From assembly GCA_034226945.1 (NCBI GenBank), contig CP120460.1, positions 310,001 to 374,000 on the forward strand: 64,000 bases of DNA. Direction: 5' to 3'. Under the pieces are notes generated by a model. The model ran no database searches. It was given only the letters and a program-made list of their open reading frames with translations, and was not told the origin of the DNA. How positions within the stretch are numbered: the first letter of the stretch is position 1; each line of letters opens with the position of its first letter. This DNA comes from Picochlorum sp. SENEW3 (Eukaryota). The position numbers and the translations under genes were made by a program. Shown piece by piece: positions 1-64,000 of this stretch.

Positions 1-2
1 CT

Positions 3-242
3 CCTATTACCTCCATTCCCTCCTCCTCCTCCTCCTCTCATAGAGGGCGTGGCAATGCGAGTAGTAGTACTAATACTAATCGAGGTGGCCGTGGAAGTAG
101 AGGACGTGGTAATGCTAGTAGCAGTACTAATAATCGAGGCGGTAGAGGGCGTGGCAATAATAATAATAATCGAGGTAGGAGAGGACGCGGTGGACGCCGT
201 GGTGGCGGTTCTCGCGGTCGAGGAGAGCACAATCGACAGTAA
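3..242 (+). CDS. 3' end of a gene with an RGG/RG-rich C-terminal tail (probable RNA-binding protein), truncated by the window edge
   Basis: Frame 3 is open from the edge: PITSIPSSSSSSHRGRGNASSSTNTNRGGRGSRGRG...RGGRRGGGSRGRGEHNRQ then TAA at 240-242. Not in the ORF track because there is no start codon. Confidence 0.6.
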   Translation, partial: PITSIPSSSSSSHRGRGNASSSTNTNRGGRGSRGRGNASSSTNNRGGRGRGNNNNNRGRRGRGGRRGGGSRGRGEHNRQ

Positions 243-456
243 CAATATTTCATTAGTGTGCTGTGCTGCATAATAATACATTTCCTAAAGCTGTGCATGA
301 ATGAATACATATCTACATACATACAGGCAATGAGTCGAGAAAAAGAGAAGAAGATTCGTGTTACACAGAGTTTTTCATGCAACAATTTTCATTGTGTACC
401 AATCCTATATAAGTATCATGATGAAGATCTATTCTATACTATATATCAAAAACATG

Positions 457-1821
457 TCAAGAATGTACTACTAGTAATGATGACTCTTCGTCCTCGCCAT
501 TGTCTGCAGACACATCGGTAGTAGTAGACAGGGTATCTGTTGGTTGCCTAAAATCTCTTGCATGAGGAGCTACGTACACCCCTACAGCATATGCCACCGC
601 CCCAAGTAAAATCACAATCGTCGCAAGAGCCATGGTCATCCGCCAATTTCCAATACTACTCTGCACTAATCCCATAATCGGAGGCCCCGGCACATCCCCT
701 AGAAGATGCATGGAAACCACCGACATGGACATGGCAAGTGACCGTAGGGGTGGAGGCACAGACCATAAGATGAGAGCATTACTGGGCGCCTGCGTGAAGA
801 AGAGCAGAAACTCCCCCAAGCCAAATAATATACAAAACATGATGAACGATCCAGAGGTGATGAATGCAATAGCGATGCATATGGCTCCCCCACACAGGCC
901 GCACGCCCCCAGTGCCATGCCATGCCTCAAGGAACTTCCAATCACATCCAGCACATGACCTCCTAAAAAGGTACCCAGAATTCCTGTCAGTACCGTCATA
1001 ATACTAAACGATACATCTGCCTTCTCAGACGATATATCAAATACGGATGTCGCTGCCTGCGGCCCATAGAATGCATACGACCCAATAATTGCTGTATAGC
1101 ATGTCATACCAATTGTCGTTAATACAAACATATTGTATTGAAACACATGCACCAGGTCGGCGACAAACCCAGCACGATGCTCCAACAGCGATGAAGAATC
1201 ATTCAATGATTTCTGTTTCAGTGCCATATTCGTCCGAAAGCAATACCATATGAATGGCAGCATCATCACAGCTTCCAACGCAAATGCCGCTCGCCAGCCA
1301 ACAAAACTCCCCACAAGACCTCCATAGAGAAATCCTAGCGCATACCCGACGGGAATACAGGCATAAAACACAGCCAACCATCTTGTTTTATGCTCTTTGG
1401 GCGCATAGTCATCTATAAAGGGCGAGGCGAGGGCCACAAACGAAGCCTCCCCCACACCAACAATCATCCGACACAGCAACAGACTCCAAAACCCAAACGA
1501 TACGGCACAGCCTAGAACAGATACAAACCATATACTCAGACCATACCCTATCAACTTCATCGAAGCAGATGTCTTGGATGCATGAGCAAATATAGGCGAT
1601 GATATAAGCAACCCAACCATAAACCCAGCAGGCAGTATCCCATCTCGGAACAGACTCAGCTCAAACTCCCGCTGTAAGCCATCCCCATTCACCCCATTAC
1701 TTGATATTGTTCCTCTATCTAAATAAATGAGTATATTTAAACAACAGAATATACCCAGGATGGCCCCTTTTGACTCCAGACGAGAAGAAGACGAAGAAGG
1801 ACTAGTAGAGGGAGAATCCAT
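457..1821 (-). CDS. MFS transporter, Spinster-like
   Basis: NILIYLDRGTISS and RMIVGVGEASFVALASPFIDD motifs with about 12 hydrophobic segments. Likely start is MDSPST at 1821; the ORF extends upstream to 2055. Confidence 0.85.
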   Translation of the reverse strand: MDSPSTSPSSSSSRLESKGAILGIFCCLNILIYLDRGTISSNGVNGDGLQREFELSLFRDGILPAGFMVGLLISSPIFAHASKTSASMKLIGYGLSIWFVSVLGCAVSFGFWSLLLCRMIVGVGEASFVALASPFIDDYAPKEHKTRWLAVFYACIPVGYALGFLYGGLVGSFVGWRAAFALEAVMMLPFIWYCFRTNMALKQKSLNDSSSLLEHRAGFVADLVHVFQYNMFVLTTIGMTCYTAIIGSYAFYGPQAATSVFDISSEKADVSFSIMTVLTGILGTFLGGHVLDVIGSSLRHGMALGACGLCGGAICIAIAFITSGSFIMFCILFGLGEFLLFFTQAPSNALILWSVPPPLRSLAMSMSVVSMHLLGDVPGPPIMGLVQSSIGNWRMTMALATIVILLGAVAYAVGVYVAPHARDFRQPTDTLSTTTDVSADNGEDEESSLLVVHS

Positions 1822-2069
1822 GGAGCTTCTTCTTGTGTATCTCGTCCATTGACAACAAGCCCTTTTTAATTCTTCTTTGTAAGCTGATCGTCGAATATAC
1901 TTGGAAATGATGTTTGTGGAATGCCCTGCAGCATTCCATATGAATAAGGATTTCGAATTCATTCGAATCAAGGAGTTTTCAGCTCCGTGCTGCGTGGGAC
2001 AGGGCCATCCAAGAATAACACCTGATATCTGAACGCTGTGCCATATGTAATTCAATCTTTCTCATCACG

Positions 2070-3216
2070 ATGACACGAAAGGACAGTGAAAAGGAGATTT
2101 TTGTGAATGGAAGACTCTGTCTTCTTGGTGAGCACTCGGACTGGAGCGGTTCTTTTAGGAGGTGCGTCGGTCTGCTTGGTCCATGTATTGGGTCATACTG
2201 CCCACAAATCATCTCTTTCATGCAGTCAAAATGATACTATTGCACGAGGATGCACGATCGTGGCTGGGATAAACTACGGGCTCTATGCTCGAGCATATCG
2301 TTTGGACGAACCTGTACTGCGGGTGAGATCTACCAAAGATACAGGGGAAGTTGAAGAATGCGAATATCCCATGGATGAGAATGTGTTGATTGAATCGGCA
2401 AAGCGAGGGGGATTTTGGTCGTATGCCGCTGGGGTGGCGTATATTGTTGCAACAGAGTTTGAGGTCAAGGGATTGTATCTGGATAATTACAAGACAACGC
2501 TGCCGTTGAAAAAGGGGTTGTCGAGCTCTGCTGCTTTTTGCGTGCTTGTCGCACGCGCTTTTAATGTATGTTATGGGATTGGACTGACACAGCGGGGTGA
2601 AATGCGCATTGCTTATGAAGGAGAACGCTTAACGCCCAGTCAATGTGGAAAAATGGATCAGGCTGTTGCGCTTGGCACGACGACTGTTAGGATGATATAT
2701 GATGGGGATTTGCTCAAGGTTGAGAGGATGCGGGTGGGGGAGACGCTGTATATGGTATTAGTCGATTTGAAGGCGTCCAAGGATACGGTGGAAATTTTGT
2801 CAAAATTACAGCGTGCATATCCTATTGCACAGACCGAGGCGGATCGGCATCTTCATCGATTGTTGGGTGATATGAATCTTGATATTACTGATAGAGCGAC
2901 AATGTACCTTGCGGAGGGGGATATGGAGAAGCTTGGGCGTCTGATGAGTGAAGCACAAGAGATGTTTGATGAGATGGCTGGGCCAATGTGTCCAAGTCAG
3001 TTGGGTGTGCGTGGGAGTCCAGTGCTGCATCAGCTGCTTTCGTATGAACCAATTCAAGAGTATATATATGGTGGGAAGGGTGTAGGTAGTCAAGGAGATG
3101 GGAGTGCGCAGTTTGTGTGCAAAAATGCAGAAGCACAACAGCGGGTGTGTGATGTCCTGCATGCGAGTGAGTTTGATGTCTCTTGCATGACGGTGACTCT
3201 GCCCAAGACCACATGA
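2070..3216 (+). CDS. GHMP-family sugar kinase (galactokinase-like); exons 2070-2161 and 2226-3216
   Basis: Exon 1 encodes GRLCLLGEHSDW (galactokinase-type motif 1). Intron GTGCGT..TGCAG at 2162-2225 joins in frame. PLKKGLSSSAA is the ATP-binding motif and GGKGVGSQGDG is motif 3. Confidence 0.85.
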
Positions 3217-3312
3217 TACAAAACTAGAATCATCACAATCATTGATACTGTGATGATGACTTTTCTTTTGTTTTCTCGTGAATGGTATGCTGTAATATTG
3301 TATGGTTGGCAA

Positions 3313-5568
3313 TCAAGCCCTTGTATGGCTAGTGTTTTGTTGCCGAAGTAATGCCAAGGCTGCAGCTTCCTGGTCTTCCAGGGTCGGTTGCATTCCCATG
3401 TACGCTGGATCCATGCGAGGCTCTTCTTCTTCTTCCTCCTCCTCCTCAGACATGTGATGGGCCTCGTCGTCGTCATTGTCTGATACGGGGTGGAGAGATA
3501 CCTGCTGGTACTCTTCATTCTCTCGTGCTAATCTTCTGGCTCTCTTCTCCTGTCGCTTCATCTTCCTCAAACGTTTCATTTCCTCTTTATCAATTGCATC
3601 GCGCTCTTTAAGAGCTTTTTGAGTCGCTGCGGCTCGTTCTTCAACCGACGCAAAGTGATGGCTGGCATCTTGTGAGGCAACATCTGCTGCAAGGGCTTCT
3701 AATGGGTCTAGAGCTTTGCCTTCCTCATCAAAGATGACTTTCTGCCCAGTTGTTTTGTTGACGTTAATCTTCATCTTTTTTTTCTTCTTTTTACTCGTCG
3801 TGATTGCTGATGTTGACGGATCCCGACCATTCTGTGCCTCTTGTTCATCATCATCCTTTGTGGTATCGTCCACCGAGTGCTTTCTTTTCAAGACAAGAAA
3901 GTCACCATCGTCGGCTTCATCATCATCGCCTGAAGTACTTGTCGTAGTATTTGTATGTATGTGATTCTTTGTACCTCTCTGATCGAGCTTTTCGGATGGC
4001 GGATGGGCCTCCATTGCCTCCTCAGTCTCCTGCTGCTGTTCTCCCTTTGCCAAAATTTTCATCTTGGGAACACTCGTGAGCCCAAGACTAAAGGCGAACT
4101 CCGTGGCAGGGAGCTTTTGGACATCAAATATACGCTTCTTAGGCTGCAAGAAGACGGACCGTAAATACGACACGACCGCCTTTTGCGCCGCTGTTTTGAC
4201 CTCTGCGTCCTTTGACAAGAGTGCTTGGAGAGCCTGGGAGACAGGCTGGATCTTTTCCTTGTTATATTTAAGATTTTTCAGCTCAACCTTTGATTCTTTC
4301 AGATCACGGACCATTCCTTCGCATTCCGATGGCACTAATAACAGCAGCCCTTTACCACCGTGCGTGTACCGTGCTGTCCTCCCAACTCTATGAATATATG
4401 ATGCCACATCCTCTGGGCAATCCGCCTGAACCACCCAATCAACCTTTGGAAAATCCAACCCTCTGGCAGCAATATCAGTTGCAAACAAAACACCAGCTTT
4501 TGAGTCGCAGAATTGATCGTATACAACCAATCTCTTCTGCTGTGACATTTTCCCATGGAGGCATCGCAGAGGTGTTCCAGGCCGAAGCCTCCTGAATGCT
4601 TCATAGACAAATTTCACCTGATTGCATGTAGAAAAGAAGACAATGATTCTCGAGGACAGATGCGTTTTAATGAATGACCAAATCACATCCATCTTATCCT
4701 GGAGATTGCAAATCATATATGCCTGCTCCAGCTTGACAGGCGTGGGGGCTGCTGCATCAGCATGGGCAGAAACATACTCTGGATCCTTCAAGCTCAACCT
4801 CGCTAACGCACTCACACTCTTCGTTTGAGTCGCAGAGAATAGTAATGTCTGCCTATCTTTCGGTACATTCGCCACAATGGCGTTTACAGTTGCAGAAAAT
4901 CCCATGTCTAATATCCGATCAGCCTCATCTAGAACCAGCAATTTCAGCCCATCGGCGTTAAAATCAGGCGACTCGTCCATATGCTGAAGCAATCTACCAG
5001 GCGTAGCCACCAATATATTCATCACGCCCACCCGACTCGCCTCTTGCTCGACATCTTTGCCACCAATCAAAAGACCAGCAGACAGCTCATGGTGACACCC
5101 AATTGTCCTCAGTTCTTCAAAGATTTGCAACGCCAACTCCCTCGTCGGAGATATAATCAACGCACCAAGACCATCATAGACGTTCCACTTCAACCTATAC
5201 AGCTTCTCAATCACCGGTATCAAGAATGCAAGCGTCTTTCCAGACCCAGTCTTCGCGGCTCCCAGCACGTCCCTACCGATGAGAGCATGCGGAAGCGCTG
5301 CCCTCTGTATTGCCGTTAAGTTGGTAAATTTTGCCTTTTTTAACGCATCTTTGGTATACTGGGACAGTGGAAAATCCTGAAATTTCCTCCCAAGCCAAAA
5401 GGGTTTGTCTGCATGTCCTTGTGTTGCATGACTCGCTTTTGCTGCAAGAGTATCACTCCCAGACGGCGGAATCTGCTCTTGTAATACATTCTCAATATTT
5501 TCTATTTCCTCATTTTCAATATCTGCCTTTTTCTTCCTCGGTCCTCCAGGACGCCTCTTTGTCCCCAT
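3313..5568 (-). CDS. DBP4: DEAD-box RNA helicase DDX10/Dbp4
   Basis: AKTGSGKT, PTRELA, DEAD, SAT and HRVGRTAR motifs; GALIISPTRELALQIFE and ATPGRLLQHMDE are typical of Dbp4; charged C-terminal tail. Confidence 0.9.
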   Translation of the reverse strand: MGTKRRPGGPRKKKADIENEEIENIENVLQEQIPPSGSDTLAAKASHATQGHADKPFWLGRKFQDFPLSQYTKDALKKAKFTNLTAIQRAALPHALIGRDVLGAAKTGSGKTLAFLIPVIEKLYRLKWNVYDGLGALIISPTRELALQIFEELRTIGCHHELSAGLLIGGKDVEQEASRVGVMNILVATPGRLLQHMDESPDFNADGLKLLVLDEADRILDMGFSATVNAIVANVPKDRQTLLFSATQTKSVSALARLSLKDPEYVSAHADAAAPTPVKLEQAYMICNLQDKMDVIWSFIKTHLSSRIIVFFSTCNQVKFVYEAFRRLRPGTPLRCLHGKMSQQKRLVVYDQFCDSKAGVLFATDIAARGLDFPKVDWVVQADCPEDVASYIHRVGRTARYTHGGKGLLLLVPSECEGMVRDLKESKVELKNLKYNKEKIQPVSQALQALLSKDAEVKTAAQKAVVSYLRSVFLQPKKRIFDVQKLPATEFAFSLGLTSVPKMKILAKGEQQQETEEAMEAHPPSEKLDQRGTKNHIHTNTTTSTSGDDDEADDGDFLVLKRKHSVDDTTKDDDEQEAQNGRDPSTSAITTSKKKKKKMKINVNKTTGQKVIFDEEGKALDPLEALAADVASQDASHHFASVEERAAATQKALKERDAIDKEEMKRLRKMKRQEKRARRLARENEEYQQVSLHPVSDNDDDEAHHMSEEEEEEEEEPRMDPAYMGMQPTLEDQEAAALALLRQQNTSHTRA

Positions 5569-5894
5569 GTCTGGTTCAATGCTGGGGACAAGAAATATCT
5601 TCGACTACTGCTGGTCCTGGGATCCCTATCGAGCACTATTACTACTCTTTGTCTATACCAATGAAACGTTTTTCAAACAATTGAATAGCATCATGCCCAT
5701 GGTATCGTGGATGCATCTGGCACAATGGTAGCAAACTTTGAATCTTCTCCATGACACTTGTTTTTGTAGCTGATGAATAATACTTGTATTCTTCTACTGT
5801 ATGCGATGAGAACAAGGTCCCTTCTATTCTTTATTATACCTAATATAATTGATGAAGATGAAGCCATAAAAAGGGAAAGAATTCAGACACGGCA

Positions 5895-6212
5895 ATGTCA
5901 GACAATACGAGCCAAGGCACCCAGAAAAAAACGCCCTTGCTGCGCCAAAAGGAAGGCCTTCTCGCCGCTGGCCTTGCCTGCGCAGCGAGCGCGTTCGTCT
6001 TTTATAAACAGAAGAAAACAAAGCCATTTAAAATAGCATATTTCCTCACCTGGCCAGTCTTGGGAGCAGGTATCATCAATTATGGCATGCCAACGGACGA
6101 CGATATGAAACAGGCTATAGCAAAGTCACATGCTATTGAGAAGCAAGAACAGCTTGATAAGAGTGTTGTCCATCGACAAATGGAGGAATTAAAACATGCA
6201 GCAGGGAAATAA
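5895..6212 (+). CDS. Small hypothetical membrane protein (105 aa, two hydrophobic segments)
   Basis: ATG-initiated ORF filling the gap between genes; hydrophobic stretches GLLAAGLACAASAFVFY and IAYFLTWPVLGAGII. Confidence 0.6.
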   Translation: MSDNTSQGTQKKTPLLRQKEGLLAAGLACAASAFVFYKQKKTKPFKIAYFLTWPVLGAGIINYGMPTDDDMKQAIAKSHAIEKQEQLDKSVVHRQMEELKHAAGK

Positions 6213-6273
6213 CATATATATATTGTATCAGTGATCGCAGAGTATCTTGTGTGAATATGTATATACATGTCTA

Positions 6274-7194
6274 CTATTGGTGGAAAGAAGAAGAAGAGTG
6301 TGACTCTGCCATGGAGACCAGTCTGGAGACATCATCCCACGAAAAGCCTCGACGCTGCAGCCACCCTGTTAAACGCCGCCTCTTCGCTTCTTTACTAATA
6401 TGAGAACCATACGACTGATATTGTCGTATGGCAGCCTGAATTAATGCTTCCTCTGGGTGTCCCAAGGAGGACACTGAGTCAATGTCGGTGGGATCACGTC
6501 CATACCCTTCCTCATCCATATATCTCTTGACTGATATGTTCCCTTCGTCTCCAAAAACGCTCTCTAAAGCAAGACTAATATGCTCTTTTGCAACACCTTT
6601 TCTACTCAGTTCCATACCAATCTTTCTCGGACTCCACCGCGACTGCCTCCACTTTGACCGAGCAAATATCACAGCGTGCTCAGCATCACTCTGCAAGCCC
6701 ACCTCTTCCAACCGATCCAACACGCAGCAAATCACGTCTTCATCGTACTCACGCTCCTGAAGTTTACGGCGCAATTCGTCCCTGGAATGAGAACGCCTCC
6801 CAATCATCCTCAATGCAGATGCCTTTGCTCTCTCCACCTTGTCTGCCTGAGGGCCTCCTCCTTCGTCTCCTCCTCCTCCTGCACAGTGGTCTGCGATTCC
6901 TCGACACATGATCGGCGATACTGCCGTCCATCTTTGATTATATACGGTTGACATGATATGACTGGTTTCGACAGTAGATGAGATTGCCGAGACGGGCTTC
7001 CACGGGCGAGTGCCGTTGAGGAACGACTCTAGCCTCTCAGAACCTGTATGGGATGCTCTATAGTGATAAGATCCCATCGATATGTATCCTAAAGTATATA
7101 TATCGGTATGTTTCATGCCTATAATGCGCTGTAATCGAGTAAACCCGACCCTAGGGCACCCTTGGCACGAAAGAATTCGGCAGGGTGCGGCCAT
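6274..7194 (-). CDS. recX: RecX regulatory protein, probably organelle-targeted
   Basis: ALRMIGRRSHSRDELRRKL, SPRKIGMELSRKGV and RLTGWLQRRGFSWD are the RecX three-helix repeats; long N-terminal extension. Confidence 0.88.
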   Translation of the reverse strand: MAAPCRILSCQGCPRVGFTRLQRIIGMKHTDIYTLGYISMGSYHYRASHTGSERLESFLNGTRPWKPVSAISSTVETSHIMSTVYNQRWTAVSPIMCRGIADHCAGGGGDEGGGPQADKVERAKASALRMIGRRSHSRDELRRKLQEREYDEDVICCVLDRLEEVGLQSDAEHAVIFARSKWRQSRWSPRKIGMELSRKGVAKEHISLALESVFGDEGNISVKRYMDEEGYGRDPTDIDSVSSLGHPEEALIQAAIRQYQSYGSHISKEAKRRRLTGWLQRRGFSWDDVSRLVSMAESHSSSSFHQ

Positions 7195-7370
7195 GTCAAT
7201 CTCAGGCAGGCGAATGGTTTCTTCTTCTTATGACAATCTACTCATATCTCTACCATAGTAATAGTAGTAGCAAATATGAAGAATACATAAAATAATACGT
7301 TTAATAATAATAGATGGGATCAACAAGCACACGACGATGATGATGAAGAAAAAGAAACATGCTTCATCCT

Positions 7371-8086
7371 TCAAAAAACAAGCAACTGCCATGAATACAT
7401 CCCCACGAGGCCGAGAACGGTAACCATGCTCCATATTACTGGTACTGCATGTGATGCAGGGAATGGATCTTCATCTCCATTGACAACAAAGACTTCGGCA
7501 ATCATGCCATTTCTACAGTCATCAGCATGCTGACTGGTGATCCAATAGTGACCTGGTTCCTCTGGCACTTTCCAGTCGAACCCGCCCCCATTAGACACTG
7601 GTGCTAAGAATTTATATGCTTCAGTCTCTCCACCTGTGAAATTCGAGGGGCATGCAATGGAAGGGATCTGGAAGACGCCGTGCATTCCCTTCCAACGAAA
7701 CCTGACCGTCCCTTCTTTACACACGACGTATGGGCCAAAGCGCTTCAAGTCCCATTCCAGTAGATCAAAATTTTTATAGCAGTTTTCTGGATAGATTGTC
7801 ACTGCAGGGCAATATCAAAACTCCTCCTCAATAGATTGTGTGGAACTTGACGTGGTAACGGTCGCTGAGTGGGTGTGGAACGACCGCTCGATGGTTATTG
7901 TTGCTGAATTCAACCGCGCCTTTCATGGTGAAAGACTCCATCTTTTTTTTAATCTTGATACTCTAAGATTGCTGAATTGATTTCAGATCTGGAAGAAAAA
8001 CAAAGCGTACCTGGAACGGCAGTTGCACGCGGTAAGGCGAGAGAGACCAACAGACGTATCGCTAGTACCACGACTAATGGCCGCAT
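7371..8086 (-). CDS. Secreted, probably GPI-anchored phytocyanin/early-nodulin-like cupredoxin-fold protein; exons 8086-8011 and 7801-7371
   Basis: Exon 1 MRPLVVVLAIRLLVSLALPRATAVP is a signal peptide. Intron GTACGC..CTGCAG at 8010-7802 splices in frame. HGVFQI..C..GHYWITSQHADDCRNGM resembles phytocyanins; hydrophobic C-terminal tail. Confidence 0.7.
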
Positions 8087-8213
8087 TGTTCTACATAAAT
8101 ATTCGTAATTATATTCTTTTGATTCGCAGTAGCATGTTGTTCTCTCTATTGCATCGCTGTCTCACGGGAGATGTCACATCCGACCACAGAGAGAGAACAG
8201 AGGCATGAGGCCA

Positions 8214-9297
8214 TCAAGTAGGCCTCATGTGAACAACAAGATTCTGATACTCGTCTTGGAGATGGTCTGGAACGAGATCAGCCACGGTCATAAGATCGAA
8301 CGGGGGTTCACGAGAGCCATGGATACTCTGTTGTAGCTCCTCCGAGCTGAGAATGGGTTGGCGAAATGTAGCTTTGAACCCACCCTTGGCATCCACAACT
8401 GCCTTGGGGGGTCCCCTGGCAACGGACACCCAATGCCCGTGTGCTAATTCATGCAAATGAAAGGACCATTCATCCCTTGGACCGTTTCCTTCTATCCATA
8501 CAGTCGCTGTATTTGTATCATCGCAGATCTCAAATTCAATCTTGCCGAGATCATAGCCAAGTCCCATTCCAGTTGCCTTGACAAATGCCTATACCATGGT
8601 ATGGATACAATTTTATGTCATAGTACTCAAAAACTATGCGTATATCATGATGACATACCTCTTTGAGACTCCAGAATTGAGTAAACCGACGCTCCATGGC
8701 CTCCACTGATGTCTCTGATTCATACACTCGCGCCCATTCTTTCCTTGTAAGCTGCCGCTCAAAGGCACGAAACGTCTGTTTCAGCCCCTCTACTGTGCAC
8801 TCCTCGTGATCCTTCTTCCTTCGAATAGATCCCGGAGACGATATATCGCATCCACATATACAAACACCTTCTGACGCCACGACCACGTAGTGCCCATCAT
8901 GGCTCGAACTAAAATTAAAGTTTGGGACAGCATCCCACACAGCTCCTTCTGGCTCACAGGGACCAGTCGTCACCACATATGGCTTGCCCCCCTTGGTCGT
9001 ATCCATTGTAATACACTTCAAATCATCATGACTGTACTGAGATGGCGCCACATGCTTGAACAGTCGCATCCCAAGAGATCGTTGCAAAAGCTTACTCACG
9101 AGAGCCCGCTTCCTATCTGCCTCGAATCGAAACTTCCTACATTTGATCTCTTCCTCTTTTTGAAGTAGATGAGAGCACAGAAACGTGAATTCTTCCTCAC
9201 TTGGCGTCCACCTAGAGATATCGACCCCCCATCGACAGGTCGCCCAACACCCCGTAGTCAATGGACTCTTCTTCGAGGTCGGAAAAGAATTCGTCAT
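8214..9297 (-). CDS. Sfp/AASDHPPT-type 4'-phosphopantetheinyl transferase; exons 9297-8659 and 8588-8214
   Basis: TTKGGKPY, FNFSSSHDG and GCDIS motifs; FWSLKE|AFVKATGMGL is restored by intron GTATGT..TATAG at 8658-8589. Confidence 0.9.
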
Positions 9298-9773
9298 GGT
9301 TATACGTACGTAGTAGTAGTAGGATATATATACTATTATTACTTAAATTATTTATTTGTGTATACCTACAAAAGAAAGAAGGCCATGGTGTTGTTGATCA
9401 CCTCGAGGAGGAGGAGAGGTTGTGGGTACCCAGATGTCACTGACAATTGGACTGCTTCGAGACCAGTCATCTTCTGCCTGGGAATGCTCATCAATTGGTA
9501 GTTGGCCAAGACCCATATAAAGATGCATCTAGGCATGAAGAAAGAAGACACCAAACTGGCTGGGTGATTGAGTGAGTGAGTGTACACTCAGCTCCATAGT
9601 ATATACATATGGGGATGGCCATCGATGGCCAATTCCATGTATATGGAATGCACAGAAGTGGCGCCTTCAGTCTGCAGATCTGCATTGGCCACCGATTTCA
9701 CAAGACACCTGCATGATCGCTTCACTTCATTGGAGAATTTTAAATATTCATCTGAAATAAATATTCAATCAAC

Positions 9774-11554
<1,781 letters not shown>

Positions 11555-11704
11555 TTCTTTTGATTCTTTTTGACGCGTTATGGGTTTGAATACACTGCAG
11601 ATATATTAACTATTCATAAGCATCCCATGTAAAAACTATTGCATTCATTCGGATTGGTTTCTAGTTTATATATTACAATCGATGTTTTGTGTGTGAGAGA
11701 TGAT

Positions 11705-13123
11705 TCAGAATTTGGCCAAGTTGAGCGCGTCTTTGATGATCAAGTACATTCCAAGTGATGTGAGCAGCAGAAATCCACTAGCCATGACTGCTCTCTCAAA
11801 GTCTTGATCAACCTTTTCACCACGAATCGCTTCCAGTATCTGAAATACTAAATATCCTCCATCTAATGCTGGTAGTGGGAGGATGTTCACTATAGCGAGG
11901 TTGAGGTTGATGAGTGCGGCAAATTGATACAATCCATTGATGTCAGTTCTGGCAACTTCACTCCCCACTGCTAGAATAGCAACCGGCCCTGACACATTCT
12001 TCGAGGTTTCTTGGAAGTTTGTCACAAACTGCCATAATCCTCTGCAGACATTGCTGCCCAATGATGCAACTTCCCTAGCTCCAAGAGTCACTGCCTCGAC
12101 AACTGAAGTGGCCTTGGTTGTGTTCAATTTAACATTTGGTGCCAGTGTGATTCCCAAACGCCCAGTTCCATCTGGCATTTCAGCTGGAGTAATTGGGATA
12201 TCCAGCAAACTATCCTGCCTGCGAACCTTTAATTTGAGTTCCTTCTTTGGGTTCACTCGCACCTTTTTCACAAACTTCCCTACACTCCCTGGCTCTGGAG
12301 CCATATCTAAATCACCTGCCTGAAGAACAATATCTCCTTTTTGCAGTCCTGCTCTTTCCGCAACGGTGTTTGGATTGATATCTCCGAGGATAATCCCAGG
12401 AGAGAACTCTGGCTCTGTGATACCAACAACGCCAGCTTGTACAAAACATATTGTAAACGCAAACACAACATTCGCAGCCACGCCGGCGCACGTCACAAGT
12501 ATTCTGTCCAACACAGGCCTATTCGTGAGCAAATTGGGATCATCGCGCTCATATGGAGAATCTTCATCTTCATCAGGGAAGGCAACAAATCCTCCCAAAG
12601 GAATAGCTCTCAAAGAGTATTCAACCTCCCTGCCCTTGTATTTCCATAAAACTGGCCCGAAGCCAATCGCAAACTTTTTCACGTGGATATTTTGAATCTT
12701 TGCTGCTGAAAAATGACCCAACTCGTGAATCCCTACCACCGCAGCTAACACTCCAAGTGCCTCTAGCACACTTCCAGGACCAGAAATATCAAAGCCAGAG
12801 TCCAGCAGTCCTCCCCCTGCCGAGACAGCCGGAAACAGAGCTCCTAGAGCCATCACAGGCATCATCTTTGCCAAAGGATTCGTTCCATTCTCAGACCAAC
12901 CAGCAGCTCTCGTCACTGGTTCAAGTTTCTCAGACCCGCCAATGCCCTGTTCCTCCCCATTTGCCTTTGATCGGGTAATCAATCGATTATTACACACTAT
13001 CGACCGTTGTTTCGCGATTCTATGACGAAAATTCGGTGCATTCCCGATAGCCAAGACCTGTGGCTGTCTTACACCCACACAACGAGCCATATTCGCGAGC
13101 CCCATCCCCACTTCCAGACCCAT
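11705..13123 (-). CDS. Plastid site-2 (M50/RseP, ARASP-like) membrane metalloprotease with PDZ domain
   Basis: HELGH zinc motif, AIPLGGFV, NILPLPALDGG; transit-peptide-like N-terminus. Confidence 0.92.
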   Translation of the reverse strand: MGLEVGMGLANMARCVGVRQPQVLAIGNAPNFRHRIAKQRSIVCNNRLITRSKANGEEQGIGGSEKLEPVTRAAGWSENGTNPLAKMMPVMALGALFPAVSAGGGLLDSGFDISGPGSVLEALGVLAAVVGIHELGHFSAAKIQNIHVKKFAIGFGPVLWKYKGREVEYSLRAIPLGGFVAFPDEDEDSPYERDDPNLLTNRPVLDRILVTCAGVAANVVFAFTICFVQAGVVGITEPEFSPGIILGDINPNTVAERAGLQKGDIVLQAGDLDMAPEPGSVGKFVKKVRVNPKKELKLKVRRQDSLLDIPITPAEMPDGTGRLGITLAPNVKLNTTKATSVVEAVTLGAREVASLGSNVCRGLWQFVTNFQETSKNVSGPVAILAVGSEVARTDINGLYQFAALINLNLAIVNILPLPALDGGYLVFQILEAIRGEKVDQDFERAVMASGFLLLTSLGMYLIIKDALNLAKF

Positions 13124-13555
13124 GCTTACGAATCGGAATGAGTAAATTAAAAATACACGACATGAAATGCGAAAGGGATGCTAGATCTATGGAGAGGACG
13201 TGTCATAGACCATCTCGTCCTCGCCTCCCATCAAAACGGTGGCTGAATCGGACATCACAAACCTGTTGGCCAGTTTTGAATTTTCATTGTTGCTCAATCC
13301 GCCCGAGTTTTCACTTATAAAGTTTTCTATATACACTCGATGCACCAATCGAATAATTAAAAGCTAAAACACTGTGGCTTTTTCGCTAGAAACGCCGAAT
13401 CAATAAAGAACAAGGCATTTTGAACCGAACCGAATTCAAGGCTTGGTACTCTTGCAAGGTATGCGATAGGATGATGTGCTACTTATTGTCTTATTCGAAT
13501 CATAAGTACTCGTGTGGTGATTTCAGGGCTATTGTGACCCAAGTAGAAGCAGTAT

Positions 13556-16081
13556 ATGGGATACAGAGGACCACTTGCACTTGGTTCTAGGATTGTCAGG
13601 AGCAATTGTCACATTCTGATACGGCCGTTGCTTTGCCAAGCATCACGAGGGCTTTATTGCGAAACTACTACTCATTGGGCTGCTCGCAGTAGGACTGTAT
13701 CGTTGGCAACAAACCAGCGAATACTGAGGAGAGGTGCTGTTGTTGGACAACTCTTGTCTTCCGGCATGACGATGAGCAAGCAAAGAGATATATCCTCTTT
13801 TTTTGGAGCGAAAGCTTCGAAGAAATCGGATGAAGAGAACCAAGAAGAACAAAAGGGAGCTTTGGATGCTGTAGAGGACATTCTGGACCAGGATGATGGT
13901 GGTGTGGCAGAAACCATAACAAGCCCGAAAAAGGCAGCGGTTATAGAGTCATCGTCTGATGAGGAGGCCTCTCTTTCTTCCTCAATGTCCCTTAACGGTA
14001 GTGATGAGGATGAGGATGAGGAAGCAGATTGGAATGAAAATGATGATGATAATGAAAAGAAGAGGAGAGCCTCCGCATCATCCAGTCCAACGGCAAAGAA
14101 GGCCAAAAAGAACACAAATGGGATCAAAGTTCCTCTTTCCCCGAAAAGAAAGCAAGACAAGCAAGCGATTGAGGGTGTTGGAGCTTTAGGACTCAAGGCT
14201 GCCAAGGAGCATGAAAAGGTAGACATCGAGTCTCTCATATCATGGAAGGGTGGGGAGCCTGTTCCCTTTTCATTTTTGACCAACACCTTCGAAGCGATAG
14301 CGGAAGAAAGCAAACGCTTAGTGATTACAAGCCTTTTGACCAACGCGTTTAGGGCGATTATCGAGGCTACTCCAGATGACTTGCTATCTACAGTGTATCT
14401 CTGCACGAATCAGGTTTCCCCAGCTCATGTTGGGATTGAGCTCGGCATCGGGGACGCGACACTGGTAAAAGCAATTTCCATGGCGACTGGAAAGAAAGAA
14501 AGTGCCGTGAAAGTGCAGTATGACGAAACTGGTGACCTAGGCATTGTGGCAGCACAAGCACGTGGAAGACAAAAGACCATGTTCAAGCCAAAGCCCCTCA
14601 CAGTTCGTAAAGTCTTGTCCACATTCAGAGAGATAGCATCTGCAGAGGGATCCAAATCCCAAGATAGGAAGAAGAATTTGATAATCCAATTGCTCGCAGC
14701 AGCCTCAGAAAATGAAGCTGGATATCTGATGAGAGCACTGCAAGGAAAACTCCGCATAGGATTGGCAGAGCAGACAGTGCTTGTATCTCTGGCACATGCA
14801 ACCGTCTTACAGAGAGGAGGCATCTTAGATGGAAACATGAATGTAGCTGAGAAATTGGAGGAGGCTTCTCGAATCGTAAAAGGCGTGTACTCTGAATGTC
14901 CTTCCTATGATGACCTTGTCCCAGCCCTCTTATCTCTCAAGATTGAAGAGGTCCCATCCAAGGTCCACTTCAAACCGGGTGTCCCTATCAAACCTATGCT
15001 TGCAAAACCAACGAATGGAGTATCCGAGGTGCTGGATAAGTTTGCAGAGCAGCCCTTCACATGTGAATACAAGTATGATGGTGAGAGAGCACAAATCCAT
15101 GTGTTGGAGGATGGCTCTGTTAAAATCTACAGCAGAAATAGCGAAAATAATACGGGAAAGTACCCTGATATCATCGCCATGTTCCCTAAAGTCTTGAACG
15201 ATGGCGTCAAGAGTATTGTCTTGGATGCAGAAGCTGTTGCGTATGACCCAGAAGCAAAGAAGATTCTTCCTTTCCAGGTGTTGAGTACGCGAGCAAGAAA
15301 AGCAGTCACATTGGACTCTATCAAAGTTCAAGTGTGCGTCTTTGCATTCGACTGCTTGTATTTGAATGGCGAAGCTTTGTTGAAGAAGTCTTTGTCTGAA
15401 CGCCGAGAAGCCTTGCATACAGCCATCAAACCTACACCTGGCAAGATGGAACTTGCTACTGCCAAGACATCCCATGATGTGGAGGAACTGAGCAAATTCC
15501 TCGACGAATCTGTGGACATGGGCACAGAAGGTCTCATCGTTAAAACCCTGGATGACTCATACGAGCCATCGAAGAGGTCTTCCCACTGGCTTAAACTTAA
15601 AAAAGATTACCTGGATGGTGTTGGGGACACTTTTGATCTGGTCCCCATCGGTGCATGGTACGGCAAAGGAAAGCGCACAGGTGTATACGGGTCATATCTC
15701 TTGGCAATTTGGGACTCTGAGAATGAGGAATACCAAGTTATTACCAAGATTGGAACCGGATTCTCCGAAGAATTGCTCAAGGATCTCTCCCAAACAATGG
15801 GTAACCATGTCATCCCTTCTGCCAAGGGATACTTCAACTGCCCTGATTCCCTCACACCTGACGTATGGTTTGATCCAAAAGCTGTGTGGGAAGTCAAAGC
15901 TGCAGATTTATCCATATCCCCAGTCTACAGAGCAGGTATAGGCTTGGTCGACGAAGGAAAGGGCATTTCCATTCGCTTCCCCAGACTTGTCAGAGTCAGG
16001 GACGACAAGGGCCCAGAGGACTCTACATCTCCAGAGCAGGTGGCAGATATGTATAGATCCCAAGCCATTGTTGGAAAGTAA
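13556..16081 (+). CDS. LIG1: DNA ligase I
   Basis: EYKYDGERAQIH adenylation motif, EGLIVK, WLKLKKDY, SIRFPR; PIP box QRDISSFF. Confidence 0.97.
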   Translation: MGYRGPLALGSRIVRSNCHILIRPLLCQASRGLYCETTTHWAARSRTVSLATNQRILRRGAVVGQLLSSGMTMSKQRDISSFFGAKASKKSDEENQEEQKGALDAVEDILDQDDGGVAETITSPKKAAVIESSSDEEASLSSSMSLNGSDEDEDEEADWNENDDDNEKKRRASASSSPTAKKAKKNTNGIKVPLSPKRKQDKQAIEGVGALGLKAAKEHEKVDIESLISWKGGEPVPFSFLTNTFEAIAEESKRLVITSLLTNAFRAIIEATPDDLLSTVYLCTNQVSPAHVGIELGIGDATLVKAISMATGKKESAVKVQYDETGDLGIVAAQARGRQKTMFKPKPLTVRKVLSTFREIASAEGSKSQDRKKNLIIQLLAAASENEAGYLMRALQGKLRIGLAEQTVLVSLAHATVLQRGGILDGNMNVAEKLEEASRIVKGVYSECPSYDDLVPALLSLKIEEVPSKVHFKPGVPIKPMLAKPTNGVSEVLDKFAEQPFTCEYKYDGERAQIHVLEDGSVKIYSRNSENNTGKYPDIIAMFPKVLNDGVKSIVLDAEAVAYDPEAKKILPFQVLSTRARKAVTLDSIKVQVCVFAFDCLYLNGEALLKKSLSERREALHTAIKPTPGKMELATAKTSHDVEELSKFLDESVDMGTEGLIVKTLDDSYEPSKRSSHWLKLKKDYLDGVGDTFDLVPIGAWYGKGKRTGVYGSYLLAIWDSENEEYQVITKIGTGFSEELLKDLSQTMGNHVIPSAKGYFNCPDSLTPDVWFDPKAVWEVKAADLSISPVYRAGIGLVDEGKGISIRFPRLVRVRDDKGPEDSTSPEQVADMYRSQAIVGK

Positions 16082-16364
16082 CGACTCGTTTCATCACGTG
16101 TATGTATGTAACAAAAGGTATGGGTATTGGAATGTCACGTCATGCATGACGTCCCATATATATGGGACGTGTCATCCACACACAAGAAGCATCTCTTGTA
16201 TTTCATCGCAATGCCGAAATACAACAAGTGATACGTGATTGATTCCACAACCACATGGGCCATAACCAGAAATCGCGCTGCCTTAAGCACCATGAAGCAT
16301 TAAGTAAATTATTTTTTGATGATATAAGTACACCTGTTACCGAGGAAAGAAGAACAAAAGAAGC

Positions 16365-17445
16365 ATGGCCCATGTCGTCCTGGCAAGGCCTACAAAGGCC
16401 TGTGCATCCACCTCGGGAGGCACATTGCGATCTGTGAGGCATCAAAAATATTCATTTGATCCTCTGAATCTCAATACATGTCCTCGAATGGGCACTGCGA
16501 AGGCATCGCAAAAATCTCGAGGTACATGTGGGACATGCCGTGCGCAAAGCAGTCCGTACGTTCTTCTTTTTACAATCCCTTGCCCTGATTATGGTTGAAT
16601 AACCAAGAAAAATCTATATAGTCCTGCGCAATCGGCTAAGCAATGATGGAATCCATGTGATTTGTAGGCAAGTGGGACCACCAGAGGGAGATTCAGGGAA
16701 TGCTGCCCAGCAGGACGATTTTGTTGCTCTTCCAGACAATTTTTGCATTATAGAGTCACGCGAATCCGTAAAAAATTTCGCAAATATGCAGATGGAGGAA
16801 CTGGAAGAGAATATTCAGTCTCGCCGGAACAAAATATTCCTTCTCATGGAAGAAGTCCGTCGGTTGAGAGTGCAGCAAAGGATGAGAAGCGATCCCATTA
16901 ACGCCGTGGAAGATGAGTCCATCAACCAAGAATCGTATCCATCCTTCATTCCATTTTTCCCTCCAGTGAATGAAGAAACATTGAAATTGTATACCAACTT
17001 GTACGGACTGGCTGTGCTTGGTATCATATTGTTCGGGGCTTTGGTGGCACCCTCATTGGAAGTCAAGCTTGGCTTGGGTGGCAGATCGTATCGGGAGTTT
17101 ATCACTATGATGCACCTCCCTCAGCAACTAGCAGAAGTCGATCCGATTGTTGCATCATTCTGTGGAGGTGCTGTGGGTGTGTTGACGTCATTGTTAATCG
17201 TAGAGAAAAATAATAGCAAACTCCAAGCAAAGCAAAAGTGTATTTATTGCAAAGGAACTGGATATTTGCCCTGCGGAAATTGCTTGGGATCTGGTGTGTC
17301 GAGGGACGAAAAGCAGGGGACGAGCTCTACCTGTTCCTTCTGTTCAGGGTCTGGAAAAGTCATGTGCACAGCATGCCTCTGCACTGGGAAGCAGCTGGCC
17401 ACAGAACACGACCCACGAGTGGATCCATTCACTTTAAGCGATTAA
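16365..17445 (+). CDS. OR: ORANGE protein (DnaJ-like zinc finger, plastid); exons 16365-16555 and 16668-17445
   Basis: LPDNFCIIES, SRRNKIFLLMEEVRRLR, VDPIVASFCGGAVG, four CxxCxGxG repeats and ATEHDPRVDPF. Intron GTACGT..TGTAG splices in frame. Confidence 0.93.
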
Positions 17446-18533
17446 TCATCTTCTGTTGATATTTGCCGCATTCCCTTCCAAGATGCCTGCACGAATTTGT
17501 GAGGCCATATCTGCAACTGCACCAGGGTTGTTTGGCACAAACACCGTGGTTGATTTTCCTGTCGTTCCGATTTCTTTGATAGCATCAAAGTATTGCGTCA
17601 AAAGCATCAATGTGAGGACATCCTTGCTTCCAACTTCCGTCACATCAGTCTGGAAGGATTGCACTGATTCCTTCAGACCTGCCATGATTGCCTGCCGCTG
17701 TCTTGCAATACCCTGTCCAGCAAGATACTTGGCCTCAGCATCAGCTTCAGCCGCCTTCACAACCCGGATTTTCTCTCCTTCACTCTGCTCATACGCAGCA
17801 AGGCGCAATCTCTGGGCTGCATTGATCTCATTCATGGCAGTCTTGACCTTTGCTGCTGGCTCAATGTCTGTGATCAATGTCTGAATAATCTGGTATCCAA
17901 ACCCGGACATTGATTTCGTCAATTCGGCTTTAATCGCCAGTGCGATTTCCTCCTTTGCCAAGAAGACTTCATCGAGAGAGATCTTGGGCACCTGAGCCCT
18001 CACCTCGTCAAACACATAGGCCATGATTTGAGCCCTTGTATCAGTCAGTTTGTAGAACGCATCATACAAATTTTCCTTCTGAATTTGGTATTGGACAGAT
18101 ACATTCACTTCTACGAAAACATTATCTTTCGTTTTGGTCTCACAACGGCAGTCAATCTGCTGGATTCTGAGAGACATGCCTCCAGCAACAGCTTCACCAA
18201 TACAACAACAGACACAGTTGAATCCTGGCTGCGCCATACGGCGATATTTGCCAAACTGTTCAATGACTTGGATACTGCTCTGATCTGCAATAATGTGATA
18301 ATAACAGTGGTACTGAGTCTCGACATTATGAATGCGCTTGTCTGTGTACAGTCTTCAGAGCCACACAGAAGAAGAAGAGAAAAAAAAGACAAAGAGTCCG
18401 TGCTCAAATGCCTCCATGGGACCCAGATTCATTACATATGCATAAAACCCAGAAATAAAATGTCCGTGGATGGTATATCCACGAGAGAATTGATACATAA
18501 CCTACCAACGCAAGTACAAAACACGTTTCCCAT
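17446..18533 (-). CDS. Band 7/SPFH protein of the hypersensitive-induced-response (HIR) type; exons 18533-18506 and 18284-17446
   Basis: Spliced N-terminus MGNVFCTCVDQSSIQVIEQFGK carries myristoylation/palmitoylation-type residues; CETKTKDNVFV, MNEINAAQRLR and GQGIARQRQAI. Confidence 0.92.
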
Positions 18534-18973
18534 GTTTACTATTCTTATTCAAGCTATACAGTGGGGGGATGCAATCCGTCACGTCTCGACAACAAATGGA
18601 TAGTAGAGAGTATTATAAAATATGTACTAATTGGTCAAGTTTGTCGGTTGGTGACTATCTAACAGGTGTCCAATGGACGCTGGTGTCCATGGGAAATACA
18701 TGGACGATTGTGTACCTTCTAATCAAGTGTTTGATGGGACGGAATCAAAGGGCATCAGGTTTCCTCCTTGTGTAGCATGTCATGGACAGTCTGTACAAAG
18801 AATCCCATGAAAATGTGTTATTCTTACAGTATTTAAGCATCACGAAGCTATCAAGGGGACGTAGGTGGTACTGCTCTTGTTGAGGTCTGCATGGCATGCA
18901 CCTCAGCAGCACATGTCTAGTTCATTTCTGATTGCGACATTTTCCTCCTACGACTCTATACGGGATACAGAAA

Positions 18974-21352
18974 ATGAGTACTTCGGGTGATTTATTAATC
19001 CTTCAGGTGAGTTACAGATGGGCACAGTGGACAAGAAACGAACAAGCAAACAACTTGATGGACTAGTCATACTACACTATTACATGTGTGCCTGTGCAGC
19101 AACATATAAAAAAGGATCCGCAAGGATACAAGGATGAATTTCAGCTTCAATGGAGGCATTATGAAGCTACGAGGGGGTTGTTTTTGATGTCCCCAGGGCA
19201 GCCATCGTTGGAGTTTCAGTCTCTTGTCATGTTCATGGCTCATGTGTCTGAGCACTATCCTGATGTGACCCAGAATTCTTTCAAGCAAGGGATTATTGAA
19301 CTATTAGAAAAGCATGGCCCGTTGTTGGAGCATTCGACTCGGTTGACTCTGGTTAAAGCGCTCATATTGATGCGGAATAAGAATACTATGAAATCTGTGG
19401 AGCTGTTGCCAATTCTGTTCTCTCTCTTTCCTATTCATGACAAAAGCATGCGACAGCTCATGTCTCGCCATATTGCAGCTGATATAAAAGGATCGAATAA
19501 AAAAGGGAGGAATGAACAATTTAATAGGAAAATTCAGAATATTTTGTTGCCTATTATTGAGCAGGAGGATGAGGTTTGTGCCAAGAGAGCGTTGTCGCTG
19601 ATGACTGATATGTGGAGGCGTCAGATTTGGAGGGATGCAAAGACTGCGAATGGTATTGCATCAGCAGCGTTTCATCCTAGTCCAAGAGTTATGCTTGCCT
19701 CGTTAAAGTTTTTCCTGGGTCAGGATGCTGCTGCTGCTGGAGACGATGCTTCAAGTGATGATGAGGATGATGAGGATGATAGCAAGCCTGTATTGGCGCA
19801 GCCGACCAAGGAAGAAGTGTACAAAGCATTTCATAAAGGTACAGCTAGTAGTAAGAAGAAAAAACAGAAGAAATTAAAGCGGGCAATGCATTCTGTGAAG
19901 AAAGCATTGAGGCAGGAGGAAGGGCAGCAAAAGGAAACGTTTGCTGCAATCCAATTGTTGCATGATCCTCAAGGGTTTGCTGAAAAATTATTCTCTCTTT
20001 TGAGAAGTGGGAAGAGTGTTAAAGCTGAGACGCGGATGCTGATGATGTCGGTAGTTTCTAGGGTCATTGGAGTCCATCAGCTTGTCCTGATCAATTTTTA
20101 TCCTCTGATACAAAAGTACATTACGCCTTCTCGGCAGGACATAACATCTGTATTAGCGGCACTTGTACAAGCATGTCATAGTCAGGTACCTCCTGATGCT
20201 TTAGCGCCGGTATTACGACAACTGGTGGATCAATTTATACACGATCGGGCACGACCAGAAGTGATTACAGTTGGTATCAAGACAGTGAGGGAAATTTGTC
20301 TTCGCGCCCCATTAGTGATGACCCCAGAATTATTACAGGAGCTGGTAGAGTATAAGAAATATCGGGACAAGGAGGTTGCGACAGTGGCACGATCATTGTT
20401 AGGCCTCTTCCGTGAGCTCGCACCTGAAATGCTCAAGAAGAAGGATAGAGGGCGAGGGGATGGATCATCTACGATTCAACAGTATGGTGTCAGCTCGATT
20501 ATGGATCGCATAGAAGGTGTTGAACTTTTAGAAGAGGCTTTACAGAGTGGTCGCATTGAAGAAGGAGATGATGGGGCCTATCACCTTGTCAGCAGCAGCA
20601 GCAGCAGCAGCGATCAGAGTGATGGTGGAGACGAAGAGGAACTAGGGGAGGAAGTAGAAGAGGAAGCTGAGGAGGTACAAGAGGAAGATGAGGAAGAAGA
20701 TGATGATGACGACGACGACGACGACGAAGAAGAAGAAGAAGAAGAAGAAGAAGGAGAAGGGGAAGATGTAGCGACCAATGAGGAGCAACAAAATGGCAAA
20801 GGAGAGCCCCTGCTGAGCAACAATGCTGAAAGCCTCACAAGTCTGAGAAAGAAACTTGCCATGGCAAAGAAATCTTCTGAGATTCCATTAGAGCAGTCAC
20901 GTATTCTTACACAAGAAGACTTCCAGAATATCAAAGCTTTGAAGCATAAAAAGCTTGTCGAGCAGGCAATGAAGAAACATGGCCTCAAATCTGCAAGCAA
21001 ACGAGCTGCTGCGAGAGAAGTGGCAGAGCAAGAGGCAGAAGATCAACTCCTCCTTGAATCAAAGAGAAGCAAACTCCATGAACATGCCGTCAATCCAATG
21101 GATCTGCTTGGTAAGAAGAGAGGCAGAGCTGATAAGGAAGAGCGTCTGGCATCTGTTATGGAAGGCCGTGAGGGACGAGAATTCGGGGCCAAGTCTCGAA
21201 TCAAAAAGGCAAAGACAGGTGGTCTGAGCAATAGAGAGAAACAAAAGAGAAAGAATCTACCAATGGGTGCTGTTGGAGGACAGGTCAGAAAACGTCTCGA
21301 GAGAAACAAACTGAAAAGTGCCAAGAATTTCAAGGGACATGTTCGACATTGA
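18974..21352 (+). CDS. SDA1: SDA1 ribosome biogenesis protein; exons 18974-19006 and 19100-21352
   Basis: LLILQ|QHIKKDPQGYKDEF, AIQLLHDPQGFAEKL, LKKKDRGR, acidic tract, ILTQEDF, GLSNREKQKRKN. Confidence 0.93.
20581..20765 (+). repeat. Coding trinucleotide microsatellites (AGC, GAT/GAC, GAA) in the SDA1 acidic tract
   Basis: Runs of (agc)n, (gac)n and (gaa)n are visible. Confidence 0.85.
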
Positions 21353-21566
21353 GAGAATGGGGAATTGCACTGTTTGTTCAAAGTTTGTTATACTGATCTC
21401 GCCTGTAATGACACGATCTAGTCAAATTTGAACACTTTTAAGAACGTGTTCTTCTTCTTTGAATAAAAAGAAAGACTTCTCTGGAACCCTTCAGATGTCA
21501 TGTATGCTCTTCTATTTCATCAGTTCTCCGATAAATAAATTCTCAATAATCAAAAAAGACGTAAAC

Positions 21567-22298
21567 ATGAGCATACTCGTCTTGGGTGCAACAGGCAACG
21601 TGGGTTTGTTGGTTCTCGAAAAGCTCCTGTCCACGTGGACAGGAGACAAAGTTTACGCAATTGTTCGCTCTCGTGATCGATTGCGCCAGGAACTGCAGGA
21701 TAACCCTCGACTGAGCTGTATAGAGGAGCCTATTCTGGATATGGGTGACGAATCGTTGACTGAAATACTCCAACAGTGCTCTGCTTGCATCATATGTTTG
21801 GGGCATACACTGAGCATCAGAGGTGTATGGGGTCCACCGTACAGGCTTGTCAGGGATGCAGTCAAGAAGGTTCACAAATGCAATGCATCTATTGCAGACA
21901 CCACAAAAAGTCCATTGAAGATGGTTGTATTGAATACAGTAGGTGTCAGTAAACCTGATGGCTCAGAGCCACGAGGTTTCTTTGAGCAGGCATTCATTTG
22001 GACTCTTTCAGCCCTCGTTCCTCCGTATGCAGATAGTATCGCTTGTGTTGGGTATATGTTCAATACGATTGGAAAGGATGATAAGGGCACGGAATGGGTG
22101 ATCGTGAGACCAGATAGCTTTGTTGATGGTGATGAGTCGGCATACAAGTTGAGTCCACATCTTGAGACAAGTCTCTTTGCGCCTCAGAAGACGACAAAAA
22201 AGAATTTGGCCGATTTTATGGTTCGACTTGCAGTAGATGACGAGCTATGGGAGGAATGGAAACTTCAGATGCCTGTCATTACCAACTTGGATGGCTGA
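21567..22298 (+). CDS. Atypical SDR / NAD(P)-binding protein (flavin reductase/BVR-B-like)
   Basis: MSILVLGATGNVG Rossmann motif, AIVRS, EWVIVRPDSFVDG; intronless. Confidence 0.85.
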   Translation: MSILVLGATGNVGLLVLEKLLSTWTGDKVYAIVRSRDRLRQELQDNPRLSCIEEPILDMGDESLTEILQQCSACIICLGHTLSIRGVWGPPYRLVRDAVKKVHKCNASIADTTKSPLKMVVLNTVGVSKPDGSEPRGFFEQAFIWTLSALVPPYADSIACVGYMFNTIGKDDKGTEWVIVRPDSFVDGDESAYKLSPHLETSLFAPQKTTKKNLADFMVRLAVDDELWEEWKLQMPVITNLDG

Positions 22299-22665
22299 GA
22301 TGGTTGCGACGGCATTTGTTGTTTTTTTACTTCCTTCCTCTGCGTGTTCGTTGACGAACGAATGAAAGTCCTTTCGTAGACACAATTTACCGTACTCCTA
22401 CGAGTTGAAATATGAAATATATTAGCTAAGAGACAGATGATCCTAGTAGTTCTCAACCTTTCCTCAGATGGAAGCCAGATCTGAAAACACCACTTTTTGG
22501 TGTGTTTAGTGATCATACAGTATCCACAGGATGTTCTTCAGTTGAATATCAAATGTTTTGATTGTAGTATACTATTAGTATGATTGTTAAACAATCATAG
22601 AAGGATTCATCAGAGATGCTCAAAAGGGGATGTAAATGTTCAGTGATTTCCTTAATAAAAGTTCA

Positions 22666-22765
22666 AGCCATGTAGGAGATTCGAACTCCTGTTACGAGAT
22701 GTCCCACCGCTCACCGAGCGATACTTGTCAGAGTCTCGTGTGATAACCAACTACACTAACACGGC
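22666..22765 (-). tRNA. tRNA-Gln(CUG) with a 27-nt intron at 22701-22727
   Basis: Acceptor stem GCCGTGT/ACATGGC with T73; D arm GTGTAGTTGGTTATCAC; anticodon arm CGAGA-CT-CTG-A^A-TCTCG; T arm AGGAG-TTCGAAT-CTCCT. 73 nt after splicing at 37/38; TTTT downstream. Confidence 0.93.
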
Positions 22766-22808
22766 ACATGTCAGAGCGGAATTTTTCACCATATATATAA
22801 TTTCAAAT

Positions 22809-22816
22809 TTTCGCGC
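22809..22816 (+). promoter_or_regulatory. E2F-consensus site TTTCGCGC upstream of the 23075 gene
   Basis: Exact match to TTTSSCGC about 260 nt before the ATG; a single 8-mer can occur by chance. Confidence 0.3.
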
Positions 22817-23074
22817 CGGTCCCGAAAAAGTATAAATGTTTCGAACGATTGTCAATCGTTCGTGCTGCTTTAAGAAGATGCAAAGATTGATCCAAGATAA
22901 AAGCGGCTCAGGAATTGGCTGCCTGCCAGGGATACTTAAGACAGGGGCGATGATGCAACCACACAATCGCTATTGTGGCGCCCAGATTTTTTTTAGGGCA
23001 ATTGTTGGTCAACGACACACGGGTTCGCATCAGGTTCAAATTTTCAGTCGTATACTACTGTTACTGGTAAAACT

Positions 23075-24622
23075 ATGAACAAAAAAAGCTGTGAAACATC
23101 GGAAGGAGCGACATTGGAGGATGTTGCGCCAGTGCTGTTGCTCAACGATTGCTTCTCGCTGAGGCAAGGACAGGACGTGTATGCTCTTTTGTCCCTCGTT
23201 GATCTCGGATACCTCACAAAAAGTATAATTAGATCACATTACGAATCAAAGGAGGACGAGGGGGCTTGGAAATGGTTGGACCAGTCGATTGAACTATCAA
23301 AATTGACGGTCCCCACACTGCGAAGCTTTTCCATGGAATTGGATGGTCCTTGCTCTTCCAAAGACAGAAAGAGCTATCTGGTTTCGTATTTATCTACTTT
23401 TGAGGGAGCTCTGAGGTATCTCCCAGCCAAGGCGATTGGCAAGGCAAGGGCGTTTGCGGAATCAAAAAGGAGAGCAAAGCTTGAAGAGTTAGAAACACGG
23501 AAGAGAGCAAAGCTCGTAGAGTCTGTGGTTGGGGCCGAGGCCATGGATGGAGTGGTGGCAATGCTTTTGGATGAGAGACAAAAACCCAGGGCGAGAATCA
23601 AGTATGTTGATCAAGAGAATCTGCTGACTGCTCTGGTCGAGGACCCCAAGAGGAATTGTACCAAGAAGACCTGCAAGTCAGTTTTGCTCCTGACGGACGG
23701 GGATATTGCTGATATGTCTTGTACGGAAGCCCGCAATCCAATCTACTCAAGTCGTGCTCCTATGCGTTTGTACAATCTGATGAAGGCTCTGAGGGTGTCG
23801 ATCAAGAAGCACGGTGATTGGAGTGGTTTGCTAAAGGCAAGGGAAAGTGCAGAGAGGAAGAGTGCGGAGAGGAAGAGAAAGTGGCAGGAAACCCGCAATA
23901 CAACCTTGGAGTCGGAGCGTACATTTTTCGAAGATCACACAAGCTTTGATGAGTATTTCAAGGAGGAGGAGGACTGGATGGTGGAAGAAGCAAACTACAA
24001 GGGGAGGTACATTAATTACAGGGCCATCGAGAGGGATGCGTACGACGAAGCGCGATACAGAGCCCTCAAAGAATGGGTCGAGTGTCACTATGATACCTTG
24101 GACCATGAGATTCAGCAAGACTACTTCCCTCCTTCTCTGAGAGTGAAAGCCAAAGAGCTTTACAACATGACATCAAAGACCTCACGAGAGAGAACGGTTA
24201 TGAAGCGAGATAAGCGACAAGCTCGCCTTGCAGAGTTGCAAGAAGAGTTTGGGAAACGAAATCTTCCTGTTCGGGATGATAGCAGGCTGATCAAAGGATA
24301 CTTGGCACGAGAGACTCCCTGTCCAAATGAACTCAAGTTTGTTGCTGATACGATGGAGGAGATGCGATTTTACCACGAGCATACTACGTACCAGGAAATC
24401 TACTCAGATATATGGGATGAATTAGTGTATGGATCCAGGGATTTTGAAAGCCAATATGAACGCGAGTGGGTTGACAAGGATGAGGTGAGTGCAAGAGCCA
24501 AGAAGAGAGCTCTCAGGGAATGGGTGCTGAGTCATTCTGACACATTGGAGCAGGACATCCAGCACGACAATTTCCCACCATCATTACGAAAGAAAGCACA
24601 AGATATAAACAGATCTCTTTGA
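23075..24622 (+). CDS. Hypothetical protein with a SAP-like motif, an XPA C-terminal-like DNA-binding domain and a duplicated C-terminal motif
   Basis: CTKKTCKSVLLLTDGDI..RNPIYSSRAPMRLY..KKHG resembles XPA_C; LSKLTVPTLRSF..RKSYLVSYL resembles SAP; internal repeat RAL(K/R)EWV..H.DTL...IQ.D.FPPSLR.KA occurs twice. Confidence 0.7.
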   Translation: MNKKSCETSEGATLEDVAPVLLLNDCFSLRQGQDVYALLSLVDLGYLTKSIIRSHYESKEDEGAWKWLDQSIELSKLTVPTLRSFSMELDGPCSSKDRKSYLVSYLSTFEGALRYLPAKAIGKARAFAESKRRAKLEELETRKRAKLVESVVGAEAMDGVVAMLLDERQKPRARIKYVDQENLLTALVEDPKRNCTKKTCKSVLLLTDGDIADMSCTEARNPIYSSRAPMRLYNLMKALRVSIKKHGDWSGLLKARESAERKSAERKRKWQETRNTTLESERTFFEDHTSFDEYFKEEEDWMVEEANYKGRYINYRAIERDAYDEARYRALKEWVECHYDTLDHEIQQDYFPPSLRVKAKELYNMTSKTSRERTVMKRDKRQARLAELQEEFGKRNLPVRDDSRLIKGYLARETPCPNELKFVADTMEEMRFYHEHTTYQEIYSDIWDELVYGSRDFESQYEREWVDKDEVSARAKKRALREWVLSHSDTLEQDIQHDNFPPSLRKKAQDINRSL

Positions 24623-25515
24623 GATTTCTGGTAAGGTTTCAAAAAGGTGACAGATACCTACACTCTCATGCATATTCCATGAATTTTGCCTTCTTCGTCT
24701 GATTCATGCCGATTATTATTATAATTACTTGAAATGAAAAACGATAGATCGATACGAAACAAGAAAAGAAACAATGTTTGAATGGTTCCATATCAATGAC
24801 AAGCATTGCAGTAAGAAGGGAAGAAAAAATGATTTCCCAGGCCAGCGCTCGACATGATCATTCATTTGCAAGAACAATCAATCTGCAGAGAAGGGATTGC
24901 TGGGATCCGTGTGGATCCGGACTCTGGGATGCAGTACTGCACTAGTGCATTCAATTTTGAGCGCGCCTTGTTCAAACGAGATCAATTTTCATATCTGCCA
25001 GATATCTGTTGGGGCCATGTCCGCATGTATTTGCATGTGTGTGCATGCTCCAATTCAAATAAACATACTCTATATATTGCATTCATTAGTATTCCTTCAC
25101 CAAAGAAGGTATCGCGTAGATTTATAATACTGCTGCTGCTGCTGCTACTACTACCGCTCAAGTGACACCCACAACAGGCGAGTCAGTCCCTGAACGAACA
25201 ATCTCGTACGTGGCTCTTTCTGTATCTGACGCTGTATAAAAATGATATATGGATGCATAAAATCATATCAAAGCCACAACAAGGCGATGGGCCGCAAAGA
25301 TCCAACGGTTTGGCTGTGACCGAGTCAATCCCACGTGTTTTGGAGGGCTCGCCATATGGGCTTGAGGTCTCGCTTTGGATCTCTTCAACTGAATTATTGT
25401 TATTACAAAAATGCTATGCAGACTATTTCCAAACGCTCCCTGGAGTACGCATCACCTGGGTATTTTTGAATTTTGCCTTCAAATTTGTCAAACAAGAGTA
25501 ACCAACAACCAAACA

Positions 25516-26394
25516 ATGCTGGCTCCCTCTCTTCTACAAGCGGCCATCGATGGTCTTGATGAGGTTTCCAGTGTCCAAGTTCAGGGTATTGGATTCGTAT
25601 GTAGGCCTGATGGAATCAAACACCGGTTCAATCTCACGGGTGACACTGAGCACTTGCCTGTTCAGATATTTGACCTGACTTTCCCAGACGAATTTCCTCT
25701 CGAAAATGTCAATCAAGCGGCCTCGCAACTGATTCATGGGATGAATAATATGAAAAGTCTGAAAAAGGAATATTTTTTCTGTTCGGAGCGAGTGAACGGG
25801 ATCACAGAGGGACGAGACTATCCGCTTTATGTTGTTCAGCCAAATCGTCTCAGAGATGTGCTTGAAATTTTCTTTCGTCACAGTAAAGCGGTTAAAAATG
25901 CACTTCGCTGTATGGAATTGAAATGCATCAGTAAGTTTAAGAATGAAAAGGTAAGCATGATGAAGCGGACATGCATCCTTGCGCAGGTCATGTCTTTTAT
26001 CCAGGTTAGGGCAGCAGCGTATGATGAGCCACTTAGGGTCGTGTCTGAGTGGAGTGAGGACCTTCAGGAAGTATTGCTCTCTGTTTGGAAATCCGAGATG
26101 CCCTCAAAAGAATCATTAAAAATTCTGAGAAAAGCGCAGATGATTCTTCTAAAAGCGTCTGGGGTGATTCCCACGGTACATTACAAGGACCCAAGGTTAA
26201 ACACACCCACCATGCCGTCATCACCACCATTCCAGAGTGGCGACCAACAAGGGCCAGCGGAATTTGCTGAGGAGCAAAGTAGTTCAATAAGCGGACGTAC
26301 AACTGTATCGGGACGAGAGACAGATGATTCGCCCGAGATTGGATTGATCATGGAATCTACAGCTGATTATTATGCAGAGCGCCCTCAAAACTGA
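25516..26394 (+). CDS. Hypothetical protein, paralog 1 of the tandem pair
   Basis: Long ORF; ATG in acaATG context aligns with paralog 2; shares AVK.ALRC...K.ISK.K, LAQVM.F.Q.R, WSE.LQ.VL and RKAQ..LL.ASGV. Confidence 0.75.
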   Translation: MLAPSLLQAAIDGLDEVSSVQVQGIGFVCRPDGIKHRFNLTGDTEHLPVQIFDLTFPDEFPLENVNQAASQLIHGMNNMKSLKKEYFFCSERVNGITEGRDYPLYVVQPNRLRDVLEIFFRHSKAVKNALRCMELKCISKFKNEKVSMMKRTCILAQVMSFIQVRAAAYDEPLRVVSEWSEDLQEVLLSVWKSEMPSKESLKILRKAQMILLKASGVIPTVHYKDPRLNTPTMPSSPPFQSGDQQGPAEFAEEQSSSISGRTTVSGRETDDSPEIGLIMESTADYYAERPQN

Positions 26395-27033
26395 GGTTGG
26401 AGTGAATCCTCAGGAACATGTTTGTGAAAATCAATATACAATCTTTCTAGATTGTTTTCCGTACTGCACAAGTGTCCAGTGCAGTGGAATTCTATGTCGA
26501 ACCTTCTAGGACACATGCGTGTCCAGATCTGCATGTACATGCATGCATCGTTCATATCAATACACGCGACGTATTGTTTTTGATGCATACTTATTTTTTA
26601 CCCGCAAAAGAAAATATCTCGTAGGGTAATAACAATAATAACAATAGTACTACTACTATACTAGTGAGGCACCCACAACAGGCGAACGAGTCCCTGAACG
26701 CACAGTCTTGTACGTGGCTATTTTTACATTTCACGCGTGCTGTTTTATGGGGTGTTCATTTATTTTATATTAAAAATACTGATTGACTCGTTAGAAGGTG
26801 ATGGATCGCCAAGATCCAACGGTTTGCCTGTCGTTGTGTTTGTTGCTCATTGAATTCAGTTGTTTTACACGCCTCCCCATATGCCCTTTGTCTGGCTTGA
26901 ACTAACTTCAAATAAAAAATAATATCGCAAATATATGCAGAATATATCCAAACGCTCCCTGGAGTACGCATTATCTGGGTGTTTTTGAATTTTGCCTTGC
27001 TCAACAAGAGGAGAGAGATACCAACCAAGAACA

Positions 27034-27801
27034 ATGGGTCGTTCCAATTTGAATGGTGCTGGTATGAAGGGTCGTACCTTGAATCCTGACGACGTCAAAG
27101 TCGTTTGTGGGCATGAAGACACTAGAAAGCGATACAATCTCACGGAAGACACTGAAAAATGGCCATTTGGGATGATTGAGGTTACTTCTCCCATCCCAAT
27201 CTCAGTGGAAAGAGTATATAAAATAATCTTGAACATGGTCAATAGTTATCTGGGGGGTGAACCCTTTATATTGTGCTCGGAATATGGCAGATCATCTATA
27301 GAAGAAATAAAGCATGTCTTTTATGTGGTTCTGCCTGATCGTCTTAGAGCTTCGCTTGAACAATGCTTTCATGATGATGAAGCAGTTAAACTAGCACTTC
27401 GCTGCATACACTCGAAATCCATCAGTAAGATTAAGAGTGGAAGGCCAAACATGAGGCAGCAAGCATGTGTCCTTGCCCAGGTCATGGCTTTCGTCCAATG
27501 TAGGACACAGGCTTGTGGGAGGCCGCTCAAGAAGAAGTCTGATTGGAGTGAGGGACTACAGAGAGTATTAGGGTGTATCTGTGGATCTGAGATGATCCAG
27601 CAAGAAGCTCCAAAGGTGAGGAAAGCGCAGATTACTCTATTAGAAGCTTCTGGTGTGGTTTCCATGTCACAACAGGAGGAGCATTGTTTACATACATCAA
27701 GTGAAGGTCTTGCTTTATCTCCAAGAGGTACTGCTCAATTGCTTGAGGTCGGAACGATTATGGAATGTAGATCTGATTATGCAGAGCGCCCTCGAAACTG
27801 A
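27034..27801 (+). CDS. Hypothetical protein, paralog 2 of the tandem pair
   Basis: Same motifs as paralog 1; C-termini are DYYAERPQN and DYAERPRN. Confidence 0.75.
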   Translation: MGRSNLNGAGMKGRTLNPDDVKVVCGHEDTRKRYNLTEDTEKWPFGMIEVTSPIPISVERVYKIILNMVNSYLGGEPFILCSEYGRSSIEEIKHVFYVVLPDRLRASLEQCFHDDEAVKLALRCIHSKSISKIKSGRPNMRQQACVLAQVMAFVQCRTQACGRPLKKKSDWSEGLQRVLGCICGSEMIQQEAPKVRKAQITLLEASGVVSMSQQEEHCLHTSSEGLALSPRGTAQLLEVGTIMECRSDYAERPRN

Positions 27802-28135
27802 GGTTGGAGTGCTCAGGAGAACATGTTTGTGGCAATCAAATTATCGGATCTTTGTAGATTGTTTTCGAGTCGTAAACGATGTAATATGTATGAAAAAACG
27901 TCAAGTACGTAACAGTTACAGTAGCAAATAATCATATCATGCTGTCTGGCATCGTTACTCCATGGTGGCAACCGAAAAAGGCAAGTAGATCTGCCTAAAG
28001 AGCATGGTTACTCCATGGTTACCAGAGAAAGAAGCAGGCAAATTGCCTGATTTGGTTTGGTCACCAAACCTAGATCGTTTACTAGTTATACAGAGCTGAT
28101 CGGGGTTCTCTTCTGGTTTACATTACACGAAACCT

Positions 28136-30088
28136 TCATTCCATTTCCGCCTCTCCAGCCTGTAGCATGTACTTGACGACATGTGCATGACCATGTTCAT
28201 GTGCAAGCATGAGGGCTGTCTTTTGCGTACAATCCCTAGCATTGAGATCTATAGTATACGTTTCATGCAAATACTTGACAGAACCTAGCCTGCCAATTGA
28301 ACACGCAGTCATGAATGCTGTCTTGTTCTCCGAGTTTCTCGCATGTATGTCCACACTACACGTCTCGCAAAGGTACTTGATAATGTGGACATTGTCATCC
28401 AGGCACGCATTCATGAGCGCGGTGTTACCATGAAAATCTTTTGCATTTGCATCGCCACCGCATACTTCGTACACGTATTGGACAATCTCAAGATGACCGC
28501 TGATGCCTGCCCAGAGAAAGGCTGTCTGGCCATCAAAGTCCTTGGCCTCCACATGGATTTCCCCCGTCTCATACAAGAACTTGGCAACATCTACATGGCC
28601 TTCCCAGCATGCAAGCATTAATGCGGTTAGTCCCATATTATCCGTATCGTTCAAATCAAATTCATCTGTCTGGTACAAAAGTTTGGCGACGTGTACATGC
28701 CCCTTCCGACAGGCTTCCATAAATGCCGTTGTGCCATCAGCAGTCCTGTCATCCAAATCGACAGTACCTGAAAAATACATATACTCCACAATTTCTAGTT
28801 CACCATGTTCACATGCAAGCATAAATGCTGTCTTTTCCTCAGCGTCCATCGCATTTATAGTTACGACACGTTCCTCATGCAAGTACTTGACAATATCAAC
28901 ATGGCCAGGAGAACATGGACCTATACATGCAAGCATGAACCCTGTCTGCTCATCATAGTTTTTGGCATTTAAATTGCATTCTGGCACGCTTTCGCACAAG
29001 TACTTGACAACATCGAAATGGCCACCAGAGCAAGCGTACATGAATGCTGTCTTGTGTTCACAATCCTTGGCATTTGGATCAGCACCGCCCGTCTCACAGA
29101 GATACTTGACAATATCCAAGCGACCAAACTCGCATGCTAACATTAAAACTGTCTGATCCTGCCAATACGAAGCATTCGCAGAACAGGTGCCCGTCTCATA
29201 CAGATATTTGACAACATCTAGATGACCACGGCAGCAGGCATGGATGAAAGCGGTCACTTCATCGCACTCTTCAATATCCACGTCTACTTTGACCGTTTCA
29301 TACAAATATTTCACAACGTCTACATATCCAGATTCACAAGCAAGCATAAAGGCTGTCTTGTCATCGGAATTCAAGGCATTCACATCAACACTGTCTGTCT
29401 CATACAAGTACTTGACGAGTTCCAAATGTCCATTTTCTGCTGCACTGTGCCATCCGTCTATATCATAGTGAAAGTCATTTTCTTGAAGCCAGGCAACGAT
29501 CATTTTCACATCTTCGACCTGGAAACCTGCCTGGCATGCCCCATCCACAAGGCTGACGCTGTGAGTTCCTGAAATCCTCTCATACAGATCTGTACCATTC
29601 TCTTCGGAATTATCGCTCCCAAACAGCATTTTCATTTGCTTCGTTGCACTCAGACCAGCCCGAACAGCTTTGTACACCCCGTAAGGGATATACTCCAGGT
29701 ACTTGAACTGCTGCTTGAATGCATCTACTGTCAAGGGAGGGCTTTCTTCGAGCAGGGACATATCTGTATCTGTCTCCAAGCCCACACTTTTCAAATCACT
29801 GACCATACTATCGAGAGAAGGATCTTCTTCTACGAAAGAAATGCATCTTGAATGCCTGGTCAAGTGCTCTTTCAGGTCCTCCTGTTTCAAAAACCCAAGC
29901 GCATACAGACTCACGCACGCCTGTACCTCTTTCAAGCAGAAAGCATTACTCAAATGCTTCAAAATATGAGACTGAATGAGACCGGGACCAAAGACACTGG
30001 CGACAATCTCTCGATGCGTCTTTTCTTTTGTTGATGTTGTTTTTGATACCATGGCTTCTATTCCCACGGTATTCTCCACACAAACCAT
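28136..30088 (-). CDS. Ankyrin-repeat protein (about 12-13 repeats) with an unassigned N-terminal domain
   Basis: Repeated TAFMLACExGHxDxVKYLxE units; intronless 650-aa ORF. Confidence 0.92.
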   Translation of the reverse strand: MVCVENTVGIEAMVSKTTSTKEKTHREIVASVFGPGLIQSHILKHLSNAFCLKEVQACVSLYALGFLKQEDLKEHLTRHSRCISFVEEDPSLDSMVSDLKSVGLETDTDMSLLEESPPLTVDAFKQQFKYLEYIPYGVYKAVRAGLSATKQMKMLFGSDNSEENGTDLYERISGTHSVSLVDGACQAGFQVEDVKMIVAWLQENDFHYDIDGWHSAAENGHLELVKYLYETDSVDVNALNSDDKTAFMLACESGYVDVVKYLYETVKVDVDIEECDEVTAFIHACCRGHLDVVKYLYETGTCSANASYWQDQTVLMLACEFGRLDIVKYLCETGGADPNAKDCEHKTAFMYACSGGHFDVVKYLCESVPECNLNAKNYDEQTGFMLACIGPCSPGHVDIVKYLHEERVVTINAMDAEEKTAFMLACEHGELEIVEYMYFSGTVDLDDRTADGTTAFMEACRKGHVHVAKLLYQTDEFDLNDTDNMGLTALMLACWEGHVDVAKFLYETGEIHVEAKDFDGQTAFLWAGISGHLEIVQYVYEVCGGDANAKDFHGNTALMNACLDDNVHIIKYLCETCSVDIHARNSENKTAFMTACSIGRLGSVKYLHETYTIDLNARDCTQKTALMLAHEHGHAHVVKYMLQAGEAEME

Positions 30089-30384
30089 CTTATTTACATT
30101 AAAAATGAAATTTTATGCGAAGAGATCAATCATCTGAGGATGCAATCGACTGAATTTTTTAATCATGGGTTGCCGCGAGATTCAAAATTTCAAACATCTT
30201 CCTCAATTTCAAGCTGTGGATAAAATGGTACCGAATTTACATCATAATCACCTTGAATGTACAACGCAGCATCTTCTTCTTGTGTCTTATTACATCATCA
30301 TCATCATCATCGTACATACAAGAATCAACATCAATACTATCATCTTCGTCATCAGATTTAAAAAAGAAAAGCGAGGAAACTTCG

Positions 30385-30490
30385 TCATGCTATTGTCTGA
30401 CTGGTGAGGTTCAGCCCATTTGTGGCGGTATCTTGACTCATCATCTTTGACTTGAGGGAAGATGAGACTTTTATGGACGACGTAGTGTTG

Positions 30491-30522
<32 letters not shown>

Positions 30523-33015
30523 AGATGCCAATGTGGAATGAATCATGGCAAATTTTTGCTGCAGGCGTTCCACCTGATGAAGTTCACTTTCAAGATTTTT
30601 CAGTCTCTGTTCAAGGGCAACACGGACGGCAGCAACGTCAAACACTTCATCCAAATCTTCTTCATATGCGCATTCAAGTTCCTCTCTGATTCTGGTTGGG
30701 AAGGAGTCAATCAGTGGCATCAGGAAGAAGCAGTTGAATTTCAACTCGACGCTCTGAACAAAGTGATCACGAATTCCTTCAAATATTTGGCAAACAAGTG
30801 CGGCAACAATGTCTTCACTTGTTGTGCCAAGGCTTCTATTCCATAGAGAGCTCTCGAGAAGATCGACAAACTGCTTGGGATCCTCTCCATGCTGGCCCTT
30901 GTCACCCTTCTTGCCAGAGTCATCCTCAATTGCAATAAACTTCTCCAACATGCTCTTTAAGCTCGTTCTGCTCTTTGTATGTAACGACCAAGATACGTAT
31001 CGTGTCAACGAGGTCAAGTCTTCCATGCATTTCGAGCGAGTGCTTCTCTCAATCTCCTCAATGTATGCATGATATGCAGCGCCAATACGCTTGAGGAACA
31101 GATCATGGCCATTCAAAAATGAACCCTCTTTCTGCAGCAAATGCATCGCAATTGGGAGCATTCGTCGCAGTACGTGAGAGAGTCTATAGCCCAGCTGATG
31201 CAAAAATGGCTCAAACAGGTCCCTTGCCTTTGCCACTGCAATGACACATGCTGTTCTGGTGTAATTCACACCATCATGGAAATCATCAATACCACACGCA
31301 TTCACGATTTCTTCCCTAGAAATATCAGGACAGGTGATGGACCCCACTCCAGCGTGGAACTCTGCCATGGCTCTGTGGTATTGGGCTCCACCGAAAAGCC
31401 TCATGTGTGTGTTGGGCAAGTCCCTCTCATCCACAATGAGTGGGCTCCCATCAGCCCCAATAAAGGCACCCCCTCTGATGTGCTCATCGGCAAGAGTTTC
31501 ACCGAATCTATCAGGAGGAGCTGACACAGTACCACGCAACAAGAGACCCAATTTTCCAATGAATGACTCCCTAAATACACGTCCCTTGTCCTTGAGTTTT
31601 TCTGCCTCCAAATCATTCAATTCCGTCTGAGTCTGCTCCAATTTCTGACTTGCACTCCTGAACTCGCGTTCCAATACTGGAACAATAGTTGGGACATTTT
31701 CCAGATAGCGACGCTGCAACAAATGCTCCAAAAAGCGCCTCAACTGTCCGACACCAATCCTGGCCCGCTCAGCCTTTTCCAAACGTCGTCCCATTCTGGC
31801 CTCGAGTTCGGCGACATCAAGCGCCTCACGCTCTGCCACAGCCTCTCTGAAGTGTTCGTTGGATCTGAAGATGGCATCGCGATTGTTACCCACTCGCCCT
31901 GATGGAACAGATGAGAAGAATGGAGACCCGCCCAGCATGGTTGGTTCAAGCAATCGAGTTGGCGGCCTCAAAAACATTTCCACGTCATGTGGGCGAGCAA
32001 ATTGTGGAATTCGAGTATCCAGCTTGGTAGATACAACCACAGTCCTGTTCAGCGATGGATCCACGCTCATCACCAACCGGCGTGTCGTGGCATTGGACCA
32101 GTCATTTGAATCCTCCAAACAGAGGATGATGTATTCCTTCTGCTCCATCTTGGCACGAACCATGGCCTCCACTTGACGCGCACTATTCTGCAACCCAGAA
32201 TTACGCTTTCCAGGAGCAGCAGAAATCAACCCAGGCGTGTCGATAATTGTCAAATTGGGCGAGTATTTGTATTCAATGCGAACAACAATCTCCTTTGACC
32301 AAAACTGCCCTTCAAGATCCAGGCGAGAATTCTCACTCTCGATATAATCCTGCAACTCTTCTAAAGACACATCTTGTTCTCCAAACTCTTCCGTCAACAG
32401 GTAGCACTGAGGTTGAACACAGGAAGGATTGTACTTCATATGAAGCGTGATTGGGCGGCGTGTCTTTGTCCCCCCACCCACATGGTTGAACTGAAAGCCC
32501 ATCAAAGCCTCCACCAACGCTGCACACAAACATCACCATCATCAATAACATGCAGTATGCCAGCACCCCAACGCGTAAACCCGACATCGACAGCGATGAC
32601 GCAGCGCCAACAGAATCCCACACACTGGGCCGTTTCAAACACGCCACGTACCAGATTTTCCGTCAGTTTGATGTCCTACAACGAGTATGGCAGGCGCATC
32701 GAATGGTTTTTCAAAATCCTGTGCCAAGGCATGCAAATCGTTGTATGCCTCGTACAGACGCTCGTTACCGCTTCGAAGGGCTCGTTCCGATCGGCCCGGG
32801 GACGCCTCAATTGGTGGCATCCCATCCATCCTTGGTGCACTTCGCCTCAAACCACCAGGAGTCCTTCTTGATTTGTCATCACTCTCATGAGCAGAGTCAT
32901 GGGTGACTGATTGACGCATACCACCGCTCTGGTTCACGGATGAGTTGACATTGTTAGCAGCGTATCGGCCGGTGCCACCACTGCTGGCATGCATGGCCAG
33001 CCACTTTTCAGCCAT
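30385..33015 (-). CDS. ARC5: Dynamin-related plastid division protein ARC5/DRP5B; exons 33015-32652 and 32519-30385
   Basis: LYEAYNDLHALAQ..VVGHQTDGKS|ALVEALMGFQFNHVGGGTKTRRP restored by intron GTACGT..TGCAG; IIDTPG and TKLD motifs. Confidence 0.95.
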
Positions 33016-33362
33016 ATTTGTAATACTTTTATTCTTATAGGAAAAAAAGTAGATTGGAATACGCCCGGATGAGGGCTTATTTTCACATAGATCGTATCTC
33101 GCATGACCAGGGAGAATTTGAAAATATTTTCTATATATTTATATACGGAGCAGAACCTGCAGGTCAGCTGGCAATGCCGCAAATAACGCATCGCCAAGCA
33201 CAATGCAGTACTATTATTATCAATCAAGGTGCTCAAAAAGCAATAGCACTCTTCCTTCAGGCCGATAGATGAGGGATAGATCGACTGGCACGGTGCATCG
33301 AAACTGAATGCAGCATGCGCTGTAGACCATGACTGCCATAGACACCGCTAGAATACACAATC

Positions 33363-33872
33363 ATGGGTGGAAGTAAGAGGAATCATATTATAAAGAGTGC
33401 TTTGCAAGAGTATGCTGAGCCTCCCGGGGAGGATGAGCATATTTGTATGGCTTTGGGGAGTAGGGGGAGTAATAAAATAGATGTCGAGCTGCCGGATGGG
33501 CATACGGCGTTGGTCATCCTACCGGCACGGTTTCATAAGAAGATTTGGATTCGAAAAGGGAGTTTTGTGATTGTCAAGGCGGTCAGGGATGAGGAGGAGG
33601 AGGGGGAGCGTTTTTTCACTGGGGAGATTGTGAGGGTGCTTCTCAAGGATGATGTGAAATACTTGAAGGCGTTGAAAAAGGACGGTGAGGATGTCTGGCC
33701 ATCGCGTTTTAGTACTCCCGAAGATGTATCTACGATGTTTCAAGAGCTAGAGGTGGATTCAGAGAGGGATTCAGATTCGGCATCATCCGATGAGGATGAG
33801 CTGCCTCCTCATCTTCAACGAGTACAAAACAGAAGAATCATTCAATATCTGGATGATGATGATGATGATTGA
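33363..33872 (+). CDS. EIF1AD: eIF1A-domain RNA-binding protein
   Basis: RGSNKIDV, LPARFHKKIWIRKGSFVIV, acidic tail with NRR. Confidence 0.88.
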   Translation: MGGSKRNHIIKSALQEYAEPPGEDEHICMALGSRGSNKIDVELPDGHTALVILPARFHKKIWIRKGSFVIVKAVRDEEEEGERFFTGEIVRVLLKDDVKYLKALKKDGEDVWPSRFSTPEDVSTMFQELEVDSERDSDSASSDEDELPPHLQRVQNRRIIQYLDDDDDD

Positions 33873-33960
33873 TGATGATTGATCAAACATCAATGATGAT
33901 GACAGTATGCATCTTCTATAATACTATAGAGAGGCTACGTGTTTACAGATTGGATGAAAA

Positions 33961-34908
33961 TTAGAGAGATTCAGGAAAATCCGCATTCAGCAAAGACTCC
34001 TTGGTCGGAAGCATGTCAAACGAGTCTGCAGCAGTCCTGTACTGCTCTTGTAATGAATCCCATCTCGACTCACTGCACTGTGCGTTGAACGTATATAATA
34101 CATCATTCTTTGCCCCAACAATTGCAAGATTATGCCGCTTCCATCGCTTCTCCCCAGAAACCTTTTCAACAGTAAACTCAAACCAATACACCAAGTCCCC
34201 ATGCGCTGTCATTCTCGACCCACTCTCCAACAATTCAGCAACTTTATCACTACCTTTTGGGGCAATCGTTGTGCCTAGAAATTTCTCTGACGCTGCCGAT
34301 GGATCCCCGAGATCAGACACGCGAAACCCTTTGGTTATTGGAGCAACGATAACACTCATGTTGTCTTCACCAGTCCCTTTTGGAGGCCCAAAACCAGCAA
34401 CTGGGTCGTATTTTGTCATACCCTGCCGTCTTTTTGAAGAAGATGGGTTGATCGGAGGAAGATCGAGTGGCTTTTGTCGTTCAATGCGCTCTGCGTACCG
34501 CCGATACAGACGTTGGTCAGCCAACCAAAAATCAGGATAGATAAACTCATATCCATTTTGGTAATCCACGCAGCGCTTATAGCCTTTGATCGGAAACAAC
34601 ACATCTAATCTCAAGTTTCTAGCCGTCGATCCTCCATCCAGACCAAGCAACCCACTCGTCAAACCAAACAAGTTTCCCCCCAGGGCTATTGCAGCAGCAG
34701 AACTTGTCCCAACCAGCAATCGCCTTCTATCTGGAAGTCTACCACCATAATTTACTACATCAACTGCCCCATAATCTTGCTGAGGAAATGCATTGGATGA
34801 TTCCGGAGTATCGTCATTTCCAGTCGCTCGGGGTGTTTTCTGACGACAATCGGGCCTGTGAGCCACATTGACAGGGATACTGGAAAAAACTCGAACAGAC
34901 TGCAACAT
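33961..34908 (-). CDS. PsbP-domain protein (PPD7-like), thylakoid
   Basis: RRRLL twin-Arg-type signal, LDVLFPIKGYKRC, YEFIYP..WLADQ, NMSVIVAP, LYTFNAQ. Confidence 0.88.
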   Translation of the reverse strand: MLQSVRVFSSIPVNVAHRPDCRQKTPRATGNDDTPESSNAFPQQDYGAVDVVNYGGRLPDRRRLLVGTSSAAAIALGGNLFGLTSGLLGLDGGSTARNLRLDVLFPIKGYKRCVDYQNGYEFIYPDFWLADQRLYRRYAERIERQKPLDLPPINPSSSKRRQGMTKYDPVAGFGPPKGTGEDNMSVIVAPITKGFRVSDLGDPSAASEKFLGTTIAPKGSDKVAELLESGSRMTAHGDLVYWFEFTVEKVSGEKRWKRHNLAIVGAKNDVLYTFNAQCSESRWDSLQEQYRTAADSFDMLPTKESLLNADFPESL

Positions 34909-34995
34909 TATGTATTACTATTACTATTCTGAAGGAATTTTATTGATTCATGTACATGGATGAATTCTCTCATGAACACAGCTGATGAGGTATTC

Positions 34996-36156
34996 TCAAC
35001 CACCCATCTTTTGATGGGCAAGGTATTGAGAAAGACCTCTTCGGAACAACCCTCGTCTGGATGCGTACAGATCTCGGATAGTACAACATCCCAAGAGAGC
35101 CATGGTTCTTTCGATATCCTGTTGAAGTGATGTCAATGCCTCACAGACACCCTTGTCTCCTCCAAGGCAGAGAGCCCATAGAAATGGTCTACCAACCAGG
35201 ACAGCATCTGCTCCCAAACAAAGACACTTGACGACATCCGTTCCGCGCCGAATTCCTCCATCGACCCACAGAGCGACTTTATTTTTGGCAATGGGAGCAA
35301 TCTCCCTCAAGGATGTCAGGGTTGGCACTGCATAGTCCAGCTGCCTGCCACCGTGGTTGGAGACAATGATGCCATCAACCTTGTAGTAATGGACAGCTTT
35401 GATGGCATCTGCCCTCGACAGAATCCCTTTGAGAATAATGGGCATGGATGTGATTGAGCGTAACCAAGGGATAATTTCCCAAGTTAAGGAATCATCGATG
35501 AGGGAACTGAATGTGCTTCCAAATTTACTCTGCAGCTGCTGTGAATGGTGTGAAGAACTTTGAGACCCGTCAGTGATGCCATACGTTTTCAAAATCTCTA
35601 GTGACAACGAATCAGGCAGCGTGAATGTTTGTCGTTCGTCTGCCTCTCTCTTTCCCAGCCGTGCTGCATCCACAGTCACAACCAATCCCTGAAAGCCCAT
35701 GCTCTCTGCGTCATGAACCATTCTCTCTGTAATGGATCGATCTTTCAAACAATACAGCTGAAAATACAAGTGATCATTCCCCGTCATAACAACGTCCTCC
35801 ATACGACTGGTTGACATGGTGGACAGAATCATGGGGGCACGAAACTGCTGTGCTCCCTTGCTCATGTCCACTTCTCCGCCTGACGGATGCACCAATTTCT
35901 GCATAGCCATTGGTGCAATGATCACTGGACTGGGGTACCGTGTTCCAAGTATCGTGCATTCTGTTGTTACAGATGAAACATCCACCAGCACCCGTGGGAT
36001 GAACATGTACTGCTCAAACTGGGTTCTATTCCATCGTAGCGTGGCCTCGTTCTCAGAACCTGAACACAAGTAACCCAATGCCGACCTTTCTATCAAAGGA
36101 TACGCATCCTTCTCCAGATCTTCAAGGTTACAATATTCTGTATCGTTGATTTTCAT
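34996..36156 (-). CDS. FMN-dependent alpha-hydroxy-acid oxidase (lactate oxidase/glycolate oxidase family)
   Basis: SNHGGRQLD signature, DGGIRRGTDV, FQLY, LGKREAD. Confidence 0.93.
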   Translation of the reverse strand: MKINDTEYCNLEDLEKDAYPLIERSALGYLCSGSENEATLRWNRTQFEQYMFIPRVLVDVSSVTTECTILGTRYPSPVIIAPMAMQKLVHPSGGEVDMSKGAQQFRAPMILSTMSTSRMEDVVMTGNDHLYFQLYCLKDRSITERMVHDAESMGFQGLVVTVDAARLGKREADERQTFTLPDSLSLEILKTYGITDGSQSSSHHSQQLQSKFGSTFSSLIDDSLTWEIIPWLRSITSMPIILKGILSRADAIKAVHYYKVDGIIVSNHGGRQLDYAVPTLTSLREIAPIAKNKVALWVDGGIRRGTDVVKCLCLGADAVLVGRPFLWALCLGGDKGVCEALTSLQQDIERTMALLGCCTIRDLYASRRGLFRRGLSQYLAHQKMGG

Positions 36157-36358
36157 GTCGAGTCAATGAAATAATGTACATTTAAAGTGTCATTTGGTCT
36201 CCTGCAGTATCATTTGTTTCACCACCGAAAGATGGATGCGTTTCGTCCTTCGATGGGATTGGATTCTTATTACATGTATTGATAGGGATCCATGCAATGG
36301 CATGGATTTATATATATCATCGACATTAGTTTTTTTAAATAGTATACATCGCACAAGC

Positions 36359-37129
36359 ATGATGACGATCCGTTCTGTGGGGACAAGTCAGTCGACCATT
36401 ATTGGGTGCCATGTCAGGCCAATAGCCGTATCTTCTTGCATTCAACCCCGATGTGTTCCAATTCACTCATCGAAACAATTTAATGGGTATGGCAGTGGTA
36501 GTTTGCCTAATACAGTCATGCCTGCTGTTCGCAGAGGGACAGTACGCCAAGGTGTGTTTTTTCTTTTGGCCGAATGATGCGTCATAGACTCTGATTCAGT
36601 ATCTCTATTTCATACAGACGTGTGTGCTATGGCGTCAAAATCGGCGTACCAGGGAAGCTTGGTGGGGACTGGTCTGAAATTTGGCATTGTCGTCGGCAGG
36701 TTTAATGACCTCGTGACAAAGCTTCTGCTGGAGGGTGCGCTGGAGGATTTTGAACGACATGGAGTATCACGAGAGGATGTTGATGTTGTGTGGGTTCCAG
36801 GAAGTTTTGAACTTCCTGTGGTGGCGAAATCAATGGCCAAGTCAGGTGCATATGATGCTGTGATTGCTATTGGTGTGGTGGTGAGGGGAGCCACCGCGCA
36901 TTATGATGCCGTTGTGAATGGCGCCACATCAGGCGTGTTAGGAGCATCGACAGACTCTGGTGTGCCAGTTATTTTTGGAGTTTTGACGTGCGATACCATG
37001 GAGCAGGCATTGGATAGAGCAGGCGGTAAAGTTGGGAATAAAGGTGGCGAGGCTGCAGTCACTGCCATTGAGACTGCCAGTGTGTTGAAACAGCTTCGCA
37101 GCGAAGGAAAGGCTGCTGGGCCTTGGTGA
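36359..37129 (+). CDS. ribH: 6,7-dimethyl-8-ribityllumazine synthase, plastid; exons 36359-36551 and 36618-37129
   Basis: [36 protein letters not shown]; the transit-peptide exon splices in frame. Confidence 0.95.
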
Positions 37130-37308
37130 TATTATATATAAGGTATAATTCATAATTTGGTAATATTATTTCAAGAAGATGAATGAAAAGTATGTTCAAG
37201 TACGGTCAAATCTGAATGTGGATGGACGGGGGTATATGCATGTGTCATCGGGGCGGGTAAAACGCGTATCGTCTATGGACAGGGAAATATGCGTATTCAT
37301 TTACTGTT

Positions 37309-38340
37309 TTACTCCTGCTTAAACTTCATGCTCCAGCTCTCGTAGGCCTTGGCAATGTTGGCCTTGGCATCAGAGAGCTTGGACTCGAGCTCGGCGCTCT
37401 TGGACTCCAAGTGTCCTGCAAAGTCAAACTCTGGACGTGGGGCCCATGAGTGAGTGAAGCTCTTTTTCTCCCACGTTGGGGTCCATCCATCAATCATAGA
37501 CTGAATCTTAGCCTTGGTCTCCTCGAATGCCATGGTATGGTTCTTGGACATTCCAGAAAGACGTCTTCCAGTCTTGGTGTGCTTGAAGGCACCCAGGAAT
37601 GTGGCCATGGTCTCTTCGAAGGACACTCTAAGCTCCTCAATCTTTGCCTCGACGTCATACTCGGCGTGCTTTCCTTCCCAAGCGGCACTGACGGAATCCA
37701 TCTTGGCCTCGGCAGTTGCCAAAATAGCATCAGCCTTCTCGTTGGCAGCAGCAACAATCTCCTCAACTCTGGATGCCCAGTCCACGTTGGCTCCCTTCAT
37801 CATAAAGCGAGCCTTCTTTGATGCTACAGCGGCCTCAGTGAGGTTCTGGAATGCCTCAAGAGCATCAATAATGTACTCACCGGTGATGTTGACCAATGGA
37901 GCAAGGTTGGCCTTTGCTTCGGCGTGGATGGCCTCCATTCTCTCGATGAATTCACCAAAGTACTCTGGAGTTGGTCCTCCATGCTGCACACGCAAGAATA
38001 ATCACACTGTTATATACCAATCGGTCAAAGGTTTTGACACGTGGCGGCGGGAATTCCAGCAGGGCGGGAAGCGACCGCCACCAAAGGGAGGAACACCCAC
38101 CCGCACGTCCGCGGGTGAATGGGCAGGGCTAGTCAGAAAGAAATAATCGTACAGTGAAAGTGGCGTTGGTTGGAGCAACTGCAGACAACAGAAGACGGAC
38201 ATGGTTGTTAGAGATACGTTGTTGATATCAGCGCCCACAGCAATCGACGACTGCCGCAGTCAGTATGGTGGAATATCTGGCAAGCCCGTACCTGCTCCGG
38301 CGAAAAGAGCGACAAGCAAGACACTGAATACAGTCTTCAT
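37309..38340 (-). CDS. Secreted amphipathic alpha-helical protein of unknown function; exons 38340-38292, 38178-38153 and 37983-37309
   Basis: Spliced N-terminus MKTVFSVLLVALFAGA|VAPTNATFT|HGGPT; both introns are GT..GCAG and in frame; N-glycan sequons; GRRLS motif; high-expression-type codon bias. Confidence 0.8.
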
Positions 38341-38896
38341 GATTTAAAAATGAATATCGAATCGATAATGCTCTTGTGAGAGTGATTTACTGACTATTGA
38401 GTTTCCAGACCATGATGAGCCATGACGAGTCTGACAGCATTGGCAAAGGCGATCTGATCATTTTACACGTATGCTTTCTCGGACAGATCGAGGCACGCAC
38501 ATACAGGGTACTTGGATGATCCCGAGCATAGTAGGGATTATGCTGATGCATGGGGGTACCTGGGGATATTAGCGAACAGGTTTACACGGGATAGCTGGAA
38601 TGGATCGCCTCGCGCGATGCCTATGCATGCAATAGCATGGAGAGGCATGTGATCATGCATGGTGGATGGCAGCCAGCCATGGTCTGGCTAGGATATTATA
38701 TTGTTTTATGTGCGTTACATGGGTCAGAAATGAGCCTCTTTTGCAGAGGGATCAACCCGGAAGAGGGTCAGAATCGCATGTCCGTTTGGAACATGTGTGA
38801 TGATGTATGAATATGAATACAGGGTGTGCATGGGTGCAAAGGTCAATGGGGTGGAGGGTATGGTATGATATTCCAAGTACGCGCATGTATGGTCCA

Positions 38897-39433
38897 CTAT
38901 TTCTTTCCATAGTATTTCTTTGCAGAGTATTTCTTTGCAAAGTAATTCTTGAATACTGGCTTGTAATCATGGTCCAAGTCCTTGTTCTTCTTCAAGCCAT
39001 ACTTCCCATACTTGAAAAATGGCTTGTAATCATGGTCCAAGTCCTTGTTCTTCTTCAAGCCATACTTCCAGTGCTTGAATACTGGCTTGTAATCATGGTC
39101 CAAGTCCTTGTTCTTCTTCAAGCCATACTTCCCGTACTTGAAAAATGGCTTGTAATCATGGTCCACGGCCTTGTTCTTCTTCCAGCCTGACCAGTTCTTG
39201 GTATAACCCTTGTACTTCAAACCAGTCAACTCCCTGGCGGCGCGAGCATCCACTGCACACATACATCACGGTCGAATCGCATGAGATGGTAAGCACATCG
39301 TACATCAATCACATAGAAGCATGCATCTGCACACACAAGGACCACTCCTTGTGCTCTGCAGGTTGCAGAACCTCTACCACAACATACCTGCTGCCATCAC
39401 AAGCAAAAGCACCAAGCACACGTAGCAGAACAT
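38897..39433 (-). CDS. Small secreted Lys/Tyr-rich repeat protein; exons 39433-39388 and 39252-38897
   Basis: MFCYVCLVLLLVMAA|VDARAARELTG, then 21-aa repeats KKNKDLDHDYKP(F/V)FK(YG/HW)KYGL, ending YYGKK. Confidence 0.8.
38949..39181 (-). repeat. 63-nt coding tandem repeat (about 3.7 units, alternating A/B variants)
   Basis: tggcttgtaatcatggtcca recurs every 63 nt. Confidence 0.92.
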
Positions 39434-39891
39434 CTTTAAAGTGTTTCTCGAAGCGATTCAAGTCACCAAGAATTGAAAATATTATTTAATAATGCAAAAC
39501 CCGACTGCATTTCTGCCATCTATCACAGATCAGATCGAATTTCTGGCATCAGCATCGTCTGAGAATTTGCCATCTGGCATAACAGTCTAGGATTGATCAG
39601 ATGAAGGTTCCACTGGAGGTGATCCTTCAATCGCATCCATCCAAAATTCAAATTTCATCCATGTGGGTATTCGACTGAATTCGGGTACCACAGTGGTCTG
39701 TAAACATGCACTAAAATGACACAAAGCCAGAGAAGCATTATGTTGCATGGTTTGTTCATTCAGTCTTGATAAGGCGGATACGTTGAGTGTCAAACATGCG
39801 TGTATTCGTGATATATACTGTATTCCAGGTATAAATCTACCCGTTTGTCACTGAATACATTGTTCCGCTTTAATACACCCGCCAACGAGTC

Positions 39892-41295
39892 GTGATGGTG
39901 AAAATACTAAAGCCAGTCAAGGCCAGGCCTCAGAAGCCTTTCTTGTTGATCTTCATTTTGCTTCTTGTCCCTTCGATGCTCATATTGTTTCGCCTCGAGA
40001 CGCTTAAAGATGTTTATGAGATTCAAGGGGATGGATCTGATTCCTCTGGTGACGCCGCTGTGCAAAAGACCAGAAGTCACAAACTTGGGGGAAGATCTGA
40101 TGCCTGGCTTCCAATTGTTGTTGCTGATTGTGACGGTCTTGATCCGCGGTCTGCTCCTTGTTTAAAGGCGACAAACAAAGTATCTAATATGATCTCTGCA
40201 CATGAGCTCGTATATAGACCTTTCAAACTTGCTATACCGGGATTTATAAATGAGACCCAAAAGGAGAAATGGGTGGAAGCTGTGATGCATGATGCTGGCT
40301 TGCAGAACAGGATGATGCTCAGAGTGGATGAGGGAAAAGCCGTGTATCCTGCTCAATTTGGTCAGAATTTGGTGTTCGAGAATGCCCAATATACTGGAAT
40401 ACCTCCACCAGATCTTTGGAGAGAGGACTCTTGTATGGGGGGTGGAGCAGCATCTCACAAACAGTTTCTTAATCCTGTGAATGTATCAGAGCTAGATGAT
40501 GCATATGAGGCTTTGGTGATTGCTACAGTCCCCGACTCGTGGAGTTGGCAGCACTTTTTAGACAGGGTCACCGTGATATGGAGTCAGGCAATGCTTGGTG
40601 CAGAGGATTCATTCAAGGGTGATAACATCACGATTGTATCAGGACGAGAACCTCAACAGCGTGTAAATGAACTGTATGAGATCATGCGGGTAAAACATGT
40701 TCACAGGGTTTCACGTGCAGTAGCAAAGAAGGTGGTATTTTCTTGCCGAGCCCCCCTGATTCATCCATTCACAAGCCAGAGGTTCAACGACCTTATTGGT
40801 TGGAGACCTACTCCATTGAAGGATAGAAATGTTGTGTTGATGATGCCGCGTTCGCATAGTCGACAAATTATGAACCAGGATGAATTGAACAACAGAGTGG
40901 AGGCACTGCTTAGGATGCGTGGGAAAGATGAGGTATTTCAAGTATTTGATCAAGACCAATTCGCAGATATGGTTGAGATCATCACCTTCATGAGAAATCG
41001 TGTGAAAATGGTGATTGGGCCACATGGAGGTGCCATGTATAATATTCGGTTTGCATCACCAGCTGCAGTGCTCTTGGAGTTCATGCCAACACAAAGGTTT
41101 CAGCCTGTTTTCTGGGAGACTGCCAGGCTATTTGAGCACCATTATTACTTCTACTTCTGTGAAAGCTTGAACTCACAGCATAATATGGTCATAGAGGACT
41201 TGAATGAGGTTGTTGGTTGGATAGATGACATTCTCAATGCCCAGGAACATAGTCAATTGCCCGCAGTAGAGCCCCAATATGATTGGCAGGTGTAA
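39892..41295 (+). CDS. Glycosyltransferase family 61 (DUF563-like), type II membrane protein
   Basis: N-terminal anchor FLLIFILLLVPSMLILF, SWQHFLD, RQIMNQDEL, IGPHGGAMYNIRFA..VLLEFMP. The ATG is at 39895. Confidence 0.82.
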   Translation: MMVKILKPVKARPQKPFLLIFILLLVPSMLILFRLETLKDVYEIQGDGSDSSGDAAVQKTRSHKLGGRSDAWLPIVVADCDGLDPRSAPCLKATNKVSNMISAHELVYRPFKLAIPGFINETQKEKWVEAVMHDAGLQNRMMLRVDEGKAVYPAQFGQNLVFENAQYTGIPPPDLWREDSCMGGGAASHKQFLNPVNVSELDDAYEALVIATVPDSWSWQHFLDRVTVIWSQAMLGAEDSFKGDNITIVSGREPQQRVNELYEIMRVKHVHRVSRAVAKKVVFSCRAPLIHPFTSQRFNDLIGWRPTPLKDRNVVLMMPRSHSRQIMNQDELNNRVEALLRMRGKDEVFQVFDQDQFADMVEIITFMRNRVKMVIGPHGGAMYNIRFASPAAVLLEFMPTQRFQPVFWETARLFEHHYYFYFCESLNSQHNMVIEDLNEVVGWIDDILNAQEHSQLPAVEPQYDWQV

Positions 41296-41547
41296 TGTAT
41301 TCAAGAAGCAAATTAGGCAGCTAAACAACTGTAGCTGGGATGGATACAAATCAATTCATTTATATTATTAAACGCGAATGTAGTATTATCAGTGTCTTGC
41401 ATGGAATAAAGGTACAATCATTTTCTTGGTGCGATGAAAGGGCTTCATGCAGCCCAATGGCTTGGTATAAACCTTCACCTGTGGGAATCTCTCCACAGAA
41501 AGGGAACATGTACATCTGACTCCATGGAAACCTCCACAATATATGAA

Positions 41548-42065
41548 TTAGGCATGGGTGGCTCCATTTTTCTTCCAAGATGGCTTGTTCCAGGTGAAAT
41601 GCTTACCTCCTTTCGTGCCATGGAAACCTCCGTTTGTGTGGGCTGGCTTATCCCAACTCCAGCCGTTGTTTTTGTTGCCTTTCATACCATTGACAGTATG
41701 CAAAGAGTTGCTCCAAGTCATTCCATTATTTTTCATCGTTGTATGACCTCCCATTTTGGTTTTCATTGGCTTGTTCCAAGCCAAACCATTGTTTTTCATC
41801 GTTGTATGACCTCCCATGTTGGTCTTCATCGGCTTGTCCCATGTCCATGACTTGGCTGACAATGTTCGGGCAGGATGAGCATTGACTGAGCCAACTACAG
41901 TGTTACCAGTGTTACAAATGAGGGAATTAATAGTAAAATAAACACTTCAGGGCTTTGAATGCCCCAAACTGTACACTCAAGTCGCGAAAAAGTGAAGTTC
42001 GATGATCAAGGGCACGTACCAGCTGCAATCAATAGAACCAACAGGAAGCAGAAACCATAGAACAT
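41548..42065 (-). CDS. Small secreted Trp/Lys/His/Gly-rich repeat protein; exons 42065-42020 and 41894-41548
   Basis: MFYGFCFLLVLLIAA|VGSVNAHPARTLSAKSW, then ~21-aa units such as W(D/N)KPMKTxMGGHTTMKNNG. Confidence 0.78.
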
Positions 42066-42581
42066 TGTGATAGACTCTGCTTTCAAGCGTGAATGGACGA
42101 CTCGATGCCAAAGTGTTTTTTCAGTAATATTTTATCCAGTCTGATTGAATGAATCCGATGGTATATGCATACGTGTGATTGTTCCCTCTGAGTCAGCTCT
42201 GTTTCATGAGCAGAGATTTTGCCAACTGGCCTCTAGGAGGCTGTCTAGGATGGATTCCTTACAGTCATCACATGCACATGCGTATGCTTTCCGATGCTTA
42301 TGATCGACGCACATCAGTTTACGTATCTGCCTTGATTTGTTAAACGTATCATGGTATATATAATATTCAATTCATACTCTCCCACTGTCATTGCGGGATG
42401 TCTTGATGACGGAAAGATTTCATGCACCAATACTCCAGCTTGACAATGTCCTTTAGCTTTTCATGGCTAATCAAGGTATATTTTATGTTGAGAAGACTTG
42501 TGCAAAACGACGGAAATGCCACAGTCAGGTAGCAAAGTCCAATGGTTCCTCCATAATTTGGTCAGTTAACTGCAACACCAG

Positions 42582-44787
42582 TTATTCTGAGGAAGGACTG
42601 ACCGTAAGCTGTGGAAGGAGAACACCGTCGATGACAAAAATCTGTCCATTGGACGCTGGAACTGTGTCCAAGATATTGATCACCTGGCCTGAACCGTCCG
42701 TCACAGTGGATCCGCTCACATCAATTGTGGCTCCCTGAAGGGTGGTCACAACGCCACTCAAAGGAGTGTCGCAGGAGGCACCATCGACGACCACATGGTA
42801 GGACAACACCTGAGCCAACAACTCGGTATCGGCGAGGAGCTCTTCGGCGGTGATGCCCAATGCAGCAAGAAGGTTGGCAAAGGCCTGGTTGGTTGGTGCA
42901 AACACATCCAATGGGCCCTCGGCAGACAAGGCTTCCACAAATCCAGCAGCCTGCACAGCAGCCACCAAGGTGCTGAAGTCTGGGTTTCCGGCAGCAATCT
43001 CAACAATGTTTTCGGTAGCGTCGCATACTCCCGTGTCTCCCTCTGGGGCTGGGGCCTCCGCGGTGGGTGGCTCAGGGACAGGCTCATCGCCTCCTGGAGC
43101 CTGTGGAAGGAGGACACCGTCGATGACAAAGATCTGTCCATTGGAGGCGGGTACAGCAGCCAAAATATTGATAACCTGACCTGCGGCGTCTGTCACAGTG
43201 GATCCACTCACATCAATTGTGGCTCCCTGAAGGGTGGTCACAACGCCACTCAAAGGAGTGTCGCAGGAGGCACCATCGACGACCACATGGTAGGACAACA
43301 CCTGGGCCAACAACTCGGTATCGGCGAGGAGCTCTTCGCCAGTGATGCCCAATGCAGCAAGAAGGTCGGCAAAGGCCTGGTTGGTTGGTGCAAACACATC
43401 CAATGGGCCCTCGGCAGACAAGGCTTCCACAAATCCAGCAGCCTGCACAGCAGCCACCAAGGTGCTGAAGTCTGGGTTTCCGGCAGCAATCTCAACAATG
43501 TTTTCGGTAGCGTCGCATACTCCCGTGTCGCCCTCTGGGGCTGGGGCCTCCGCGGTGGGTGGCTCAGGGACAGGCTCATCGCCTCCTGGAAGGAGAACGC
43601 CATCAATGACAAAGATCTGCCCATTGGACGCTGGAACTGTGGCCAAGATATTGATCACCTGACCAGCGGCGTCCGTCACAGTGGATCCACTCACATCAAT
43701 TGTGGCTCCCTGAAGGGTGGTCACAACGCCACTCAAAGGAGTGTCGCAGGAGGCACCATCGACGACCACATGGTAGGACAACACCTGGGCCAACAACTCG
43801 GTATCGGCGAGGAGCTCTTCGCCAGTGATGCCCAATGCAGCAAGAAGGTCGGCAAAGGCCTGGTTGGTTGGTGCAAACACATCCAATGGGCCCTCGGCAG
43901 ACAAGGCTTCCACAAATCCAGCAGCCTGCACAGCAGCCACCAAGGTGCTGAAGTCTGGGTTTCCGGCAGCAATCTCAACAATGTTTTCGGTAGCGTCGCA
44001 TACTCCCGTGTCGCCCTCTGGGGCTGGGGCCTCCGCGGTGGGTGGCTCAGGGACAGGCTCATCGCCTCCTGGAAGGAGAACACCGTCAATGACAAAGATC
44101 TGCCCATTGGACGCTGGAACTGTGGCCATGATATTGATCACCTGACCAGCGGCGTCCGTCACAGTGGATCCACTCACATCAATTGTGGCTCCCTGAAGGG
44201 TGGTCACAACGCCACTCAAAGGAGTGTCGCAGGAGGCACCATCGACGACCACATGATATGACAACACCTGGGCCAACAACTCGGTATCGGCGAGGAGCTC
44301 TTCGGCGGTGATGCCCAATGCAGCAAGAAGGTTGGCAAAGGCCTGGTTGGTTGGTGCAAACACATCCAATGGGCCCTCGGCAGACAAGGCTTCCACAAAT
44401 CCAGCAGCCTGCACAGCAGCCACCAAGGTGCTGAAGTCTGGGTTTCCAGCAGCAATCTCAACAATGTTTTCGGCAGCATCGCATACTCCCGTGTCTCCCT
44501 CTGGGGCTGGCACATCGCCTGCTGGTGATGGTGCCATCTTGTGGTGGGACCACCACTTGCCCCATGCCGGCCATGCCTTGTGATGACCAAAGGAATTCAG
44601 GCTCCTCGTCGCCCCAGCCATCGCTGGAGTTGCTGCACAATCAAAGAGCAATATTATATGAGCACATAGATCTTGAAACCGAATTTGTCAAGTGGACAAT
44701 AAGAGAACGTGTCAAACCACACGTGGGTGCCCACATACCTGCACCCACAAGTGCTGCAACAAGCATCAAACTCAGTATGAACTTCAT
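42582..44787 (-). CDS. Secreted fasciclin protein with four FAS1 domains and Pro/Ala-rich linkers; exons 44787-44739 and 44632-42582
   Basis: Signal exon MKFILSLMLVAALVGA; FSTLVAAV, VFAPTNQAF (H1), LSYHVV, ASNGQIFVIDGVLLP (H2) four times. Confidence 0.95.
42611..44510 (-). repeat. Four near-identical 483-492 bp tandem units (FAS1 domains)
   Basis: Identical shadow ORFs start at 42850, 43342, 43825 and 44308 (spacings 492, 483, 483). Confidence 0.95.
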
Positions 44788-45656
44788 TCTGTCTGCTGAA
44801 CTTCTACTTCAGGCTTTCTCACTCACAAAAAAATTCCTGATTGTTTCGGATAATGGCGGTGAACAGAGTGTTGGATGATTTATGGCGCTGACGATGCCAT
44901 TGGGTTAAATCCACCTGGCATTCTAGGCAGTTTTCTTGGAAGGTGTTAAACATGAAGCCACCCTGAATGATCTCGCCAATCTTGAAACCTCTGACAATGT
45001 AGCAGGCATCTTTCTATCATGTAAAAACTAGAATATATATTTTGGATAGGCGAAAGGTAAACAGTACATTCATTTCGCTTGCAATCGTAGCACCTCAGTG
45101 TGAGTTGCAGTCGTACACCACAAGAGTACTACCAGCTGGATCCATATCATCCTCTTGATGTTCAAGAGAGATCGCATTGGCCAGATCCTCACAGCAAGGA
45201 TACTTTATGCAGTTACAAGGGCGGAGAAAGCTTGACTGATGGGATCAAGGATATCCAATGAGCCATCGGCCCAACACTGATGCATCTTCCACCCTAGGCA
45301 CTTTTCTGGGATGATGGAAGGGCTCTGCTCAGCGGAAGGTTCCCTTCACGAGCATTCGCATCATAAAATATGAATTAAGAACACAAGTTCTACAATCTGT
45401 TCTTCGTTCGTCCCATGCGATAGGGTCGATCGATTCAACCTCTTTAAAGAATAAATTTCCACCTGAATAACCAATGTCTCTTTCGAGAGCACACAACTCC
45501 CCACAATCCACAAAACCCAAAGAGACACGCTCTCCGTTTAAATACCTGTACAGACGAAACTCTATGTTTTTCCAAAACTGTCTCAATGGATGGCTCAAAG
45601 GACACCATCCATCCATCCATGCCCATAGGACCCAAGAGTGGCAACAAAGTATTACT

Positions 45657-46013
45657 CTACTGGTCAGAAATATGATTTCCTATTGGCTCCCTCCTGAATG
45701 CCCAATCCACCTTGATCTTCCTTCCAAAGAAATCGCTGCCATTCAAAGCATCTATTGCTTTCTTAGCTTCGCTTTCTAGACTATATTCGAGCACAGCATA
45801 GCCTTTCACATAGCCAGTCCTTCGATCCAAAGGCACCTGAATGTACGTCACATCGCCATAATCAGCAAATATATCGTATAAATCCTCTTCTTGAGCTTCC
45901 TCATGGATATTTGTGGCAATAAGAACCCATCCTTCGACAGATTTCGCTGCCATGCCTCTGTCAGATGCGGTTAGAGACTGATTTTCGTTCTGATGGGCTA
46001 CGTCGACATCCAT
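45657..46013 (-). CDS. RBM8A: Exon junction complex RRM protein Y14/RBM8A
   Basis: KSVEGWVL..NIHEEAQEED, LDRRTGYVKGYA, VDWAF. Confidence 0.93.
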   Translation of the reverse strand: MDVDVAHQNENQSLTASDRGMAAKSVEGWVLIATNIHEEAQEEDLYDIFADYGDVTYIQVPLDRRTGYVKGYAVLEYSLESEAKKAIDALNGSDFFGRKIKVDWAFRREPIGNHISDQ

Positions 46014-46141
46014 AGTGGCTAAATTTACGTATTATGAATCTAAAATTTAATTTTCTGTACAAGAAAATCGGCGTTGTTGCTTATTTGATGAGATTGGATG
46101 CTGTCTCTATTCAGAGTTGACATCTTACACTTGATTTAAAA

Positions 46142-48550
46142 TCATTCATTGGGAGCAATGATGATGCTTGACACTATGCCAGGCTTGGCCGATTCGAGTC
46201 GATCCAACATTTGATCGCAATCGAGGCGAGAGACCATGGCATTGATGCCTGATCGGCCTCTCCAGCAGGGGATGGCAAAAGGAGCATGGGCTCTGAGGCC
46301 ACCTTGGGTGCTTTCCTGCAATCCCAACTCTTTCAGGTAGTCATCATGTAATAATGCGACGCAGCTTCCCATTTGTACTTTAGATATATACTCAAGAGCT
46401 TGTTTGCTGGAAAATTGTATTCTTCGAGGTGCTTTGCGCTCTCCTGTCTGCATTGGTTCTGTTTGTGGTTTTGAATCATCATCACCTGGGGATTGTGTTT
46501 TGTAGCTCTCTGGGAGATCAACCGTTTTATCGCGCAGCAGTCCGATGAATTCTTCTATACTTGGATATAATATCTGTTTTGTAATGTATGGGAGAATTGA
46601 ATGAAGCCCTTCCTGGCATATTCTATAGATACAGTTGATCATGCCGTCTCTGCCTTCATGTCTCTCAAAAATCTTCAGGCCACAAAACACAACCTTGAGG
46701 CTTTCCTTGGCATCCATCTGCAGTAATAATTTTACTCCAGGGCTTATATATGCGAGCTTTTTGGGTTTTGTTTCGAATGTTCGTGAAATCAAGGAAGAGA
46801 GGACTGGGCAGTCATCTGAGATGCCGTAAAACGTTTTCATTGAAGTCAAATGTTCCTCTTCAAAGAAAGGCACCATTGGGTCCACACCTTTCCATCCCCT
46901 ACGGTTGCTATTATTGTTATTAGAACTATCAGTATTGCGTGTACCACCACCTCTGACGCCCCAGGGAGGCAGACTCGTTTTCTTGACGTCTGCTGTTATA
47001 TCTGTGTCTGCATGTTTCTCGGATTTCACTTCAGATTTTTCAGTTGTATCCTTCTCAACCTTTTTATCTGACCCATAGAGTCCTAATGTCATAGAAACGC
47101 AACTTCCGCAATCAGAGCCACGTACGGCAAGGGACACTTTGATGCGCCTTTTAGGTGCCCATGACCTCCTGCGGCGAGCTGGATATGCAACTGGTGGCAT
47201 AACCTTTGTCTTCTGAAGCACTGCCACAAAAAATCCACCAGTATCTTGATGATGAGGCAAAAAGCGCATTGCAAATGGTAGATTGAGTTCCTCCTCATCT
47301 CCCTTGGGAAACATTGTATCCTCAATTTTAGGCGCATTCTCTGCATCAGCAAATGTCTTGTACCATCCATCTCTATCCCTCACACTCCAGTTGACCATAC
47401 CCTTCTCAAACTTCAACTCTTTCGTCATATGAGACATATCAACCAGTTCAAGAGCACCATGTGTCCGTCGAAGAAGTTCTGCCACAACAGCTTCATCTTC
47501 AATTGGATTAAATGTGCATGTTGAATAGACCATTCGCCCCCCTACTTTCAACAACTCTGCGCCTCGTAAAGCAATTCGTAACTGCAAAATATGCAAACCA
47601 TTTCCATTGGCGATGCTCCATTTCTTCCAAATATCTGGCTGCTTCCTCACAGTACCATCTCCGCTACATGGGACATCACACAGTATCCTATCATACATGA
47701 CATTCTTATCATTTGAATTTGGATCAGAATCCTGAACCGAAGGAAATATCTGAGCTTCGTGATTTGTCACAACAATTGACGGGCTTTTCATCCTTTGAGA
47801 TTGATGTGTAAGCATGTTGCACCTCATCATATCACTGTCATTTGCAACCACAACTCCGGTGGGCTCTTGGCCACCCTGATGCAACGCTTCAAGCAGCTGA
47901 AACGTTTTTGAGCCTGGAGCGGCACACATATCGAGTACACGGTGATGTGGTTGAACATCTAAAAATAAGGGAGGAATCATGGAAACTGCCTCTTGTCTCG
48001 TGATTGCTCCAGTGTCGGTTTCCCTCTTCATAAACTCGTGCACATCTTTGAGGGCATCGATTCTCCTCAAATGATATCTACTAAAGTTCATTTGCCATGC
48101 CAGCTTGTCAGGGTACCATGGCAATGGCTTTGGTGGTTCAATCACCTCTCCATCAATCTCAAGAGGGCCGTTTGAAAATCGTGACATGAAATCCTCCTCA
48201 AGCTTTCTCCTCAAATCGTTGGCAAACCTACCACTCCCATTAATTCGAAACGTCATTGGCAAATGACTTTTAAGAGAGGTCATGAACGCATCCCATTGAT
48301 CATCCGGGCACACTTTTTGCACCTTGTAGTACTCTTCAAATTCATCATTCCCAAAGTCTTCTTTTGTAGTCCAGTTGGCACTATTCTCTCGAGCTCGCTT
48401 CCCACGACGACCACCTCCTCCTTTCTACAAGGTTATAATTAACCAATGACACTATAGTATACATTCATCTGCTCGCATCCTTTGCCATGGAGCGTCGGTA
48501 TCATGCCAAGTCACACAAGAAAAACACACCTTTCCTCCCCTTTTTCCCAT
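46142..48550 (-). CDS. TRM4: tRNA (cytosine-5) methyltransferase NSUN2/Trm4; exons 48550-48530 and 48424-46142
   Basis: RQEAVSMIPP, DMCAAPGSKT, CDVPCSGDG, YSTCTFNPIEDE, HQDTGGFF. Confidence 0.95.
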
Positions 48551-49407
48551 GATAATGGCAATAAAATATATCAATTACACTGCATACGTATTCAAAAAGG
48601 TTTCAGTTCCTATATAGTAGCAAAGATCGGATCAAAACGACAGCAGCATTGCGGGGGCCATGCACACATGCATTTGTCTCTCACACACACCTACCGATAC
48701 AGCGACTATTCGATTCGTACGTAATACTTCTGATTGAATTAAGATAGGGGCACATATTATGTATGACTCAAATGGATGATTGCTCCTAGCAGGACAAGCT
48801 TGATGATGCCCTCATCAAGTTGAGGGAGATTGCATTGCTGTTGTTCCTGTCTGACGACTGCTGCAAGCTTATATCAGGGTCTGTTGACCCAGAGCCATCC
48901 TTGAAGGATGTGGTATTATTATACCTACCGCATCAAGATCTCAGAGCGTTGATGATGGCAATGGATGCCAATATATTTGTTGGCTGTATCAGTATGTTAT
49001 GCATCTGTCCCCCAATGGACCAATCCTATGTCAATCATGGTCTGCTCCATGACAGTGGAGGTTGTGTCATAATATTGTATCGAGAGCGATTGCGATGATT
49101 ACCCTGATACAGTCAGCATTGTGCGATCCCTTCACGGACAAGGTTCCAGAATGACGAGTTGTACTGGCCATCATGGGACATGTCAATCTGACCTTCGAAC
49201 AGCCTTGTCGAAAGGACCCATACATTGTTCACAACGGATGGATATCTCTCTCCTATCCATGGTTTCTCAACATGGGAGAGATCTTGTTGCCAGGAACAAC
49301 CCTAGGTGATTGAAAAAAGTGTCCATCAGTCACATAGTAGCAGGTATAATTTTTGTATATAGCAGTATTCATGTGATCAAACTGTCATCTTTTCGGAATT
49401 ATTTCGC

Positions 49408-51021
49408 ATGGTGCCGGAAAACAGTCCCAGGGTCGACGACTGCTCACCCAGCGCGGACTCCAAACCACACGTATCAGGGGCAATATTGTCTGGGATACTG
49501 CCTGCTATTGATGATACGGATATAAACTTTGACAGCATTCCAGATATACACGATATTGCTGTTGCACACGTTCCTACCACAGCTGCGCTCGAAAACCTTG
49601 CTCAAGGTACTTTGCAACCCGAGGATATCCATCGGTTGCTTGCACAGGATGATATCAGCGACTTGCCATTGACGAACGACAACCAGATTGACATCCGTTT
49701 TCTGGATGGGATGCCTAACCTAGAGTTTGATCTTCATGAGGAGCCTTTGTTGCTACAACAGCCTGAATTGAAAAGTCCTGAAGATTTGGGGAATATTCAC
49801 GTGCCTGTACCGGGAATGTTGGGTGATTGGGGGATTGCTCAAAAACAGGAGAAGGAGAGCTCTGGGAGCAAAAGCGTAGAGACTGTAGCAGCATGTGGGA
49901 AAGAAAAAGATACTCGTGATTCCACAAGAGAGGAGAAGACTGCAGCAGCACGACAGCGTCGGTACCGGGAGAGAAAGAAGAACAAACAATTACAGATTGA
50001 ATCTGAGGTTGCAGCGTTGCGTCAAAAAGCTGAAGCTTTAAAATTGGAAAATAGTGCATTGAAGCAGAAACAAGAAGTGATTCGCTCTGTATTAAAGAAT
50101 TGTTATCAGGATGATATGTATGAGAATTTGATGGATGAGACACCACAAGAAGATTCCCGGGGACCAGAACGCCGTCTCCCTCTTGAAGGACATGAACCTA
50201 GTATTAAAACAGCAGAGAATAATAGCGTTGGTCATGTTTATCTTGACGTATTGGATGATTTCGATGGGAAGAAGCAGGACAAAGGTCTCAAGGACAACAA
50301 AAGTCAACAGAATGTCTCTCTGGATTCAATGTATCTCGTGTTTCTGCAGAAAGTTGATGCCCTCGTGAAGCAGTATGAATCATGCCCCGATAATTCACCC
50401 GAGCAAAAATCTGTAGAACAAGATCTGGGCCGTTTGTTGGAATTAAGAACCAAGGCATTAACTGACATGGCTGCCAAGCAGCCTGGGCTTGTCCTGAAAC
50501 ATCTCGTGGATGGATGGCTTGGTGAGGTTCTCGGGGACGGCACCCTTGGTGATAATCCTATGACATCAGCATCTCCTGCTTTGCGTGCCTTGATACAAGG
50601 CATGAATTTGACATCTGAACAAATGTCCGAGTTCTGTTGCATCTGGAAGCAATTTGCTCTAGCATGGAGCAAGAGAGTTCCCAAGGACTTGGATAAATGC
50701 ATCTCAAAATTGCCCGGCAATCCCAATATACAGGAAGTGTTTCCTGGTCAGAGCACGTCGACTAGTTCTGGTGATTGCAAAATGGATCCTTTGAGTGCTC
50801 GAGGTATGCATGGAGCATTGGAAGATGCCTATTATTTGCAAATACTTGCAGAGCAAGATCTCGATATTGTGTCACAAAATCAGGCAACCATGGTCCTTGA
50901 GCTTGGACAGAAGATTTTCTCAATCCTTTCTCCGATACAGAGAGGAAGATTGTGGGTACTCCAATCCAAGATTCTGAATGCAAGGATCAATTTCCCAAAG
51001 ACATGCCAACAGGTTGGTTGA
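49408..51021 (+). CDS. bZIP transcription factor with a helical C-terminal domain
   Basis: Basic region RQRRYRERKK followed by a heptad zipper IESEVAALRQKAEALKLENSAL. Confidence 0.8.
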   Translation: MVPENSPRVDDCSPSADSKPHVSGAILSGILPAIDDTDINFDSIPDIHDIAVAHVPTTAALENLAQGTLQPEDIHRLLAQDDISDLPLTNDNQIDIRFLDGMPNLEFDLHEEPLLLQQPELKSPEDLGNIHVPVPGMLGDWGIAQKQEKESSGSKSVETVAACGKEKDTRDSTREEKTAAARQRRYRERKKNKQLQIESEVAALRQKAEALKLENSALKQKQEVIRSVLKNCYQDDMYENLMDETPQEDSRGPERRLPLEGHEPSIKTAENNSVGHVYLDVLDDFDGKKQDKGLKDNKSQQNVSLDSMYLVFLQKVDALVKQYESCPDNSPEQKSVEQDLGRLLELRTKALTDMAAKQPGLVLKHLVDGWLGEVLGDGTLGDNPMTSASPALRALIQGMNLTSEQMSEFCCIWKQFALAWSKRVPKDLDKCISKLPGNPNIQEVFPGQSTSTSSGDCKMDPLSARGMHGALEDAYYLQILAEQDLDIVSQNQATMVLELGQKIFSILSPIQRGRLWVLQSKILNARINFPKTCQQVG

Positions 51022-51410
51022 TTCAGTGACACTAGTTCAAACTACAAATACAAATAATGATATAATTTTTCTTTCTGGGGAAATGGCGCTTGACTTTATG
51101 ACTCTTCAGCAGCTTGACGAATTGTTTGCACTTCTGATTAAAATTTTCTGAATCATCTGATGATATTTAACAAATAAAATTCATAAAATGCTCATGTACA
51201 ATATTACAGACATTCATATATAGAAGGCCCCCCTATCGAATGGGCAAGTTGACCGGCACCAAACTCCTTATATAGATGGGCTTCCATCAGGGCGATCAAA
51301 ACACACACAACCCTTCCTATCCGGATCTACAGCGCGATGCTCCCACCATTGCCACATTCTCCAACACAATAACGTACTTTAGAATTCTTCAAATTTTCAA
51401 TCCAGCAAAG

Positions 51411-52377
51411 ATGCAGGCTACACTCGCTTTCACTGCTCGCCCGTTGGCTGTCCGCCGCTCTGCTGCGCAGACCTCTGCACGCACCACCTTGGTCGTCCGC
51501 GCAGAGAATAAGGAGGCACGCACCAGGTATGTTTGGTATTTATAATTTATACGAGTGATACTTAATGGGTCGATGGGGTCAATGGACGTTCGTGAGGAAA
51601 ATCTCAACAGGATAACCTTGCCGAACGAGGAGACTGTTTCGCCTACAATACCCACAATGTGGCAGCCTATACGATAGAAATAGTTCTATATTATTAACTA
51701 AATGGATACTGATGGGGTTATATGAGCATAGTTTCACTCGCATGGTGGTCGTCACGACCATTGTTGATGAGAGATTGATATTGACAAAAAACACGGCCCA
51801 TTGATCCGATCGTGCGTTTTGAATACATCTTTCAACACATAAACTACTGATATATTGCTGCAGATCTGCCATTGTCAAGCCAGCCACCTTGACTGTCTTG
51901 TCGAATGCCATCATGGCCATGGGAGCCCACGCAGAGACTGGTAAGATTTTCGACTTCAACATGACACTTCCAATCATGGCTGGTCAGTTCTTGCTTCTCA
52001 TGGTATTCCTCGATAAATCTTGGTTCACACCAGTTGGAAAGCTCTTGGATGACCGTGATACACAGCTTCGCGAGAAGCTTGCCACCGTCAAGGGTAACTC
52101 TGGTGAGGTTGCCAGCCTCCAGGCGGAGGCTGAGAAGATCATCTCAGAGGCTCGTGCTGCTGCTCAGAAAAAGGTTGGTGATGCCAAGGCTGCCGTGTCT
52201 TCCGAGGCTGCCAGCGAGCTCGCTGCTGCCAAGGCCAAGGTTGATGCTGAGCTCTCCAAGGCTCTTGCCAGCCTCGAATCTGAGAAGGATGCCGCATTGA
52301 AGGGACTTGACGCCCAAGTAGCAAAGCTCTCTGATGACATTCTGTCTCGTGTGCTCCCAGAGGGTGTCAAGGTTTAA
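51411..52377 (+). CDS. ATPG: Chloroplast ATP synthase CF0 subunit II (b'); exons 51411-51526 and 51864-52377
   Basis: Transit exon MQATLAFTARP..VVRAE; GKIFDFNMTLPIMAGQFLLLMVFLDK; intron GTATGT..CTGCAG splices in frame. Confidence 0.95.
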
Positions 52378-52629
52378 AGACCGCACAACAATTTTATTAC
52401 ACTTTTGAAAGTTATAGAGACACATCATCATCATCATCATGTAACACACTTCTATAAATATCATCATCATCATCATGTATTACACAACAACAATCATTGA
52501 AATTCATGGCAATCAATGATGGATACTCTCCATTAGTATTCATTTTGAGGTGAAAATGATGGCCACTATGAATGAATGAATGAATGAATCAAAGAGAGAA
52601 AAAGAATCATTTATTTATATACTACTCTG

Positions 52630-53967
52630 TTAATACAGTCGCTCCAACACATAATCAACCATCTTCACCATGGATGCTTTCGCATCAGAGTCAGGCAACA
52701 CCTCCAACTGTGCCAATGCCACATCAGCCTCATCCCGAGCAAGCTTTCTGGCCTGGTCAATACCCCCTCCAGCCGCCACCAGATCTAACGCCTCCTGTAA
52801 AGATCCTTCCTTCTTAAACCTAGACTCTATCAACGTCAGCAACCGTGGCCCAGTCGTTGGATTCTGAAGAGCAAACAGCACTGGCGCTGTTAAATTACCA
52901 GATGCCAGGTCCTGTCCTTGTGGCTTTCCCAACTTTTCAGACGATTGCGTAAAATCCAATATATCATCGACTACCTGAAACGCAAGACCCAAGTGCTTTC
53001 CGTACTCGTACATCGCCAACTTCTCCTCCTCTGTACACTCTGAAAACACGGCAGCTCCCCGGCATGATGCAGCAATCAACGATGCAGTTTTATAAAATGA
53101 TTTTTCCAGATACTTGTCCAGCGTCACAGACGCATCAAACAAAGACGCTGCTTGCGAAATCTCTCCATCAGCAAAATCAGCAATCACTTGGGAGATCAGC
53201 TTGATCACCTCGAGATTATCCAGATTGGCCAAATACCACGAGGACTGCGCAAACAAAAAGTCCCCAACCAAGACGGCAACTCGACTACCATAGATACTGT
53301 TTACAGTCCTTTTTCCTCTCCTCGTATCACACTCATCCAACACATCATCGTGCACCAAACTCGCGGTATGAATCATTTCTGTAATCTCTGCCAACCTCCT
53401 ATGCCGTTCTGTCAAATCCTCCAACCCATGCATCCTATACGTTGCCCTCGCCACCAACAACACAATCAAAGGCCTCAACCTCTTTCCCCCAGCACTAAAT
53501 ATCTGATCCGCCGCAGTCCTCAACAACGGATGCCTCTTCCCCACTACATCCACCAAATTCTTCCGGCACACCCCCATATCCTGCTCCACCGGACCCTGAA
53601 TACTCCTGATACTCACCTTTTCATCCCCATTCATATTCAGAGATAAATCACTCAAAGAACTCGCCAACGCCGCAGAAGCCTCCCTCAAAGGCGCAAACAC
53701 CCGCAATGGAGCGTACCCATCCCCACCTCCATTCGTATTACTACTCTGAGCTCGAACCACACCCGGCATCGACCGATGATTCCAACCACCATTCCATGCC
53801 ATACTTCCATGACCACTTCCATTCCAACACATTACTCTACTATCACTCCCATTCCGAGGCATAACACCACTCCCGCGAGAGACACTCTTTTTGCGCTGAC
53901 CACCACACGCATGTGACGATGCCCCGACTGTCTGTCGAGACAGTCCAGCGACTTCATAAAATGACAT
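52630..53967 (-). CDS. SPS: Solanesyl diphosphate synthase (plastoquinone side chain)
   Basis: GGKRLRP, LVHDDVLD..RRG, AVLVGDFLFAQSSWYLANL, FQVVDDILD; transit-like N-terminus. Confidence 0.93.
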   Translation of the reverse strand: MSFYEVAGLSRQTVGASSHACGGQRKKSVSRGSGVMPRNGSDSRVMCWNGSGHGSMAWNGGWNHRSMPGVVRAQSSNTNGGGDGYAPLRVFAPLREASAALASSLSDLSLNMNGDEKVSIRSIQGPVEQDMGVCRKNLVDVVGKRHPLLRTAADQIFSAGGKRLRPLIVLLVARATYRMHGLEDLTERHRRLAEITEMIHTASLVHDDVLDECDTRRGKRTVNSIYGSRVAVLVGDFLFAQSSWYLANLDNLEVIKLISQVIADFADGEISQAASLFDASVTLDKYLEKSFYKTASLIAASCRGAAVFSECTEEEKLAMYEYGKHLGLAFQVVDDILDFTQSSEKLGKPQGQDLASGNLTAPVLFALQNPTTGPRLLTLIESRFKKEGSLQEALDLVAAGGGIDQARKLARDEADVALAQLEVLPDSDAKASMVKMVDYVLERLY

Positions 53968-54506
53968 TTTCTATAGACTCGTATTCCTCACACAAGTGTC
54001 ACGAGGACAATGCCACGAGGTATCGGTCGACGTGGGTGGTACAGTTGTTCTACGCCGAGTCTGTCGCTCAAACAGAGAACACGTTTTGGCACGGATGGCA
54101 CGTATAACAACAATGTAAGAGTACTAGGTACGAGTACTATCAGTACTTAATTATAAAATGAAATACAAGGATGGCGATAGTAGAAGTACCCGTGGGATTA
54201 GTACAGCTTGGCAGAAACGAGTGGAGGACAGGGCATCATTATTCCTTGATAAGATGGATTAGATACGAACACCCATTGTCTTTTTGTTTTTCTTGGCAGT
54301 ATCATGGAATAGTGGAAATAAAATCTTTATTATTACAGTCGTATTAATTAATTAATTGCTGTGTCAGTGAGATATACTTTGACAGCAACAACAACAAGGG
54401 GCTGCTAGAACTATCCACCCAAACCTTTTCAGTCTTTTGTTCTAGACAAAGAGGATTGCAACGCAACATCATCAGTTTGGTGGCTGACGATACTAGTAGT
54501 ATTTGA

Positions 54507-55055
54507 ATGGCAATGATGGTGATGACATACTCCACAATGGGTGGAGCCAGGGTGGCGCAGAAAAGAGGTGTTCATATTCTACAGAAGAAGAAGACAATGA
54601 CGAGATCTGTTGTTGGGAACCTCCAACAGCTGCATGGGGGGTTGTCTGCATCCGTGTGTATCCCTCGACGCCTTATAGATAGACGCACGAGTAGTAGTTC
54701 TACCAGTTGCAAAGCAACTGAAGGTGGAGGATTGCCACCAGAGTTGAAGAATTCGATTGATGATTTCATTCAAGAGAATGCGATTGTGGTGTTTATCAAG
54801 GGGACCAAGGAGATGCCCATGTGTGGGTTTAGTAACACGGTGGTGCAGATATTGAATAGTATGGATGTTCCATATGTGTCTGTGAATATACTGGATAATG
54901 ACATGTTGAGAGCTGGTATGAAGGAATATAGCATGTGGCCAACATTTCCCCAGGTGTATATTGGAGGGGAGTTTTATGGAGGGTGTGATATCATGATTGA
55001 GTCGTACCAGCAGGGTGAATTGCACGAGGTGGTGGAGATTGCTCTGAATTCGTAG
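54507..55055 (+). CDS. Monothiol CGFS glutaredoxin, plastid (GRXS14-like)
   Basis: KGT..MPMCGFS, WPTFPQ, GGCDI; transit peptide. Confidence 0.93.
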   Translation: MAMMVMTYSTMGGARVAQKRGVHILQKKKTMTRSVVGNLQQLHGGLSASVCIPRRLIDRRTSSSSTSCKATEGGGLPPELKNSIDDFIQENAIVVFIKGTKEMPMCGFSNTVVQILNSMDVPYVSVNILDNDMLRAGMKEYSMWPTFPQVYIGGEFYGGCDIMIESYQQGELHEVVEIALNS

Positions 55056-55292
55056 AATGATGACGATTCGATGACGACAATGCCTTGAAAGGCATGGGAT
55101 CATCAGTAGTAGTAGTGGTTTTTTACTAATTATCCACGACTGTAAAGCAGCATCTGTATTGCGATACATTCCATTGTCTGATTTTTTGTGTTAACAACAG
55201 TAGTAGCAGTAGTAGTTAATTAATGAAAGATGCCTTGATTCAATAAAGAAGAAGAAAAAGGAAGGAAGGAAGCTTTTTGAGAGACGAAAAAG

Positions 55293-56918
55293 ATGACAAC
55301 TGTGTTTTTTGGGCGACTCGTGTTGCCTCGTCTGCGCCAGTTCTGCTTCTATGGGGGCTGTGCTGTGGCTATATCATCTTCTACGAGTATGATGGTCACA
55401 TTGCAGGATGATGCTACGGATGAGAGAGGGCGATTGCCATTGCCGAGTGTGTCCACCTTGGTATTTCGAATGCCAGTGCGGTTGGGACGGGATGCGTATT
55501 GCGCTGGGAGTATCCTGATGGATTATATGTGGTCTTTAAGGGGATTAGATGGGACGTCAGAGGCGTATGGACAGGAGATGGAGGCATGCCATGCAAGGGG
55601 AGCTCAGCGACTGTTGCAACTGTGCTTCTCGCACGGCGGTATTTATATCAAATTAGGGCAGCATGTCGCCATGCTGGATCATCTAGTTCCAGATGCGTAT
55701 GTGCGGACGATGCGGCAGAATTTGTTGGACAGGTGTCCAGTGTCGAGTTGGGCGAGTGTGGAAAGGACGATTCGGGAGGATTTTGGGTGTCCATGGAATG
55801 AGTTGTTTGAAGAGTTGGATCCCATACCTGTGGCGAGCGCGAGTCTGGCGCAGGTTCATATGGCACGGGATCGCACGACTGGTGAGAAACTTGCTGTTAA
55901 AGTGCAGCATGAAGATGTGCGGGAGATGAGTGCTGTGGATTTGGCGGCAATAGAGGGATTGGTAAAGTTTGTTGCTTGGATTGCGCCAGATGCTGATTTC
56001 ACCTGGCTTGTCCGGGAGGCGCATGAGAATTTACCCCGGGAATTAGACTTTAGAATAGAAGCGGAGAATGCGTTCGCGTGTCGTGATATGCTTGAATCGT
56101 CTGATGCGCTGAGGGGTAGGGTGGTTATTCCCGATGTGGATGCACTGCGCACATCTCCTCGAGTGTTGACCATGGAGTGGATTGATGGTGTGACAATAGG
56201 TGATGCGGGGGGATTGAAGGATATATCGTGTCATCCAAAGGGTTTGGCGAGGCTCATTGCGACGTGTTTTAGTGAAATGATTTACAGGTTTGGTTTTGTT
56301 CATGCTGATCCACATGTGGCAAACATGTTGGTTAGAAGTACGACATCCCCTCATGGCTGGCAGCTTGTGCTGCTCGATCATGGATTATATAGACGTTTGG
56401 ATGACGAATTTCGAATAGAGTACTCAAAGTTGTGGAAATCGTTGATTTTGGGGGATGTGGGTGGCATTACAGAGAGCGCAACCAATATGAATGCTGCTGA
56501 TTCAGTACCTTTGTTTGCTGGGATGCTCACGCAGCGGCAATGGAGGGATGTGACGAAATGGGAGAAGGGATCATCGAGGTTGGGGTATGAGAGAACAGAG
56601 AGGGAGAAGGAAGAGATCCAAGAGTATGTGGGGCAGCATGCCCAGGAAATTGGGTCATTGCTTGGAAAGGTTCCAAGGGAGTTGTTATTGTTGCTCAAGA
56701 CGAATGATTGCCTACGAGCTGTGGATAAGGAATTAGGGGCAGGGTATAATACATTTGTGGTGACTGCAAGGGAGTGTGTCAAGGCGATCAATAGACATCG
56801 GGAGCAGATGCATCATGCATCTTTCAAGAGCAGGGTTGGCTCATGGAGGGACAGACTGCACTTGGAGATGAGACTTCAAGCCATGCATGCGTATGCCTAT
56901 GTCATGTCATTGTCATGA
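55293..56918 (+). CDS. ABC1/UbiB-family atypical kinase (ADCK1-like)
   Basis: YIKLGQ, ASASLAQVH, AVKVQH, ELDF..EA.N, HADPH..N, LLDHG. Confidence 0.93.
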   Translation: MTTVFFGRLVLPRLRQFCFYGGCAVAISSSTSMMVTLQDDATDERGRLPLPSVSTLVFRMPVRLGRDAYCAGSILMDYMWSLRGLDGTSEAYGQEMEACHARGAQRLLQLCFSHGGIYIKLGQHVAMLDHLVPDAYVRTMRQNLLDRCPVSSWASVERTIREDFGCPWNELFEELDPIPVASASLAQVHMARDRTTGEKLAVKVQHEDVREMSAVDLAAIEGLVKFVAWIAPDADFTWLVREAHENLPRELDFRIEAENAFACRDMLESSDALRGRVVIPDVDALRTSPRVLTMEWIDGVTIGDAGGLKDISCHPKGLARLIATCFSEMIYRFGFVHADPHVANMLVRSTTSPHGWQLVLLDHGLYRRLDDEFRIEYSKLWKSLILGDVGGITESATNMNAADSVPLFAGMLTQRQWRDVTKWEKGSSRLGYERTEREKEEIQEYVGQHAQEIGSLLGKVPRELLLLLKTNDCLRAVDKELGAGYNTFVVTARECVKAINRHREQMHHASFKSRVGSWRDRLHLEMRLQAMHAYAYVMSLS

Positions 56919-56944
56919 ATATATATTATGTATGTACTTACATC

Positions 56945-58090
56945 CTAAAGACGCAGAGGCTTGCCTGGAGGCAAGGCATATGGTGCAACACTACTACCTG
57001 CCGAGTCTTTGAATCCCACTCCCTCTCGAATGAGCCTAGATAATGTCACTTCTCTAGAGAACACTGCTGTATCACGTTTCATATACGGCGTCGCTCTTCT
57101 CGATGCACTCTTATGTTCTTGCAATGTTGCAAACACGCGAGCTGGATTCTTTCCTCGAGAAGCCACTCGTCTGCCATGATCTGGAAGAGTTCTGAACAGT
57201 GGAGGGCAACTTGAGGGCCTCTTCATTTTCAGCGCAGGTCCGTATTTCGAAAGATCTATCGAAAAATTATCACTAAATCGAACAATTCGAGCAGTCGGGT
57301 GCTGCGTGGCATCGACTGTGTCTGGAGAAAGAGAGAGTGCAGCTTCAGGAGTTGCAAAAGTTACCCTTCTTGCCTGTTTTTTTGCCATCACAGTATTTGA
57401 TCGGACGGCTTTACCAATTGACTTTGCTCTGTCTACACGGCCAGACAAGGACTGTTCCTTTTTCAACCTTGGTTGTCGCTGCTCAGACGACAGACCTTTT
57501 GAGCCTGCTGACGCTGGCGTCAGCATCAATCCTGGAGAAATCGCAGCAGGGGTCTCACCAAGAACGACAGATTTTTCTTTCACAAGTGCCGGTGTTTTCT
57601 CTCCATACATTGGTGAACTCTCTTTCGCCAAATTCTCAACACGTGGCGACAATTTTGCAACATCACACTCCTTCTTCACTTCTTCTTCTTCTTCTTCCTT
57701 GACGTGTTCTTCCTTCTTCTCCTTGGCAGGCTCTTCATCTGCTACGGGTAAGCTTTCCTTGGCAGGCTCTTCATCTGCTACAGCGACATTCTCCTTCGTA
57801 ACATGTGCCGGGAGCTCTTCTGGCGGTATATTTTCCTTGTTACTCTCATCATACGCCTGTGTGAGCTTCTTTGACGTCTTCTTCTTCCTGGGCACTACAG
57901 TCTTCTGCGCAACAGCCGCCAAAGCTCCACTCCTCCTCTTCCTCCCACCCACACGATAATTGACAATATCCTCAAAATCATGCATCGCCTTCTCCCCAGG
58001 AGGATGCTCCTCTACCCTGGCATCCCAGTTCCATGGCATCAACCTCCGCAGCTCCTTCAACTGCCTCTCCGCTTTCTTGGACGACGACAT
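56945..58090 (-). CDS. Hypothetical disordered protein with KEN box, RVxF motifs and many S/T-P sites
   Basis: 381-aa ORF; NKENIP, RRVTFATP, RIVRFS; VADEEPAKE occurs twice. Confidence 0.7.
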   Translation of the reverse strand: MSSSKKAERQLKELRRLMPWNWDARVEEHPPGEKAMHDFEDIVNYRVGGRKRRSGALAAVAQKTVVPRKKKTSKKLTQAYDESNKENIPPEELPAHVTKENVAVADEEPAKESLPVADEEPAKEKKEEHVKEEEEEEVKKECDVAKLSPRVENLAKESSPMYGEKTPALVKEKSVVLGETPAAISPGLMLTPASAGSKGLSSEQRQPRLKKEQSLSGRVDRAKSIGKAVRSNTVMAKKQARRVTFATPEAALSLSPDTVDATQHPTARIVRFSDNFSIDLSKYGPALKMKRPSSCPPLFRTLPDHGRRVASRGKNPARVFATLQEHKSASRRATPYMKRDTAVFSREVTLSRLIREGVGFKDSAGSSVAPYALPPGKPLRL

Positions 58091-59016
58091 GACGAGAAAT
58101 AATGCAGAAGCAACTATCTATAAATAAATAGTAAATATCCTACTATGCTCTGACGACGATGGCGCTGTTTTCGTTCCCAACAGCCAACCAACGACCTCGC
58201 TCAACAACCACCGTGGTCCTCGTCTACACAATATCACACAGACACGTTATCAATCTTCTCTGTAGGTGTTATAACAGGTAATTGGATACCTACCGAAAGG
58301 AAACAAGCTAGCAGGACTGAATACCAAGACTGCGCGATGAATGGTTGTTAGGCCAACAAGTTTTCGTTGGAAACTGCGTTTGTACCTTATATCAGTTCTA
58401 CGCAACTATATGCACAGATATGTACCGCAGAATAGTACTAGACCGGTATATTTGTAGATGAAATTAAAATTTTGGAGGATGTGTCCGATATTCCAAGCTT
58501 TGATCTCACACGGATGCGAGGTATGGAAGATCTAGATCTTTATCATAAAGAGCTTAATTAAGGTATGGTATTGAGGAACCAGATGTTGGTGTTCCAGGCT
58601 ATATATAATTGGGAGGGTGGCGTACTCTGGCCTGCCTTGAGGCATTTTCTTGGCGTGGAGATGGAGGAGGTTCCAGAAGGTCTAAACGGCGATAGCCTTA
58701 CCTTTGCTGACAATGGTATCTGTTTGGGGGACTGGGCCCTCTGTATAGTACTTCAATTTGTACATGTAGTTCTGCCTCTGTCAATGGCATACACCGCCCT
58801 GACGCAGATGAAGAGCTATTATTTGTATGTACAGATAGATTTGAAGGTTTACAACTTAAATTTAAGATTAATTTTTTCGATGCCAACTTCCTTTGATTGA
58901 TTCGAATGTATGAATTCATTTAATGTGGACAATAATATGTAAGCTGATATTGCATTAAATTGGTAACCCCATTGAGTATGGAACTTACCATCATGACAGT
59001 AAAAGAGTTCTCAAAA

Positions 59017-62000
59017 TTACGCCTCTGATTCCATCCATGGGCTTGCTGGCATACCCCCACCCCATATCCAGCCAGCATGCATAATCCCTCCAGGTAAAAC
59101 TGTGGATGCAGGAAGCAGGCGGCTTCCTTCTTGCATCGTGACTTCTGGCATCACTCGAGAGCCTACCTGTACCCAGGCTTGCTTTCCTACAGTAGTGGGG
59201 TGATATTTGAACTTAAGGGTCTCCAAATAGTGTCCTTCCACTGTACATCCACCCTCTACGACAGCACCATCCTCAAAAGTCACAAGGTCCCTTTCTAAAG
59301 GCAGACGCTGCAGAAGAACAACCCCTTTTCCAACAGTAAAACCTATAATCCTTGTCACAAATGACAAGAATGGAGTGCCGGCGAGAGGGAGGAATTCAGT
59401 TGCTGACAAAAGTCCATGAGCAACCATTGTTGGCACAGAGAACACTTGTCCTTCACCTGCTTTCCAGCGTGACCGAATGCCACAAAGAAGCGATAATACA
59501 CGAATCCATAGCGCTGCAAGCACGAAACCAAATCCTTGTGCTCCTATGAAGGTGAACACCGCTCCTGCATAGTGCCCAAAATCCAATACAACTATGGTGA
59601 GCAGGACTGGGCAGAACCATCGAAGAATATACGTTACTGGAGAGAGGAGCCAAAGAGCTGTTATTATTCGGAGTGAATACCATACTCTAGATTCAGCTCT
59701 ATCATCGTCTAAAAGAGCCAAGATCGCCTTGTCAGGTTCCGTTCTGTATTGCATGCTTCCTTGTTTGCGGGTCAAATCTGGTATGTGGGTACCTGAGGCC
59801 AGTGCTGAGTCATTCCCAAGGACGCTCAACTTACCTAGACTTGATCCTCCATAAAGAACTGCGCTATTACCTATAGTCGCTGCAGGGGATACAGAGACTT
59901 CCCGGACAATTCCTTCTCCATCAATATTTCTGATGGCTGATTCACTGCCTGAAGATACTGCTCCAGATATATTGATTGTATCAGGCAAATCCATATCGAG
60001 TCCTCCAACGAAACAAGAGTTTCCAATTTTGGCGCCAAGATTTCTGCATCATAATTTTCGAGATGTCCTTACCATGTACCTGGATCCATGCAGATAAGAA
60101 GAAAAATTTCACAAAGAGTAACAAACCTGTAAAACCATGACATTATGGGTGTAGAGCCGCATATTGATGCAAAGAGTTCAGTGAAGCTGTCAGAAATCAG
60201 TCTGCGATACAAGGAGAACCTCCAGGAGAGTGAAGAATTGGCGGCAATTCGGGTTCCAGGTGTGATGCACCTGAGTGCAACAGTCTTGAAGAACACAACT
60301 ATGGCTACCTGGAACATCCACCCGAGATGCAGCCCGAGGTAGTTGAAATATACAAAAAACAGAGAGATAACACCTAGAATATCATTCTTACCACCATCTC
60401 TATCCCCAAACCTCAGTTGCAATATCAGATCGAATGGATTACCTCCAAGGGTTACTCCAACGAGAGCAAACCCTACGACAATAGCAACCAATGATGATAA
60501 AGAATGAAGGAACATGGACACGAATGAACATGTGAGATTGCTTAGTTCCCCAAGATGTTGTTCAGGCATGAATTCCGGACAGTCCTTAAGATTGCCTGGC
60601 CCAACCGCATTTTTGTGCGCCGGAGAACTACGTGGCTTCAAATGTGTTCTATCCACCAACCTTCCTCCTGCTGGAAGGATGGCACGGTGGCCAACTTCAC
60701 AGTGACTCCCAATTATCACAGTGGAGAACATAAGTACTGGAGCATCTCCGAACATTCCTGCTGGAGCAATCATGGCAGGAGAAGCATTGACATGCCTTCC
60801 AATCTTGGTGCCTTCTCCTATCTCCACCAGACCAGGCTCGTGTATGCTGACTGTATCGATTCGTGCTCCTGCCCCAATCTTCGCTCCTAGGCATCGATAA
60901 ACACAATTAAAGGTCGATGTCTTGCAGAAGAAAGTATATAATATACCTAAATTCTGCGATTGCAATGCTCGAGCAGTTGTCCAGCGACAGTGGACCCAAC
61001 CATAAAGAGGATGGACACCAGGGCTCATTCCAAAGGGGAAGAGGATTCGGTGGAACAGCAGGAACACACAAATTTGCAAAAAGATACCTGCGAGGAAAAA
61101 TGGAGGCCAAAGCAGAACAAGCCAGCCCAAGTTCCATCCAGCACGGGTAAGAAAAACCCATCCTAGGTATTGTCCAGCCCATGGCAAAATTGGCAATGTC
61201 TCAACTAGAACTAGCAGCAAATACTGAAAAACGATATACAGTGGAAATGGGAGTCTAGTCGCCGCTGGGTGGGTGCCCAAACGATTTGATAGATCGGGAT
61301 CTTCAGCATTTAGATGGTGAAGCATTTTCTTGTTCAGAAACGTGGTAGCTCGTCTCAATAAGGATGCGGATGATCTGCCCCGACCTGCCAGCCATGCATA
61401 CTTGAAGGAATTTGCTGTCCTGCCTTGAACTTCCTCTTGGCGCAGAAATTCGGCTAAAAGGAAAATTGTAGGGTTAACAAATAAAGCATTAGACGGCAAC
61501 ACTTTCAGCTCTAGGGCATCCCGAATTCGAGCCTGCACCACCCCAGCTTTCAATGAATTGCCTCCTAATGCAAAGAAGTCAGCATGAATTGAAATAGGTG
61601 CATCTAAAGCCAGCACGTCAGCCCATATGTCCAAAAGTGTCTGCTCCAACTCGTCAAGGTTTTCCTCACCAGGTACTGGGACTGTCAAATCCCATTCAGG
61701 CTGCGGCAGTGCCCTGACGTCCACCTTGCCATTGGGCTGCAACGGAAACGCATCCAGAGCAACAATTGTGCTGGGAACCATGGCAGCCATCAACAGCGAC
61801 CGGCAGTGGCTCAAGACCAATTGCACATCCAAATCTGCAGGGCACACGTACCCAACCAAGCGCTTCTCTCCAGACGGATCTGCCATCGCACACGCCACGG
61901 CTTGCGCCACGCCTGCAAAGGACTCTAAAGCGGACTCCACCTCGCCAAGCTCGATGCGCACGCCCGTGATCTTCACCTGGCGATCGATGCGCCCAAGGAA

Positions 62001-64000
62001 CTCCAGGCTGCCGTCGCTACGCCAGCGAACAAGGTCGCCAGTGCGGTATGCCTTGCTGTAAGAGTCAGACAGAGAAGCATGGACTCGCCCCTCCACAAGC
62101 CCCAGGCATGGGTTGTCCACGAACGACTTGGCGGTCAGGTCGGGTCGGCCACAATATTCAAGCGCCAACCGAGGGCCGCTCAACAGCAGCTCGCCAGGGA
62201 CGCCAAGGGGTAAGGGGCGGAGGGACGAGTCAACCACGTACGCATGCATGTTTGGGTCAGGGCGACCGATCACCACCATGTCAAAGCCACGGGGGAAACG
62301 GTGGTGGGTCCCAGCGACCGTCGCCTCGGTGGGACCGTACGCGTTGTGCGGGCCCTTCATGTTAGGAAACACCTCTTGCATCTCCCGCACAAGATGGGCG
62401 GGCACCGACTCCCCTCCCAAGCCCCAAGACTGCATGGCACCATACGGAGCAAAACCCAGCCTCTTCATGGAACTGACGTACTCGAGGGCCAAAGTGGGCA
62501 CTGTGACCAAAAACGTGGTCACCTGATGCTCCACAACCGTCTTAGCAATGTAGTCAGGATCCAAGTGACCCTGGGGGCTGGCGACGATCATGCACGCCCC
62601 AGCGACGAGAGGCGGAAACAACTGGTACAACGAAGCATCGAAGCAGATGGTGTTGGACAGAATGGACACGCTGGTGGTTCCCAAGGCATACTCGTCGACG
62701 ATAAAATGAGTAAAGTCCCGCAGGCCCCGGTGGGGCACCGTCACGCCTTTGGGTCGACCTGTGGACCCAGAGGTGAAGATGATGTAGGCGGGGTCCTCCG
62801 GACCGGCAGCAACAGGCCTGTCGACCGACAGCGTCCCCGAGCCCCCATCGTCCACACTCGACAAAACCCGGTTGACATCCAAGATGATCACAGCCCTCCC
62901 ACTCGCTGCAGCCATCGCCGTGGCGCGATCCAGATGGGCCGGCTCCGTCAGCAGGAGGGACGAACCAGCATCCTCCACATACACTGACAGGCGGTCGTCA
63001 GGATACGAGGGGTCGCAGGGCAGGTAGCAGCCCCCAGCGGTCAGGACTGCCAAGATGGTGACAACAAGCTCCAAAGAACGGTCCAGCATCACGCCCACTA
63101 CCACGCCAGGGCCCACGCCGTGGACGCTCACCAGCCCCGCTGCCATGGTGCAAACCCAATGGTACACCTCCCCATACGTCAGCCGTTGATCTTGGAACAA
63201 CAGGCACTCCAGGTCGGGGTGAGACACTGCTATCGCTGCAAACGCTTCGTACACCAAACCAGCATCGGCATACTCAGCACGCTGCTCGCCCATGCACTTC
63301 TCAGCCAACTGTATGGATTGGTCAAGACTCAACAGATTTGTCGATCGCACCTTGGCGTGCATATTGTCCACCATGCATGTCAGAGCGGTCTCGAAGATGC
63401 TGTAAAGACTCTGGATCGTTTGAGAGTCGTATATTTCAGCCATATACTCCATTTGAAGCACAGAACCAACAAGCACTGCTGTTACATCTGCTTTGGCTGT
63501 TGCTTTGAGCTCAACGTGCTTGTGCTTTTTTCCTGTCATCTGACCAAGGACAAGTTCTCCAATAGCACCTGGATCGCGGGTGGGGTCCAGGTACTGGAAA
63601 AGGCACTGAAACAATGGATTGGCACCAGGGACACGCGCAGCTGGGCTGGAGGCAATAATTTCCTGAAGAGGAAGTATTGAATGAGACAGAGCAGCTATAG
63701 TTGACTCACTTGTAGCTCGAATCATATCCTCAAAGGTAGATGAGTCAGAAATAGAGCATCGCACGGGCACAGTGTTGATGAAATAGCCAATTAATCCATG
63801 AGTTTCAGGCTGATCACGACCTGCCGTCGGCACACCTACCACGACCTCATCATCCCCACTTTGCAACAGCAAGGCCAACTGGAAAGCAGAAAGAAGAACA
63901 GCCTGCATATTGACACGCAGTCTGCGTGCGAGTGCCTCGACTTGCTCCAATAAGCCATCAGGAAGATGCAACACCAGTTGACGACACTCGTATGTGGGAT
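59017..64000 (-). CDS. Non-ribosomal peptide synthetase, 5'-truncated: C-A-T plus a Pls/PosA-like membrane terminal domain; exons >64000-60127 and 60043-59017
   Basis: C: VVVGVPTAGR..LIGYFINTVPVR. A: YIIFTSGSTGRPKG, NAYGPTE, YRTGD, GRIDRQVKITGVRIELGEVE, NGKVD. T: DFFALGGNSL. Three TM + LGAKIG-type hexapeptide units follow. Intron GTTTGT..TGCAG restores WFYR|NLGAKIG. The frame is open to the window edge. Confidence 0.92.

Follow-up and report, generated by a model that had tools for sequence, protein, structure and literature searches.

Near the end of the 64,000-nucleotide stretch of DNA analysed here (the window), the minus strand carries two long open reading frames, one at 60069-63998 (1309 aa, open at the window end) and the other at 59017-60048 (343 aa). 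Removal of an 83 nt intron, with the exons joined by script, yields a spliced CDS of 4899 nt spanning 59017-63998, which encodes 1632 residues, is open at its 5' end and stays in frame with a sole, terminal stop. The features along it are, from its upstream end:

63309..63998, minus strand: NRPS condensation (C) domain, C-terminal half, residues 1-230 (PF00668 and relatives)
61720..63450, minus strand: GC3-rich island, adenylation domain and preceding linker (GC3 profile)
61725..63230, minus strand: adenylation (A) domain, complete, residues 257-758 (PF00501 and PF13193, TIGR01733)
61443..61643, minus strand: carrier (thiolation, T) domain, residues 786-852 (PF00550, E 2.7e-9)
60127..61232, minus strand: tail part 1, with helix pairs 1-2, beta-helix unit 1 and the start of unit 2 (TIGR02353, hydropathy, match to the relative P0003)
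60044..60126, minus strand: intron, 83 nt, GT (60126) to AG (60044) (sequence, in-frame CDS, homology)
59017..60043, minus strand: tail part 2, with beta-helix unit 2, helix pair 3, unit 3 and the stop (TIGR02353, Hexapep 27.3 bits)

The splice junction runs from ...TGGTTTTACAG through the intron, GTTTGT...GATGCAG, into AAATCTTGG, and interrupts codon 1291 (AG/A), the Arg of the unit-2 motif YRNLGAKIG. The intron has a GC of 0.36, and once it is removed P0003 aligns gaplessly over the exon joint. It is unchanged in DNA contigs of two further data sets (X1, piece 60023-60358, and X2, piece 59825-60176, 0 differences each), both of which read straight through it; the intron call is thus based on homology and on these contigs, not on RNA. 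A sequencing frameshift in place of the intron was rejected, because the exact 83 nt removal restores the gapless alignment and the same 83 nt recur unchanged elsewhere. No contig joining the exons at 60044-60126 was found in four of the 12 runs listed (X1 and X2, probably DNA, X4 and X5), a negative that does not amount to absence of splicing. The metatranscriptome X4 holds a relative, 90-99% alike and covering 27 of 30 bins, whose contig follows exon B and from 60054 continues into unlike sequence, not exon A, while X5 gave two short pieces, exonic only. The sole joint listed, 62345 to 62761 in X4 (side 23), was set aside as it looks like a repeat or foreign contig.

The host contig carries eukaryotic, photosynthesis-related genes alongside the NRPS gene, among them a PsbP-like neighbour whose nearest cluster is labelled Chlorophyta; the NRPS gene itself adjoins an ABC1 kinase, a glutaredoxin and an unknown Lys/Glu-rich ORF. 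The first-pass annotation had taken the intron as proof of a eukaryotic gene, with which the in-frame joint, the gapless homologues and the eukaryotic contig agree.

Concerning base composition, the island has a GC3 of 0.65-0.80 against 0.23-0.62 across the remaining gene, and it is the GC-richest 1500 nt in the window (0.611 vs a mean of 0.464, sd 0.031). The A domain has a GC of 0.606 and a GC3 of 0.709, compared with a GC3 of 0.409 for the tail and about 0.41-0.48 more generally, and the non-A parts of the gene have a GC like that of the eukaryotic genes of the contig. The island may reflect natural A-domain exchange or concerted evolution within the NRPS gene. The gene could also be a decaying or silent one, of bacterial origin and no longer yielding a product, or else bacterial contamination or a mis-assembly, a reading that would fit the island, the unseen spliced RNA, the small RNA-library shares (X4 0.07, X5 0.05) and the best full-length A-domain matches, which are bacterial NRPSs at 33-43% identity. 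We consider it improbable, given 4899 nt that lack internal stops and retain the catalytic motifs of the A domain, T domain and tail, the contiguity with eukaryotic genes of shared GC, the intron in independent DNA contigs, the X4 relative, and the presence of the stretch in sequencing runs from 6 studies under four organism labels. The signature motifs of the clade described below point the same way: a pattern-limited search of 185,579 prokaryotic species genomes gave 40 matches with the exon-B protein and 17 with a 3-row alignment, none of them a relative. Viral contigs gave 76 pattern matches and likewise no relative.

Condensation, adenylation and carrier domains

The C half, A and T domains lie in one frame, upstream of the Pls-type tail. 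PF00668 matches residues 3-228 with profile positions 223-452 of 456 (E 2e-28, Pfam), so that the condensation domain noted previously is present, with its C-terminal half only, because the window ends there. No HHxxxDG occurs in the visible part, the expected place of the motif being upstream, past the window end. This half and its counterparts in the fragments P0236 and P0192, both HHxxxD-bearing, align at 48-49%, and HHxxxD is kept in the C domains of six of the eight relatives checked (P0236, P0192, P0180, P0162, P0017 and P0025); the other two, P0042 and P0137, lack it at the C-domain position, their match to the C profile being confined to its C-terminal half.

The A domain is complete, as had been claimed, with AMP-binding (PF00501) at residues 257-615 (E 5e-75), AMP-binding_C (PF13193) at residues 686-758 (Pfam), a TIGR01733 (amino-acid adenylation domain) score of 354.3 bits vs a cut-off of 317.4, the full set of core motifs and an intact ORF. 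Fragments P0180, P0192 and P0236 match part of the A-domain query at 55-66%. The phosphopantetheine-bearing serine of GGNSL in the carrier domain was confirmed as codon TCA at 61554-61556, residue 815. Pfam scans of both exon pieces found no thioesterase or reductase family after the carrier domain, in agreement with the first reading.

The membrane tail and its relatives

Beyond the carrier domain, the tail shows six hydrophobic helix-like segments arranged as three pairs, each followed by a hexapeptide-repeat (predicted left-handed beta-helix) segment; the three-unit layout proposed earlier therefore stands, with six helices by hydropathy and all three quoted hexapeptide strings found. In the spliced protein the pairs lie at residues about 916-941/956-992, 1155-1189/1207-1247 and 1417-1448/1450-1482 by hydropathy, that is, at about 61176-61253 and 61023-61133 (pair 1), 60432-60536 and 60258-60380 (pair 2), and 59572-59667 and 59470-59568 (pair 3), with the stop codon at 59017-59019. 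Beta-helix unit 1 carries YRCLGAKIG..., and tail part 1 shares 40% identity with P0003 over 99% of the query. Similarity between the units is weak: unit 1 matches unit 2 with E 1e-6, and the other two unit pairs are not significant.

The tail is a homologue of the Pls/PosA polymerising domain. The exon A part matches positions 1-348 of the 695 of TIGR02353 (E 3.5e-20, 71.9 bits) and the exon B part runs up to profile position 692 (E 5.5e-30, 104.3 bits), so that the match is collinear, yet both values, scored as two separate exon pieces, are far under the curated cut-off of 423.1 bits, and by the NCBI criterion the tail is not a Pls/PosA member. The Pls-type assignment made earlier thus holds for the order of the match and not for its score, which suggests that the function of the tail may have diverged. 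Whole-tail scores of clade relatives are 123.9 (P0003) and 168.4 (P0018), those of canonical tails 641.6 (P0105) and 719.9 (P0158). PF00132 (Hexapep) gives 27.3 bits on exon B vs a cut-off of 27, and 14.8 bits on exon A; a PDB profile search returned 3ixc (E 2.2e-5).

The window retains the consensus at 36 of the 46 tail columns that are at least 80% conserved and differs at 10, the retained ones including the R..G motifs of the three units, GT1513-1514, E1541, D1543, H1562, E1565, W1618, G1621 and P1623. His1562 (codon 59230-59232) and Glu1565, both in unit 3, occur as His in 97% and Glu in 88% of 104 tails. An AlphaFold model of the whole tail of P0003 (32-row alignment, mean pLDDT 82.8, pTM 0.83) predicts three helix pairs, each followed by a short-strand beta-helix. 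The Foldseek matches listed were all hexapeptide-repeat proteins, the acyl-ACP-dependent LpxD first, and they are weak (none at E <= 0.001, best 1.4e-3).

The tail phylogeny proposed as a check on the first-pass annotation was built on 104 rows. It places the window together with P0003 and P0162 (SH-aLRT 100), within a clade of 8 rows (SH-aLRT 100), i.e. with seven other representatives, which stands apart from a 70-row clade of mostly A-T-tail proteins, the canonical architecture. The window protein is collinear with its relatives through C-A-T-tail (P0017, 29% over 1281 columns; P0012, 31% over 1332; P0025, 31% over 1304). Both complete members of the clade (n=2: P0017/P0165 and P0162) are A-T-C-A-T-tail, and therefore the gene is probably bimodular; the NRPS had been called multimodular, and P0017 and P0162 do carry an upstream module, two modules in all being the most likely number. 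A search for the upstream part in metagenome contigs by protein patterns matched 111 stretches, of which 11 were confirmed, all generic C domains at 27-36% identity and no close relative. A word-indexed search found no longer fused forms of the tail among 1616 candidates. Elsewhere in the wider family, proteins carry fused tailoring enzymes, for example P0137 with a carboxylesterase, P0124 with amine oxidases and P0157 with an FMN dehydrogenase, which suggests varied chemistry.

Substrate pocket and product release

The A-domain pocket code, extracted by script, is DAYVGGAVAK, which resembles a tyrosine code, a likeness from which no substrate is called; the pocket code strings had no match in the literature searched. 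Position 239 is Tyr in the window and Glu in all three bacterial-type A-T-tail relatives compared (P0004 DMEHNGTVTK, P0005 DGESVSVVNK, P0006 DMEHNGTVSK), so the acidic residue for a diamino acid at this position is absent from the window pocket. As a control of the mapping, P0005 gave DGESVSVVNK vs DGESISVVNK as printed in a passage of PMC10522769. According to the same source the diamine substrate of PosA requires Asp217 and Glu221, Glu221 being essential (PMC10522769); the matching window positions hold Asp and Tyr. With an acidic residue missing from its pocket, the enzyme is unlikely to make a cationic isopeptide polymer of the Pls kind.

This bears on whether the gene could simply encode an ordinary Pls/PosA-type synthetase whose product is a cationic homo-poly(amino acid), epsilon-poly-lysine for instance, the C piece being a relic or another gene's. 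The like topology of the tail, its collinear TIGR02353 match and reports of eukaryotic homologues from fungi, Amoebozoa, Metazoa and Alveolata (PMC10522769) speak for it. Its probability is nevertheless very low in our view, as a single open frame spans the C half, A, T and tail, the relatives have complete HHxxxD C domains and a first module, the tail scores under the cut-off and outside the canonical clade, and Tyr stands at 239.

Our preferred explanation, to which as a whole we give about an even chance, is that the locus makes up the last 4.9 kb, at the 3' side, of a nuclear gene from a photosynthetic eukaryote, probably a chlorophyte, that its product would be a membrane-anchored NRPS, and that the tail would release the dipeptide from its carrier to a free amine, possibly more than once. 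The full protein would have two modules, the second loading an uncharged, probably bulky amino acid, and the C domain would assemble a dipeptidyl thioester on the final carrier domain. As a putative pseudo-trimeric acyltransferase, the tail would use His1562 and Glu1565 of unit 3 to activate the amine of an acceptor that diffuses freely and would attack the thioester as in Pls. Since the released unit would again have a free N-terminal amine, repeated addition is the most likely outcome, which would yield either a polyamide or short (AB)n peptides, synthesised at the membrane and perhaps moved across it; single transfer would be the second most likely. Dipeptidyl thioesters may also leave as diketopiperazines or via hydrolysis, without polymerisation. 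It should be noted that, if both A domains load the same residue, it is unclear why a polymerase would need two modules, which counts against this explanation.

Transfer could also be a single-turnover release, in which the carrier-bound (di)peptide is handed once to a non-peptide membrane acceptor (a lipid head group, polyamine, sugar or water), the product being lipopeptide-like or amide-capped and not an oligomer. We hold this to be possible if rather unlikely. The conserved six-helix, three-unit layout of the polymerases, with its His/Glu pair, argues against it, and the adjoining genes named above include no evident acceptor maker. In its favour, the closest solved folds are acyl-ACP/acyl-CoA transferases acting once per acceptor (LpxD, LpxA, GlmU, and serine and maltose acetyltransferases), the tail clade is separate and far under the Pls/PosA cut-off, the A-domain pocket is uncharged, and the tailoring fusions of the wider family suggest varied chemistry.

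Returning to the preferred off-loading onto a free amine, its furthest form would be that a eukaryotic lineage, the alga and a handful of relatives, joined a two-module NRPS with a membrane polymerase of Pls type, the polymerised unit being an enzyme-built dipeptide and the product an alternating (AB)n polyamide, formed at the membrane of the alga and perhaps exported there. We regard this form as doubtful; if true, it would be a ribosome-free route to repetitive peptides that is not described in the papers searched. The tail is a candidate domain for engineers to polymerise enzyme-built peptide units, and the gene points to an undescribed membrane-associated peptide or polyamide in a photosynthetic microbe.

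Comparison with known systems

A C-A-T NRPS closed by a Pls-related membrane tail in a photosynthetic eukaryote is a layout not described in the papers searched: among the papers listed, no title or abstract start points to a tail of Pls type that follows a C domain or occurs in an alga, and no paper came up for TIGR02353. Pls-type tails are so far the polymerising end of single-module enzymes for antimicrobial cationic polymers, and a conserved clade in which such a tail closes a two-module, C-domain assembly line would add an off-loading logic to NRPS enzymology. Pls of Streptomyces albulus consists of A and T followed by six membrane helices around three tandem soluble segments, with no TE, and its donor is carrier-bound while the acceptor is free and the chain is not covalently held (passages of PMC9205021). 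The window tail resembles it in being collinear with TIGR02353 and in retaining the best conserved unit-3 His/Glu. Where Pls has one module and no C domain, the relatives of the window gene have a whole first module, and the window gene itself includes a C domain; its tail pieces score 72 and 104 bits vs the cut-off of 423, where canonical tails reach 642-720; its pocket is without an acidic residue for a diamino acid; and the gene is intron-containing, in a eukaryotic host.

Few algae have NRPSs (7 of 32 species, PMC4661987). Table 1 of that survey counts, for Chlorella variabilis and Coccomyxa subellipsoidea, chlorophyte NRPSs that have a single C domain, the number expected of A-T-C-A-T-tail, and the passages compared here do not describe a terminal membrane domain in them (PMC4661987). 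Algal NRPS products are essentially unknown.

For PosA, the delta-poly-L-ornithine synthetase of Acinetobacter baumannii, the modelled tail has three five-turn left-handed beta-helices packed with approximate three-fold symmetry on six bent helices (PMC10522769). The accompanying survey was restricted to proteins of 1100-1800 residues; the groups it names are bacteria, cyanobacteria, archaea, fungi, Amoebozoa, Metazoa and Alveolata, and its main text contains none of the words alga, Chlorophyta and Viridiplantae (PMC10522769). The predicted P0003 model has an element order that matches the PosA tail model. A eukaryotic member of the family, the epsilon-poly-lysine synthetase of the fungus Epichloe, was reportedly presented by Purev and coworkers in 2020 and is said to be a Pls-type single-module enzyme; the window gene differs from it by its C domain and its tail clade.

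Finally, the tail is like LpxD and LpxA in its predicted left-handed beta-helix fold, the Foldseek top match, 6p83_B, being weak (E 1.4e-3, prob 0.98, TM-score to the query about 0.1). In LpxD and LpxA the acyl group comes from a phosphopantetheine-bound donor and a His at a subunit interface serves as the base, and by analogy acyl transfer of this type is the likely working principle of the tail. Unlike these soluble homotrimers of one chain type, the window protein has three diverged units and six membrane helices in one chain.

Gene structure, putative intron and host

The NRPS gene lies on the minus strand at 59017-63998, in two reading frames separated by a putative intron, and carries the following features.

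Features of the NRPS gene, with Pfam matches given by residue
63998 to stop 60069-60071, minus strand: frame 1, open at the window end, 1309 codons
60048 to stop 59017-59019, minus strand: frame 2, 343 codons
60044-60126, minus strand: putative intron, GT(60126)..AG(60044), 83 nt, GC 0.36
Residues 3-228: Condensation (Pfam), profile positions 223-452 of 456
Residues 257-615: AMP-binding (Pfam), E 5e-75
Residues 686-758: AMP-binding_C (Pfam)
Residues 786-852: PP-binding (Pfam)

The condensation (C), complete adenylation (A) and carrier (T) domains of the first-pass annotation are all matched by Pfam, and the adenylation model TIGR01733 is passed as well (354.3 bits, cut-off 317.4). Since the condensation match starts at profile position 223 of 456, the window holds the C-terminal half of the C domain, the remainder lying past its end. 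The carrier serine of GGNSL is residue 815, and its codon, 61554-61556, is the one first assigned; as also first read, neither thioesterase nor reductase families are listed in the Pfam scans of either gene piece.

The two frames meet at ...TTTTACAG/GTTTGT...GATGCAG/AAATCTT. Without splicing, frame 1 stops 18 codons past the junction; excising exactly 83 nt restores the frame and leaves the alignment with P0003, a database protein with a related tail, gapless over the joint, which sits within the conserved R.LG motif of the second tail unit. Joining the exons by script from their coordinates yields 4899 nt in frame, with the terminal stop as the only one, and 1632 residues. The 83 nt are identical in contigs from two further data sets, the sequencing runs X1 (60023-60358) and X2 (59825-60176), and are therefore no assembly error; these best-matching runs are probably DNA. 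The RNA check, covering 4 of the 12 runs listed (X1, X2, X4, X5), gave no spliced RNA across 60044-60126. The metatranscriptome X4 holds a relative, 90-99% alike, that covers 27 of 30 bins and whose contig at the exon-B border continues with 87 letters unlike exon A, and the oligo-dT run X5 gave two short exonic pieces only. Because spliced RNA was seen in none of these four runs, we infer the spliced intron claimed at 60044-60126 from the restored frame and the P0003 alignment.

Concerning the genomic setting, Pfam families in 21 of the 27 other long ORFs, which are packed nearly gap-free, correspond to eukaryotic housekeeping and photosynthesis-related genes, among them PsbP-like, glycolate-oxidase-type FMN dehydrogenase, SDA1, DNA ligase I, NSUN2, SAH hydrolase and ABC1 kinase. 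For the PsbP-like protein, the nearest Atlas cluster carries the label Chlorophyta and the second-nearest Streptophyta, the former label being a lead to a green-algal origin, not proof of it. Sequencing runs from six studies, filed under four coded organism labels, contain the stretch. A green alga is a plausible host, and, with these neighbours on one side and the outcome of the RNA check on the other, a silent or foreign gene appears improbable.

Other ORFs of the window, all on the minus strand, deserve mention. At 8551-9342, 50 kb from the NRPS gene, an ORF matches AASDHPPT_N, the 4'-phosphopantetheinyl transferase N-terminal domain (E 2.3e-19); this kind of enzyme is required for priming NRPS carrier domains. 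A major-facilitator/OATP-like transporter ORF (457-2061) is too distant to be a cluster partner. Adjoining the NRPS gene is a Lys/Glu-rich ORF of 390 codons (56945-58117) with no Pfam family at E <= 1e-5, and a gene with four fasciclin domains (42582-44687) ranks second in the window for GC richness (GC 0.57, GC3 0.57).

The membrane tail and its relatives

The tail, comprising the last ~770 residues, matches TIGR02353, the Pls/PosA terminal-domain model, in order: exon A over profile positions 1-348 (E 3.5e-20, 71.9 bits) and exon B up to 692 of 695 (E 5.5e-30, 104.3 bits). By hydropathy, the tail has six helix-like segments, arranged as three pairs with a hexapeptide-repeat segment after each, and together with the Pfam scans this agrees with the three units of transmembrane helices and hexapeptide repeats first described. 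The units are faintly alike, units 1 and 2 matching at E 1e-6 and the remaining pairs not significantly. A profile search for solved structures retrieved nothing past small hexapeptide-repeat proteins; 17 sequences came in at E <= 1, with 3ixc ranking first (E 2.2e-5). The whole tail of P0003, which shares 40-48% identity with the two pieces of the window tail, was modelled in its stead from a 32-row alignment (mean pLDDT 82.8, pTM 0.83); in the model, each of three helix pairs leads into helices and a series of short strands. Foldseek found no match to it in the PDB at E <= 0.001, and the matches listed are all hexapeptide-repeat proteins, headed by a weak one to LpxD (E 1.4e-3, prob 0.98). 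The P0003 model agrees with that published for the PosA tail, in which, according to the passages available, six bent helices carry three beta-helices related by approximate three-fold symmetry (PMC10522769). The window tail retains 36 of 46 columns conserved at at least 80%, including, in unit 3, His1562 (97% conserved) and Glu1565 (88% conserved).

HMMER searching with the tail profile returned 1222 representatives at E <= 1e-3, 386 at E <= 1e-10 and 26 at E <= 1e-30. In a quick IQ-TREE phylogeny of 104 near-full-coverage tails (LG+G4, SH-aLRT support only), the window clusters with P0003 and P0162 (support 100) within an eight-row clade (support 100) that also hosts P0016, P0017, P0018, P0025 and P0170. 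Its sister is a 23-row clade with the Diplonema ambulator protein P0042, and a 70-row clade, chiefly of ~1300-residue A-T-tail proteins, stands separate from both. TIGR02353 scores track this split: against a cut-off of 423.1, P0105 and P0158 of the canonical clade reach 642 and 720 bits, whereas P0003, P0018, P0043 and P0148, on the window's side, score 124-219. The tail was first assigned to the Pls type; the ordered profile match bears this out, but the score falls under the cut-off and the tree places the tail outside the canonical clade.

P0017, P0012 and P0025 align collinearly with the window protein from C through A and T to the tail (29-31% identity, about 1300 columns). Both complete clade members, P0017 (with P0165, 2520-2524 aa) and P0162 (2710 aa), are built as A-T-C-A-T-tail. 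A Condensation match occurs in 5 of the 24 long matches scanned (P0012, P0017, P0025, P0042 and P0137), none of which belongs to the canonical clade, and HHxxxD is present in the C domains of six of the eight relatives checked. The fragments P0236 and P0192, nearer to the window (48-59% identity), run from the end of an A domain through T and C to the start of another A domain; their C halves align to window residues 1-240, and both their A pieces to the window's single A domain. The simplest reading of these alignments is that the window gene would extend upstream to complete the C domain and add a first A-T module, the two A domains of its sub-lineage being, on this reading, close paralogues. 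The first-pass observation of an NRPS with a Pls-like tail is confirmed, and its reading of the architecture supported.

Other tail-bearing proteins show further arrangements. P0042 and P0137 open with a C domain of which only the C-terminal half is present (profile match starting near position 195), with no HHxxxD there, and their pocket code, GIWTICLMTK, starts with Gly in place of Asp235. Fusions of Pls-like tails in the databases also bring in unexpected partners. In P0137 a carboxylesterase follows the tail. Elsewhere the tail is fused to a phosphopantetheinyl transferase (P0074), an FMN-dependent dehydrogenase (P0157), an ODP metallo-beta-lactamase-type domain (P0089), DUF418 (P0086) or an HGSNAT-type acyltransferase (P0156), and P0124 has amine oxidases where the A domain would be.

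Adenylation pocket and GC3 island

The ten pocket positions were taken by alignment, the control P0005 giving DGESVSVVNK where DGESISVVNK is published for a Methylomarinum enzyme (passages of PMC10522769). The window A domain reads DAYVGGAVAK. Position 239 is Glu in all three bacterial-type A-T-tail relatives coded and Tyr in the window, and the matching Glu is essential in PosA, according to the same passages (PMC10522769). Apart from the Asp at its first position, the window pocket holds no acidic residue. With this Tyr and an otherwise non-acidic pocket, a cationic isopeptide polymer appears an unlikely product, and a canonical Pls-like role, to which the ordered tail match would point, is highly improbable. 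Pocket codes vary among clade members (DAMSFGGIFK, DPADLGTVVK, DARHGGSVSK), even Asp235 being missing from the first-module A domain of P0162, so that products probably differ from species to species.

Within the gene, codons ~190-260 to ~760 have a GC3 of 0.65-0.80, a jump from a level of about 0.3-0.5. The high-GC3 span (61720-63450, minus strand) is exactly the A domain plus its preceding linker, and it has the highest GC of any 1.5 kb in the window (0.611 vs a mean of 0.464, sd 0.031). GC3 of the A domain, 0.71, exceeds both the 0.41-0.48 of the C, T and tail parts and the values of the 27 other long ORFs, which all fall within 0.39-0.57. An X1 contig follows the window over 62850-63295, with 4 differences, before diverging into 229 unlike letters; this break at 63295, near the upstream border of the island, may reflect a second, paralogous A-domain copy. 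Among the pieces listed, mismatches between the window and the X1 and X2 contigs are commoner inside the island (23 in 2231 nt) than outside (5 in 2595 nt). The island, together with the signs of paralogous A domains, suggests GC-biased gene conversion between two A domains; alternatively, the A domain may have been replaced by one from a GC-richer donor.

Proposed chemistry and comparison with known systems

Hexapeptide-repeat acyltransferases use a thioester donor, and a His at the beta-helix interface activates the nucleophile. In Pls, as described in passages of PMC9205021, the carrier-bound amino acid is the donor and freely diffusing lysine or oligomer the acceptor, the chain never being enzyme-bound. 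By analogy, the C domain of the window NRPS would assemble a dipeptidyl thioester at the final carrier domain, and the tail would hand it to a free amine. Since the released product would regain a free N-terminal amine, repetition is chemically possible, and repeated addition to that amine would give (AB)n chains. That the tail performs such aminolysis, with repetition as the leading sub-case, we hold to be an even call; one-shot transfer to another acceptor is a more doubtful candidate.

The PosA paper, in the passages available, places homologues in fungi, Amoebozoa, Metazoa and Alveolata, its survey being restricted to 1100-1800 residues, and its main text there makes no mention of algae (PMC10522769). 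An algal survey gives, in Table 1 and the text, one NRPS with one C domain each for Chlorella variabilis and Coccomyxa subellipsoidea, and zero for Bathycoccus, Ostreococcus and Micromonas, with no mention, in the passages available, of a membrane tail (PMC4661987). The titles, abstract starts and passages of the literature searched gave no account of a Pls-type tail that follows a C domain or occurs in an alga. Given this and a layout like that of Pls/PosA that departs on three tests, we regard the gene as a previously undescribed variation on the Pls/PosA theme: it resembles these enzymes in layout and, by analogy, probably in chemistry, and differs from them in its TIGR02353 score under the cut-off, in having a C domain and in lacking the acidic pocket residue.
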